From NCBI GenBank assembly GCA_028826165.1, contig JAPDFW010000085.1, positions 1 through 64,000 of the forward strand: a DNA stretch of 64,000 bases, read 5' to 3'. The stretch is from Anaeramoeba ignava BMAN. Its lineage: Eukaryota; Protista; Anaeramoebae. The notes beneath the pieces were generated by a model. The model ran no database searches. It was not told where the DNA came from and worked only from the letters and a program-made list of their open reading frames with translations. A program made the position numbers and the translations under genes. Numbering within the stretch: the stretch's first letter is position 1; each line of letters opens with the position of its first letter. Below, piece by piece: positions 1 to 64,000 of the stretch.

Positions 1-1530
1 TAAATCATGATTAATTGAATAAATTTTGGGAAATAAATTAATAATTTCTTGTGTAATTTTTGATTCATTCAATTCAAAAATATTAGCATCATTCATCATT
101 AATAACTTGATTAATTTTGAATCATTTCTTTGAATTGCAATGTATAAAGGAGTTTGATTTTCTTTATTCTTAAAATTAACATCTGAACCTTTTTCAATCA
201 AAAATTTGATAATTTCAAAAACTTTTTCTCTTGATTGATATTGATATTGATATTGATATTGAAAAATATTTTCCAAAACTGTTTGATCAAAAACGTTTTT
301 GACGTTAATATCTGCTCCTTTTTCAAAAAGGAATTTAATTATTTCAAATACATTTTCTTTTTGATATTGTGAAATTAAATGTAGAAATGTGTCATAAGGA
401 TTAGTTTTAGCATTGACATCTATATTTTTCTCAATAAAAAATTTAATCATTTCAAATACATTTTCTTTTTGATATTGACAAATATAATGTAAAGCCAATT
501 CATTATGCTTATTTGTGGCATTGACATCTGCACCTTTTTCAACTAAATAACTGACAATTTCAAATACATTTTCTTTTTGAAATTTGCAAACTAAATGCAA
601 CGGTGTTTCCTGTCTTTTAGTTTTGGCATTAATATCTGCACCTTTTTCAACAAGAAATTTAATCATTTCAAATACATTTTCTTTTTGTAATTGACAAATA
701 TAATGTAAAGCCAATTCATTATGCTTATTTGTGGCATTGACATCTGCACCTTTTTCAACTAAATAACTGACAATTTCAAACGCAATTTCTTTTTGAAATT
801 GAAAAGAATAATGTAAAGGAGTTTGGCTATCAATATTTTTGATATTAACATCTGCCTCACTTTCAACAAGAAATTTAATCATTTCAAATACATTTTCTTT
901 TTGAAATTTGCAAACTAAATGTAAAGCTGTATCGCTTAAACTATTTATGGCATTGACATCTGCACCTTTTCCAACAAGAAATTTGACAATTTCAAATGCA
1001 TTTTCTTTTTGAAATTGACAAACAAAATGTAAAGCTGTTTGGATATCGATATTTTTGGCATTGATATCTACACCTTTTTGAATGAAAAAATGGAGCATTT
1101 GAATAATATTTTCATTTTGATATTTGCAAATTAAATGCAAGAATGTGTTATCAAAATTAGTTTTGACATTGGCATCTGCTCCATTCTCAACTAAAAACTT
1201 GGTAATCTCAAATGCATTTTTTTTTTGATATTGACAAACAAAATGTAAAGCTGTATCACCAAAAGTCGTTTTCAAATTGACATTAATACCTTTTCCAATT
1301 AAATATTTGATTGCTTCAAATACATTTGCTTTTTGAAATTGACAAACGTTATGCAAAAATGTTTCATTTAAATCGTTTTTAAAATTTATATCTTCTCCGT
1401 TTTCAAGAAGATATTTGATTGTTTCAAATTTGTTTTTAAATTTAGATTGATAAACATTCTCCAAAAGTGTTTGATTTAAATTATTTTTATTTTGATTTTC
1501 CGAAACGAATTTATTTTGGATTTTTTTCAT
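1..1530 (-). CDS. Ankyrin-repeat/BTB family protein, array copy 1 (3'-truncated by window edge)
   Basis: Manual translation from ATG at 1530 (MKKIQNKFVSENQ...) stays open to position 1. It gives xTxLHxxCQFQK..FEIxKxLxEKGADxNA repeats and ends ...PKIYSINHDL, the junction that precedes BTB1 in the paralogs. Confidence 0.9.
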   Translation of the reverse strand, partial: MKKIQNKFVSENQNKNNLNQTLLENVYQSKFKNKFETIKYLLENGEDINFKNDLNETFLHNVCQFQKANVFEAIKYLIGKGINVNLKTTFGDTALHFVCQYQKKNAFEITKFLVENGADANVKTNFDNTFLHLICKYQNENIIQMLHFFIQKGVDINAKNIDIQTALHFVCQFQKENAFEIVKFLVGKGADVNAINSLSDTALHLVCKFQKENVFEMIKFLVESEADVNIKNIDSQTPLHYSFQFQKEIAFEIVSYLVEKGADVNATNKHNELALHYICQLQKENVFEMIKFLVEKGADINAKTKRQETPLHLVCKFQKENVFEIVSYLVEKGADVNATNKHNELALHYICQYQKENVFEMIKFFIEKNIDVNAKTNPYDTFLHLISQYQKENVFEIIKFLFEKGADINVKNVFDQTVLENIFQYQYQYQYQSREKVFEIIKFLIEKGSDVNFKNKENQTPLYIAIQRNDSKLIKLLMMNDANIFELNESKITQEIINLFPKIYSINHDL

Positions 1531-1581
1531 TTAAGAGAAAGAAAAAATGAATTTTAAAAATGAAAAAACAAAATTTCATTT

Positions 1582-4254
1582 TTAAATCATTTGATTTAAA
1601 ATTAAATCAATAATTGAATTTGGATTTAATTGATAATAATCTTTAATATCTTCAAATTCTTCAATAATTTTCAAATTTATTTTGTTTTCTTCAATTTTAT
1701 CATGATAAAGGAAATAAATGAATTGATTTAAAGTTTCAAATGATTTTCCTGAATAATCATGAACTTGATTAGATTTATCTTCAACATTTAATTGAAACAT
1801 TCCTTTGAATAATTCACTTCTTAAAAATAATATTAATTTATGAACTTTAATTTCTTTTTCTTCTGAACAAATTATTGTAAAATCTTTTTTTGAATCATTT
1901 TCTTCATATAATTTTGATAAATCTTTTATTATTCCTTTTCTTTTAGATTTGGATTTAATCCAATTTGAATTTAATCCAATTTCTTTAAAAAATTCTTCAT
2001 TAATTTCCATTTCTTCTTCTTCTTCTTGAAAAATTTTTTTTTTCTTCAATTTTTCATTTAAATGATTCAAATTTGAATTGTATTTATTAAATTCATAATA
2101 ATTATCTAATTTATTATATTCATGAAATTGATTAATTTGATTCAATAAATTAATTTTGTTTAATGCATTTTCTCGATTAAATTCATCATCTTCAATTTCA
2201 TCATCATCATCATCATCATATTCACCATATTCAATTTCATCATCATCGTCGTCATCATCATATTCATTTTCAATTTGTTTAATTTGATTATAATAATTTT
2301 CTAAATTATTAAGTTTTTGAATTAAATTATCAAAATTAGGAAATCCAGTATAAATGAAATTAATTGCAATTTCAACAATTTCTTTTGGTTTTTTTTTGCA
2401 ATTATTGATAAATTTTTCTAAAATTGATTGATCATAATCAAATCTTAATAAAAGAATTTGTTTATGAACTTTGAATTTAAATGAATCATTTGATTCAATT
2501 TCGAAATCTGATAAATTATCATTTGATTTTAGTAAATTGTTTAAATCATGATTAATTGAATAAATTTTGGGAAATAAATTAATAATTTCTTGTGTAATTT
2601 CTGATTCATTCAATTCAAAAATATTAGCATCATTCATCATTAATAACTTGATTAATTTGGAATCATTTCTTTGAATTGCAATGTATAAAGGAGTTTGATT
2701 TTCTTTATTCTTAAAATTAACATCTGCACCTTTTTCAATCAAAAATTTGATAATTTCAAGTGAATCATTATCATTCCGAAATTTACAAGCTAAATGCAAA
2801 GGAATTTGATTATATTTATTTGCAGCATTGATATCTACTCCTTTTGAAAATAGTAATTGGGTGATTTTGTTTAAATTTTCATATTTTTGATATCGAAAAA
2901 CAACATGCAAAAGAGTTTGATCGAAATCATTTTTTGTATTGATATCTGCACCTTTTGAAATTAGATATTCCATGATTTCAATTACATTTTCATGATTTTG
3001 AAATTGACAAATATAATGTAAAGGTGTTTCGTTAAAATAAGTTTTTGCATTAACATCTGCACCTTTTTCAACTAAATATTTGATAATTACAAGTTGATTT
3101 TTGTAATTTTCGTGCTGATATTTGCAAATGTGATGCAAATATGTTTCTTTTTCGTCATTTTGGGTTTCTAAATTATCATTTTCTATTCCTTTTTCAATCA
3201 AATATTTTGCAATTTCAATGGAATTTTCAATTTGAAATTTGAAAATTAAATCAAAAGATGTTTCCTGTCTTATAGTTTTGGCATTGATATCTGCACCTTT
3301 TTCAACTAAATATTGGATAATTTCAAGTGAAGTTTGATGTTTTTGAAATTGAAAAACATAATGTAAAACTGTTTCGTTAAAATTAGTTTTGGCATTGACA
3401 TCTACACCTTTTGCAACTAATAATTTGATAATTTCAAATGATTCTTCATATTTTTGGAATTTACAAACTAAATGTAAAAGCGTTTGATTTCTATTATTTT
3501 TGAAATTAACATCTGCACCTTTTTCAATTAAGTACTTGATAATTTTAATTGAATTCGCATTTTGATTTTGATTTTGATTTTGATTTTGAATAAGATGAAA
3601 AAAGTTTTGAGTTGAATATTGTTTTTCGGGTTTATATTGACAAGCAAAATATAAAGGAGTTTGATTATATTCATTTCTGGCATTGATATCTACTCCTTTG
3701 TCAATTAACAATTTGATAATTTCAAATCGATTCTCTTTTTTAAATTGACAAGCATAATGTAACAATGTATTATTCTTTCTGTTCTTGACATTAACATCTG
3801 AACCTTTTTCAATTAAATATTTGATCGTCTCAATTGATTGTCTACTATATCTATAAAGAAAAATTGATTGTAAAGCTGTATTATTCCTTTTATTTTTGGC
3901 ATTGACATCTGCACCTCTCTCAACTAAATATTTGATAATTTGAAGTGAATTTGGATTTTCTGTTTCTGAGTAGAGTAGATTTCTGATTTCAAATTCACAA
4001 ATAGCATGTAAAGGTGTTTCATTAAATAAATTTTTGGCATTGATATCTGCACCTTTTTTAATTAATGCCTTAACAATTTTAAATGAATTTCGATGTGGAC
4101 TTTGACATACAAGATGTAAAGCTGTTTCATTAAATAAATTTTTGGCATTGATATCTGTATCTTTTGCAATTAGTATTTTTATATCTTTTATTTCTTTGGA
4201 TCGAAAAGAATCCGTTGAAATAAATGAAATGAAGTGTTCATTCAATAAACTCAT
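1582..4254 (-). CDS. Ankyrin repeats + 2 BTB/POZ domains, array copy 2 (890 aa)
   Basis: Intact ORF with ANK repeats, BTB1 (SDFEIES..FKVHKQILLLR..FIYTG) and BTB2 (DFTIIC..IKVHKLILFLRSELFKGMF), separated by a long D/E-rich linker. Confidence 0.92.
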   Translation of the reverse strand: MSLLNEHFISFISTDSFRSKEIKDIKILIAKDTDINAKNLFNETALHLVCQSPHRNSFKIVKALIKKGADINAKNLFNETPLHAICEFEIRNLLYSETENPNSLQIIKYLVERGADVNAKNKRNNTALQSIFLYRYSRQSIETIKYLIEKGSDVNVKNRKNNTLLHYACQFKKENRFEIIKLLIDKGVDINARNEYNQTPLYFACQYKPEKQYSTQNFFHLIQNQNQNQNQNANSIKIIKYLIEKGADVNFKNNRNQTLLHLVCKFQKYEESFEIIKLLVAKGVDVNAKTNFNETVLHYVFQFQKHQTSLEIIQYLVEKGADINAKTIRQETSFDLIFKFQIENSIEIAKYLIEKGIENDNLETQNDEKETYLHHICKYQHENYKNQLVIIKYLVEKGADVNAKTYFNETPLHYICQFQNHENVIEIMEYLISKGADINTKNDFDQTLLHVVFRYQKYENLNKITQLLFSKGVDINAANKYNQIPLHLACKFRNDNDSLEIIKFLIEKGADVNFKNKENQTPLYIAIQRNDSKLIKLLMMNDANIFELNESEITQEIINLFPKIYSINHDLNNLLKSNDNLSDFEIESNDSFKFKVHKQILLLRFDYDQSILEKFINNCKKKPKEIVEIAINFIYTGFPNFDNLIQKLNNLENYYNQIKQIENEYDDDDDDDEIEYGEYDDDDDDEIEDDEFNRENALNKINLLNQINQFHEYNKLDNYYEFNKYNSNLNHLNEKLKKKKIFQEEEEEMEINEEFFKEIGLNSNWIKSKSKRKGIIKDLSKLYEENDSKKDFTIICSEEKEIKVHKLILFLRSELFKGMFQLNVEDKSNQVHDYSGKSFETLNQFIYFLYHDKIEENKINLKIIEEFEDIKDYYQLNPNSIIDLILNQMI

Positions 4255-4307
4255 TTATTGAATCTTTTTAAAAAAAAATGAATTTTAAAAATGAAAAAAA
4301 AAATTTT

Positions 4308-6870
4308 TTAAATTAAATCATTCAAAATTAAATCAATAATTGAATTTAGATTTAATTGGAAATAATCTTTAATATCTTTAAATTCTTCAATAATGCTGGA
4401 ATTAAATTTGTTTTCTTCAATTTCATCATGATAAAGAAAATAAATAAATTGATTTAAAGTTTCAAATGATTTTTCTGAATAATCATGAACTTGATTTGAT
4501 TTATCTTCAATATTTAATTGAAACATTCCTTTGAAATAATTCACTTCTTATAAATAATATTAATTTATGAACTTTAATTTCTTTTTCATCTTCACAAATT
4601 ATTGTAAAATCTTTTTTTGAATCATCTTCTTTATATAATTTTGATAAATCTTTTATTATTCCATTTCTTTTGGATTTTGATTTAATCCAATTTGAATCAA
4701 ATCCAATTTCTTTAAAAAATTCTTCATTAATTTTCATTTCTTCTTTTTCAATTCCTTTTTCTTCTTTTTCTTCTTCGCTTCTCAAATTGTATATTTGTTC
4801 AATTTTTTCGAATTGATCTTTCTCATCAGCGGTTTTTCTCCATTCCAAATATTCATTTTTGATTTGTTTAATTTGATTATTGAAATTGATTAAATTGTTA
4901 ATTCTTTGAATAAAATGGTCTAAATTAGGAAATCCAGTATAAATGAAATTAATTGCAATTTCAACAATTTCTTTTGGTTTTTTTTTGCAATTATCAATAA
5001 ATCCTTCTAAATTTAATTGATCATAATCAAATCTTAATAAAAGAATTTGTTTATGAACTTTGAATTTAAATGAATCATTTGTTTTAATTTCAAAATCTGA
5101 TAAATTATCATTTGAATTTAATAAAATATTTAAATCTTGATTAAATGAATAAATTTTGGGAAGAAATTGAATGATTTCTTGAGTTTCTGATTCATTCAAT
5201 TCAAAAATATCAGCATCATTCATCATTAATAACTTGACTAATTTGGAATCATTTCTTTGGATTGCAATTTGTAAAGGTGTTTTGTGACTTTTATTTTTTG
5301 TATCGATATCAGCTCCTTTTTCAATCAAACACTTAATGATATCAAGTGAATCTTCATGTTTCCGAAATTGACAAACTAAATGAAAAGGAGTTTGATCGTG
5401 GTTATTTTTGGCATTGACATCTGCACCGTTTTCAATTAAATATTTGATAGTACTAATTGTAAATTTCTTTTTATCTTGGCAAACTAAGTGTAAAGGTGTT
5501 TTATTTGCATAATCTCTGGCATTGACATCTGCTCCTTTTTCAAGCAAATGTTGAATTATTTTGCTTATATTTTCGTGACTATTTCGACAAATTAAATGCA
5601 AAGATGTTTGGTCGTTTTTATTTCTGTTGTTGACATCTGAACCTTTTTCAACTAAATATTTGATGATCTCAATTGGATTTTTATTTGGTTTATATTTCCA
5701 ACAAACTAAATTCAAAGGTGTTTCATTATTATTAGTTTTGGCATTGATGTCTGCTCCCTTTTCAACTAAAATCTGGGTAATTTCAAATGAATTCTCTTGT
5801 TTTTGAAATTGACAAACGAAGTGTAATGGTGTTTGTTTCCTCTTATTTTGGACATTGACATCTGAACCTTTTTCAATTAAATATTTGATCACCTCATTTG
5901 AATATTGATATAAACAAGCAAAATGCAAAGGTGTTTGACTTCTATCGTTTTTGGCATTGATATCTGCTCCTTTTTCAACTAAATATTTGATAATTTCAAA
6001 TGAAGTATCTTGTTGAAATTGACAAGCATAATGTAAAGTTGTTTCGTTTTTATTATTTTTGGCATTAATATCTGAACCTTTTTCAACTAAATATTTGATG
6101 ATATGAAAGGAATCTTCATTTCTTTGAAATTGACAAGCATAATGTAATGTTGTTTCGTTTTTATTATTTTTGGCATTGATATCTGCTCCTTTTTCAACAA
6201 AATATTTGATAATTTCAAATGAATTATCTTTTTGAAATTGACAAGCATAATGTAATGTTGTTTCGTTTTTATTATTTTTGGCATTAATATCTGCACCTTT
6301 TTCAACTAAATATTTGATAATTTCAAATGAATTATCTTGTTGAAATTGACAAGCATAATGTAAAGTTGTTTCGTTTTTATTATTTTTGGCATTAATATCT
6401 GCACCTTTTTCAACAAAATATTTGATAATTTCAAATGAATTATCTTTTTGAAATTGACAAGCATAATGTAATGTTGTTTCGTTTTCTTTAGTTTGGGCAT
6501 TAACATCTGAACCTTTTTCAATTAAATATTTGATAATTTCAAATGAATTATCTTGTTGAAATTGACAAGCATAATGTAAAGTTGTTTCGTTTTTATTATT
6601 TTTGGCATTAATATCTGCACCTTTTTCAACAAAATATTTGATAATTTCAAATGAATTATCTTGTTGAAATTGACAGGCATAATGTAAAGGTGTTTCGTTT
6701 TCTTTAGTTTGGGCATTAATATCTTCTCCTTTTTCAATTAATAATTTTATTTCTTCAAATGTGTAATCATCTTCAAAAGCATAATGTAAAAGAGTTTTTT
6801 TTCTTATTGGAATTGTCCTCAATTTATTTTGCGAATTTGAATTAGGATTTTTTTGATTTTGCTTATTCAT
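4308..6870 (-). CDS. Ankyrin + 2 BTB protein, array copy 3 (+1 frameshift at ~4533, probable consensus error)
   Basis: ORFs 4507-6870 and 4308-4544 join at ELF(K/Q)GMF when one base is removed. Confidence 0.85.
5950..6740 (-). repeat. Near-identical 108-nt ankyrin-unit tandem duplications (216-nt dimer period)
   Basis: Repeated NETTLHYACQFQ(Q/K)DNSFEIIKY(F/L)xEKG. Shadow ORFs 6087-6305, 6306-6521 and 6522-6737 recur at ~216 nt. Confidence 0.85.
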
Positions 6871-6940
6871 TTATTTTTTTATTGAATTTTTTTAAAAAAA
6901 AAATGAATTTTAAAAAAAATGAAAAAAAAATTTTTTTGAA

Positions 6941-9900
6941 TTAATAATTTTGAAGGAAATCATTTAAAAATAAATCAATTATTGAATTTGGATTTAATTG
7001 ATAATAATTTTTTAAATCTTTAAATTCTTCAATCATTTTCCGAAAAATTTTGTTTTCATCAAGTTTATCATTATAAAGAAAATAAATAAATTGATTTAAT
7101 GTTTGAGAAGATTTTTGTGTTTTATCATGAACTTGATTAGATTTATCTTGAATATTTAATTGAAACATTCTTTTGAATAATTCACTTCTTATTATCAATA
7201 TTAATTTATGAACTTTGATTTTCTTTTCAATTTTCTTTTCAATTTCAATTTCAATTTCTTCTTCATTTTTCTTTTCAATTTCAATTTCTTCTTCATAAAT
7301 TATTGTAAAATCTTTTTTTGAATCATCTTCTTTATATAATTTTTTGAAATCTTTTATTATTCCATTTCTTTTGGATTTGGATTTAATCCAATTTGAATCA
7401 AATCCAATTTCTTTAAAAAATTCTTCATTAATTTCCATTTCTTCTTCTTCAATTCTTTTTTCTTCTTCTTTTTCTTCATTTCTTAATTTATAATTAATTT
7501 TGATTTTTTGAGTCAACTCATTCCATGAAATTTTTTTTGTTTTATAATATTCATTTTCAATTTGTTTAATTTGATTATTATAATTGATTAAATTGTTAAT
7601 TCTTTGAATAAAATTATCAAAATTAGGAAATCCAGTATAAATGAAATTAATTACAATTTCAACAATTTCTTTTGGATTTTTTTTGCAATTGTCAATAAAT
7701 TTTTCTAGAATTGATTGATTATAATCAAATCTTAATAAAAGAATTTGTTTATGAACTTTGAATTTAAATGAATCTTTTGTTTCAATTTCAAAATCTGTTA
7801 AATTATCATTTGATTTTAATAAATTATTTAGATCTTGATTAATTGAATAAATTTTGGGAAATAAATCAATCATTTCTTGAGCAATTTCGTAATCTGTTAA
7901 TTGGAAAATATCAACATCGTTTAATAACAAAATCTTAATAAAATTGGAATCTTTTCTTAGGATTGCGTAATGTAATAAAGTTTGATTATAACTATTTTTG
8001 GCATTGACATCTGAACCTTTCTTAATCAAATATTTTATGATTTGAAATGATGGTTGCTTTTGATGTTGATAGGCATAGTGTAAAGGTATTTCGTTGTATT
8101 TGTTTTTGGCATTGACATCTGCTCCTTTTTTAATAAGAAATCTGATCACAAATATTGAGTACTTATGGTTTTGATTTTGACAAGCAAAGTGTAAAGGTGT
8201 TTTATTTGAATCGTCTTTGGCATTGATATCTGCTCCGCTTTCAATAAGAATGTCGATCACTTTACAAGAGTTTTTGTCTTGGTGAAAAAGACAAAGAAAA
8301 TGCAACAAGTTTTGATTGAATTTATTTTGGACATTGATGTCTGCACCGTTTTCTATTAAATATCTGACAATTTCAAGTGAGATTTGATTGTGTTGATGTC
8401 GACAAGCTAAATACAAAGGTGTTTGATTATCACTATTTTTGACATTAACATCTGTTCCCTTTTCTATTAAATATTTGACAATTTCAAGTGATGCTTTGTG
8501 TTGAAATTGACAAGCATAATGTAACGGTGTTTGTCTCATTATATTTTGGACGTTGACATTTAATCCATTTTGAGAGAGTTTTTTGATAATTTCAAACGAA
8601 GCTTGATTTTTTTGAAATTGACAAGTATAATGTAACGGTGTTTGGGAGATGTTGTTTTTGAAATTAACATCTGCTCCATTTTCAACAAGTATTTTGGTCA
8701 TTTCAAATGCGATTTGTGGATTTTTTTGAAATTGACAAACTAAATGTAATGGAGTTTCGTTAATGCCACTGTTGACATTGACAAATGCTCCTTTATTGAT
8801 GAGAAACTTGAGAATTTTGATTGCATTTTCATTTCTTTGAAATTGGCAAACATAGTGTAAAGAGGTTTCGTTTTCAATATTTTTGGCATTGACATCTGCA
8901 CCTTTAAAAATCAAATATTTTATAATTTCAAATGTGTTTTCATGCTTTTGATATTTGCAAACTAAATGCAATAATGTTTCATGTTTGTAATTTTTGGCAT
9001 TAACACGTGAACCTTTTTCAATTAAATATCTGACAACTTCATATGTGTTAAATTTGTTTTGAAATTGACAAAGTAAATGCAACGGAATTTCATTTTTGTT
9101 ATTTTTGATATTGACATCTGCTTCATTTTCAACTAGTAATTTGATAATAGGAAATGTATTCAGATTTTTATATTTACAAGCAAAATGTAAAGGTGTTTCA
9201 TCGTATTTATTTTTGGCATTGACACTCGCACATTTTTGAATTAAATACTTAATAATTTCAAATTTGTTTAAATATAGCATTTGGTTTTGTATTTGACTCT
9301 GAATTTGATTTTGAATTTGCATTTGAATTTGATTTTGAATTTGAATTTGATTTTGCAAATGATTTTGAAAATGAATTTGATTTGGGAAATGTATTTGAAT
9401 AGGATTTTGATTTGAAAATTGGATTTTGATTTGATTTTGATTTTGATTTTGAAAAGGAATTTTTTCTTTTATCAATAAAATTTGATTTTGATTTAAATTT
9501 TTAATTTGAATTTGATTTTTAATTTGATTTTGATTTTGATTTTGATTTTGGTTTTGATTTAAATTTTGATTTTGATTTTGATTTTGATTTTGATTTTGAT
9601 TTTGATTTTGATTTTGATTTTGATTTTGATTTTGATTTTGATTTTGATTTTGATTTTGATTTTGATTTATGATTTTGATTTTGATTTATATTTTGATTTT
9701 GATTTATATTTTGATTTTGATTTTGATTTTGATTTTGATTTATATTTAAATTTTGATTTTGATTTTGATTTTGATTTAAATTTTGATTTTGATTTAAATT
9801 TTGATTTTGATTTGATTTTGATTTTGATTTTGATTTTGATTTTGATTTTGATTTTGATTTATATTTTGATTTTGATTTTGATTTTGATTTATATTTTGAT

Positions 9901-11254
9901 TTTGATTTATATTTTGATTTTGATTTATATTTTGATTTTGATTTAAATTTTGATTTTGATTTTGATTTTGATTTTGATTTTGATTTTGATTTTGATTTTG
10001 ATTTTGATTTTGATTTTGATTTTGATTTTGATTTTGATTTTGATTTTGATTTTGATTTTGATTTATATTTTGATTTTGATTTATATTTTGATTTTGATTT
10101 TGATTTTGATTTATATTTTGATTTTGATTTTGATTTTGATTTTGATTTTGATTTTGATTTTGATTTTGATTTTGATTTTGATTTTGATTTATATTTTGAT
10201 TTAAATTTTGATTTTGATTTTGATTTTGATTTTGATTTTGATTTTGATTTAAATTTTGATTTTGATTTTGATTTTGATTTTGATTTTGATTTAAATTTTG
10301 ATTTTGATTTAAATTTTGATTTTGATTTATATTTTGATTTTGATTTATATTTTGATTTAGATTTAGATTTTGATTTAAATTTTCTTGTTGATTTTGATTT
10401 TGATTTCTCTTTTTCATTTTACTTCTAATAAGTAAATGTAAAGGTGTTTGATTGTCTTTTGTTTTGGCATTGATATCTGAACCATTTTCAACAAGAACTT
10501 TTATAGCTGTGAAAGCATTTATATTTCGACATTCACAAGCATAATGTAAAGGAATTTTATTTTCATTATTTTTGGCATTGAGATATGCACCTTTTGAAAG
10601 TAAAAAATTTAAAACTTCCTCAACTGAATCTAAATTTTCCTTTTGATATTGACAAACATAATGTAATGGTGTTTTGTTCAATTTAGTTTTTGCATTTGCA
10701 GTTGCATTTGAACCATATTGAATTAACAACTTAACAATCCCCAAAAAATTAGTTTTGTTTTGAAATTGACAAGCGAAATGCAAAGGAATTTCACGTAAAT
10801 ATGTTTTGGCATTAACATCTGCTCCTTTTTCAATGAGAAGTTTTATGACGTTGAAAGAATTTTTGTACTGAAATTGACAAGCATAATGTAAAGGAGTTTT
10901 ATGAAGATCATCAACTGCATTAATCCCAGCACCACTTTCAATAAGTAGCTTAATGACATTGACTGAGTTTTCTTTTTGAAATTGACAAGCATAATGTAAA
11001 GGTGTTTCATTATGACTACTTTTGGCACTGATATCTGCTCCTTTTTCAATAAGCAAATTGATTACTTCTAAAGAATGACAATTTCTACATGCAACGTGTA
11101 ATGGAGTTATGTTCCTATTTGTTTGTTTTGATATTTGCTTTCTTGTTCGAAATACAATTTTTTCTTTTGGAAGTATTTGTTGATGTTGATGTTGATGTGT
11201 CACTGAAAATAATTGTGATTTATTTTCATTTGTTTTATTTTTGCGGGAATTCAT
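6941..11254 (-). CDS. Ankyrin + 2 BTB protein with long internal poly-(Asn-Gln) tract, array copy 4 (~1437 aa)
   Basis: ORFs 9794-11254 and 6941-9475 are in the same frame. Only a compensating indel pair inside the (GATTTT)n tract (-1 at ~9811, +1 at ~9669) separates them. Confidence 0.8.
9480..10405. repeat. (GATTTT)n hexamer microsatellite encoding (NQ)n on the minus strand
   Basis: Direct reading, with interspersed GATTTATATTTT (NI) and GATTTAAATTTT (NL) variants. Confidence 0.95.
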
Positions 11255-11333
11255 TTTTCTTTTATTTTTTTTTTTTTAAATTGAAAGTGAAAAAAATGGA
11301 AAAATGAAAAAAATTTTTTCAAATTTTTAATCT

Positions 11334-13205
11334 TCATTTATTTTCATTTTCTTTATTCAAAAATAAATCAATTAATTGAATTTAGATTTAATTGGAAATA
11401 ATCTTTAATATCTTCAAATTCTTCAATTATTTTCAAATTTATTTTATTTTCTTCAATTTTATCATGATAAAGGAAATAAATAAATTGATTTAATGTTTCA
11501 AATGATTTTCTTGAATAATCATGAACTTGATTTAGATTTATCTTCAATATTTAATTGAAACATTCCTTTGAATAATTCACTTCTTAAAAATAATATTAAT
11601 TTATGAACTTTGATTTCTTTTTCATCTTCACAAATTATTGTAAAATCTTTTTTTGAATCATTTTCTTCATATAATTTTGATAAATCTTTTATTATTCCAT
11701 TTCTTTTGGATTTGGATTTAATCCAATTTAAATCAAATCCAATTTCTTTAAAAAATTCTTCATTAATTTTCATTTTCATTTTCAAATTCTTTTTCAATTT
11801 TTTCAAATTTTTCTTTTAATTCTTCAAATATCTTTTTATTTTCTTTAATTTTTTCATAATAAAATGAATGATTAATTCCAAGAAGATCATCATCAGAATA
11901 TCCATATTTTTGATATTCATTATATTTTTTTAAATCTTCTTTATTTTCTTTTTCTTTAAATTTTAATTCTTTTAAAACTTGGAATTTTTGAATTAAATTA
12001 TCAAAATTAGGAAATCCAGTATAAATGAAATTAATTACAATTTCAACAATTTCTTTTGATTTTCTTTTACAATTATTAATAAATTTTTGTAAATTTAATT
12101 GATTATAATCAAATCTTAATAAAAGAATTTGTTTATGAACTTTGAATTTAAATGAATCATTTGTTTCAATTTCAAAATCTGATAAATTATCATTTGAATT
12201 TAATAAATTATTTAGATCTTGATTAATTGAATAAATTTTGGGAAATAAATCAATCATTTCTTTTGTAATTTGTTTATCTGTTAATATTAAAATATCTGCA
12301 TTATTTATCATTAATAATGTGATTAAATCTTTATCATATTTATATATTGAATAAAATAAAGGTATTTTTTGATGAAGATCATTTTCAATTTCAATATTAA
12401 GATCAATATTGCGAATTTTTTGAATAAGTAATTTGATAACTTCACTTATTTTTGGATTTTTAGTTGTTTGAATAATTTCGTTTTCACAAATTAATTGTAA
12501 TAATGTTTTTCCATTATCATCTATTATGTTAACATCAGCTCCGTTTTCAATTAAATATTTTATAGTTTCGGATGATTTTAATTTATTTTGAAATTGAAAA
12601 ACATAATGTAAAGGTGTTTTTCCTGATTCATTTTGGGCATTGACATCTGCTCCATTTGCAACCAAAAGTTTAACAATTTCAAATAAGTTGTTAGTTTTTT
12701 GAAATTGACAAGCTAAGTGTAAAGCAGTGTTATTCAAAATATCTTTGGCATTAAGATCTGCTCCATTTTCAAGTAATATTTGCAATACTTCATATGCATT
12801 TTCTTTTTGATATTCACAAATTAAATGTAAAAAAGAACCATGAAAAGTGCTTGTGGTATTAATTTCAATTCCTTTTTCAATCATCAATTTGACAATTTCT
12901 ATTAAATTTATTTTTTGGGTTTGGAATTGACAAGCATAATGTAAAGGAGTTTCTTTATGATATTTAGTTTTGGCATTGATGTTTGCACCATTTTCAATTA
13001 GATATTTTATAATTTCAAAAGAATTTGGTTTGTTTTGAAATTGACAAGCATAATGCAAAGGAGTTTCTTTTGATTTATTTTTGGCATTGATGTTTGCGCC
13101 ATTGTCAATTAAAATTTTAATTTTTTGGAATGATTTTTTTTTTGGGAATTTACAAACTATATGTAAAGATGTTTGTTTATTTTTATTATTATAGTTTTTT
13201 TTCAT
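11334..13205 (-). CDS. Ankyrin + 2 BTB protein, array copy 5 (three +1 frameshifts at ~11770, ~11533, ~11373)
   Basis: ORFs 11763-13205 and 11519-11806 plus a manual reading to DLFLNKENENK* reconstruct the family C-terminus. Confidence 0.8.
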
Positions 13206-13324
13206 TTTTGAATCAACTAAGAAATAAAATAAAAAAATGAAAAAGTTTTACTTTTATTTTCTGAAAATTAATTGTTAAAAAAAAAAAAAGAAAAGAAAAC
13301 AATTTAGTCTCATTTCATTTCATT

Positions 13325-15298
13325 TCATTTGATTTCATTTGATTTCATTTCTTTTTTTGGATCATCTTGTTTAAATTTCTGAATTAAATCAAATAAAAAT
13401 AAATCAATAATTGAATTTTGATTTAATTGATAATAATCTTTAACATCTTCAAATTCTTGAATAATTTTCTGATTCATTTTAGATTCTTCAAATTGATCGC
13501 AATAAAAAAAATGAATTAATTGATTTAAAGTGTCAAATGATTTTTTTGTATAATCGTGAACTTGATTAGTTTTGTCTTCCACATTCAAAAACATTCCTTT
13601 GAATAATTCACTTCTTATTATTAAAATCAATTTATGAACCTTAATTTTCTTTTCCACATTATTTTCCACATCTTTTTCTTGGCAAATGATTGTGAAATCT
13701 TTTCTGGATTCATCTTCTTGATAAAGTTTATTGAAATCATTTAACAATCCTTTTCTTTTTGATTTTGATTTAATCCAAGCCGAATTTAATCCAATTTCTT
13801 TGAAAACTTGTTTCATTGATTTTTTGCGGTTGCGCTCGTTTTTATTTTGTTCTTCTTTTTCCTTTTTCAAAATATTAATTAAATCCTTTTTCTCATCCAA
13901 TTTATCCTGAAGAAATTTATCCTTTGCTGAATGAATATCCTCATCGAGTTTGATGAATTTATTTCTGTAATTGATTAAACTTTCGAATCTTTGACTATAA
14001 ACATCAAAATCGGGGAATCCGGTATAAAGGAAATTAATTGCCAACTGAACGGATTCTTTGTGGGTTTTTTTGCAAATATCAACAAAATTTTGTAAAACTG
14101 AGTCGTTATAGTCAAATCTTAACAAAAGAATTTGCTTGTGAAGTTTGAATTTAAATGAATCATTTGCTTCAATTTCAAAGTCTGAAAAATTATCATTCAA
14201 TTTCAAAAATTTGTTCAAGTCGTGATTGAATGAGTAAATTTTGGGGAAGAAATCAATCATTTCTTGAGTAATTTCATAGTCTTCCAAATCCAAAAGATTA
14301 GCGTCATTGAGCATGTAAAATTTGCATTGATTTGGATCATAATTGCGGATTGCATAGTGGAAAGGTGTTTCTTGGAACTTGTTTTTGGCATTGATGTCCG
14401 CACCATTGTCAATGAAATATTTAACAGCCTCAAATAAGTCTTTGTTTTTTCCATGACGTTGATATTTGCTTTGGTATTGGAATAGAAATTGACAAACAAA
14501 ATGCAAAGCTGTTTGATTCAAAGTATTTTTGGCATTGATAAGCGTGCCCTTTTCAATCAAATATTTTATAATCGGAAATGAATTTTCCTCCTGATATTGA
14601 CAAATAAAATGCAAAGGGGTTTGACTTTCAATGTTTTTGGCATTGAAATCAGAACCGCTTTCAATCAAAAATTTGACAACTTCAAAAGTGTTTTTATTTC
14701 GAATTTGACAAGCATAATGCAAAGGTATTTCGTCATAATTGTTTTTGGCATTGATGTCTGCCCCCTTTTCAACTAGCAATTTGATGACACGCATTGCGTC
14801 TGTATTTTTGTGATTATGACAAACTAAATGCAATGGTGTTTGATTCTTTTTGTTTCTGGCATTGACATCTGTTCCCTTTTCAATCAAATAATTCACATAT
14901 TCAATCAAGTAGTGCCTTTGAAATTGACAGGCAACATGCAAAGGGGTTTCGTTGTAGTTATTTTTGGCATTGACATCTGCTCCATTTTCCACAAGAATTT
15001 TCCCAATTTCAAAAGCATTTTGATGCTGTTGGTAAATACAAACCAAATGCAAGGGAGATTGATGTTTGCTGTTTTTGATATTGACATCTGCTCCCTTCAT
15101 AATTAACAAACTGATAATATCAATTGAATCTGAATCACGTTGAAATTGACAAGCTAAATGCAATGGTGTTTGTCTATAGTAGTTTTTGGCATTGATATTT
15201 ATTCTTTTTTCCACTAACGATTTTATAGTTGCATATGGATTTTTTTTTTGATTCAAACAAGCCAAATGTAAAAGTGTTTGGTTTTTATTCCTCTTCAT
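13325..15298 (-). CDS. Ankyrin + 2 BTB protein, divergent array copy 6 (657 aa)
   Basis: Intact ORF with the same architecture, but GC-richer codons and diverged BTB domains. Confidence 0.92.
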   Translation of the reverse strand: MKRNKNQTLLHLACLNQKKNPYATIKSLVEKRININAKNYYRQTPLHLACQFQRDSDSIDIISLLIMKGADVNIKNSKHQSPLHLVCIYQQHQNAFEIGKILVENGADVNAKNNYNETPLHVACQFQRHYLIEYVNYLIEKGTDVNARNKKNQTPLHLVCHNHKNTDAMRVIKLLVEKGADINAKNNYDEIPLHYACQIRNKNTFEVVKFLIESGSDFNAKNIESQTPLHFICQYQEENSFPIIKYLIEKGTLINAKNTLNQTALHFVCQFLFQYQSKYQRHGKNKDLFEAVKYFIDNGADINAKNKFQETPFHYAIRNYDPNQCKFYMLNDANLLDLEDYEITQEMIDFFPKIYSFNHDLNKFLKLNDNFSDFEIEANDSFKFKLHKQILLLRFDYNDSVLQNFVDICKKTHKESVQLAINFLYTGFPDFDVYSQRFESLINYRNKFIKLDEDIHSAKDKFLQDKLDEKKDLINILKKEKEEQNKNERNRKKSMKQVFKEIGLNSAWIKSKSKRKGLLNDFNKLYQEDESRKDFTIICQEKDVENNVEKKIKVHKLILIIRSELFKGMFLNVEDKTNQVHDYTKKSFDTLNQLIHFFYCDQFEESKMNQKIIQEFEDVKDYYQLNQNSIIDLFLFDLIQKFKQDDPKKEMKSNEIK

Positions 15299-15402
15299 CT
15301 TTTTTTTTTTATCTTTTATTTTTTAATTGAAAAAAAAAAATGAAAAAAAAAAATTTTTTTTTTAAATTTTTATTTTTTATTTTTGATTAAAAATTTTTGT
15401 TT

Positions 15403-17809
15403 TTAATTTGATGAAATTAAATCATTTAAAAATAAATCAATAATTGAATTTAGATTTAATTGATAATAATCTTTAATATCTTCAAATTCTTCAATAATTT
15501 TGGAATTAAATTTATTTTCTTCAATTTCATCATGATAAAGAAAATAAATAAATTGATTAATTGTTTCAAATGATTTTTTTGAATAATCATGAACTTGATT
15601 TGATTTATCTTCAACATTTAATTGGAACATTCCTTTGAATAATTCACTTCTTAAAAATAATATTAATTTATGAACTTTAATTTCTTTTTCATCTGAACAA
15701 ATTATTGTAAAATCTTTTTTTGAATCATTTTCTTCATATAATTTTGATAAATCTTTTATTATTCCTTTTCTTTTGGATTTGGATTTAATCCAATTTAAAT
15801 CAAATCCAATTTCTTTAAAAAATTCTTCATTAATTTCATTTTGTTTTGTTTCTTTTGTTTTTAATTCTTCTTCTTTTGTTTTTAATTCTTTTTTAAGTTT
15901 TTTGTTTTCTTCAATTTTTTCACGATAAAATGATGAATCATTTTTAGTATATTTGTTTCCATAATTATAATAGCTATTATAGTAATAATCATCTTCATCT
16001 TCTTCGTATTCATATTCATATTCATAATATTTATTTTCAGCTTGATGAATTTCTTTTTTTGTAAATTTTAATTCTTTTAAATTTTGTGAATTTTTGAATT
16101 AAATTATCAAAATTAGGAAATCCAGTATAAATGAAATTAATTACAATTTCAACAATTTCTTTTGGTTTTCTTTTACAATTATTGATAAATTTTTGTAAAT
16201 TTAATTGATTATAATCAAATCTTAATAAAAGAATTTGTTTATGTACTTTGAATTTAAATGAATCATTTGTTTCAATTTCAAAATCTGATAAATTATCATT
16301 TGAATTTAATAAATTATTCAAATCTTGGTTAATTGAATAAATTTTGGGAAATAAATCAATCATTTCTTTTGTAATTTGTTTATCTGTTAATTTGGAAATA
16401 TCTGCATTATTTATCATTAATAATGTGATTAAATCTTGATCATATTTATATATTGGATAAAATAAAGGTATTTTTTGATGAAGATCATTTTCAATTTCAA
16501 TATTAAGATCAATATTATGAATTTTTTGAATAAGTAATTTGATAACTTCACTTATTTTTGGATTTTTAGTTTTATGAATGATTTCTTTTTCACAAATTAA
16601 TTGTAATAATGTTTTTCCATTATCATCTATTATGTTAACATCAGCTCCGTTTTCAATTAAATGTTTTATAGTTTTAAATACTTCTTCTTCTATTTCAGTT
16701 TTGCTGTTTTTAAAAGTAAATAGATAGTTATTTAAAAAACATTTGAAAGCATAATTTAAAGGTGTTCTATCTTTTTGATCTTTAGCATTAACATCTGCTC
16801 CATTTGCAATTAAAAATTTAACAACTTCAAAATTATTTTGTTGTTCAAATTTACAAGCGTAATGTAAAGGTATTTTTTCTTTTTCATTTCGAGAATTAAC
16901 ATCTGCTCCATTTGAAATTAAAAGTTTAATAATTTCTAATGGATCTCGGTTTCTTGATTGGAAAATTAAATGTAATGGTGTTTCTTTTCTAAAATTAGTT
17001 TTGAGATTGATACTTGATTTTGCACCATTTTCAAGTAAATATTTGATAATTTCAAGTGATTGATCTGCTTGATTTTCACAAGCTAAATGTAATGGTGTTT
17101 CATTTCCAATATCTATAGAATTAATATTTATTCCTTTTGAAATTAGAAATTTAATAACTTCAATTGATTTTTTAATTGGAAATCGACAGATATAATGTAA
17201 AGGAGTTTTTTTATAAGAATCTTTTTTAGTAATATCAAGTCCTTTTGAAATTAAAAAATTCATAATTTCAATTGCATATTCTTTTTGATATTCAAAAGCA
17301 TGAGATAATGATGGTCTGTCTGATTTTTTTGGATTAAGTGAAATTCCATTTTCAATTAATAAATTCATTGCTTCAAATAAAATATCTTTTTCTTTTTGAT
17401 ATTTTAAAAGTAATTCTAATGGTTTTTCGTCTGGATAGTATCTTTCTTTAAAATTTGCTCCGTTTGAAAATAAAATCTTCATAATTTCAATTAAGTTTTT
17501 CTTTTGTTGATATTGACAAGTAAAATCTAATGGTGATTTTCCTCTTTTGTTTCTGGCATTAACATCTGCACCTTTTGAAATTAAATATTTGACAATTTCT
17601 ATTACATTGTCTTTTTTTTGTTTTTGACAAACTAAATGCAAAGGTGTTTGTTTATAATCGCTTTTTATATTAACATCTTCTCCATTTTCAATTAAATTTT
17701 TAATTCTTTCAAATGCATTTTGTGCTTGAGATTGACATGCTTTATGTAATTCAATTTCTTTTTGGCTTTTTCTTTTTGGTTTTTTCTTATTTCTTTTTGT
17801 TTTTTTCAT
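15403..17809 (-). CDS. Ankyrin + 2 BTB protein, array copy 7 (+1 frameshift at ~16087)
   Basis: ORF 16037-17809 continues, after removing one base, through a Y/E/D-rich linker into the frame of ORF 15403-15630. It is a near-duplicate of copy 8. Confidence 0.83.
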
Positions 17810-17869
17810 TTAAAAAAAAAATGAAAAAAATGAAAATGAAAAATTATTTTTGATTAAAAAGTTTTGTTT

Positions 17870-20071
17870 TTAATTTGATGAAATTAAATCATTTAAAATT
17901 AAATCAATAATTGAATTTAGATTTAATTGGAAATAATCTTTAATATCTTCAAATTCTTCAATAATTTTAGAATTAAATTTATTTTCTTCAATTTTATCAT
18001 GATAAAGAAAATAAATAAATTGATTAATTGTTTCAAATGATTTTCTTGAATAATCATGAACTTCATTTGATGTATCTCGAATATTTAATTGAAACATTCC
18101 TTTGAATAATTCACTTCTTAAAAATAATATTAATTTATGAACTTTAATTTCTTTTCCATTTTCACAAATTATTGTAAAATCTTTTTTTGAATCATTTTCT
18201 TCATATAATTTTGATAAATCTTTTATTATTCCTTTTCTTTTGGATTTGGATTTAATCCAATTTAAATCAAATCCAATTTCTTTAAAAAATTCTTCATTAA
18301 TTTCATTTTGTTTTGTTTCTTTTGTTTTTAATTCTTCTTCTTCTTCTTCTAATAAATTCTTTAAAATTTGTAATCTTTGAATTAAATTATCAAAATTAGG
18401 AAATCCAGTATAAATGAAATTAATTGCAATTTCAACAATTTCTTTTGGTTTTCTTTTACAATTATTAATAAATTTTTGTAAATTTAATTGATTATAATCA
18501 AATCTTAATAAAAGAATTTGTTTATGAACTTTGAATTTAAATGAATCATTTGTTTCAATTTCAAAATCTGATAAATTATCATTTGAATTTAATAAATTAT
18601 TTAAATCTTGATTAATTGAATAAATTTTGGGAAATAAATCAATAATTTCTTTTGTGATTTGTTTATCTGTTAATTTGGAAATATCTGCATTATTTATCAT
18701 TAATAATGTGATTAAATCTTGATCATATTTATATATTGGATAAAATAAAGGTATTTTTCCATAAAGATCATTTTCAATTTCAATATTAAGATCAATATTA
18801 TGAATTTTTTGAATAAGTAGTTTGATAACTTCACTTATTTTTGGATTTTTAGTTTTATGAATGATTTCTTTTTCACAAATTAATTGTAATAATGTTTTTC
18901 CATTATCATCTATTATGTTAACATCAGCTCCGTTTTCAATTAAATGTTTTATAGTTTTAAATACTTCTTCTTCTATTTCAGTTTTGCTGTTTTTAAAAGT
19001 AAGTAGATAGTTATTTAAAAAACATTTGAAAGCATAATTTAAAGGTGTTCTATTTTTTTGATCTTTAGCATTAGCATCTGCTCCATTTGCAATTAAAAAT
19101 TTAACAACTCCAAAACTATTTTGTTGTTCAAATTTGCAGGCGAAATGTAAAGGTGTTTTTCGTCTTTCATTTTGAGAATTAACATCTGCTCCATTTGAAA
19201 TTAAAAGTTTAATAATTTCTAATGGATCTCGGTTTCTTGATTGGAAAATTAAATGTAATGGTGTTTCTTTTCTAAAATTAGTTTTGAGATTGATACTTGA
19301 TTTTGCACCATTTTCAAGTAAATATTTGATAATTTTAAGTGATTGATCTGTTTGATTTTCAAAAGCTAAATGTAATGGTGTTACATTTCCAATATCTATA
19401 GAATTAATATTTATTCCTTTTGAAATTAGAAATTTGATAACTTTAATTGATTTTTTAATTGGAAATTGACAGATATAATGTAAAGGAGTTTGTTTAAAAG
19501 AATCTTTTTTAGTAATATCAAGTCCTTTTGAAATTAAAAAATTCATAATTTCAATTGCATATTCTTTTTGATATTCAAAAGCATGAGATAATGATGGTCT
19601 GTCTGATTTTTCTGGATTAAGTGAAATTCCATTTTCAATTAATAAATTCATTGCTTCAAATAAAATATCTTTTTCTTTTTGATATTTTAAAAGTAATTCT
19701 AATGGTGTTTCGTCTAAATAGTATCCTTCTTTAAAATTTGCTCCGTTTGAAAATAAAATCTTCATAATTTCAATTAAGTTTTTCTTTTTTTGATATTGAC
19801 AAGTAAAATCTAATGGTGATTTTCCTCTTTTGTTTCTGGCATTAACATCTGCACCTTTTGAAATTAAATATTTGACAATTTCTATTACATTGTCTTTTTT
19901 TTGTTTTTGACAAACTAAATGTAAAGGTGTTTGTTTATAATCACTTTTTATATTAACATCTTCTCCATTTTCAATTAAATTTTTAATTCTTTCAAATGCA
20001 TTTTGTGCTTGAGATTGACATGCTTTATGTAATTCAATTTCTTTTTTCTTATTTTTATTTGTTTTTTTCAT
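17870..20071 (-). CDS. Ankyrin + 2 BTB protein, array copy 8 (733 aa)
   Basis: Intact ORF with ANK repeats and two BTB motifs. Confidence 0.92.
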   Translation of the reverse strand: MKKTNKNKKKEIELHKACQSQAQNAFERIKNLIENGEDVNIKSDYKQTPLHLVCQKQKKDNVIEIVKYLISKGADVNARNKRGKSPLDFTCQYQKKKNLIEIMKILFSNGANFKEGYYLDETPLELLLKYQKEKDILFEAMNLLIENGISLNPEKSDRPSLSHAFEYQKEYAIEIMNFLISKGLDITKKDSFKQTPLHYICQFPIKKSIKVIKFLISKGININSIDIGNVTPLHLAFENQTDQSLKIIKYLLENGAKSSINLKTNFRKETPLHLIFQSRNRDPLEIIKLLISNGADVNSQNERRKTPLHFACKFEQQNSFGVVKFLIANGADANAKDQKNRTPLNYAFKCFLNNYLLTFKNSKTEIEEEVFKTIKHLIENGADVNIIDDNGKTLLQLICEKEIIHKTKNPKISEVIKLLIQKIHNIDLNIEIENDLYGKIPLFYPIYKYDQDLITLLMINNADISKLTDKQITKEIIDLFPKIYSINQDLNNLLNSNDNLSDFEIETNDSFKFKVHKQILLLRFDYNQLNLQKFINNCKRKPKEIVEIAINFIYTGFPNFDNLIQRLQILKNLLEEEEEELKTKETKQNEINEEFFKEIGFDLNWIKSKSKRKGIIKDLSKLYEENDSKKDFTIICENGKEIKVHKLILFLRSELFKGMFQLNIRDTSNEVHDYSRKSFETINQFIYFLYHDKIEENKFNSKIIEEFEDIKDYFQLNLNSIIDLILNDLISSN

Positions 20072-20183
20072 TTAAAAAATAAAATAAAAAAATGAAAAAA
20101 AAATATTTTTATTCAATTTATATTATTAAAAATTACTAATAGAAAGAAAAAAAAAAGTATTAATTTAAATTTTAATTTTGTTT

Positions 20184-22058
20184 TTAATTTGATGAAATTA
20201 ATTCAAATAAAATTAAATCTATAATTGAATTTTGATTTAATTGATAATAATCTTTAATATCTTCAAGTTCTTCAATAATTTTTGGATTAATTTTGTTTTC
20301 TTCAAATCCATCATGATAAAGAAAATAAATAAATTGATTTAAAGTTTCAAATGATTTTCTTGAATAATCCTGAACTTCATTTGATGTATCTCGAATATTT
20401 AATTGAAACATTCCTTTGAATAATTCACTTCTTAAAAATAATATTAATTTATGAATTTTGATTTCTTTTCCATTTTCACAAATTATTGTAAAATCTTTTT
20501 TTGAATCATTTTCTTTATATAATTTTGATAAATCTTTTATTATTCCTTTTCTTTTGGATTTTGATTTAATCCAATTTGAATTTAATCCAATTTCTTTAAA
20601 AAATTCTTCATTAATTTCATTTTGTTTTTTGGATTTTTTTTCAAAAATTTCTTTTTTTGATTTATCTATTGTAAATAATTCTGTCATTAATTCAGCAACA
20701 GAAATTTTTTGTGTTTCAAAACTACTTTTAATTTGTTCAAATTGATTTTTGTATTCAATTAAATTTTGGAATCTTTGAATAAAATTATCAAAATTAGGAA
20801 ATCCAGTATAAATGAAATTAATTACAATTTCAACAACTTTTTTGGATTTATTTTTACAATTGTTAATAAATTTTTGAATATTTATTTCATTATGATCAAA
20901 TCTTAATAAAAGAATTTGTTTATGAACTTTGAATTTAAATGGATCATTTGTTTCAATTTCAAAATCTGGAAAATTATCATTTGAATTTAATAAATTATTT
21001 AAATCTTGATTAATTGAATAAATTTTGGGAAATAAATCAACAATTTCTTTTGTGATTTCTGACTCTTTTAATTCAAAAACATTTGCGTCATTCATGATTA
21101 ATAATGCAATTGAATGTATGTTATTTTCACATATCGAATAATCCAAAGGAGTTTGATTAATGCTATCTTTGGAATCAATGTCAGCATCTTTTTCAAGAAG
21201 AAATTTGACAATTTGGAAAGAGTTTTTATCATCATTTTGAAATTGACAAGCCAAATGCAAAGCTGTTTGGTTTCTATTGTTTTTGGCATTTACATCTGCG
21301 CCTTTTTCAATCAAATATTTTACAATTGTGAATGAATTTGTATTTTGGCATTGAGAAGCTAGATGTAAAGGTGTTTGATTATAAATAGTTTTGGCATTGA
21401 TATCTGCACCGTTTTCAAGTAAATATTTGACAACTTCAAATGATTTTTCATATTGAGAATGACAAGCAAAATGTAAGGGAGTTTGATTGTATTGTGTTTT
21501 AGCATTGATATTTGCACCATTTTCAAGTAAATATTTAATAATTTCAAGTGAATGTTTGTTTTGAAATTGACAGGCAAGATGTAAAGGAGTTTGATTATAT
21601 CTATTTGTGGCATTGACACTCGAATCATTTTCAATTAAATATTTGACAACATCAAATGAGCTTTTATTGTGTTGATATTGACAAGCTAAATGTAAAGTTA
21701 TTTCATTTTCAAAATTTTGTGCATTTACATCTGCTCCTTTTTTCACTAAATATTTGATAATTCGAAATGAATTTTCTTTATTGTTTTGAAATTGACAAGC
21801 TAAATGCAATGGTGTTTGATTCAAATCATTTTTGGCATTGATATCTGCACCTTTTGAAATTAATAATTTTATAAGTTCAATTACTTTTGGTTTTTTCTGA
21901 CTTTGACAAACAATATGTAAAGCTGTTTGGTTCTTTTTATTTTTGACATTAACATCTGAACCATTTTCAATAAAAAATTTTATAATTTCAAATGAATTTT
22001 TATTTTGATTTCGACAAGCAATTTGTAATAAAGTTTCTTTTTGTTTTTTTTTATCCAT
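20184..22058 (-). CDS. Ankyrin + 2 BTB protein, array copy 9 (624 aa)
   Basis: Intact ORF with ANK repeats and two BTB motifs. Confidence 0.92.
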   Translation of the reverse strand: MDKKKQKETLLQIACRNQNKNSFEIIKFFIENGSDVNVKNKKNQTALHIVCQSQKKPKVIELIKLLISKGADINAKNDLNQTPLHLACQFQNNKENSFRIIKYLVKKGADVNAQNFENEITLHLACQYQHNKSSFDVVKYLIENDSSVNATNRYNQTPLHLACQFQNKHSLEIIKYLLENGANINAKTQYNQTPLHFACHSQYEKSFEVVKYLLENGADINAKTIYNQTPLHLASQCQNTNSFTIVKYLIEKGADVNAKNNRNQTALHLACQFQNDDKNSFQIVKFLLEKDADIDSKDSINQTPLDYSICENNIHSIALLIMNDANVFELKESEITKEIVDLFPKIYSINQDLNNLLNSNDNFPDFEIETNDPFKFKVHKQILLLRFDHNEINIQKFINNCKNKSKKVVEIVINFIYTGFPNFDNFIQRFQNLIEYKNQFEQIKSSFETQKISVAELMTELFTIDKSKKEIFEKKSKKQNEINEEFFKEIGLNSNWIKSKSKRKGIIKDLSKLYKENDSKKDFTIICENGKEIKIHKLILFLRSELFKGMFQLNIRDTSNEVQDYSRKSFETLNQFIYFLYHDGFEENKINPKIIEELEDIKDYYQLNQNSIIDLILFELISSN

Positions 22059-22125
22059 TTATTAATTAAAAAAAAAATGAAAAAAATGAAAATGAAAAAT
22101 TATTTTTGATTAAAAATTTTTGTTT

Positions 22126-24620
22126 TTAATTTGATGAAATTAAATCATTTAAAAATAAATCAATAATTGAATTTAGATTTAATTGGAAATAATCTTTAAT
22201 ATCTTCAAATTCTTCAATTATTTTCGAATTTAATTTATTTTCTTCAATTTCATCATGATAAAGAAAATAAATAAATTGATTAATTGTTTCAAATGATTTT
22301 CTTGAATAATCATGAACTTTATTTGATTTATCTTCAACATTTAATTGAAACATTCCTTTGAATAATTCACTTCTTAAAAATAATATTAATTTATGAACTT
22401 TGATTTCTTTTTCTTCACAAATTATTGTAAAATCTTTTTTTGAATCATTTTCTTCATATAATTTTGATAAATCTTTTATTATTCCTTTTCTTTTGGATTT
22501 TGATTTAATCCAATTTGAATTTAATCCAATTTCTTTAAAAAATTCTTCAATATTTTCATTTTGTTTAATTTCTTTTATTTTTAATTCTTCTTCTTTTTTT
22601 TTAATTGTTTTTTAAGTTTTTTTTTTGATGAATTCTTTTTTAATTTTTTAATTTTAATAATATAATTCTTTAAAATTTGTAATTTTTGAATAAAATTATC
22701 AAAATTAGGAAATCCAGTATAAATGAAATTAATTGCAATTTCAACAATTTCTTTTGGTTTTTGTAAACAATTATTAATAAATTTTTGTAAATTTGATTGA
22801 TTGTAATCAAATCTTAATAAAAGAATTTGTTTATGAGCTTTGAATTTAAATGAATCATTTGTTTCAATTTCAAAATCTGATAAATTATCATTTGAATTTA
22901 ATAAATTATTTAGATCTTGATTAATTGAATAAGTTTTGAGAAATAAATCAATAATTTCTTTTGTAATTTCATTTGTATCTGAATCAGGAATATCAGATTC
23001 ATTCATTATTAATAATTTGATTAATTTTTGATTTTTATTTTGGATTGCATAATTCAAAGGTAATCCATTAGAATCATTTCTGATATTTATATCTGCACCT
23101 TTTTCAATTAATAATTTCATTAAATCAACTGCTTTTTCATTATTATTTAAACAGATTATATGAGATGGAGTTTGATTATTTTTATATTTATCATTAACAT
23201 ATAATCCTTTCTTAATTAAATATTTAATAATTTCAAAATAATTTTTGATTTGATATTTAGAAATAAGTTCTAAAATTGAAACATTAAAGTTATTTTTAGC
23301 ATTAATGTCTGCACCATTCTTAATCAAATATTTGATTACTTTAATTGTTTCTTTATGTTTTTGATATTTCAAAGCAAAAGTTAATGGTGTTTCTTCATCA
23401 TTTTTGGCATTAATATCTGCACCTTTTGAAATTAAATATTTAATAATTTCGAATGCATATTTATTTTGATATTGACAAGTATAATGTAATGAAGTTTTAT
23501 TTGATTTATTTTTGGCATTTATATCTGCACCTTTTGAAATTAAATATTTAATAATTTCGAGTGTATTTTGTTTTTGATATTGGCAAACATAATGTAAAGC
23601 AGTTTGTTTATGTATACTAAAATCATTAACATCAGAACCTTTTTTAATCAAATATTTGATAATTTCAAGTGTATTTTCATTTTGATATTGACAAATAAAA
23701 TGTAAAGCAGTTTGATTATTATTGGCTTTAATATTGATATCTGCACCTTTTGAAATTAAATATTTGATAATTTCAAATGTATTTTCTTTATTTTGATATT
23801 TGCAAACATAATGCAAAGGAGTTTGTTTATTATTTGCTTTGGAATTTATATCTAAACCTTTGGAAAGTAAATATTTAATAATTTCGAATATATTTTTATT
23901 TTCTGTTTGAAATTGGCAAACAAGATGTAAAGGTGTTTGTTTCTTATTGGTTTTAATATTGATATCAGAACCTTTTTTAATTAAATATTTGATAATTTGA
24001 AGTGTATTTTGTTTTTGATTTCGGCAAGCAATATGTAAAGCTGTTTCTTTATTATCATATGCTTTGGAATTAATATCTACACCTTTTTTAATTAAATATT
24101 TGATAATTTCAAGTATATTTTGTTTTTGATACATGCAAACAAGATGTATAGCTGTTTCTTCATTTCTTTTAATATTGATATCTGCTCCTTTTGAAATTAA
24201 ATATTTGATAATTTCAAGTATATTTTGTTTTTGATACATGCAAACAAGATTTAAAGGTATTTCATCATCTTCATTTTTAGCATTTATATCTGCACCTTTT
24301 TTAATTAAATATTTAATAATTTCAAGTGTATTTTCTTTTTGATACATGCAAACAAGATGTAAAGGTGTTTCTTCATCATCATCATTTTTAGCATTTATAT
24401 CTGCACCTTTTGAAATTAAATATTTGATAATTTCAAGTGTATTTTCATTTTGAAATTGGCAAATAAGATGTAAAGGTGTTTCATATCTGTATGTTGAACA
24501 ATTTATATCTGCTCCTTTTGAAATTAAATATTTAATAGTTTCAAATGTATTTTTGTTTTCATGTTTATATTCATTCAGACAAGCTCTTATTAAAAGATTA
24601 TTTAATTCTTGATTTTCCAT
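22126..24620 (-). CDS. Ankyrin + 2 BTB protein, array copy 10 (-1 frameshift in homopolymer at ~22598)
   Basis: Comparison with copy 12 (cttttgtttttaa at ~28201) shows one base missing. The downstream frame encodes the standard BTB2. Confidence 0.85.
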
Positions 24621-24740
24621 TTATTTTTTTTTTTATTTTTTTAAATTTTTTTTGAAAAGAAAAAAAATGAAAAATGAAAAATGAAAAAAAAAAATATTTT
24701 CTTAATTTGAATTTTGAATTTTGAATTTTGAATTAAGAAA

Positions 24741-27599
24741 TTATTTTCTTTTCTTTATATTTTTAAATTTGTTTGATGAAATTAAATCATTTAAAAATAA
24801 ATCAATAATTGAATTTTGATTTAATTGGAAATAATCTTTAATATCTTCAAATTCTTCAATTATTTTAGAATTAAATTTATTTTCTTCAATTTTATCATGA
24901 TAAAGAAAATAAATAAATTGTTGAATTGTTTCAAATGATTTTCTTGAATAATCATGAACTTGATTTGATTTATCTTCAACATTTAATTGAAACATTCCTT
25001 TGAATAATTCACTTCTTAAAAATAATATTAATTTATGAACTTTAATTTCTTTTTCTTCACAAATTATTGTAAAATCTTTTTGAATCATTTTCTTTATATA
25101 ATTTTGATAAATCTTTTTATTATTCCTTTTCTTTTTGGATTTTGATTTAATCCAATTTAAATCAAATCCAATTTCTTTAAAAAATTCTTCATTAATTTCA
25201 TTTTGTTTTGTTTCTTTTATTTTTAATTCTTCTTCTTCTTTTTTTAATTCTTTTTTAAGTTTTTTTTTTGAAAAATTCTTTTTTAATTTTTTAATTTTAA
25301 TAAGATAATTCTTTAAAATTTGTAATTTTTGAATTAAATTATCAAAATTAGGAAATCCAGTATAAATGAAATTAATTGCAATTTCAACAATTTCTTTTGG
25401 TTTTTGTAAACAATTATTAATAAATTTTTGTAAATTTGATTGATTATAATCAAATCTTAATAAAAGAATTTGTTTATGAACTTTGAATTTAAATAAATCA
25501 TTTGTTTTAATTTCAAAATCTGATAAATTATCATTTGAATTTAATAAATTATTTAAATCTTGATTAATTGAATAAGTTTTGAGAAATAAATCAATAATTT
25601 CTTTTGTAATTTCATTTGTATCTGAATCAGGAATATCAGATTCATTCATTATTAATAATTTGATTAATTCTTGATTTTTATTTTGGATTGCATAATTCAA
25701 AGGTAATCCATTAAAATTATTTTTGATATTTATATCTGCACCTTTTTCAATCAATAATTTCATTAAATCAACTTCTTTTTTATTATTAATTAAACAGATT
25801 ATATGAGATGGAGTTTGATTATGTTTATATTTATCATTAACATCTAATCCTTTCTTAATTAAATATTTAATAATTTCAAAAGAATTTTTGATTTGATATT
25901 TAGAAATAAGTTCTAAAATTGAAACATTAAAACGATTTTTAGCATTAATATCTGCACCATTCTTAATCAAATATTTGATTACTTTGATTGTTTCTTTATG
26001 TTTTTGATATTTTAAAGCAAAAGTTAATGGTGTTTCTTCATCATTATTTTTGGCATTTATATCTGCACCTTTTGAAATTAAATATTTGATAATTTCGAAT
26101 GTATATTTATTTTGATATTGACAAACATTATGTAAAGGTGTTTTTTTTGAATTATTTTTGGCATTTATATCTGCACCTTTTGAAAACAAATATTTAATGA
26201 TTTCAAATACACGTTCTTTTTTTTGATATTTACAAACAAAATGTAAAGGTGTTTGATTATATTTACTCAAATCATTAACATCTACACCTTTTTCAATTAA
26301 ATATTTAATAATTTCAAGTGTATTTTCATTTTGATTTTGGCAAACATGATGTAATGGTGTTTGTCCACTATTATTTTTGGAATTTATATCAGCACCTTTT
26401 TCAATTAAATATTTAATAATTTCAAGTGTATTTTCATTTTTATATTGGCAAATAATATGTAAAGGTGTTTGTCCACTATTGGTTTTGGCATTTATATCTG
26501 CACCTTTTTTAATTAAATATTTGATAATTTCAAATATATTTTCATTTTCTTTTTGAAATTCACAAGCATAATGTAAAGGTATTTCTTTAGTATTGGTTTT
26601 GGCATTTATATCTGCTCCTTTTTCAATCAAATATTTGATAATTTCAAATGTATTTTGTTTTTGATATTGACAAACAAGATGTAAAGGTGTTTCTTTATTA
26701 TTGGTTTTGTAGTTAATATCTGCACCTTTTTCAATTAAACATTTGATAATTTCAAATATATTTTCTTTTTGATTTGTATATTGACAAACAATATGTAAAG
26801 GAGCTTCATCTTTATTATTTTTAGCATTTATATCAGCACCTTTTTCAACCAAATATTTAATGATTTCAGTTTTATTTTCTGTTTTATATTGACAAAGAAT
26901 ATGTAAAGGTCCTTCATTTACGTAATTTTTGATATCTGCACCTTTTTCAACTAAATATTTGATAATTTCAAATGTATTTTTTTTTTGAAATAGACAAACA
27001 TTATGTAATGGTGTTTCACTATCATTATTTTGAGCATTAATATCTGCACCTTTTTCAATTAAATATTTGATAATCTCAAATGTATCTTTTTTTTGAATTT
27101 GGCAAGAATAATGTAATGGTGTTTGATTATTTTTATTTTTGAGATTAACATTTGCACCTTTTTCAATTAAATATTTTATAATTTCAAGTTCATTTTCTTT
27201 TTGAAATTGACAAACAAGATGTAAAGGTGTTTCTTTAGTATAATTGGCTTCAGCATTAATATCAGCACCTTTTTCAATTAAATATTTGATAATTTCAAGT
27301 GTATTTTGTTTTTGAAATTTGCAAACAAGATGTAAAGGTGTTTCTTCATCATCTTCATTTTTAGCATTTATATCTGCACCTTTTGAAATTAAATATTTAA
27401 TAATTTCAAGTGTATTTTCTTTTTGATATTGACAAACAAGATGTAAAGGTGTTTCATATCTGTATGTTGAACAATTTATATCTGCTCCTTTTGAAATTAA
27501 ATATTTAATAGTTTCAAATGTATTTTTGTTTCCATGAAGATGTTTATTTCGACAAGTTGCCATTAAACGACTATTATAAGTGCCTTTTTTGCTTCTCAT
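24741..27599 (-). CDS. Ankyrin + 2 BTB protein, array copy 11 (952 aa; locally frameshifted segment ~25075-25140)
   Basis: Open ORF, but KKKRNNKKIYQNYIKKMIQKDF replaces the family KRKGIIKDLSKLYKENDSKKDF through compensating homopolymer indels. Confidence 0.88.
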   Translation of the reverse strand: MRSKKGTYNSRLMATCRNKHLHGNKNTFETIKYLISKGADINCSTYRYETPLHLVCQYQKENTLEIIKYLISKGADINAKNEDDEETPLHLVCKFQKQNTLEIIKYLIEKGADINAEANYTKETPLHLVCQFQKENELEIIKYLIEKGANVNLKNKNNQTPLHYSCQIQKKDTFEIIKYLIEKGADINAQNNDSETPLHNVCLFQKKNTFEIIKYLVEKGADIKNYVNEGPLHILCQYKTENKTEIIKYLVEKGADINAKNNKDEAPLHIVCQYTNQKENIFEIIKCLIEKGADINYKTNNKETPLHLVCQYQKQNTFEIIKYLIEKGADINAKTNTKEIPLHYACEFQKENENIFEIIKYLIKKGADINAKTNSGQTPLHIICQYKNENTLEIIKYLIEKGADINSKNNSGQTPLHHVCQNQNENTLEIIKYLIEKGVDVNDLSKYNQTPLHFVCKYQKKERVFEIIKYLFSKGADINAKNNSKKTPLHNVCQYQNKYTFEIIKYLISKGADINAKNNDEETPLTFALKYQKHKETIKVIKYLIKNGADINAKNRFNVSILELISKYQIKNSFEIIKYLIKKGLDVNDKYKHNQTPSHIICLINNKKEVDLMKLLIEKGADINIKNNFNGLPLNYAIQNKNQELIKLLIMNESDIPDSDTNEITKEIIDLFLKTYSINQDLNNLLNSNDNLSDFEIKTNDLFKFKVHKQILLLRFDYNQSNLQKFINNCLQKPKEIVEIAINFIYTGFPNFDNLIQKLQILKNYLIKIKKLKKNFSKKKLKKELKKEEEELKIKETKQNEINEEFFKEIGFDLNWIKSKSKKKRNNKKIYQNYIKKMIQKDFTIICEEKEIKVHKLILFLRSELFKGMFQLNVEDKSNQVHDYSRKSFETIQQFIYFLYHDKIEENKFNSKIIEEFEDIKDYFQLNQNSIIDLFLNDLISSNKFKNIKKRK

Positions 27600-27706
27600 T
27601 TTTTATTTTTTTAAATTTTTTTTGAAAAGAAAAAAAAAAATGAAAATGAAAAAAAATGAAAAAAAAAATATTTTCTTTTTTTGAATTTGAATTTTGAATT
27701 AAGAAA

Positions 27707-30700
27707 TTATTTTCTTTTCTTTGTATTTTTAAATTTGTTTGATGAAATTAAATCATTTAAAAATAAATCAATAATTGAATTTTGATTTAATTGGAAATAA
27801 TCTTTAATATCTTCAAATTCTTCAATTATTTTCGAATTAAATTTATTTTCTTCAATTTTATCATGATAAAGAAAATAAATAAATTGATTAATTGTTTCAA
27901 ATGATTTTCTTGAATAATCATGAACTTGATTTGATTTATCTTCAATATTTAATTGAAACATTCCTTGAAATAATTCACTTCTTAAAAATAATATTAATTT
28001 ATGAACTTTAATTTCTTTTTCTTCACAAATTATTGTAAAATCTTTTTTTGAATTATTTTCTTTATATAATTTTGATAAATCTTTTATTATTCCTTTTCTT
28101 TTGGATTTTGATTTAATCCAATTTGAATTTAATCCAATTTCTTTAAAAAATTCTTCATTAATTTCATTTTGTTTTGTTTCTTTTATTTTTAATTCTTCTT
28201 CTTTTGTTTTTAATTGTTTTTTAAGTTTTTTTTTTGATGAATTCTTTTTTAATTTTTTAATTTTAATAAGATAATTCTTTAAATTTTGGAATTTTTGAAT
28301 AAAATTATCAAAATTAGGAAATCCAGTATAAATGAAATTAATTGCAATTTCAACAATTTCTTTTGGTTTTTGTAAACAATTATTAATAAATTTTTGTAAA
28401 TTTGATTGATTATAATCAAATCTTAATAAAAGAATTTGTTTATGAACTTTGAATTTAAATGAATCATTTGTTTTAATTTCAAAATCTGATAAATTATCAT
28501 TTGAATTTAATAAATTATTTAAATCTTGATTAATTGAATAAGTTTTGAGAAATAAATCAATAATTTCTTTTGTAATTTCATATGTATCTGAATCAGGAAT
28601 ATCAGATTCATTCATTATTAATAATTTGATTAATTCTTGATTTTTATTTTGGATTGCATAATTCAAAGGTAATTTATTAGAAATGTTTTTAGTATTTATA
28701 TCTGCACCTTTTTCAATCAATAATTTCATTAAATCAACTGCTTTTTCATTATTATTTAAACAGATTATATGAGATGGAGTTCGATTATTTTTATATTTAG
28801 CATTAACATCTAATCCTTTCTTAATTAAATATTTAATAATTTCAAAATAATTTTTGATTTGATATTTAGAAATAAGTTCTAAAATTGAAACATTAAAGTT
28901 ATTTTTAGCATTAACATCAGCACCATTCTTAATCAAATATTTGATTACTTTGATTGTTTCTTTATGTTTTTGATATTTCAAAGCAAAAGTTAATGGTGTT
29001 TCTTCATCATTATTTTTGGCATTTATATCTGCACCTTTTGAAATTAAATATTTGATAATTTCGAATGCATATTTATTTTGATATTGACAAGTATAATGTA
29101 AAGTTGTTTTATTTGATTTGTTTTTGGCATTTATATCTGCACCTTTTGAAATTAAATATTTGATAATTTCAAATGTATTTTGTTTTTGATATTGACAAAC
29201 ATAATGTAAAGCAGTTTGATTATATTTACTTAAATCATTAACATCAGAACCTTTTGAAATTAAATATTTGATAATTTGGAGTGTATTTTCATTTTGATAT
29301 TGACAAATAAAATGTAAAGCAGTTTGATTGTTATTGGCTTTAATATTGATATTTGCACCTTTTGAAATCAAATATTTGATAATTTCAAATTTATTTTCTT
29401 TATTTTGATATTTGCAAACATAATGTAAAGGAGTTTGTTTATTGTTTGCTTTGGCATTGATATCTAAACCTTTGGAAAGTAAATATTTGATAATTTCGAG
29501 TATATTTTCATTTTTTGTTTGATATTGGCAAACAATATGTAAAGGTGTTTGTTTCTTATTGGTTTTAATATTTATATCTGAACCTTTTTTAATTAAATAT
29601 TTGATAATTTCAAGTATATTTTGTTTTTGATTTCGGCAAACAATATGTAAAGCTGTTTCTTTATTAGTATATGCTTTGGAATTAACATCTACACCTTTTT
29701 TAATTAAATATTTGATAATTTCAAGTATATTTTCTTTTTGATACATGCAAACAAGATGTATAGCTGTTTCTTCACTTGTTTTGGAATTTATATTTGCTCC
29801 TTTTGAAATTAAATATTTGATAATTTCAAATGTATTTTGTTTTTGATATTGACAAACATAAAGTAAAGGAGTTTGATTATATTTACTTAAATCATTAACA
29901 TCAGAACCTTTTGAAATTAAATATTTGATAATTTGGAGTGTATTTTCATTTTGATATTGACAAATAAAATGTAAAGCAGTTTGATTGTTATTGGCTTTAA
30001 TATTGATATTTGCACCTTTTGAAATTAAATATTTGATAATTTCAAATGTATTTTCATTTTTATATTGGCAAATAATATGTAAAGGTGTTTGTCCATTATT
30101 GGCTTTGGCATTTATATCAGCACCTTTGAAAAGTAAATATTTGATAATTTCAAGTATATTTTGTTTTTGATATCCACAAGCATAATGTAAAGGTGTTTCT
30201 TTATTATTGGCTTTAATATTGATATCTGCTCCTTTTTCAATTAAACATTTGATAATTTCAAATATATTTTCTTTTTGATTTGTATATTGACAAACAATAT
30301 GTAAAGGAGCTTCATCTTTATTATTTTTAGCATTTATATCAGCACCTTTTTCAACCAAATATTTAATGATTTCAGTTTTATTTTCTGTTTTATATTGACA
30401 AAGAATATGTAAAGGTCCTTCATTTACGTAATTTTTGATATCTGCACCTTTTTCAATTAAATATTTGATAATTTCAAGTGTATTTTGCTTTTGATCACGA
30501 CAAACATTATGTAAAGGAGTTTGATTATATTTATTTTGGGCATTTATATCTGCACCTTTTTCAATTAAATATTTGATAATCTCAAATGTATCTTTTTTTT
30601 GAATTTGGCAAGCATAATGTAATGGTGTTTGTCCACTATTATTTTTGGAATTTATATCAGAACCTTTTTCAATTAAATATTTGATAATTTCAAGTGTATT

Positions 30701-31417
30701 TTCTTTTTGATATTGACAAACAAGATGTAAAGGTATTTCTTTAGTATAATTGGCTTCAGCATTAATATCAGCACCTTTTTCAATTAAATATTTGATAATT
30801 TCAAGTGTATTTTCTTTTTGAAATTTGCAAATAATATGTAAAGATGTTTCTTGATTATTTTTGGAATTTATATTTGCACCTTTTTCAATTAAATATTTGA
30901 TAATTTCAAATGTATTTTGTTCATTTTGATTTTGGCAAATAATATGTAAAGGTGTTTCTTCTTGATTATTTTTGGCATTAATATCAGCACCTTTTTCAAT
31001 TAAATACTTAATAATTTCAAGTGTATTTTCTTTTTGAAATTTGCAAACAAGATGTAAAGGTGTTTCTTTATTATTTTTAGCATTTATATCTGCACCTTTT
31101 TCAATTAAATATTTGATAATTTCAAGTGTATTTTGTTTTTGATATCCACAAGCATAATGTAAAGGTGTTTCTTTATTATTGGTTTTGTAGTTAATATCTG
31201 CACCTTTTGAAATTAAGTATTTGATAATTTCAAGTGTATTTTTTTTTTGATATTGACAAACAAGATGTAATGGTGTTTTTTCATCATTATTTTTGGTATT
31301 TATATCTGCTCCTTTTGAAATTAAATATTTAATAGTTTCAAATGAGCTTTGTTTTTTATATTTATATTCATTTTTACAAGCTCTTATTAAAAGATTATTT
31401 AATTCTTGATTTTCCAT
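27707..31417 (-). CDS. Ankyrin (~25 repeats) + 2 BTB protein, array copy 12 (1236 aa)
   Basis: Intact ORF. Confidence 0.92.
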   Translation of the reverse strand: MENQELNNLLIRACKNEYKYKKQSSFETIKYLISKGADINTKNNDEKTPLHLVCQYQKKNTLEIIKYLISKGADINYKTNNKETPLHYACGYQKQNTLEIIKYLIEKGADINAKNNKETPLHLVCKFQKENTLEIIKYLIEKGADINAKNNQEETPLHIICQNQNEQNTFEIIKYLIEKGANINSKNNQETSLHIICKFQKENTLEIIKYLIEKGADINAEANYTKEIPLHLVCQYQKENTLEIIKYLIEKGSDINSKNNSGQTPLHYACQIQKKDTFEIIKYLIEKGADINAQNKYNQTPLHNVCRDQKQNTLEIIKYLIEKGADIKNYVNEGPLHILCQYKTENKTEIIKYLVEKGADINAKNNKDEAPLHIVCQYTNQKENIFEIIKCLIEKGADINIKANNKETPLHYACGYQKQNILEIIKYLLFKGADINAKANNGQTPLHIICQYKNENTFEIIKYLISKGANINIKANNNQTALHFICQYQNENTLQIIKYLISKGSDVNDLSKYNQTPLLYVCQYQKQNTFEIIKYLISKGANINSKTSEETAIHLVCMYQKENILEIIKYLIKKGVDVNSKAYTNKETALHIVCRNQKQNILEIIKYLIKKGSDINIKTNKKQTPLHIVCQYQTKNENILEIIKYLLSKGLDINAKANNKQTPLHYVCKYQNKENKFEIIKYLISKGANINIKANNNQTALHFICQYQNENTLQIIKYLISKGSDVNDLSKYNQTALHYVCQYQKQNTFEIIKYLISKGADINAKNKSNKTTLHYTCQYQNKYAFEIIKYLISKGADINAKNNDEETPLTFALKYQKHKETIKVIKYLIKNGADVNAKNNFNVSILELISKYQIKNYFEIIKYLIKKGLDVNAKYKNNRTPSHIICLNNNEKAVDLMKLLIEKGADINTKNISNKLPLNYAIQNKNQELIKLLIMNESDIPDSDTYEITKEIIDLFLKTYSINQDLNNLLNSNDNLSDFEIKTNDSFKFKVHKQILLLRFDYNQSNLQKFINNCLQKPKEIVEIAINFIYTGFPNFDNFIQKFQNLKNYLIKIKKLKKNSSKKKLKKQLKTKEEELKIKETKQNEINEEFFKEIGLNSNWIKSKSKRKGIIKDLSKLYKENNSKKDFTIICEEKEIKVHKLILFLRSELFQGMFQLNIEDKSNQVHDYSRKSFETINQFIYFLYHDKIEENKFNSKIIEEFEDIKDYFQLNQNSIIDLFLNDLISSNKFKNTKKRK

Positions 31418-31534
31418 TTTTTATTTTTTTATTTTTTTAAATTTTTTTGAAAAGAAAAAAAATGAAAATGAAAAAAAATGAAAAAAAAAATATTTTCTTA
31501 ATTTGAATTAAGAATTTGAATTTGAATTAAGAAA

Positions 31535-33598
31535 TTATTTTCTTTTCTTTGTATTTTTAAATTTGTTTGATGAAATTAAATCATTTAAAATTAAATCAAT
31601 TATTGAATTTAGATTTAATTGGAAATAATCTTTAATATCTTCAAATTCTTCAATAATTTTAGAATTAAATTTATTTTCTTCAATTTTATCATGATAAAGA
31701 AAATAAATAAATTGTTGAATTGTTTCAAATGATTTTCTTGAATAATCATGAACTTGATTTGATTTATCTTGAATATTTAATTGAAACATTCCTTTGAATA
31801 ATTCACTTCTTAAAAATAATATTAATTTATGAACTTTAATTTCTTTTTCTTCTGAACAAATTATTGTAAAATCTTTTTTTGAATCATTTTCTTTATATAA
31901 TTTTGATAAATCTTTTATTATTCCTTTTCTTTTGGATTTGGATTTAATCCAATTTGAATCAAATCCAATTTCTTTAAAAAATTCTTCAATAATTTCATTT
32001 CGTTTTGTTTCTTTTGTTTTTAATTCTTCTTCTTCTTCTTCTTTTCTTAATTCTTTTTTAAGTTTTTCTTTTTCTTGATAAAATCTTTGATGTGATGAAT
32101 TCTTTTTTAATTCATCAATTTTAATAAGATAATTCTTTAAAATTTGTAATCTTTGAATAAAATTATCAAAATTAGGAAATCCAGTATAAATGAAATTAAT
32201 TGCAATTTCAACAATTTCTTTTGGTTTTTGTAAACAATTATTAATAAATTTTTGTAAATTTGTTTGATTATAATCAAATCTTAATAAAAGAATTTGTTTA
32301 TGAACTTTGAATTTAAATAAATCATTTGTTTTAATTTCAAAATCTGATAAATTATCATTTGAATTTAATAAATTATTTAAATCTTGATTAATTGAATAAA
32401 TTTTAAGAAATAAATCAATAATTTCTTTTGTAATTTCATATGTATCTGAATCAGGAATATTAGATTCATTCATTATTAATAATTTGATTAATTCTTGATT
32501 TTTATTTTGGATTGCATAATTTAAAGGTAATCCATTAGAATCATTTCTGATATTTATATCTGCACCATTTTCAATCAATAAATTTGCTATTTTAAGAATA
32601 TCTTCTTTATTTAGAAATCGACAAACAAAAATTAATGGCGTTACATTATTTTACATTATTTTTGTTTCTTGCATTGACATCTGCGCCTTTTTCAATTAAA
32701 TATCCGATAATTTCAATTATTTTTTTGTGGTTTTGATATTCACAAACAAGATGTAAAGGAGTTTCTTGAAAATCAGTTTTGGCATTAACATCTGCTCCGT
32801 TTTTAACCAACAATTTTTTTAATCAAATCAAATCGTTTCTTTTTTATTGATTTTGAAAATAAGCACCTTTTTCAAAAAATAATATAATTTGAAGTGTATT
32901 TTGTTTTTGATATTGGCTTCTTTATTTGACATTGATATCTACACCTTTCTTAATTAAATATTTGATAATTTCAAATGCTATTTGTTTTTGATATTTGCAA
33001 ACATAATGCAAAGGTGTTTCTTTATCATAATTTTGTGTATTGATATTTCCTCCTTTTTTCATTAAATATTTGATTACTTCAACACCTTTTTTCTGTTTTT
33101 GATGTTGACAAGCTAAACTTAAAGGAGTTTCATTAAAACTATTTGTGACGTTGATTTCTAATCCTTTTTCGATTAAATATTTTATAATTTCAAGTGCTTT
33201 TTCATTTTTTTGAAATTGACAAACATAATGTAGCAGTGTTTGATTTCCTTTAGTTTTGGCATTGATATCTGCACCTTTTTCAATTAAATATTTGATAGTT
33301 TCAAGTGTATTTTTGTTTTGATATTCACAAACAAAATGTAAAGGTGTTTGTCCAAATTCATTTTTGACATTTATATCTGAACCTTTTTCAATTAAATATT
33401 TGATAATTTGAATTGTATTTTTATTTTGATATTGGCAAACAAAATGTAAAGGTGTTTCATATCTGTAGTTTTATATTTTATATCTGCTCCTTTTTTAATT
33501 AAATATTTAATAGTTTCAAATGTATTTTTGTTTCCATGTTTATATTCATTTCGACAAGCCTCCATTAAAAAACTCCGAAAATTCTTTTTCCTTCTCAT
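31535..33598 (-). pseudogene. Disrupted ankyrin + 2 BTB gene, array copy 13 (pseudogene or poorly polished sequence)
   Basis: The family N-terminus (33392-33598) and an intact BTB half (31535-32578) flank ANK sequence with frameshifts and partial-repeat deletions at ~32580-32930 and ~33470. Confidence 0.65.
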
Positions 33599-33710
33599 TT
33601 CTTATTTTTATTTTTTTAAATTTTTTTTGAAAAGAAAAAAAATGAAAATGAAAAAAAATGAAAAAAAAAATATTTTTTGAAATTTGAATTTTGAATTTTG
33701 AATTAAGAAA

Positions 33711-35777
33711 TTATTTTCTTTTCTTTATATTTTTAAATTTGTTTGATGAAATTAAATCATTTAAAAATAAATCAATAATTGAATTTTGATTTAATTGGAA
33801 ATAATCTTTAATATCTTCAAATTCTTCAATTATTTTGGAATTAAATTTATTTTCTTCAATTTTATCATGATAAAGAAAATAAATAAATTGATTTATTGTT
33901 TCAAATGATTTTCTTGAATAATCATGAACTTGATTTGATTTATCTTGAATATTTAATTGAAACATTCCTTTAAATAATTCACTTCTTAAAAATAATATTA
34001 ATTTATGAACTTTGATTTCTTTTTCTTCTGAACAAATTATTGTAAAATCTTTTTTTGAATCATTTTCTTCATATAATTTTGATAAATCTTTTATTATTCC
34101 TTTTCTTTTGGATTTTGATTTAATCCAATTTAAATCAAATCCAATTTCTTTGAAAAATTCTTCATTAATTTCATTTTGTTTTGTTTCTTTTATCTTTAAT
34201 TCTTCTTCTTCTTCTTTTGTTTTTAATTCATCAATTTTAATAATATAATTCTTTAAAATTTGTAATTTTTGAATAAAATTATCAAAATTAGGAAATCCAG
34301 TATAAATGAAATTAATTGCAATTTCAACAATTTCTTTTGGTTTTTGTAAACAATTATTGATAAATTTTTGTAAATTTGATTGATTATAATCAAATCTTAA
34401 TAAAAGAATTTGTTTATGAACTTTGAATTTAAATAAATCATTTGTTTCAATTTCAAAATCTGATAAATTATCATTTGAATTTAATAAATTATTTAGATCT
34501 TGATTAATTGAATAAGTTTTAAGAAATAAATCAATAATTTCTTTTGTAATTTCATTTGTATCTGAATCAGGAATATCAGATTCATTCATTATTAATAATT
34601 TGATTAATTTTTGATTTTTATCTTTAATTGCATAATTTAAAGGTAATTTATTAGAATTACTTTTGATATTTATATCAGAACCTTTTGAAATGAAATATTT
34701 GGTAATTTCAACTAAAAATTTTTTATTTCTAATTTGGAAAATCAAATGTAATGGAACTTGATTAAAGAGAGTTTTGGAATTGATATCTGCACCGTTTTCA
34801 ATTAATAGTTTTATAAAATCAAGTGCTTTTTGCTTTTTATATTCACAAACAAAATGTAGTGGAGTTTCATCATATCTATTTTTTGCATTTATATCTGCAC
34901 CATTCTTAATCAAATATTCGATTACTTCAAGTGCTTTTTCATGTTTTTGATATTTACAAGCATAATGTAATGGAGTTTCTTTTTCATTGGTTATTGCATT
35001 GATATCTACACCTTTTTCAATTAAATATTTGATAATTTCAAGTGTATTTTGCTTTTGATCACGACAAACATAATGTAAAGGTGTTTTATTTGATTTGTTT
35101 TTGACATTTATATCTGCACCTTTTTCAATTAGATATTTGATAATTTCAAAAGAATTTTCATTTTTTTGATATTGACAAGCAAAATGTAACGGAGTTTGTT
35201 TATATTTACTTGAGGCATTAACATCTAAACCTTTTTTAATCAAATATTTGATAGTTTCAAGTGCTTTTTCATTTTTTTGATATTGACAAACATAATGTAA
35301 AAGTGTTTGTGTTCCTTTATTTTTGGCATTTATATCTGCACCTTTTGAAATTAAGTATTTGATAATTTCAAGTGTATTTTTTTGTTGATGTTGACAAACA
35401 AGATGTAAAGGTATTTCTTCCTTTTGTGTTTTTTCATTGATATCTGCACCTTTTTTAATCAAATATTTGATAATTTCAAGTGTATTTTCTTTTTGATATT
35501 GGCAAATAAGATGTAAAGGTGTTTGATTATAAAAATATTGTCTTTTGATATTTATATCAGCACCTTTTTCAATTAAATACTTCATAATTTTTAGTGTATT
35601 TTCTTTTTGATATTCACAAATAAGATGTAAAGGTGTTTGATTATAAAAGTTTCCAAAGTTTACGTCTGCTCCGTTTGAAATTAAATATTTAATAGTTTCA
35701 AATGTATTTTTGTTTTTATGTTTATATTCATTTTGACAAGCATTTATTAAAAGATCATTTAATTCTTGATTTTCCAT
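33711..35777 (-). CDS. Ankyrin + 2 BTB protein, array copy 14 (688 aa)
   Basis: Intact ORF. Confidence 0.92.
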   Translation of the reverse strand: MENQELNDLLINACQNEYKHKNKNTFETIKYLISNGADVNFGNFYNQTPLHLICEYQKENTLKIMKYLIEKGADINIKRQYFYNQTPLHLICQYQKENTLEIIKYLIKKGADINEKTQKEEIPLHLVCQHQQKNTLEIIKYLISKGADINAKNKGTQTLLHYVCQYQKNEKALETIKYLIKKGLDVNASSKYKQTPLHFACQYQKNENSFEIIKYLIEKGADINVKNKSNKTPLHYVCRDQKQNTLEIIKYLIEKGVDINAITNEKETPLHYACKYQKHEKALEVIEYLIKNGADINAKNRYDETPLHFVCEYKKQKALDFIKLLIENGADINSKTLFNQVPLHLIFQIRNKKFLVEITKYFISKGSDINIKSNSNKLPLNYAIKDKNQKLIKLLIMNESDIPDSDTNEITKEIIDLFLKTYSINQDLNNLLNSNDNLSDFEIETNDLFKFKVHKQILLLRFDYNQSNLQKFINNCLQKPKEIVEIAINFIYTGFPNFDNFIQKLQILKNYIIKIDELKTKEEEEELKIKETKQNEINEEFFKEIGFDLNWIKSKSKRKGIIKDLSKLYEENDSKKDFTIICSEEKEIKVHKLILFLRSELFKGMFQLNIQDKSNQVHDYSRKSFETINQFIYFLYHDKIEENKFNSKIIEEFEDIKDYFQLNQNSIIDLFLNDLISSNKFKNIKKRK

Positions 35778-35890
35778 TTTTTTATTTTTTTATTTTTTTA
35801 AATTTTTTTTGAAAAGAAAAAAAATGAAAATGAAAAAAAATGAAAAAAAAAATTTTTTCTTAATTTGAATTTGAATTTTGAATTAAGAAA

Positions 35891-38013
35891 TTATTTTCTT
35901 TTCTTTGTATTTTTAAATTTGTTTGATGAAATTAAATCATTTAAAAATAAATCAATAATTGAATTTGGATTTAATTGGAAATAATCTTTAATATCTTCAA
36001 ATTCTTCAATTATTTTAGAATTAAATTTATTTTCTTCAATTTTATCATGATAAAGGAAATAAATAAATTGATTTAAAGTTTCAAATGATTTTCTTGAATA
36101 ATCATGAACTTGATTTGATTTATCTTGAATATTTAATTGAAACATTCCTTTGAATAATTCACTTCTTAAAAATAATATTAATTTATGAACTTTGATTTCT
36201 TTTTCATCTTCACAAATTATTGTAAAATCTTTTTTTGAATCATTTTCTTTATATAATTTTGATAAATCTTTTATTATTCCTTTTCTTTTGGATTTTGATT
36301 TAATCCAATTTAAATCAAATCCAATTTCTTTAAAAAATTCTTCAATATTTTCATTTTGTTTTGTTTCTTTTATTTTTAATTCTTCTTCTTTTTTTAATTC
36401 TTTTTTAAGTTTTTTTTTTGATGAATTCTTTTTTAATTTTTTAATTTTAATAAGATAATTCTTTAAAATTTGTAATTTTTGAATAAAATTATCAAAATTA
36501 GGAAATCCAGTATAAATGAAATTAATTGCAATTTCAACAATTTCTTTTGGTTTTTGTAAACAATTATTAATAAATTTTTGTAAATTTGATTGATTATAAT
36601 CAAATCTTAATAAAAGAATTTGTTTATGAACTTTGAATTTAAATGAATCATTTGTTTCAATTTCAAAATCTGATAAATTATCATTTGAATTTAATAAATT
36701 ATTTAAATCTTGATTAATTGAATAAGTTTTAAGAAATAAATCAATAATTTCTTTTGTAATTTCATTTGTATCTGAATCAGGAATATTAGAATCATTCATC
36801 ATTAATAATTTGATTAATTTTTGATTTTTATTTTGAATTGCATAATTTAAAGGTAATTTATTAGAATTAGTTTTGATATTTATATCTGCACCTTTTTCAA
36901 TCAATAATTTCATTAAATCAACTGCATTTTCATTATTATTTAAACAGATTATATGAGATGGAGTTCGATTATGTTTATATTTATCATTAACATCTAATCC
37001 TTTCTTAATTAAATATTTAATAATTTCAAAATAATTTTCGATTTGATATTTAGAAATAAGTTCTAAAATTGAAACATTAAAGTTATTTTTAGCATTAATG
37101 TCTGCACCATTTTTGATCAAATATTTGATTACTTTGATTGTTTCTTTATGTTTTTGATATTTTAAAGCAAAAGTTAATGGTGTTTCTTCTTTATTTTTAG
37201 CATTGATATCTGCACCTTTTTCAATTAAATATTTAATAATTTCAAATGCATATTTGTTTTGATATTTACAAGTATAATGTAAAGCTGTTTTATTTGATTT
37301 TTTTTTGGCATTTATATCTGCACCTTTTGAAATTAAGTATTTGATAATTTGGAGTGTACTTTCATTTTGATATTGACAAATAAAATGTAAAGCAGTTTGA
37401 TTATTATTGGCTTTAATATTGATATCTGCACCTTTTGAAATTAAGTATTTGATAATTTCGAATGTATTTTGTTTTTGATATTGGCAAACATAATGTAAAG
37501 GTGTTTCTTTAATACCAACTCTTTCAGCATTGATATCTGCACCTTTTGAAATTAAATATTTGATAATTTCGAATGTATTTTCTTTATTTTGATATTGGCA
37601 AACATAATGTAAAGGTGTTTCTTTAATACCAACTGTTTCAGCATTGATATCTGCACCTTTTGAAATCAAATATTTGATAATTTCGAATGTATTTTGTTTT
37701 TGATATTTGCAAACAAGATGTAAAGGTGTTTCTTCTTGATTATTTTTGGCATTTATATCAGCTCCTTTTGAAATTAAATACTTCTTAATAAATACTTTCA
37801 TAATCCTTTTTTAGTCTCTTTTTCATATTTTTTGATATTCAAAAATTTAAGATGTAAAGGTGTTTGATTATAAAAGTTTTCAAAGTTTTTATTGATATCT
37901 GAACCTTTTGAAATTAAATATTTAATAGTTTCAAATGTATTTTTGTTTTTATGTTTATATTCATTTTGGCCGTGTTTCTTTATTAAAAGATTATTTAATT
38001 CTTGATTTTCCAT
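35891..38013 (-). CDS. Ankyrin + 2 BTB protein, array copy 15 (5' region garbled at ~37780-37990)
   Basis: MENQELNNLLI start at 38013 plus ORF 35891-37801. The intervening sequence is an indel-rich version of the copy 14 sequence. Confidence 0.75.
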
Positions 38014-38131
38014 TTTTATTTTTATTTTTAAATTTTTGAAAAGAAAAATGAAAAATGAAAAAAAAATGAAAAAAAAAATATTTTCTTAATTTGAATTTTG
38101 AATTTTGAATTTTGAATTTTGAATTAAGAAA

Positions 38132-40357
38132 TTATTTTCTTTTCTTTATATTTTTAAATTTGTTTGATGAAATTAAATCATTTAAAAATAAATCAATAAT
38201 TGAATTTTGATTTAATTGGAAATAATCTTTAATATCTTCAAATTCTTCAGTTATTTTAGAATTAAATTTATTTTCTTCAATTTTATCATGATAAAGAAAA
38301 TAAATAAATTGATTTATTGTTTCAAATGATTTTCTTGAATAATCATGAACTTGATTTGATTTATCTTGAATATTTAATTGAAACATTCCTTTAAATAATT
38401 CACTTCTTAAAAATAATATTAATTTATGAACTTTAATTTCTTTTTCTTCACAAATTATTGTAAAATCTTTTTTTGAATTATTTTCTTTATATAATTTTGA
38501 TAAATCTTTTATTATTCCTTTTCTTTTGGATTTTGATTTAATCCAATTTGAATCAAATCCAATTTCTTTAAAAAATTCTTCATTAATTTCATTTTGTTTT
38601 GTTTCTTTTATTTTTAATTCTTCTTCTTCTTTTTTTAATTCTTCTTGAATTTTTTCTGTTTCTTCATAAAATCTTTGATGTGATAAATTCTTTTTTAATT
38701 CATCAATTTTAATAAGATAATTCTTTAAAATTTGGAATTTTTGAATAAAATTATTAAAATTAGGAAATCCAGTATAAATGAAATTAATTACAATTTCAAC
38801 AATTTCTTTTGGTTTTTGTAAACAATTATTAATAAATTTTTGTAAAATTGATTTATTATAATCAAATCTTAATAAAAGAATTTGTTTATGAACTTTGAAT
38901 TTAAATGAATAATTTGTTTTAATTTCAAAATCTGATAAATTATCATTTGAATTTAATAAATTATTTAAATCTTGATTAATTGAATGAGTTTTGAGAAATA
39001 CATCAACAATTTCTTCATTAATTTCATATATATCTGAATCTGAAATATCAGATTCATTCATTATTAATAATTTCGTTAATTCTTGATTTTCATTTCTATT
39101 ATGGATTACATATTGTAAAGGTAATTCGTTAAAATTATTTTTGATATTTATATCTGCACCTTTTTTAATCAATAATTTCATCAAATCAACTGCATTTTCA
39201 TTATGAATTAAACAAATCATATGAGATGGAGTTTGATTATCTTTATATTTAGCATTAACATCTAATCCTTTCTTAATTAGACATTTAATAATTTCAGACG
39301 AAAATTTGTTTTTATGTTGAGAAATAAATTCTAAAATTGAAGACTCAAAACGAACTTTAGCATGAATATCTGCACCATTCTTGATCAGATATTTGATTAC
39401 TTTGATTGTTTCTTGGTGTTTTTGATATTGGCAAGCCATACTTAATGGTGTTTCGTCTTTGTTTCCAGTTCTGGCATTGATATCAGCACCTTTTTCAATT
39501 AAATATTTAATAATTTCAAATGCATATTTGTTTTGATATTGACAAGCATAATGCAAAGGTGTTTTTTTTGAACTGTTTTTGGCATTGATATCTGCACCTT
39601 TTGAAATCAAATATTTGATAATTTCAAATGCATCTTTTTTTTGAAATTGACAAGCATAATGTAAAGGAGTTTGACTATATTTACTAAAGACATTTATATC
39701 TGCACCTTTTTTGATCAAGTATTTGATAATTTCAAATGTGTTTTGTTTTTGATATTGACAAACAGAATGTAAAGCAGTTTGACTATATTTACTCAAGGCA
39801 TTAACATCTAAACCTTTTTTAATCAAGTATTTGATAATTTCAAGTGTATTTTCTTTTTGATATTGGCAAATAAGATGTAAAGGTATTTCTTCCTTTTGTG
39901 TTTTGGCATTTATATCTGCACCTTTTGAAATTAAATATTTGATAATTTCAAGTGCATTTTCTTTTTGATATTGACAAACATAATGTAAAGGTGTTTGATT
40001 ATAATAATATTGGCTTTTGATATTTATATCTGCACCTTTTTCAATTAGATATTTGATAATTTCAAGTATATTTTCTTTTTGATATTGGCAAACAATATGT
40101 AAAGGTGTTTCTCCATTTTTAGTTAAGGCATTTATATCAGCACCTTTTTCAATTAAATATTTGATAATTTCAAGTTTATTTTCATTTTGGTTTTGACAAG
40201 CAAAATGTAAAGGTGATTGATTATAAAAGTTTCCAAAGTTTACGTCTGCTCCGTTTGAAATTAAATATTTAATAGTTTCAAGTGTATTTTTGTTTTTATG
40301 TTTATATTCATTTTGACAAGCATTTATTAAAAGATTATTTATTTGTTTATTTTCCAT
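38132..40357 (-). CDS. Ankyrin + 2 BTB protein, array copy 16 (741 aa)
   Basis: Intact ORF; this is the 5'-most gene of the array. Confidence 0.92.
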   Translation of the reverse strand: MENKQINNLLINACQNEYKHKNKNTLETIKYLISNGADVNFGNFYNQSPLHFACQNQNENKLEIIKYLIEKGADINALTKNGETPLHIVCQYQKENILEIIKYLIEKGADINIKSQYYYNQTPLHYVCQYQKENALEIIKYLISKGADINAKTQKEEIPLHLICQYQKENTLEIIKYLIKKGLDVNALSKYSQTALHSVCQYQKQNTFEIIKYLIKKGADINVFSKYSQTPLHYACQFQKKDAFEIIKYLISKGADINAKNSSKKTPLHYACQYQNKYAFEIIKYLIEKGADINARTGNKDETPLSMACQYQKHQETIKVIKYLIKNGADIHAKVRFESSILEFISQHKNKFSSEIIKCLIKKGLDVNAKYKDNQTPSHMICLIHNENAVDLMKLLIKKGADINIKNNFNELPLQYVIHNRNENQELTKLLIMNESDISDSDIYEINEEIVDVFLKTHSINQDLNNLLNSNDNLSDFEIKTNYSFKFKVHKQILLLRFDYNKSILQKFINNCLQKPKEIVEIVINFIYTGFPNFNNFIQKFQILKNYLIKIDELKKNLSHQRFYEETEKIQEELKKEEEELKIKETKQNEINEEFFKEIGFDSNWIKSKSKRKGIIKDLSKLYKENNSKKDFTIICEEKEIKVHKLILFLRSELFKGMFQLNIQDKSNQVHDYSRKSFETINQFIYFLYHDKIEENKFNSKITEEFEDIKDYFQLNQNSIIDLFLNDLISSNKFKNIKKRK

Positions 40358-40588
40358 TTTTTTATTTTTTTAAATTTTTTTGAAATGAAAAAAAATGAAA
40401 AAAAAATATTTTTTAATTTCAATTTTAATTTCAATTTTAATTTTAATTTTGATTTCAATTTTGATTTTTCATTTCATTTAAAAAGAAAAAAAAAAGGGGA
40501 GAAAAAAAAAAATATTTTTTTCTCCTTATTAAAAATGAAAAAATTTTTTTTTTTGGTTTTCATTTTTCAAAAAACAAAAAAAAGAATA
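40358..40588. promoter_or_regulatory. Divergent promoter region with TTTTCATTTT initiator-like motifs on both strands
   Basis: 231 bp between head-to-head starts. The same motif recurs upstream of almost every gene in the window. Confidence 0.45.
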
Positions 40589-42076
40589 ATGAAAGATTTA
40601 ATTTCTTCTCTTGTTTTTTATCAATTAGGAAATGGTAGTTGTGAAATTGGACAAAATGATCTTTTCTCAATCGGTTTTTGGATTTTAGTTGTTCTTATTT
40701 TTCGGTTTATTTGTTCACAAATTTTAACACCTTTTATCGTAAAAAACTTTGCAAAAAGACAATCACCTAAATTTGAAGAAACATTTTTTCTATCAGTTCA
40801 TTATATTTTAGCTTTTTTTTTTGGTTATTTGGTTCTTCATGATGTAAAAAATAAAAAAAAATTTGATTTTTAATTTTATTTAAAAAACTAATTTTATTTT
40901 AAACTTAAATTTTATTTTAAAAACTAATTTTATTTTAAACTTAAATTTTATTTTAAACTTAAATTTTATTTTAAAAACTAATTTTATTTTAATCTTTCCC
41001 AAAAATAATTTTTTTTTTCTTTTTGGAAAAATTTTTCATCTTTTTTCGTTTTTTTTGTTTTTTTTTTTGCTTTTTTTTTATTGTTTTAGAAATATTGGTT
41101 CCGTTTATTATATATGGCTTGGAAAGATAGAAAAGGTTTATGGGAACATGATGGAGATCCATTTCCGTAATTTTATTTTTTTTCTTCTTTTTATTTTTAT
41201 TTTCTAATTTTTATTTTTTATTTTTTAGATGTGATGTCAAAATTTATTATGCTTTTCAATTAGGTTTTTATATTGTTGATCTTCCTTTCGCTTTTTTTAA
41301 ACAAAAAGTAAAAATTAAAATTAAAATTAAAATTAAAATTAAAATTAAATTTAAAATTAAAATTAAAATTAAAATTAAAATTAAAATTAAAATTAAAATT
41401 AAAATTAAAATTAAAATCAAAATCAAAATTAAAATTTAAAATCGGATAAAAAATTAAAATTTAAATTAGCAACCATATCTCATTTTAGCACATCATATAA
41501 CAACAATTACATTAATTGGAACTTCTTGGTATTACTTGTACGAAAAAAAGCAATTTTTTAAAAGAATTTTTTCAAATTAAATTCAAAATAAAATAAAATA
41601 AAAAAATAAAATAAAATAGGCATTATCAAATTGGAACATTATTAATGATACTTCATGATATTTCTGATGTTTTTCTTTATTCAGCCCAAGCATTTAACTA
41701 TTTAGGATATTCAACAATGAAAACAGCATGTTTTGTTCCATTTGTTTTAACATTCTTCTTTTTTCGGTTAATTATCTTACCATTTTTGGATTACAGTGAA
41801 CTTATTGAATACAAAGGAAGAACAGGATTTGTTGGAGATGTTTTAACTGGTGGACTTCCTATATTGGTTCTTATTTTTATGCATATTTATTGGTTCTTCT
41901 TAATTTTGAGAATTATTTATCGTATGTTTGTAGCTGAGAAACCTGTTTTTGATATTAGAAGTGATGATGAGGATGATGAAGTAAAAGATGATAAGAAAAA
42001 CAATGATAAAAACACTCCACCAGTTCAAACAGCTAAACCAAAAGAAGAAAATTCAGATATTAAAAAACGGAAATAA
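40589..42076 (+). CDS. TLC-domain ceramide synthase (Lag1/Lac1/CerS family), copy A, 311 aa; exons 40589-40843, 41090-41166, 41229-41307, 41470-41537, 41620-42076
   Basis: Four GT-AG introns give a continuous frame with the Lag1 motif (LAHHITTITLIGTSWY...GTLLMILHDISDVFL), the C-terminal DIRSDDE motif and a terminal KKRK (KKxx ER-retrieval type). Confidence 0.9.
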
Positions 42077-42079
42077 CTT

Positions 42080-42638
42080 TAATTCATTTCAAATTCAATT
42101 CCAATTCAATTTTAATTCAATTTTAATTCAATTTTAATTTAATTTTAATTTAATTTTAATTCAATTTAAATTCAAATTTTAATTCAATTTTAATTCAATT
42201 TTAATTCAATTTCAATTCAATTCTAATTCAATTCAATTCCAATTCAATTTTAATTCAATTTTAATTCAAATTTTAATTCAATTTTGATTCAATTTTAATT
42301 CAATTTTAATTCAATTTTAATTCAATTTTAATTCAATTTTAATTCAATTTTAATTCAATTCAATTCAATTTTAATTCAATTTAAATTCAATTCAATTCAA
42401 TTCAATTCCAATTCAATTTTGATTTTAATTCAATTTTGATTTTAATTCAATTCAATTTTAATTCAATTCAATTTTAATTCAATTTTAATTCAATTTTAAT
42501 TCAATTTTAATTCAATTTTAATTCAAATTTTAATTCAATTTTAATTCAATTTTAATTCAAATTTAATTCAATTTTAATTCAATTTTAATTTAATTTTAAT
42601 TCAATTCAATTCAATTTTAATTCAAATTTTAATTCCAA
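42080..42638. repeat. (AATTCAATTTT)n-type AT satellite downstream of ceramide synthase A
   Basis: Direct reading; a related tract lies at 44620-44910 after copy B. Confidence 0.85.
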
Positions 42639-42639
42639 T

Positions 42640-42835
42640 TTATTTTCTTTTCTTTTACTTTTTAAATTTTGTTGAAATGAAATTATTTTCAATTTAAATC
42701 AATTATCAAATTTTGATTTAATTTAAAATAATCTTTAATATTTTGAAATTTTTCAATAATTTTAGAAATTAATTTTGTTTTCTTCAATTTTATAATGTTA
42801 AAGGAAATAAATAAATTGATTTAAAGTTTAAAACG
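42640..42835 (-). pseudogene. Decayed 3'-end fragment of an ANK-BTB array gene
   Basis: Aligns by eye to the last ~190 nt of copies 11-16 (TLNQFIYFL...IKDYF.LNQN.IIDL...KRK*) with many substitutions and indels. Confidence 0.8.
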
Positions 42836-43050
42836 GTTTTTTTTTTGAGACAATTTTTTAATTCGATTTTAATTGATTTTTAGTTAATGTAAATTTTTTT
42901 GATGAAAGAAAAATAAAAAGGAGAAAAAATATTTTTTTTCTCCTTATTAAAAATGAAAAAATTTTCTAATTAAAAATTTTCATTTTTTTCATTATCACAT
43001 TTTTTTTTCAATCCATTTTTTTTTAAAAAAACAAAACAAAACAAAGAATA

Positions 43051-44616
43051 ATGACACGTTTAATTTCTTCTCTTGTTTTTTATCAATTAGGAAATGGTAG
43101 TTGTGAAACTGGACAAAATGATCTTTTCTCAATCGGTTTTTGGGTTTTAATTGTTCTTATTCTTCGGTTTATTTGTTCACAAATTTTAACACCTTTTATC
43201 GTAAAAAACTTTGCAAAAAGACAATCACCTAAATTTGAAGAAACATTTTTTCTATCAATTCATTATATTTTAGCTTTTTTTTTCGGTTATTTGGTTCTTC
43301 ATGATGTAAAAAATCTTTTTATTTTTTTTGTTATTTTTTTTTTGCTTTTTTTTTTTTATTAAAAATTTTTTGCTTTTTTTTTTTATTGTTTTAGAAATAT
43401 TGGTTCCGTTTATTATATATGGCTTGGAAAGATAGAAAAGGTTTATGGGATTATGATGGAGATCCATTTCCGTAATTTTATTTTTTTTATTCTTCTTTTT
43501 TTATTCTTCTTTTTTTTTATTCTTATTTTTTTTTATTCTTCTTTTTTTTATTTTTTAGATGTGATGTCAAAAATTATTATGCTTTTCAATTAGGTTTTTA
43601 TATTGTTGATCTTCCTTTCGCTTTTTTTAAACAAAAAGTAAAAATTAAAATTAAAATTAAAATTAAAATTAAAATTAAAATTAAAATTAAAATTAAAATT
43701 AAAATTAAAATTAAAATTAAAATTAAAATTAAAATTAAAATCAAATTTAAAATTAAAATTAATATTAAAATTAAAATTAAAATTAAAATTAAAATCGGAT
43801 AAAAAATTAAAATTAAAATTAAAATTAAAATTTAAAATTAAAATTAAAATCAAAATTAAAATTAAAATTAATATTAAAATTAAAATCATAAATAAAATTA
43901 AAATTAAAATTAAATTTAAAATTAAAATTAAAATTAAAATTAAAATTAAATTTAAAATTAAAAATAAATTTAAAATTTAAATTAAAATTAAAATCGGATA
44001 AAAAATTAAAAATTAAATTAGCAACCATATCTCATTTTAGCACATCATATAACAACAATTACATTAGTTGGAGCTTCTTTTTATTATATGTATGTAATAA
44101 AAATGAATTTTTTTAAGAATTATTTCAAATTCAAAATAAAATAAAATAAAATAAAATAGACATTATCAAATTGGAACATTATTAATGATACTTCATGATA
44201 TTTCTGATGTTTTTCTTTATGTAGCCCAAGCATTTAATTATTTAGGATATCCAGCACTGCAAACAGCATGTTTTGTTCCATTTGTTTTATCATTTTTCTT
44301 TTTTCGGTTAATTATCTTACCATTTTTGAATTACAGTACACTTATTGAATACAAAGGAAGAACAGGATTTGTTGGGGATGTTTTAACTGGTGGACTTCCT
44401 ATGTTGGGTCTTATTTTTATGCATATTTATTGGTTCTATTTAATTTTGAAAGTTATTTATCGCACTTTCACAACTGATAAAGGTGTTGCTGATGTTAGAA
44501 GTGATGATGAGGATGATGAAGTAAAAGATGATAAGAAAAACAACGATAAAAACACTCCACCAGTTCAAACAGTTAAACCAAAAGAAGAAAATTCAGATAT
44601 TAAAAAACGGAAATAA
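43051..44616 (+). CDS. TLC-domain ceramide synthase, copy B, 311 aa; exons 43051-43305, 43395-43471, 43559-43637, 44022-44089, 44160-44616
   Basis: Same exon lengths as copy A (255/77/79/68/457), with HH...LHDISD and DVRSDDE motifs. Confidence 0.9.
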
Positions 44617-44963
44617 CTTTAATTCAATTTTAATTCAATTTCAATTCTAATTCAATTTCAATTCAATTCCAATTCAATTTTAATTCAATTTTGATTTTAA
44701 TTCAATTTTGATTTAATTTCAAATTCAATTTTGATTTAATTTTGATTTTAATTCAATTTTAATTCAATTTTGATTTTAATTCAATTTTGATTTTAATTCA
44801 ATTTTGATTCAATTTTGATTCAATTTTGATTCAATTTTGATTTAATTTTGATTTAATTTTGATTTAATTTTAATTCAATTTAAATTCAATTTTAATTCAA
44901 TTTTAATTCAAATAAAACAAAAAAAATTTCCTTTTTAATTTTATTTCTTTAATTTGATTGAAA

Positions 44964-46951
44964 TCAAAAAATAAAGCATTTATCTTTTTTTGATCGATTT
45001 TGTTGAAGTTCGATTTGATATTTTAAAGAAGTATTCTTATTTAATTGATAATAATCAACAACATCTTCCATTTCTTTAATAACTTGAACTGGTAAATTTG
45101 AATCAAAATCATCCAAATAAAAAAAACGAATCAAATGACGAATTGTTGATATAGATTTTCTTGAATAATCTTGCACTTTATTAGAATCATCTTTGACACT
45201 TAAAAACATCCCTCTAAAAAGATCACTTCTAGAAATAAGAATAAGCTTATGAACCTTAATTGATTCTTGATTAAAAATAATTTCGAAATCTTTTGATTCT
45301 TGATCCAAAAATAATTTTTCTAAATCTTTTAAAATTCCATTTCTTCCACAAAAAGTATGAAATTTTGGGATTCCAATTTCAGTTGAAATTTGATCAACTG
45401 CAACATAACCATCTGGTGAAATAATTCCTGAATATAAAAAATTTATATATATTTTCACATGTTCAAGTGGTTCTTTTTGAAATATTTTGAGTGCTTTTTC
45501 TAATAAATCCCCAAGTCTTAATTTCATTATTAAAGAATGAGCTTTGCATTCCCCATTTTTTGCTTTAATATCAAGATCGCAAAATTCTTGTCTTTCAAAT
45601 AATGCTTTTAGATCTTGATTTAAAGTTGTATAACATTCTAGAAAGCTTTTAACTTCTTTGTTTGTTGTTAGTTCTTGTGGCAATCTATTCTATGTATTTT
45701 GTAACATTGCCATTTAGTATTTTTAAATATTTCTATAATTTTTTTTTTACTTCCTTCAACATTTTAAAAGAATAGATTTAAAAAATTCAATTTAAAAAAA
45801 TCGGATAAAAATTCAATTTAAATTACAGTCTGTTTTGATTTAATTAATTTTTAATTGATAATTTTAAATCAAAAATTATCAATACATTTTGTATTGTTGG
45901 ATCTGCTCCAAAATCTAAAAGCATTTGAATAACTTCAAGAGGTAATTTCTTAAAACAAGCATAATGTAATGCTGTGTTTCCCTTTAATTGTAATTTATAT
46001 AAAAAAATTCAATTCATTTCTTAATGCAAATTTGCTTTCAATTTACTTTCTATTTCCAATTTCGTTTTCTTTTTACTTCATTTCTTTCCAAATTCCTTTT
46101 TTTTAATTTGTAATTTTTACATACTAATTTTTAAGTAAGAAATTAATTTCTAGTTAATTTCCAAGATTTTTGAATAATATTCATCAAAATTAATTCTACA
46201 TTTTGAAGGTTTATATATGTTCCATATTCTAAAAGAAAGGAGATTGCTTGTTTAGAAAGATGAGATCCACAAAGATAAATTAAAGGAGTATAATTCTAAT
46301 TTGAAAATTGAAATTATTGAATAAATTTTTTCTTTCTGTTTTAATTTCCAAAATGAAAATTAAATCAAAATTGTTACTCCCTTAAAAAAAATATACAAGA
46401 AATATTTGAATTGGAATGTAAATTACTTTATAAATAAATTTGTAAAAGAAAAGAAAAGAAGAGAAAAAATTCACATTCTAAATATTTTTTTAATTAAAAA
46501 ATTAAAAAAATTTTCAATTAAAAAATAATTATAAAAAGTATTTTTGTTTTAACATTTTGATAATTAACATCAGCTCCAAGTGAAACTAATAATTCAAAAA
46601 TTCTATGTTTGTTATTATTTTCATTGCTTCCCATTGCAGCATAATGTAAAGGAGTATTTCTCTATTTTCAAAATGAATTTTAAATAATTTTCTAAATAAA
46701 ATTTCTATATAAAATTTACGTGCTAAATTAATATTATTAATTTTTAAATTGAAATTTCAAATTTTGTGTCTTTTTTTTGATTTAAAATTTACACTCTAAA
46801 AAAATTGATTTTTTTTTTAAATTTTATTTTAAATTTTAAATAGAAATTATAAAGTTTTATTCACATCAGCTAAATTTAAATCATGAGTTTTAAAAAATTC
46901 TTTGATTCCATCTAAATCTTCTTTTTGTAATAATTCTAAAAAAGTTTGCAT
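44964..46951 (-). CDS. Short ankyrin + 2 BTB protein with C-terminal CaaX (CFIF), 378 aa, 13 exons including eight 3-nt micro-exons; main exons 46865-46951, 46554-46661, 46200-46295, 45886-45981, 44964-45689
   Basis: Spliced product: MQTFL...LNLAD-S-H-RNTPLHYAA...DVNYQN-N-G-NYTPLIYLC...INLQN-Y-K-GNTALHYAC...DPTIQN-T-E-NRLPQEL...CKAHSLIMKLR...IKVHKLILISRSDLFRGMF...KKDKCFIF. All 12 introns are GT-AG, phase 0, 56-94 nt. Confidence 0.88.
45751..45753 (-). other. 3-nt micro-exon (GAA, Glu)
   Basis: Minus strand gttgaag|GAA|gtaaaa; flanking introns 73 and 61 nt. Confidence 0.78.
45827..45829 (-). other. 3-nt micro-exon (ACT, Thr)
   Basis: Minus strand aaaacag|ACT|gtaatt; flanking introns 56 and 73 nt. 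Confidence 0.82.
46047..46049 (-). other. 3-nt micro-exon (AAA, Lys)
   Basis: Minus strand gaaatag|AAA|gtaaat; flanking introns 71 and 65 nt. Confidence 0.8.
46121..46123 (-). other. 3-nt micro-exon (TAT, Tyr)
   Basis: Minus strand aaattag|TAT|gtaaaa; flanking introns 76 and 71 nt. Confidence 0.82.
46378..46380 (-). other. 3-nt micro-exon (GGA, Gly)
   Basis: Minus strand ttttaag|GGA|gtaaca; flanking introns 94 and 82 nt. Confidence 0.78.
46475..46477 (-). other. 3-nt micro-exon (AAT, Asn)
   Basis: Minus strand tatttag|AAT|gtgaat; flanking introns 76 and 94 nt. Confidence 0.8.
46720..46722 (-). other. 3-nt micro-exon (CAC, His)
   Basis: Minus strand aatttag|CAC|gtaaat; flanking introns 70 and 58 nt. 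Confidence 0.82.
46793..46795 (-). other. 3-nt micro-exon (AGT, Ser)
   Basis: Minus strand tttttag|AGT|gtaaat; flanking introns 69 and 70 nt. Confidence 0.8.
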
Positions 46952-47116
46952 TTAATTTAAATTAAATTTTTTTTTTAAAATGAAAAAAATAAAAAAAATG
47001 AAAAGAAAAAAAATGAAAACGTTTTTTTTTTTAATTAAATTTAAAAATAAAAAGTGGAACAAAAATTTTCAATTAAATTTTAATTAATTTTTAACTTTTA
47101 TTTTTAAATTTAAATT

Positions 47117-50100
47117 TTAATTAATTTTCACTTTTGGTCTTTTTCTTTTTGAATTAACAAAAACAAAAACAGCAACAATAAAAAGAGAGAAACTAATAAT
47201 CAAATTAATTTTGAAAACTGAATAATCATCAAAATGAAAATCAATTTGATGGTTATTTAAACAATTATTTTGCTCCAATACAAATTGGAATTGATGAATA
47301 ACATTTTGGAATTTTTTGCTCAACAAAACAAGTTCTTTTGAAATCAATAAAGCTTGAACAAAATTAAGATTCGAAACATATGATTCAAGATTATTTTTAT
47401 GGAAATTAAAAAGGAAATAAATTTGAACAATTTCATAAGAAGGAATAAGATTTTTGATTTTGAATAAATTTTCGGTTGTTTTAATTTTTTCCAAAATGGA
47501 GATTGATTCTTCCAAAATATTTAGTGATTTAAGTAAAGAATAAGTGATATAATGTCGATAAATCATGTCAATATGAATTTGAGAAAATTTGAAATTTGGG
47601 TGATAAGAAGTTGTAGAAAAAGGATTATTTCCAACTGAAAACAAATAGTCTTGATCAATATTTTCTTTCTGTTCATCTGGCAACCCAGCAAACAATGAAG
47701 CAAATGATAATAATGCTGGTTTCAAAGGGTTGTTCATGTTGATATAGTTTCTTTTTCCATTGCAAATGTAATCGCCTTTAATTTCGGAAAAATTTGATTG
47801 AACTATTAAAACTATATCCGAAACAGCTCGTGAAAGATAATATTTATCAATATAAACTGGTGTTTTGCGATCCAAAGAGAAAAAAAACACTGAAATATCT
47901 TTATGATTTTTTTTGTCAAAAATTCGTTCATTTTTCTCTTGTATTTCTTTTTGAAATTCAAAGTTATCTTTCAAAAAATTCACCAAATGGCCTGAATCAA
48001 TATACAATCTCTCCTCTTGAACTTCTCCCTCTTGATTATATGAAACAGTTACATTAGATGTTTTGAGTGATTGTGAGAAAGCAAATGCCAGTTTAGCATC
48101 AACAGTGAGCGATATTTCATGAAAAATGATTGAAAATTCTTGTTTTGGATTTTTCAGTCTCATTAATTCTTCTCTAAACTTCTGAGTATCAAACCCTCTG
48201 AGCTTATTTCCTTTATTTTCTGAATATTCTGAAATGATGAAAAAGTGGAATATGACACGTGGATAAAATTTTCCCATTTTTTCATCCATTGATATTGAAT
48301 GTGGCATTATAATTGCATTTATAAATCTTTCAATAATGGAGCTTATTTTAGCAAGGAAGTATTTTTCATAATCATTTTCAAGTAAAAATTGGTCTTGTTC
48401 TTCTGGTTTCAAATTCTTATATACTAATTATAAAATTTAATTGAAAAAATTTAATTGAAAAATTTAATTGAAAAAATTTAATTGAAAAATTTTAATTAAA
48501 ATTTTACTTGGTAAAGTTCGATGAGTTCTGGTTCCTTTTCCTCCTTTCCAAAATCCATATTCAAAAGGTCCAGCAGAAAGATCTATAAAAGCAAATCTTT
48601 CTGAACTAATCCATGTATCTACAAGACAATCTTCATGAATAGAAAAATCTTCTCTAATTTGTTTCAAATATTCTATAATTAAAACAAAAAAGAAAATTTT
48701 TGCTTTTTTTTTAATTTTGTTCCACTTTTTTTAATTTTAATTTTTAATTTTAATTTTGAATTTACTTTTTTCTTCTAAATTTCCAAATCCTGATAAAATT
48801 TGTAATGCAATACTTTCTCCAGAATGATCTCCTTTATAAAAAGAATTTTTGGATCGACATTCAAATTTTTGAGGAGGATTTAAAAAAGTTTTTTTTTGTT
48901 CTTCAATTTGTTTGTCACTCCAAATTTCAGTATCTCGAAACATTGAAAAAATAGGAGAATTTCTTTGTTTGAAATGAAGATCATCAGATTCACTTTCAAT
49001 TTGACAATTTGGTAATTGTAAAGAATTCAAATCCAAATTTCGAATCCATTCAATTTCTGAGTCTGAAAAACCTTTTCTATATCCATAAGTTTGTTCATAT
49101 TTAAATGGATTTTTAAAATTAAAAATGAATAAATTATAAGAATTGTTATTCAATCTAAGTTCATTTAAAAGATCTAAAAGAATTTCTGAAAATTTATCAA
49201 CATCAACTTGATAAACAGGAAAAGAATCACTTTGATTTAAATTTTTTGGATCATTTCTGATTTTATCTTGTCTTTTCAATATTAGAATTGCATTTTTTAA
49301 AGCTATTTCGACTTTTGGATGTAAATAATAATAATGCATTATTGGTTGATATTGTAAATCTTGATTTTCTTTTGTTTGAAAATTTTCTGTGATAATTTTA
49401 TGTGTGATCAATTTTATTTGTGAATAAAGCCAAGTATTTGTGTATATAGTTGAAAACCCCAGATCTTTTGAAATTTAATTTTAATTTTATAAATGAATTT
49501 TAATTTTAATTTTATAAATGAATTTTATAAATGAATTTTAATTTTAATATTAATTTTAATTTTACATTCGGTATTTTCTCCTTCAAATCCTACAAATAAA
49601 ATATTTAAATGAAATTGTAATTTTGTTGTGGGAAAATGATAAATTTCAAAAGCATTTGATAAATTTTCATATTTAATCCATTTTGCAAGAATCATTTCTT
49701 CATCAGAAAATAATTTTAAATTTGAATTTAAATTTAAATTTGAATTTAAAGTTGAAGTTGAATTTGAATTTGAATTTGAATTTGAATTTAATTTTGAAGT
49801 TGAATTTGAATTTGAATTTGAATTTGAAGTTAATTTTGAATTTGAATTTGAAGTTAATTTTGAATTTGAATTTGAATTTAATTTTGAATTTAATTTTGAT
49901 TTTGAAGTTGAATTTGAATTTAATTTTAAAGTTGAATTTAAATTTGAATTTGAATTTAAATTTGAATTTGAAGTTAATTTTGAATTTGAATTTGAAGTTA
50001 ATTTTGAATTTAAATTTAAATTTGAATTTGAATTTGAATTTAATTTTGATTTTGAAGTTAATTTTGAATTTGAATTTGAATTTAATTTTGAATTTGAATT

Positions 50101-50169
50101 ATTTTCTTGATTTAATGATAAATGAATAAAAAATATTAAAAATAAAAAGAAAAAGAAAAAGGAATTCAT
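47117..50169 (-). CDS. Type I membrane protein resembling plant AT5G58100/KNS3(SPOT1) family; exons 49566-50169, 48766-49464, 48508-48672, 47117-48423
   Basis: Three phase-1 GT-AG introns join the four ORFs. Features: N-terminal signal peptide, N/S low-complexity tract, motif CLVDTWISSERFAFIDLSAGPFEYG..GG.GTRT..TLP, one C-terminal TM helix and the tail KRKRPKVKIN. Family assignment is from recalled motifs, not a search. Confidence 0.75.
49715..50105. repeat. (TTTGAA)n-type coding microsatellite (N/S/L/K-rich)
   Basis: In frame within exon 1 of the 47117-50169 gene. Confidence 0.85.
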
Positions 50170-50393
50170 TTTTTGTTTTGAATTAAAAAATTAAAATGAA
50201 AAAAAATGAAAAAAAATGAAAAAAATGAAAATTTAAAAAAGAAAAAAAAAGTTTTTTTGAAAATCGAAATCATCAAATAAAACCGTTTCAATTTCAAGCA
50301 AACAATTTTGTTCCCAAATTATTCTGATATCATCCCATTTTTCAATATAAAATTGAAAATGATAAATTGACTTTTTTTTTTAAATAATCAAAA

Positions 50394-53300
50394 TCAAACT
50401 TTTTCCACATAATTTCCTGGAAAAGTTCCTTCAATTCCTTTTTCATTTACTCCTAAAAACCAACCTCCTTCATTTCCTTTTATTGTAATAATATCTCCTT
50501 CTTTTAAATCAAGTTCTCCATCTGCTTCTTTTGAATAATCATATAATGCCTTTTTTAAAATTATTATTAAAATTATTATTAAAATTATTATTAAAATTAT
50601 TATTAAAATTATTATTAAATTTATTATTAAATTTATTATTAAATTTATTATTAAAATTATTATTTAAATTATTATTAAATTTATTATTAAAATTTATTAT
50701 TAAAATTATTATTAAAATTATTATTAAAATTATTTATTAAAATTATTATTAAAATTATTAAAATTATTTATTAAAATTATTATTAAATTTATTATTAAAT
50801 TTAAATTATTATTAAAATTATTTATTAAAATTATTATTAAAATTATTATTAAAATGATTATTAAAATTATTATTAAAAAATTATTATTAAAATTATTATT
50901 AAAATTATTTTTAAAATTATTTTTAAAATTTATTATTAAAATTATTAAATTTATTATTAAATTTATTATTAAAAATTATTAAATTTATTATTAAAAAATT
51001 ATTATTAAAATTATTATTTTAAATTATTTTAATAAAAATTATTTATTTTAAAAATTATTAAAATTATTATTAAAATTATTATTAAAAATTATTATTAAAA
51101 TTATTATTATTATTAAAATTATTATTAAAAATTAAAATTATTATTAAAATTATTATTAAAATTATTATTAAAATTATTATTAAAATTATTATTAAAATTA
51201 TTATTAAAATTTATTATTAAATTTATTATTAAAATTATTATTAAAATTTATTATTAAAATTATTATTTAAATTTATTATTAAATTTATTATTAAAAATTA
51301 TTAAAATTATTAAAATTATTATTAAATTATTTTTAAAATTATTATTAAATTTATTATTAAATTTATTATTAAAATTATTTATTATTAAAATTATTATTAA
51401 AATTATTATTAAAATTATTATTAAATTTATTATTAAAATTATTATTAAAATTATTATTAAATTTATTATTAAAATTATTATTAAAATTATTATTAAAATT
51501 ATTATTAAAATTATTATTAAATTAATATTAAAATTATTATTAAAATTATTATTAAAATTATTATTTAAATTATTATTAAAATTGTTATTAAATTAATTAT
51601 TAAAATTATTATTATAATTATTATTTAAATTATTATTAAAATTATTATTTAAATTATTATTAAAATTATTATTATAATTATTATTTAAATTATTATTTAA
51701 ATTATTATTAAAATTATTATTAAATCCATTTATAAATTGATTATTCTACCCTGCATTTATCTCCAATATTAATTTGTTCTACATCTGAAGTTTTTTGTTG
51801 TTCATCTAAAGGTTCAACAAAATTAGAAGGAAATAAACCTTGTTTTCCATCAACAATTCCTTCCCACCAACTTTAAATAAAAAAAATAATTTTTAAATTG
51901 AATTTTTAAATTGAATTTTTAAATTAACAAACCCAGTTGAATGTTTTCTAACAACTCGAATAATATCATTTTGAGAAAATACAAGATCACTTTCTTCTGC
52001 TCCTGCGTAATCATAAAATGCTTTTACTAAGAAATCACATTCTTCACCTTCACTTTCACTTGAATCTTCATCATTTTCATCTTCTTCTAAAACTTGATTT
52101 GCTGGAGAAATCATTGGATTTGTCTTTAATTTTAATTTTAATTTTAATTTTAATTTTAATTTTGAATTTAATTTTAATTTTGAATTTAATTTTGATTTTA
52201 ATTTTGAATTTTAATTTTGAATTTAATTTTAATTTTAATTTTGAATTTAATTTTAATATTAATTTTAATTTTAATTTTAATTTTAATTTTGATTTTGATT
52301 TTGATTTTAATTTGAATTTAATTTATATTTTGATTTTATAAATGAATTTAATTTTGAATTTAATTTTAATTTTGAATTTTAATTTTAATTTTAATTTTAA
52401 TTTTAATTTCAATTTTAATTTTGATTTTAATTTTAATTTTAATTTTAATTTTAATTTTAATTTTAATTTTAATTTTAATTTTAATTTTAATTTTGAATTT
52501 TAATTTTAATTTTAATTTTAATTTTAATTTTAATTTTAATTTTAATTTTAATTTTAATTTTAATTTTAATTTTAATTTTTATTTTAATTTTAATCTTCAA
52601 ATTGAATTGAATTGAATTTTTAAAAAAAAAACACTAAAATACTTGTTGAGGTAAAGGATCTTGAGTTATAACTGGAGGAGGTGATTGAGTTTGAGTTTCT
52701 TGAACTTGAGATTCATTAGTATCTTCAAATTCAATTTTTGGTTTTTCTTGAACTTGTTTTGGTTGAACAACTGGATTTCTGTTTAAAGTTTTGTTTTTAT
52801 CAATAAAAGATTCAATATCTTTATTCACATTTACTCCACAAACAGTTGTATCAAATCTTTGAATAAGTTGATCTAAACTTGAAATATATTTTGTTTTTGA
52901 ATATTCAACAAATTTCTCAAATTGTTTTTTTAATAAATTCATTCTTTCTTCTTCTAATTTTTGTAATTCCTTTTTTTTTGTTTTATTTTATTTCAATATT
53001 TTTTTTTAAATTCTAATTAATTCTTTCTATATTATTTTTTTTTACTGATAATGTTTTTGGTATAATTTCTGAATAATAACTCTTTTTAAATGATTCATAA
53101 TTTGATTGCGCTGTGTTTTTTTCATCTGTTGCTTTTGCTGCTGCTTTCTTTAATTTGTCTAATTTTGCTTGAGACTATTTTCCAATAATAAATTATTATT
53201 AAAATTATTTATAAAATTATTATAAAATTATTTATAAAATTATTATTAAAATTATTATTAAAATTATTATTAAAATTATTATTAAAATTATTATTAAAAT

Positions 53301-54813
53301 TATTATTAAAATTATTATTAAATTTATTATTAAATTTATTATTATAATTATTATAAAATTTATTATAAATTTATTATTAAATTTATTATTAAAATTATTA
53401 TTAAATTATTATTAAAATTATTATTAAATTTATTATTAAAATTATTATTAAATTTATTATTAAAATTTATTATTAAAATTTATTATTAAATTATTATTTA
53501 AATTATTATTAAATTTATTATTAAATTATTAAAATTATTATTAAAATTATTATTAAAATTATTATTAAAATTATTATTAAAATTATTATTATAATTATTA
53601 TATTTATTATTAAAATTATTATTTAAATTATTATTAAAATTATTATTAAATTTATTATTAAATTTATTATTAAAATTATTATTAAATTATTAAATTATTA
53701 TTAAAATTATTATTAAAAATTATTATTAAAATTATTATTAAAATTATTATTTAATTTATTATTAAATTTATTATTAAATTTATTATTAAAATTATTATTA
53801 AATTATTAATTTGATTAAATCCAAACTTTTGAATCGTTTGAACCTTTAAATCCATCAACATCACTATCTGCTTTTGATGATTTTTGTGTTGCCTTTTTTT
53901 TAATTTTTTTATTAATAAAAAAAATAAAAAACAATCATAAAATTATTTGTAAAAATTAAAAATTACAGTTTCAAATTTAGATTTTAGCATTTTTAGTTCC
54001 CTTGTTTTCTTATCGCAAGTTGAAAATAACTAAATTTTGAATTTTAATTTTATATTTAATTTTGATTTTAATTTTAATTTTTGATTTTAATTTTAATTTT
54101 TGATTTTAATTTTAATTTTAATTTTAATTTTAATTTTTAATTTTAATTTTAATTTTAATTTTAATTTTAATTTTAATTTTAATTTTAAATTTAATTTTAA
54201 ATTTCAAAATGAATTTTATAAATGAATTTTTTACTTCTTTTCTTGTTGGAGATGATTCATCCTTAAAACTTAAAATTGGAGAAGAAATTTCAGAGAAAAT
54301 ATGTTGAGCATAATCAATATTAGAATTTGCACAACCTTCTAATGTTGTAATCAAAGCTCCCCAAGCATTTTGAGTTGTACTAAAAAAAAAAAAACAATAA
54401 TAAAAATTAATTAAAAAAAATTAATTAAAAAAAGCAAAAAAAAAAAAGATTTAAAAAATTTTCTTTTTAAATTTTCTTTTTAATTTTCTTTTTTAATTTT
54501 CTTTTTTAATTTTCTTTTTTTTATTTTCTTTAATTTTCTTTTAATTTTCTTTTAATTTTCTTTTTTTAATTTTCTTTCTTTTAATTTTCTTTCTTTTTAA
54601 TTTTTTCTTTTAATTTTCTTTTTTTAATTTTTACCCTTCAATATCTGATGGTCTTATTGATTGCGTTAATTTAAAAAGTGATTTTCCAAAATTATCTTGT
54701 AGTTTTGAAACTTTTTGTAAAAATTCAGAAATTTCACGAAGTTCATGAAAACTTGTGTGAACTTGTTTCTTTACAACTTCGTATTGATCCCATAAATCTA
54801 CTCCAAAACTCAT
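50394..54813 (-). CDS. F-BAR (FCH) domain protein with two SH3 domains, 458 aa; exons 54635-54813, 54235-54379, 53967-54029, 53827-53892, 53046-53174, 52643-52969, 51933-52123, 51750-51870, 50394-50549
   Basis: FCH start MSFGVDLWDQYEVV; F-BAR ELQKLEEERM; SH3-1 AFYDYAG..DLVFSQNDII..GWWEG..GLFPSNFV; SH3-2 ALYDYSK..ELDLKEGDII..GWFLG..GTFPGNYV. All junctions are GT-AG and frame-consistent. Confidence 0.88.
50555..51725. repeat. Intronic (AAATTATTATTA)n 12-mer satellite
   Basis: Fills the 1200-nt intron 50550-51749; the same unit fills intron 53175-53826. Confidence 0.92.
53190..53810. repeat. Intronic (AAATTATTATTA)n 12-mer satellite
   Basis: Direct reading. Confidence 0.9.
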
Positions 54814-55059
54814 TTTTTTTTTAATAATAAAAAGAAAAAAAATAAAACACAAATGGTTTTTTGTAAATTGATTTGGAAAAATGAAAGAAATTTAGAAAGA
54901 AATAAAGAAATAAAGAAAGAGAAAAATGATTTTTTATTTTTCAAAAAAATTTTTTTTTTTTTTCATTTCAATCAAAATTTTTTTTACAACAATTTCTTTT
55001 CCATTCTTATTGAAAAATTCCCAAATAATTCCAAAATAATTCCAAAATAATTGAAATGT

Positions 55060-56280
55060 GAAATAAATTGATTTAAAAATTGATTAATAAATTGATTAAT
55101 AAATTGATTAATAAATTGATTTAAAAATTGATTAATAAATTGATTAATAAATTAATTATTAAATTGATTAATAAATTAATTATTAAATTGATTAATAAAT
55201 TGATTAATAAATTGATTAATAAATTGATTTAAAAATGTGGAATAAATTGATTAAAAATTGATTAATAAATTGATTAATAAATTGATTTAAAAATTGATTT
55301 AAAAATTGATTTAAAAATTGATTAATAAATTGATTAATAAATTGATTAATAAATTGATTAATGAATTGATTAATAAATTGATTTAAAAATTGATTTAAAA
55401 ATTGATTTAAAAATTGATTTATAAATTGATTTATAAATTGATTAATAAAATTGATTAATAAATTGATTAATAAATTAATTATTAAATTGATTAATAAATT
55501 AATTAATAAATTGATTTTAAAAATTGATTAAAAATTGATTAAATTGATTAATAAAATTGATTAATAAATTGTTTTTATAAATTGATTAATAAATTGATTT
55601 AAAAATAATTGATTAATAATAAATTGATTAATAAATTAATTAATAAATTGATTAATAAATTGATTAATAAATTGATTTAAAAATTGATTTAAAAATTGAT
55701 TAATAAATGTGGAATAAATTGATTAATAAATTGATTAATAAATTGATTAATAAATTGATTTATAAATTGATTTAAAAATTGATTAATAAATTGATTTATA
55801 AATTGATTTAAAAATTGATTAATAAATGTGGAATAAATTGATTAATAAATTGATTAATAAAATTGATTAATAAATTGATTAATAAATTGATTAATAAAAT
55901 TGATTAATAAATTGATTAATAAATTGATTAATAAATTGATTTATAAATTGATTTAAAAATTGATTAATAAATTGATTAAATTGATTAATAAATTGATTAA
56001 TAAATTGATTAATAAATTGATTTAAAAATTGATTAATAAATTGATTAATAAATAAATTGATTTAAAAATTGATTTAAAAATTGATTTAAAAATTGATTAA
56101 TAAATTGATTAATAAATTGATTAATAAATTGATTAATAAATTGATTTAAAAATTGGAATAAAAATTGATTTAAAAATTGATTAATAAATTGATTAATAAA
56201 TTGATTAATAAATTGATTAATAAATTGATTTAAAAATTGGAATAAAAATTGATTTAAAAATTGATTAATAAAAATGGAAT
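55060..56280. repeat. Intergenic (AAATTGATTAAT)n 12-mer satellite
   Basis: About 1.2 kb with AAATTGATTTAA and AATGTGGAATA variants. Confidence 0.93.
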
Positions 56281-56342
56281 AAATTAAAAATTTGTTTCAT
56301 TTCTTCAAATTTTTTTCCTTATTAAAAACAAAAACAAAAAAT

Positions 56343-59300
56343 TCAAATCTGGAAAAAAAACTTTGATGAAGGAGGAAGTTGAGTTGTAAGTAATCTAATA
56401 AAATTCAAATCAACTGTTGTTTGATATTTTTGTTGAATCCATTTAACAACAACTCTTTCAAGAGAATCTTTTGATTTTGTTTGAATCAAAAATTTATGTT
56501 TCTTAACAACAGGATTGCTCTCATTAAGAAGAGCATAAAAAAATAAACAAGTCCATAAAGGATCGCCTAAAGAATTTTGTGATAAATTTGGAAGAGAATT
56601 TGTAATGTCTTCAAAATCAGAATCAGAAAAATCAAATTCACTTTTTTCATATTCACTAAATACTGGAAATGATGGAGTTGTTGGAACTTTTCTCATCATT
56701 GGATTTATTTGATTTTGATTTTGATTTTGATTTTGGTTTTTTTTCTTTTTCTTTTTCTTTTTATCCTTTTTTTTCTTTTCAATTTCTTGAATTTCTTGAA
56801 TTTCTTGGAAATCAAATTCACTAAAAGAAACATCTTTTGATTTTGAACGAACTTTGAATATAAAACTTGAATCGGAATCAGAATCAAAATTCATTTTCAA
56901 ATCCGGAACAGAAATCATGATTGGAGATTCAACAAAGGATTTGCGATTTGATTCTCTTGTAAATTGAAGATCTTCATCAAATCTTTTTTTTTGATTTTGA
57001 AGAAAATCAATCACAGAATCATTGATTGCAACAGCAAGTGCACGAACCCAAGTTTCAATGATTTTCTGACTCTCGCTCCCAAAAACAAATGTGCCTTGAG
57101 GAGTAGTCATTTTGAATGTGTATTGAATAGGCCCTTTGTTATTTAAAGGAACAATTGGATGTAAAAATATTTTCATTGTTGAAAGTCGATATTGAACTTG
57201 GAAAAATGTTTGCTTGCTTGTTTTGCACACAAGAAGCATATCGCTGAAAAGAAACAAATAGCGCGGTGAAAATGTTGTGTTCGGATTCAAAATAGGAAGC
57301 TCAGGAACAAGTGCGTTTTGGATCGCTATTGAATGAACTTTGCGAAGTTTTTTTGCATAAAATTTTTGTATTGATTGCTTGTCAACTTTTTCTTGATTGA
57401 GTTTTTGTGTGAATTTTGGATCGATGTTTGCTTCAGGAACAAAAATCGGATTTGTAGTTGTTTGCTGTTGATTGTTGTTGTTGTTTGTGGTATTTGATTC
57501 GCTTTGTTGTTTCCAGTTTTGAGGATCACTGATCGAATCAGAACACAAAGAAACACCATCATGTGAATGAGAAAGATGATAGTGGTTCGTTGGTGAGCGA
57601 AGTAGTGTTTTTTGACTATAATAAGACTGGGTCAACATGTGATTTTTTGGTAGATGCGTATTTGTTCTTTTTTGAGATTGATGAATTTGTTGTTGGTTCA
57701 GATTTTGTATATTTTGTGGTATGTGTTGATTGAAATCAATCAAATAAAGAACACCTTCAAGTCGGAATTTGCGTGATTTGCTCCCACTCAGATTGATATT
57801 TGTTCCCGAAATCATTTTCTGGATATTCTCAATTTTGAACGAATCTTCGTACTTTCTTTTTGTTTCGTTGATATTGTTTGCATATTCTTTCATTAATGTC
57901 AAAGCATTTTGAAGTGAAGAATAATCGGGATGATCTTCCGGAGTTGATTTCAGAACCTCCTTGGAGAAGAAGAGGGTATTGAGCTATGCGTTGTACCGGC
58001 TTTATCAAGACTGAATCCAGTGAGAGCTTTTCTTGGCTCATCCCAATCGATGTTGTTTTGCTGAGATTTGCGAATGGATTGTTTCCTGACATTTTCCGTT
58101 TTATTGTATTTTTTAGCATTTCATAATTCAGGTTAAAATCGGCGTATTTTGTCATTGTTGGCGCAAAATCAGTCATAACATCTCCAATCCCAACATCATA
58201 ATTCCAGTTCGCAATTTTTAATTCAAATTGGTTAAGCAAACTTACATTAGCGTTAACAATTTGTTCCACATTTTCCAAAAGTGGTAAAATATCTTCGTTT
58301 TGAGAAAAAGTCTTCATCAAAGGAACGATAACAATATCAAGAAGATCTTTGATTGAAAAGACATAATTCCGCTCAGTTTCTACAAGCTCGAGAATTGATG
58401 ATACCCGTTGAAACTCTTTATTCACAAGCTCTTTACAAGGTGAATTGTATTTTGTCGCCAGTATATGAGGACGCTCTTCGGGATGAGGAAGCAATAGATC
58501 CGCGCCTGCTTGCAGAAGACGTTTGCAGATCGCAACATCTCCCCATTGAACTGCAAGATGGAGCGGATACTCCCTTTTTTTGTTCATAACGTTTGGATTT
58601 TCTGTCTTTTCAAGAATAATTTCAAATATTTTCGGATTTTTGGAACTGAGCGCGTAATGCAGATATGTATTTCCTTCTGAATCAATGATATCCATCAGGT
58701 AATTTTCGCTGATTAACTTCTTGACATTTTCTTCATCCGTTGATAAAATGGCTTCTTTTAAAGGCGATGGACTTCCCTTTAAAAGTAGATATTCTGCTAT
58801 TTTTTCATGCCAATCCTTGTTTGCCAAATCAAATGGTATTTTTCCATGAAGATCTTTAATTGCAAGATCAGCTCCAAAATTAACAAGCAATTTGACACAT
58901 TCAAAATGTCGATTTGAACTGGCCAAATGAAGTGGTGTTTTTTGTTGATCATTTTGACAGTCAATTTTGGCTCCTTTTGTGATTAAGAATTTCAAACTCA
59001 ATATCTGACCATTTCCTGCAGCCAAATGAAGAGCAGTCCAACCGTTGGAATTAAAAGCATCAATATTGGTGCTTATCAATTGGATCCATGAAAGAAACTT
59101 GGGTTTTGAGAACATGACAGCATAATGCAAAGTTGTATTTCCTTTATGGTCGGTTAAATTGACATCAAGTCCCGAATTTAGCAAAGTTTTAAAGCATCCT
59201 AAATTCTTGTTGAATTTGATACACAGATGAAGCGGTGGGATTTTATCTGCTGTTGGTTTGACTTCAATTCCTTTTTCAATCAAATTTTGCAGTATTTCTG

Positions 59301-62300
59301 CTTGCTCTTCTTCAATCGCATAATGAAGTGCATTATTCCCTTCTTTATCGTTTAAATTGATGTTGGAATTTTTCTTGATGAGAAGCTTTGCAGTTTCTAT
59401 TTGGTGTTTTTTTATTGCCAACATGAGGAATGATCTTCCTTTGGAATCCTGAATATTGAGATTAACTGGGATTTTTGTTTGTGAAGTAAGAAGCATAAAA
59501 ATAACTTGGATATGTCCATTTTGGATTGCTATTCCAAGTGGTGTTTGATTTTCTGAGTCAAGCAAGTTTGGATTTGCTCCAAATTTCAAGAGTTCGCCAA
59601 TCATCACTGAATTTCCAGTTTTGGAACATAAATGAAGCGGTGTTATTTGTTGATGATTTGTTGGGTTGATATCAACCAATGATTTTTCAAGTATGATTTT
59701 TGCTATATCATCTTGATTTTGAAGAATTGCTGTGTGTAAAAATGTGTTTCCTTCAAGATCTTGGAAAGAGAAATCGGGGTTTTGCTGAAGCAATAAATTA
59801 AATATTTGTACTTTTCCTTCGTTGATTGATAAACTTAAAGGTGAACATTTTGTTCGATCAATAGAATTGATTTGATTTTTTTTTTTGAGAAGTTCTTTAA
59901 CAATTTTAATGTTTCCTTTTTGTATTGAGAGGTGAAGAGGTCTATTTCCTTCTAGATCAAAATCTAATTTTGGATATTTTAATTTGAATATTTTAATTTG
60001 AATATTTATTTTAAATATTTTATTTGGATATTTAATTTGAATATTTTATTTAAATATTTAATTTGAATATTTAATTTGAATATTTTAATTTGAATATTTT
60101 AATTTGAATATTTTAATTTAAATATTTTTAATTTGAATATTTATTTGAATATTTTTAATTTAAATATTTTTAATTTGAATATTTTTAATTTAAATATTTT
60201 AATTTGAATATTTTTAATTTGAATATTTTTAATTTGAATATTTTAATTTGAATATTTTAATTTGAATATTTTAATTTGAATATTTAATTTGAATATTTAA
60301 TTTGAATATTTAATTTGAATATTTATTTGAATATTTAATTTGGATATTTAATTTGAATATTTATTTTAATATTTAATTTGGATATTTAATTTGGATATTT
60401 ATTTTAAATATTTTTAAATATTTTATTTTAAATATTTTAATTTGAATATTTTTAATTTGAATATTTATTTAAATATTTATTTTATACCATCAAAATCCAT
60501 TTCTTTTTCCTTGTCTTTTTCCTTGTCTGTTTCCCTTTCTTTATACTTTAAAAAACTTCTAATTTTTTTAATATTTCCTTGTTTAATCATTTCATGTAAA
60601 GGAAACTGAGGAGAATTTTTTTGTAAATAATTGCAAATTTCGAAAAAATTATTTCTTTCAGCTTCAACATAAGGAGTTAAATAATTTTCATCAACAACAT
60701 TAACTTTAGCATCATTTTGAACCAAAATTTTCACAATTTCTAGATTCCCACTTAATACTGAATAATGTAAAGCTGTTTTTCCTGCTTTTGACAAAGCATT
60801 TAAATCAATTTTTTCCTTAAATTTCATAATTTCCTTCATCATTTCAACTCTTGAATTTTTTGCTAATAAATGAATTGGTAAAAATCCCTTTTTATTCATT
60901 TGTGTAATTGGAGTTATTTTTTGAATTAATGTTGAAAATGATTGAAATCGATTTTCAGTTATTGCTATATTAATTGGATAATTTCCTGCATTATTAGTAA
61001 CTGAAATTAAAGAAGAATCAGCATCTAATAAAGATTCAATAATTTCTGAATTATTTGAAAATGAAGCCCAATGAAGACAATTCCTTTTAAAATTTGATAT
61101 ATAATTTTGATATAAATATAAATATTGAATATAAATATAAATATAAATATAAATATAAATATAAATATAAATATAAATATAAATATAAATATAAATATTT
61201 AAAATAAATATAAATATAAATATAAATATAAATATAAATATAAATATAAATATAAATATAAATATAAATATTAATATAAATATAAATATAAATATAAATA
61301 TAAATATAAATATAAATATAAATATAAATATAAATATAAATATAAATATAAATATAATTATAAAATATAAATATAATTATAAATATAAATATAAATTATA
61401 AATATAAATATAAATATAAATATAAATATAAATATAAAATATAAATATAAATATAAATATAAATATAAATATAAATATAAATATAAATATAAATATAAAT
61501 ATAAAATATAAATAAATATAAATATAAAAATATAATTATAAATATAAATTATAAATATAAATATAAAATATTAAATATAAATAAAACATAAACAATTATA
61601 AATATAAATATAAATATAAATATAATTATAAATATAAATATAAATATAAATATAAATATAAAATATAATTATAAATATAATTATAAATATAAATATAAAT
61701 ATAAATATAAAATATAAATATAAAATATAAAATATAAATATAAATATAAATATAAATATAAATATAAATATAAATATAAATATAAATATAAATATAAATA
61801 TAAATATAAATATAATTATAAATATAAATATAATTATAAATATAAATATAAATATAAATATAAATATAAATATAAATATAATATTAATATAAATATAAAT
61901 ATAAATATAAATATAAATATAAATATAAATATAAATATAAATATAAATATAAATATAAATATAAATATAAATATAAATATAAATATAAATATAAATATAA
62001 ATATAAATATAAATATAAATATAAATATAAATATAATTATTAATATAAATATTGGATCAAATTTTGATTGATTTTTTGATTAAATTTTTCATTTGAATTT
62101 AATTACCATCCTCTTTGATCTTTAATTTGAAGTTTAGCCTTTTCAGAAATAAGTAAATTAACAAAAGAAATTTTATTAAACCAACAAGAATATTGAAGAG
62201 GAGTTAAACCCGAAGTTGTTTCAGGTAAATTAATATCAATACCAGAACTAATCAATATTTTGGCAACTTCTATATAATTTTTGGCAATTGAAATATGTAA

Positions 62301-62429
62301 GGCTGTTTCTCCTGATCGACTTAATTGATTGATTTCTTTTGGATTCTTAAATTTATTTATCATTTTTTTAACTTCGTCTTCTTTTCCTTTTTCACATGAA
62401 ATTAAAAATGAACTTGTTTTCTCATTCAT
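56343..62429 (-). CDS. Ankyrin-repeat + DH (RhoGEF) + PH domain protein; exons 62107-62429, 60488-61083, 56343-59963 (+1 frameshift at ~57960)
   Basis: Canonical ANK repeats, then DH motifs [10 protein letters not shown] and [15 protein letters not shown]. Removing one base gives [23 protein letters not shown] motif [14 protein letters not shown]...ETWVRAL. Introns 61084-62106 and 59964-60487 are GT-AG and frame-consistent. Confidence 0.87.
59970..60480. repeat. Intronic (AATATTTTAATTTG)n-type satellite
   Basis: Direct reading. Confidence 0.85.
61110..62052. repeat. Intronic (ATATAA)n microsatellite
   Basis: Direct reading. Confidence 0.93.
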
Positions 62430-62768
62430 TGCTTTTTTAAAACAATTTCGAAAAGTGAAAAAAAATTGAAAAGAAAAAAAAAATGAAAAAAAATTTTTTT
62501 TAATTTAAAAAATTTTAATTTTTTTTTGCTTTTTTTTAAAAATTTTTCTTAAATTTTTTAATAATAATTTTTAAATACATTTAATAATTTTAAATAAGAG
62601 AAATAATTCCAAATATTTAAAATTAAAAAGAAATTTGATTTTTCCAAAAATTTTTTTTTTCTTTCTTTTTTTTTTTTAAAAGAAAATAAGATTTAAAGTG
62701 AAAACTTTTTCTTTTTCTTTTTCTTTTTCTTTTTCTTATTACAAAAAAAATTTTATTTAATTAATTAA

Positions 62769-64000
62769 TTAATTCTTTTGATTTGAAATATTTGAAGGTA
62801 AATAACCAGAAAAAGATAATTCAGTTTTTTTCTTTTCTAATTTTCCAGATAAAGTTGTAATATCACTTTGATTTGATTTAATTTGTCGACTTTTTTGGTG
62901 TGTTTGTTGTGAAAAAAAATCCGATTGTTCATTTCTTTGTTCCTGAATAGTTTCAATATATTTTTCAAGAAGAAAAATATAAGTTTCAAGATTGATTTTT
63001 TTTGATTCCAAATATTCTCTTAAATTTTCAGTTAATTCTTCTTGTTCTTCTTTGAATTTTTCAATTTCTTCTTCAGGAATTAATTTTTCTGTAATAGATT
63101 CTATTTTGCTTTGAATATCTTTCATTAATTCATTTATAATTTTTTGGATTTCTGGATCTTCGTTTTCTTTTGAAAGTTTTTTAATTTCTGAAATTGTTAT
63201 TTGATATTCATTTATGATGTTTTTGTAATATTCTTGATATATTTCATGTTCATCAAAAAGTGATTTATTCATTCTATGGAATTCATGATAAGATAAAAAT
63301 TCAATTTCTTTTTCTTCTGGATTATTTTTAGGTTTTGTTTGTTGTTCAAATTCTGTATATTTTTGTGTGTGTCATGTAAATATTCAAAAAAATAAAAAAA
63401 TAAATATAAATAAATAAATAATACCTTGAATTTGTTGAGTTAAAAATATTAAATTATCCGATAAATTGAAAATTGTATCTTGTTGTTCATTAAATTGATC
63501 TCTAAGTTGATCATTTTCTTCCTGAAGGATATTTTGTTCATAATTTTCTTCATGATAAAATTTATTGAGTAAATGATGAAAAGAAGAAAATGGACTTTCA
63601 AAAAGAATTGAAAGATTTCTTTCGCTTTCTTTTTATTTTGTTATTTTTTTTTTCGAATTAAATTCTAAATAATTAACATTTAGTTTTTATATTAATAAAA
63701 ATATTCTTACCTTGTTTTTTAAGAGGAAATTGAGGTTGTTTTTGTTGGATTGTATTTTTCGAAACTGTATTTCTTCTTAATTTTGGGATATTTTCTGAAT
63801 TTTTAATTATATTTAAATTTAATTGATTTAGATTTTGATTTTCGATTTTCATTTTCATTTTGATTTTCATTTTGATTTTCATTTTCATTTTCAGTTTCTG
63901 AAAGTAATAAACTTGAATCATCTACTTTTGATTCTTCTTGAATATGATTTTCAGAAAATTTATCATCTTCATCAGAATCATTTGGAAATAAATTTCCACG
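62769..64000 (-). CDS. Hypothetical coiled-coil protein, 5'-partial; exons 63711->64000, 63425-63628, 62769-63352
   Basis: Two phase-1 GT-AG introns join E/Q/K-rich frames; probable +1 error at ~63843. No family recognised. Confidence 0.6.

What the first reader, a model, noticed from the sequence alone, without database searches (positions are those of the whole stretch)
45690..46864. Eight single-codon (3-nt) micro-exons, in four pairs, build the beta-hairpin of each ankyrin repeat
Seen: the five normal exons of the 44964-46951 gene break at the same point of each ANK repeat (LAD|RNTPLH, YQN|NYTPLI, LQN|GNTALH, IQN|NRLP). Joined directly, each repeat lacks the two residues of the canonical D/N-x-x-G-x-T-P-L-H hairpin. 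Each ~200-260 nt gap contains two AG|NNN|GT units, evenly spaced so the gap splits into three 56-94 nt introns, similar in size to the shortest introns of neighbouring genes. Units: 46793-95 Ser, 46720-22 His; 46475-77 Asn, 46378-80 Gly; 46121-23 Tyr, 46047-49 Lys; 45827-29 Thr, 45751-53 Glu. None is a stop, and all donors match local GT(A/G)A usage. Including them gives DSHRNTPLH, NNGNYTPLI, NYKGNTALH and NTENRLP. My rough chance expectation at this base composition is ~0.2 such motifs per gap, so two in each of four gaps is unlikely to be chance. Established: very short micro-exons exist in animals and plants, but standard gene finders and aligners miss them. Inference: consecutive single-codon exons repeated in register with a protein repeat is an architecture I do not recognise. 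It implies intron-definition splicing with three introns at consecutive codon boundaries, probably propagated by duplication of an exon/micro-exon/micro-exon module.
Basis: partly seen in the sequence, partly recalled or inferred. Interest (0 to 1): 0.95.

Follow-up and report, generated by a model that had tools for sequence, protein, structure and literature searches.

The report
Single-codon exons in ankyrin hairpins
In the anaerobic amoeba Anaeramoeba ignava, many ankyrin-repeat genes write the two loop-tip amino acids of each repeat as two separate 3-base exons; transcript-derived proteins of two sister genes contain exactly these residues, while the public annotation leaves them out.

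Summary
Observation confirmed. Eight AG|NNN|GT units lie two per gap and give twelve phase-0 introns of 56-94 nt. The genome is Anaeramoeba ignava BMAN; its NCBI model (370 aa) skips all eight.

The layout is genome-wide: 727 tandem 3-nt pairs, against 14 (4-nt), 41 (2-nt) and 20 (6-nt). Among 244 chained units there are no stop codons (about 20 expected), and codon usage matches the genome.

New here is transcript-level support. Two EukProt transcriptome proteins of paralogs carry two extra residues at 12 hairpins. In one, 14 of 14 residues match 3-nt exons I had read from DNA beforehand. In the other, 3 of 3 tested junctions map uniquely to such pairs.

No sign of skipping was found. An A. 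flamelloides homolog shares the first intron position, with suggestive pairs only.

This scan noted the class before on other DNA of this genome (20 notes); the follow-ups shown had no RNA support. I found no paper describing it.

The parts
46865..46951 (-). Exon 1, 29 aa, N-terminal capping repeat, ends at Asp (hairpin position 1)
46793..46795 (-). 3-nt exon, AGT Ser (hairpin position 2)
   Evidence: inclusion inferred from paralog transcripts
46720..46722 (-). 3-nt exon, CAC His (position 3)
46554..46661 (-). Ankyrin-repeat exon, 36 aa
   Evidence: Pfam Ank E 2.4e-8
46475..46477 (-). 3-nt exon, AAT Asn
46378..46380 (-). 3-nt exon, GGA Gly
46200..46295 (-). Ankyrin-repeat exon, 32 aa (TPL motif; no Pfam hit on its own)
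46121..46123 (-). 3-nt exon, TAT Tyr
46047..46049 (-). 3-nt exon, AAA Lys
45886..45981 (-). Ankyrin-repeat exon, 32 aa
   Evidence: Pfam Ank E 1.7e-8
45827..45829 (-). 3-nt exon, ACT Thr
45751..45753 (-). 3-nt exon, GAA Glu
44964..45689 (-). Last exon, 241 aa + stop: C-capping segment and BTB/POZ domain
   Evidence: Pfam BTB E 6.4e-11; 100% identical to residues 130-370 of NCBI KAJ5071736.1

Best explanation
The gene is a 13-exon ankyrin-BTB gene (378 aa) of A. ignava. Three ordinary GT-AG spliceosomal introns sit at three consecutive codon boundaries of each ankyrin beta-hairpin (after positions 1, 2 and 3), so positions 2 and 3 are each a 3-nt exon. They are included in the main mRNA. SHOWN for two paralogs; INFERRED for this gene. 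Mechanism (inferred): each short, very AT-rich intron (56-94 nt) is recognised across its own length (intron definition) and removed in turn, so exon size need not matter. In such AT-rich RNA, AG and GT are rare enough that the nearest sites are the right ones. Because all units are phase 0 and 3 nt, any one intron can be lost or a unit added without a frameshift. That explains the variants seen: 6-nt fused exon, residues absorbed into either neighbouring exon, intronless copies, and long single-codon loops. Origin (inferred): the first intron position is shared with A. flamelloides; the triple-intron module spread with repeat and gene duplication; tandem duplication of an intron-plus-codon unit is seen to build long runs elsewhere in the genome.
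For: Transcriptome protein P0276 maps to 24 exons, 14 of them 3 nt, and all 14 residues had been read from DNA earlier. Transcriptome protein P0274 has five 2-residue insertions, and 3 of 3 tested map once genome-wide, in order, to AG|codon|GT pairs on C93. Length spectrum peaks at 3 nt: 214 against 6-29. Zero stops in 244 units against ~20 expected, P 6e-10, and zero TAA/TGA first units genome-wide. Codon bias equals that of the genome. The G-to-T spacing is 12 in intronless paralogs and unrelated ankyrins but 10 in NCBI direct-join models. Where units are absent or fewer, the residues usually sit in a neighbouring exon or a 6-nt exon.
Against: Residue order within pairs was not distinguished from swapped order (P 0.35 and 0.09). 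At least one natural two-residue-short hairpin with a single 68-nt intron exists (L022), so short hairpins are tolerated. De novo assemblies show the main isoform, not inclusion levels. Pfam scores do not consistently favour the longer proteins. Intron definition was not tested.
Confidence: 0.92

Rival explanations
1. The micro-exons are real but alternatively skipped, giving combinatorial variants of the ankyrin binding surface, a diversification system like schistosome micro-exon genes.
For: All units are symmetric phase 0, so any subset keeps the frame. Positions 2 and 3 are among those randomised in DARPin binder libraries (PMC8248824) and are the most variable columns here (3.3 and 3.8 bits). 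The ANK-BTB family is greatly expanded.
Against: Both transcriptome proteins include all 12 pairs. Skipping shortens the hairpin rather than swapping residues, and there are no mutually exclusive alternatives at the ANK pairs. Intronless paralogs have the same kind of variable residues without introns.
Confidence: 0.12
2. In this particular gene the units are decayed or unused, and the mRNA uses the direct joins as annotated by NCBI (370 aa).
For: The NCBI model has direct joins. No transcript record exists for this gene. A short hairpin occurs naturally at least once.
Against: NCBI models also skip the units in the two genes where transcripts include them, so the annotation is a systematic miss. 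All eight units here are intact, stop-free and in the standard layout.
Confidence: 0.05
3. The motifs are chance AG-NNN-GT strings, or non-coding stepping stones for recursive splicing.
For: One gap alone has P(>=2) near 0.1. Single look-alike units do occur by chance in AT-rich DNA.
Against: Strict 3-nt specificity, stop avoidance, codon bias and presence in transcript-derived proteins. Recursive sites leave 0 nt, and there is no excess at length 0.
Confidence: 0.02

Closest known systems
Schistosoma micro-exon genes (MEG)
   Same: Tandem, symmetric very short coding exons (3-81 nt) that automatic annotation misses (10.1101/2023.06.21.545858).
   Different: MEGs are 35 secreted, lineage-specific genes with mostly 15-nt exons, 0.1-5 kb introns and alternative splicing. 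Here the exons are almost all exactly one codon, the introns 55-100 nt, the host is a universal folded repeat (ANK-BTB), the register follows the protein repeat, and no skipping was seen.
Plant constitutive micro-exons (APC11 and VPS55 1-nt exons; adjacent 5- and 12-nt exons in rice)
   Same: Very short, highly included coding exons missing from annotation; intronless paralogs absorb the bases (PMC8831610).
   Different: In plants they are isolated or occasional neighbours, about half are not multiples of 3, and the most common size is 9 nt. Here there are hundreds of consecutive single-codon exons, with runs of ~10 to ~35.
Animal neural microexons (SRRM3/4, PRP-40 dependent) and the RPS24 3/18/22-nt cluster
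   Same: 3-nt, frame-preserving exons exist; intron definition is proposed for exons too small for exon definition, and short flanking introns relieve the constraint (PMC8378409; RPS24).
   Different: Those are regulated cassette exons in long introns. These appear constitutive, in a unicellular metamonad, and come in consecutive series.
Ankyrin repeat / DARPin scaffold
   Same: Canonical D/N-x-x-G-x-T-P-L-H hairpin; the two micro-exon codons are repeat positions 2 and 3.
   Different: The protein is ordinary; only the gene layout is unusual.

Membership tests
Coding micro-exon (<=15 nt) spliced by the major spliceosome | Flanked by AG and GT, with intron-sized spacers | tested here: met
   modal intron 76 nt
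Coding micro-exon (<=15 nt) spliced by the major spliceosome | Present in mRNA (class level, paralogs) | tested here: met
   14/14 units in P0276; 3/3 tested pairs in P0274
Coding micro-exon (<=15 nt) spliced by the major spliceosome | Present in mRNA of this gene | not testable with these tools
Coding micro-exon (<=15 nt) spliced by the major spliceosome | Coding signature (no stops, codon bias, restores domain spacing) | tested here: met
Schistosoma MEG | Symmetric (3n, same-phase) micro-exons in tandem | tested here: met
Schistosoma MEG | 10-20 micro-exons with 0.1-5 kb introns make up most of the coding sequence | tested here: not met
   8 of 378 codons; introns 56-94 nt
Schistosoma MEG | Secreted protein with signal peptide | not tested
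   no predictor run; product is ANK-BTB, normally intracellular
Schistosoma MEG | Isoform diversity by skipping | tested here: inconclusive
   two assembled transcripts include every unit; levels unknown
SRRM3/4-regulated neural microexons | Regulated inclusion dependent on an SRRM3/4-type factor and upstream motif | not tested
   no search for the factor or motif was run
Recursive splicing sites | Zero-length AG|GT ratchet points that leave no bases in mRNA | tested here: not met
   excess at 3 nt, none at 0 nt; residues retained
Introner-type intron gain | Near-identical intron copies at unrelated sites | tested here: not met
   ANK-pair introns 0.61 identical, equal to background; the L026 copies (0.91) are tandem, not dispersed; only ~280 kb examined
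Ankyrin-BTB proteins | Pfam Ank and BTB domains | tested here: met

The most novel reading that the evidence does not exclude
Anaeramoeba uses single-codon exons as a working diversification layer. Regulated skipping, or rapid gain and loss of intron-plus-codon units, would vary the target-binding loop tips of hundreds of ANK-BTB adaptors one amino acid at a time, possibly in recognition of symbionts, prey or parasites.
Probability: 0.12. Interest if true: 0.95.

Novelty: new variant of a known kind. Interest (0 to 1): 0.84.

Why it matters
It shows a spliceosome routinely joining consecutive one-codon exons, at least 727 tandem pairs and roughly 2,000 by extrapolation. That makes A. ignava a natural test case for the lower limit of exon size, for intron definition, and for the order of removal of adjacent introns. 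The presence/absence states of three introns at neighbouring codons give a readable record of intron gain and loss. In practice many ankyrin models of this genome in NCBI and UniRef lack the residues that form the binding surface, the published intron count and mean length are affected, and the same blind spot may hide similar layouts in other AT-rich protists.

Tried and rejected

I fetched no more own-genome loci and used pattern searches only, so the local sample (~280 kb) is enriched for hits, not random. The genome-wide counts are unbiased.

Joined model: my own joined 378-aa model was not searched or folded; searches were exon by exon or used database protein ids.

Uninformative tests: the first genome pattern and the tool's reversed-pattern control, which is not composition-matched; length-shifted patterns replaced them. 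The residue-order test was not significant. Pfam scores with and without the residues were mixed. No clear branch-point consensus emerged. Searches with P0003 and P0241 returned generic ankyrins. Three look-ups for further A. flamelloides genes returned nothing. The two A. flamelloides strains are too close (~2%) to test conservation. Literature searches found no description in Anaeramoeba.

Full report
Verdict. The eight units are real in sequence and almost certainly are single-codon exons. The class is now supported at transcript level in two paralogs. The window gene's own mRNA could not be examined.

Observation. On the minus strand the gene runs 46951-44964. Between five large exons lie four gaps of 203, 258, 218 and 196 nt. 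They split the gaps into twelve phase-0 introns of 56-94 nt. Shuffling gives P(>=2) of 0.005, 0.010, 0.096 and 0.020 per gap.

Identity. The last exon is 100% identical to NCBI KAJ5071736.1 of Anaeramoeba ignava. The protein is ankyrin repeats plus BTB. The NCBI model is 370 aa, the direct join of the five large exons, eight residues short.

A genome-wide class. The pattern TAG-NNN-GTA, 50-80 nt, TAG-NNN-GTA occurs 727 times. With 4-, 2- or 6-nt cores it occurs 14, 41 and 20 times, mostly in simple repeats or one array. Allowing for other acceptors, donors and intron lengths, I estimate roughly 2,000 adjacent pairs; this is an extrapolation. In 282 kb of fetched DNA (enriched for hits) the length spectrum peaks at 3 nt, 214 against 6-29. 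Among 244 chained units there is no stop codon, where intron composition predicts about 20 (P 6e-10). Third positions are 94% A/T and synonymous choices follow the genome's codon usage. Genome-wide, no pair starts with TAA or TGA.

Register with the protein. Sixty-eight clean pairs in 20 loci precede an ankyrin TPLH-type exon. The spacing from the conserved Gly to the Thr is 12 in intronless paralogs (74 of 92) and unrelated ankyrins (285 of 329), but 10 in NCBI direct-join models. Where units are fewer, the residues are usually elsewhere: both in the upstream exon, both in the downstream exon, one in each place, or fused as a 6-nt exon. So the three introns can be present or absent separately. 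Two exceptions are a hairpin one residue short (L014) and one two residues short with a single 68-nt intron (L022). The order of the two residues was not statistically distinguishable from swapped order.

Transcript evidence. Cluster look-ups of short-hairpin NCBI models turned up two EukProt (de novo transcriptome) proteins of A. ignava. P0276 (512 aa) differs from its NCBI model P0198 (498 aa) only by seven 2-residue insertions. Mapped on held locus L013, it uses 24 exons, 14 of them 3 nt. The residues EF, ND, IR, DA, RG, NN and KS are those I had read from the DNA, before finding the transcript. One pair is separated by a 678-nt intron. P0274 (541 aa) differs from P0250 (531 aa) by five such insertions. 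Patterns built from three of them each match once in the genome, on C93, in the right order, as AG|codon|GT pairs. The NCBI direct joins are therefore a systematic miss, not evidence of skipping. The window gene's cluster has no transcript member.

How it most likely works. Shown: canonical GT-AG boundaries, phase 0, and inclusion in the assembled mRNA of paralogs. Inferred: a 3-nt exon is too small for exon definition, and short introns are recognised across their own length, as proposed for animal microexons (PMC8378409). Introns of 7-21% GC offer few competing AG or GT sites. The two codons are repeat positions 2 and 3, which are among those randomised in DARPin binders (PMC8248824) and are the most variable columns here. 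That invites a diversification reading, but both transcripts include every unit and skipping would shorten the hairpin rather than vary it. I give constitutive inclusion about 0.8 and diversification about 0.12.

Origin. An A. flamelloides ANK-BTB gene has phase-0 introns at the first of the three positions at most junctions, with the two residues at the start of the next exon. At the two junctions where its model lacks residues there is one close pair of units each (Gly/Ile in a ~700-nt gap; Asn/Ser in a 7.6-kb gap). Isolated look-alikes also occur there, so this is suggestive only. In A. ignava the ankyrin introns are not copies of each other (0.61 identity, equal to background), whereas a run of ~35 units on C1 has spacers 91% identical. 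Tandem duplication of an intron-plus-codon unit therefore builds runs; whether it founded the ankyrin triplet is not shown. Ankyrin loops of 3, 7 and about 10 single-codon units also occur.

Comparison with what is known. Exons of 1-3 nt are known in plants and animals, and schistosome MEGs have tandem symmetric micro-exons. I found no report of consecutive single-codon exons as a genome-wide layout, and the genome paper's intron section does not mention them. The paper library is incomplete. The machinery appears ordinary and the architecture extreme, so I class it as a new variant of a known kind.

Earlier notes. This scan noted the same class on other DNA of this genome (20 notes); the follow-ups shown report no RNA support. 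My reading was formed before I looked. What is added here is the transcriptome-derived confirmation.

Limits. The joined model of this gene was not searched or folded.

Noticed in passing
L026 (G000:C1 ~409400-413130, minus): About 35 consecutive single-codon units with 91%-identical spacers at the 3' end of a coiled-coil gene, spelling a stop-free R/N/Y/D-rich tail; a few units have GC or decayed donors; a ~1 kb ATT repeat interrupts the run.
   Followed up: partly
G000:C1:942332-942793 and 1058079-1073174 (minus): Further long runs of single-codon units with similar spacers, rich in GAT/ATG/ATT-type triplets; DNA not fetched, reading frame not checked.
   Followed up: no
G000:C71:339873-340942 (plus): Array of about 16 near-identical units with a 6-nt core; either a two-codon exon array or a minisatellite.
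   Followed up: no
L021 (G000:C2 ~7150-9630, minus) and L017: Ankyrin hairpins extended by 3, 4, 7 or about 10 consecutive single-codon units with divergent introns.
   Followed up: partly
window 1582-40357 (minus): Tandem array of about 16 long intronless ORFs, mostly ANK-BTB, 36-95% identical; used as the intronless control.
   Followed up: partly
L022 (G000:C2 ~418480-418670): Ankyrin junction with one 68-nt intron and a hairpin two residues short, possibly a deletion of both micro-exons.
   Followed up: partly
L027 11185, 11283, 6683, 6794 (A. flamelloides): Candidate single-codon pairs at the two junctions where the NCBI model lacks hairpin residues; at the first, the annotated donor looks five codons too early.
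   Followed up: partly
window 56343-59793 (minus): ANK-RhoGEF-PH gene split over two overlapping ORFs, with GC 0.26-0.36, well above the rest of the window.
   Followed up: no
window 13154-13156 and 13252-13260 (minus): Isolated AG-NNN-GT and AG-N9-GT motifs near the start of an intronless ORF; judged chance.
   Followed up: yes
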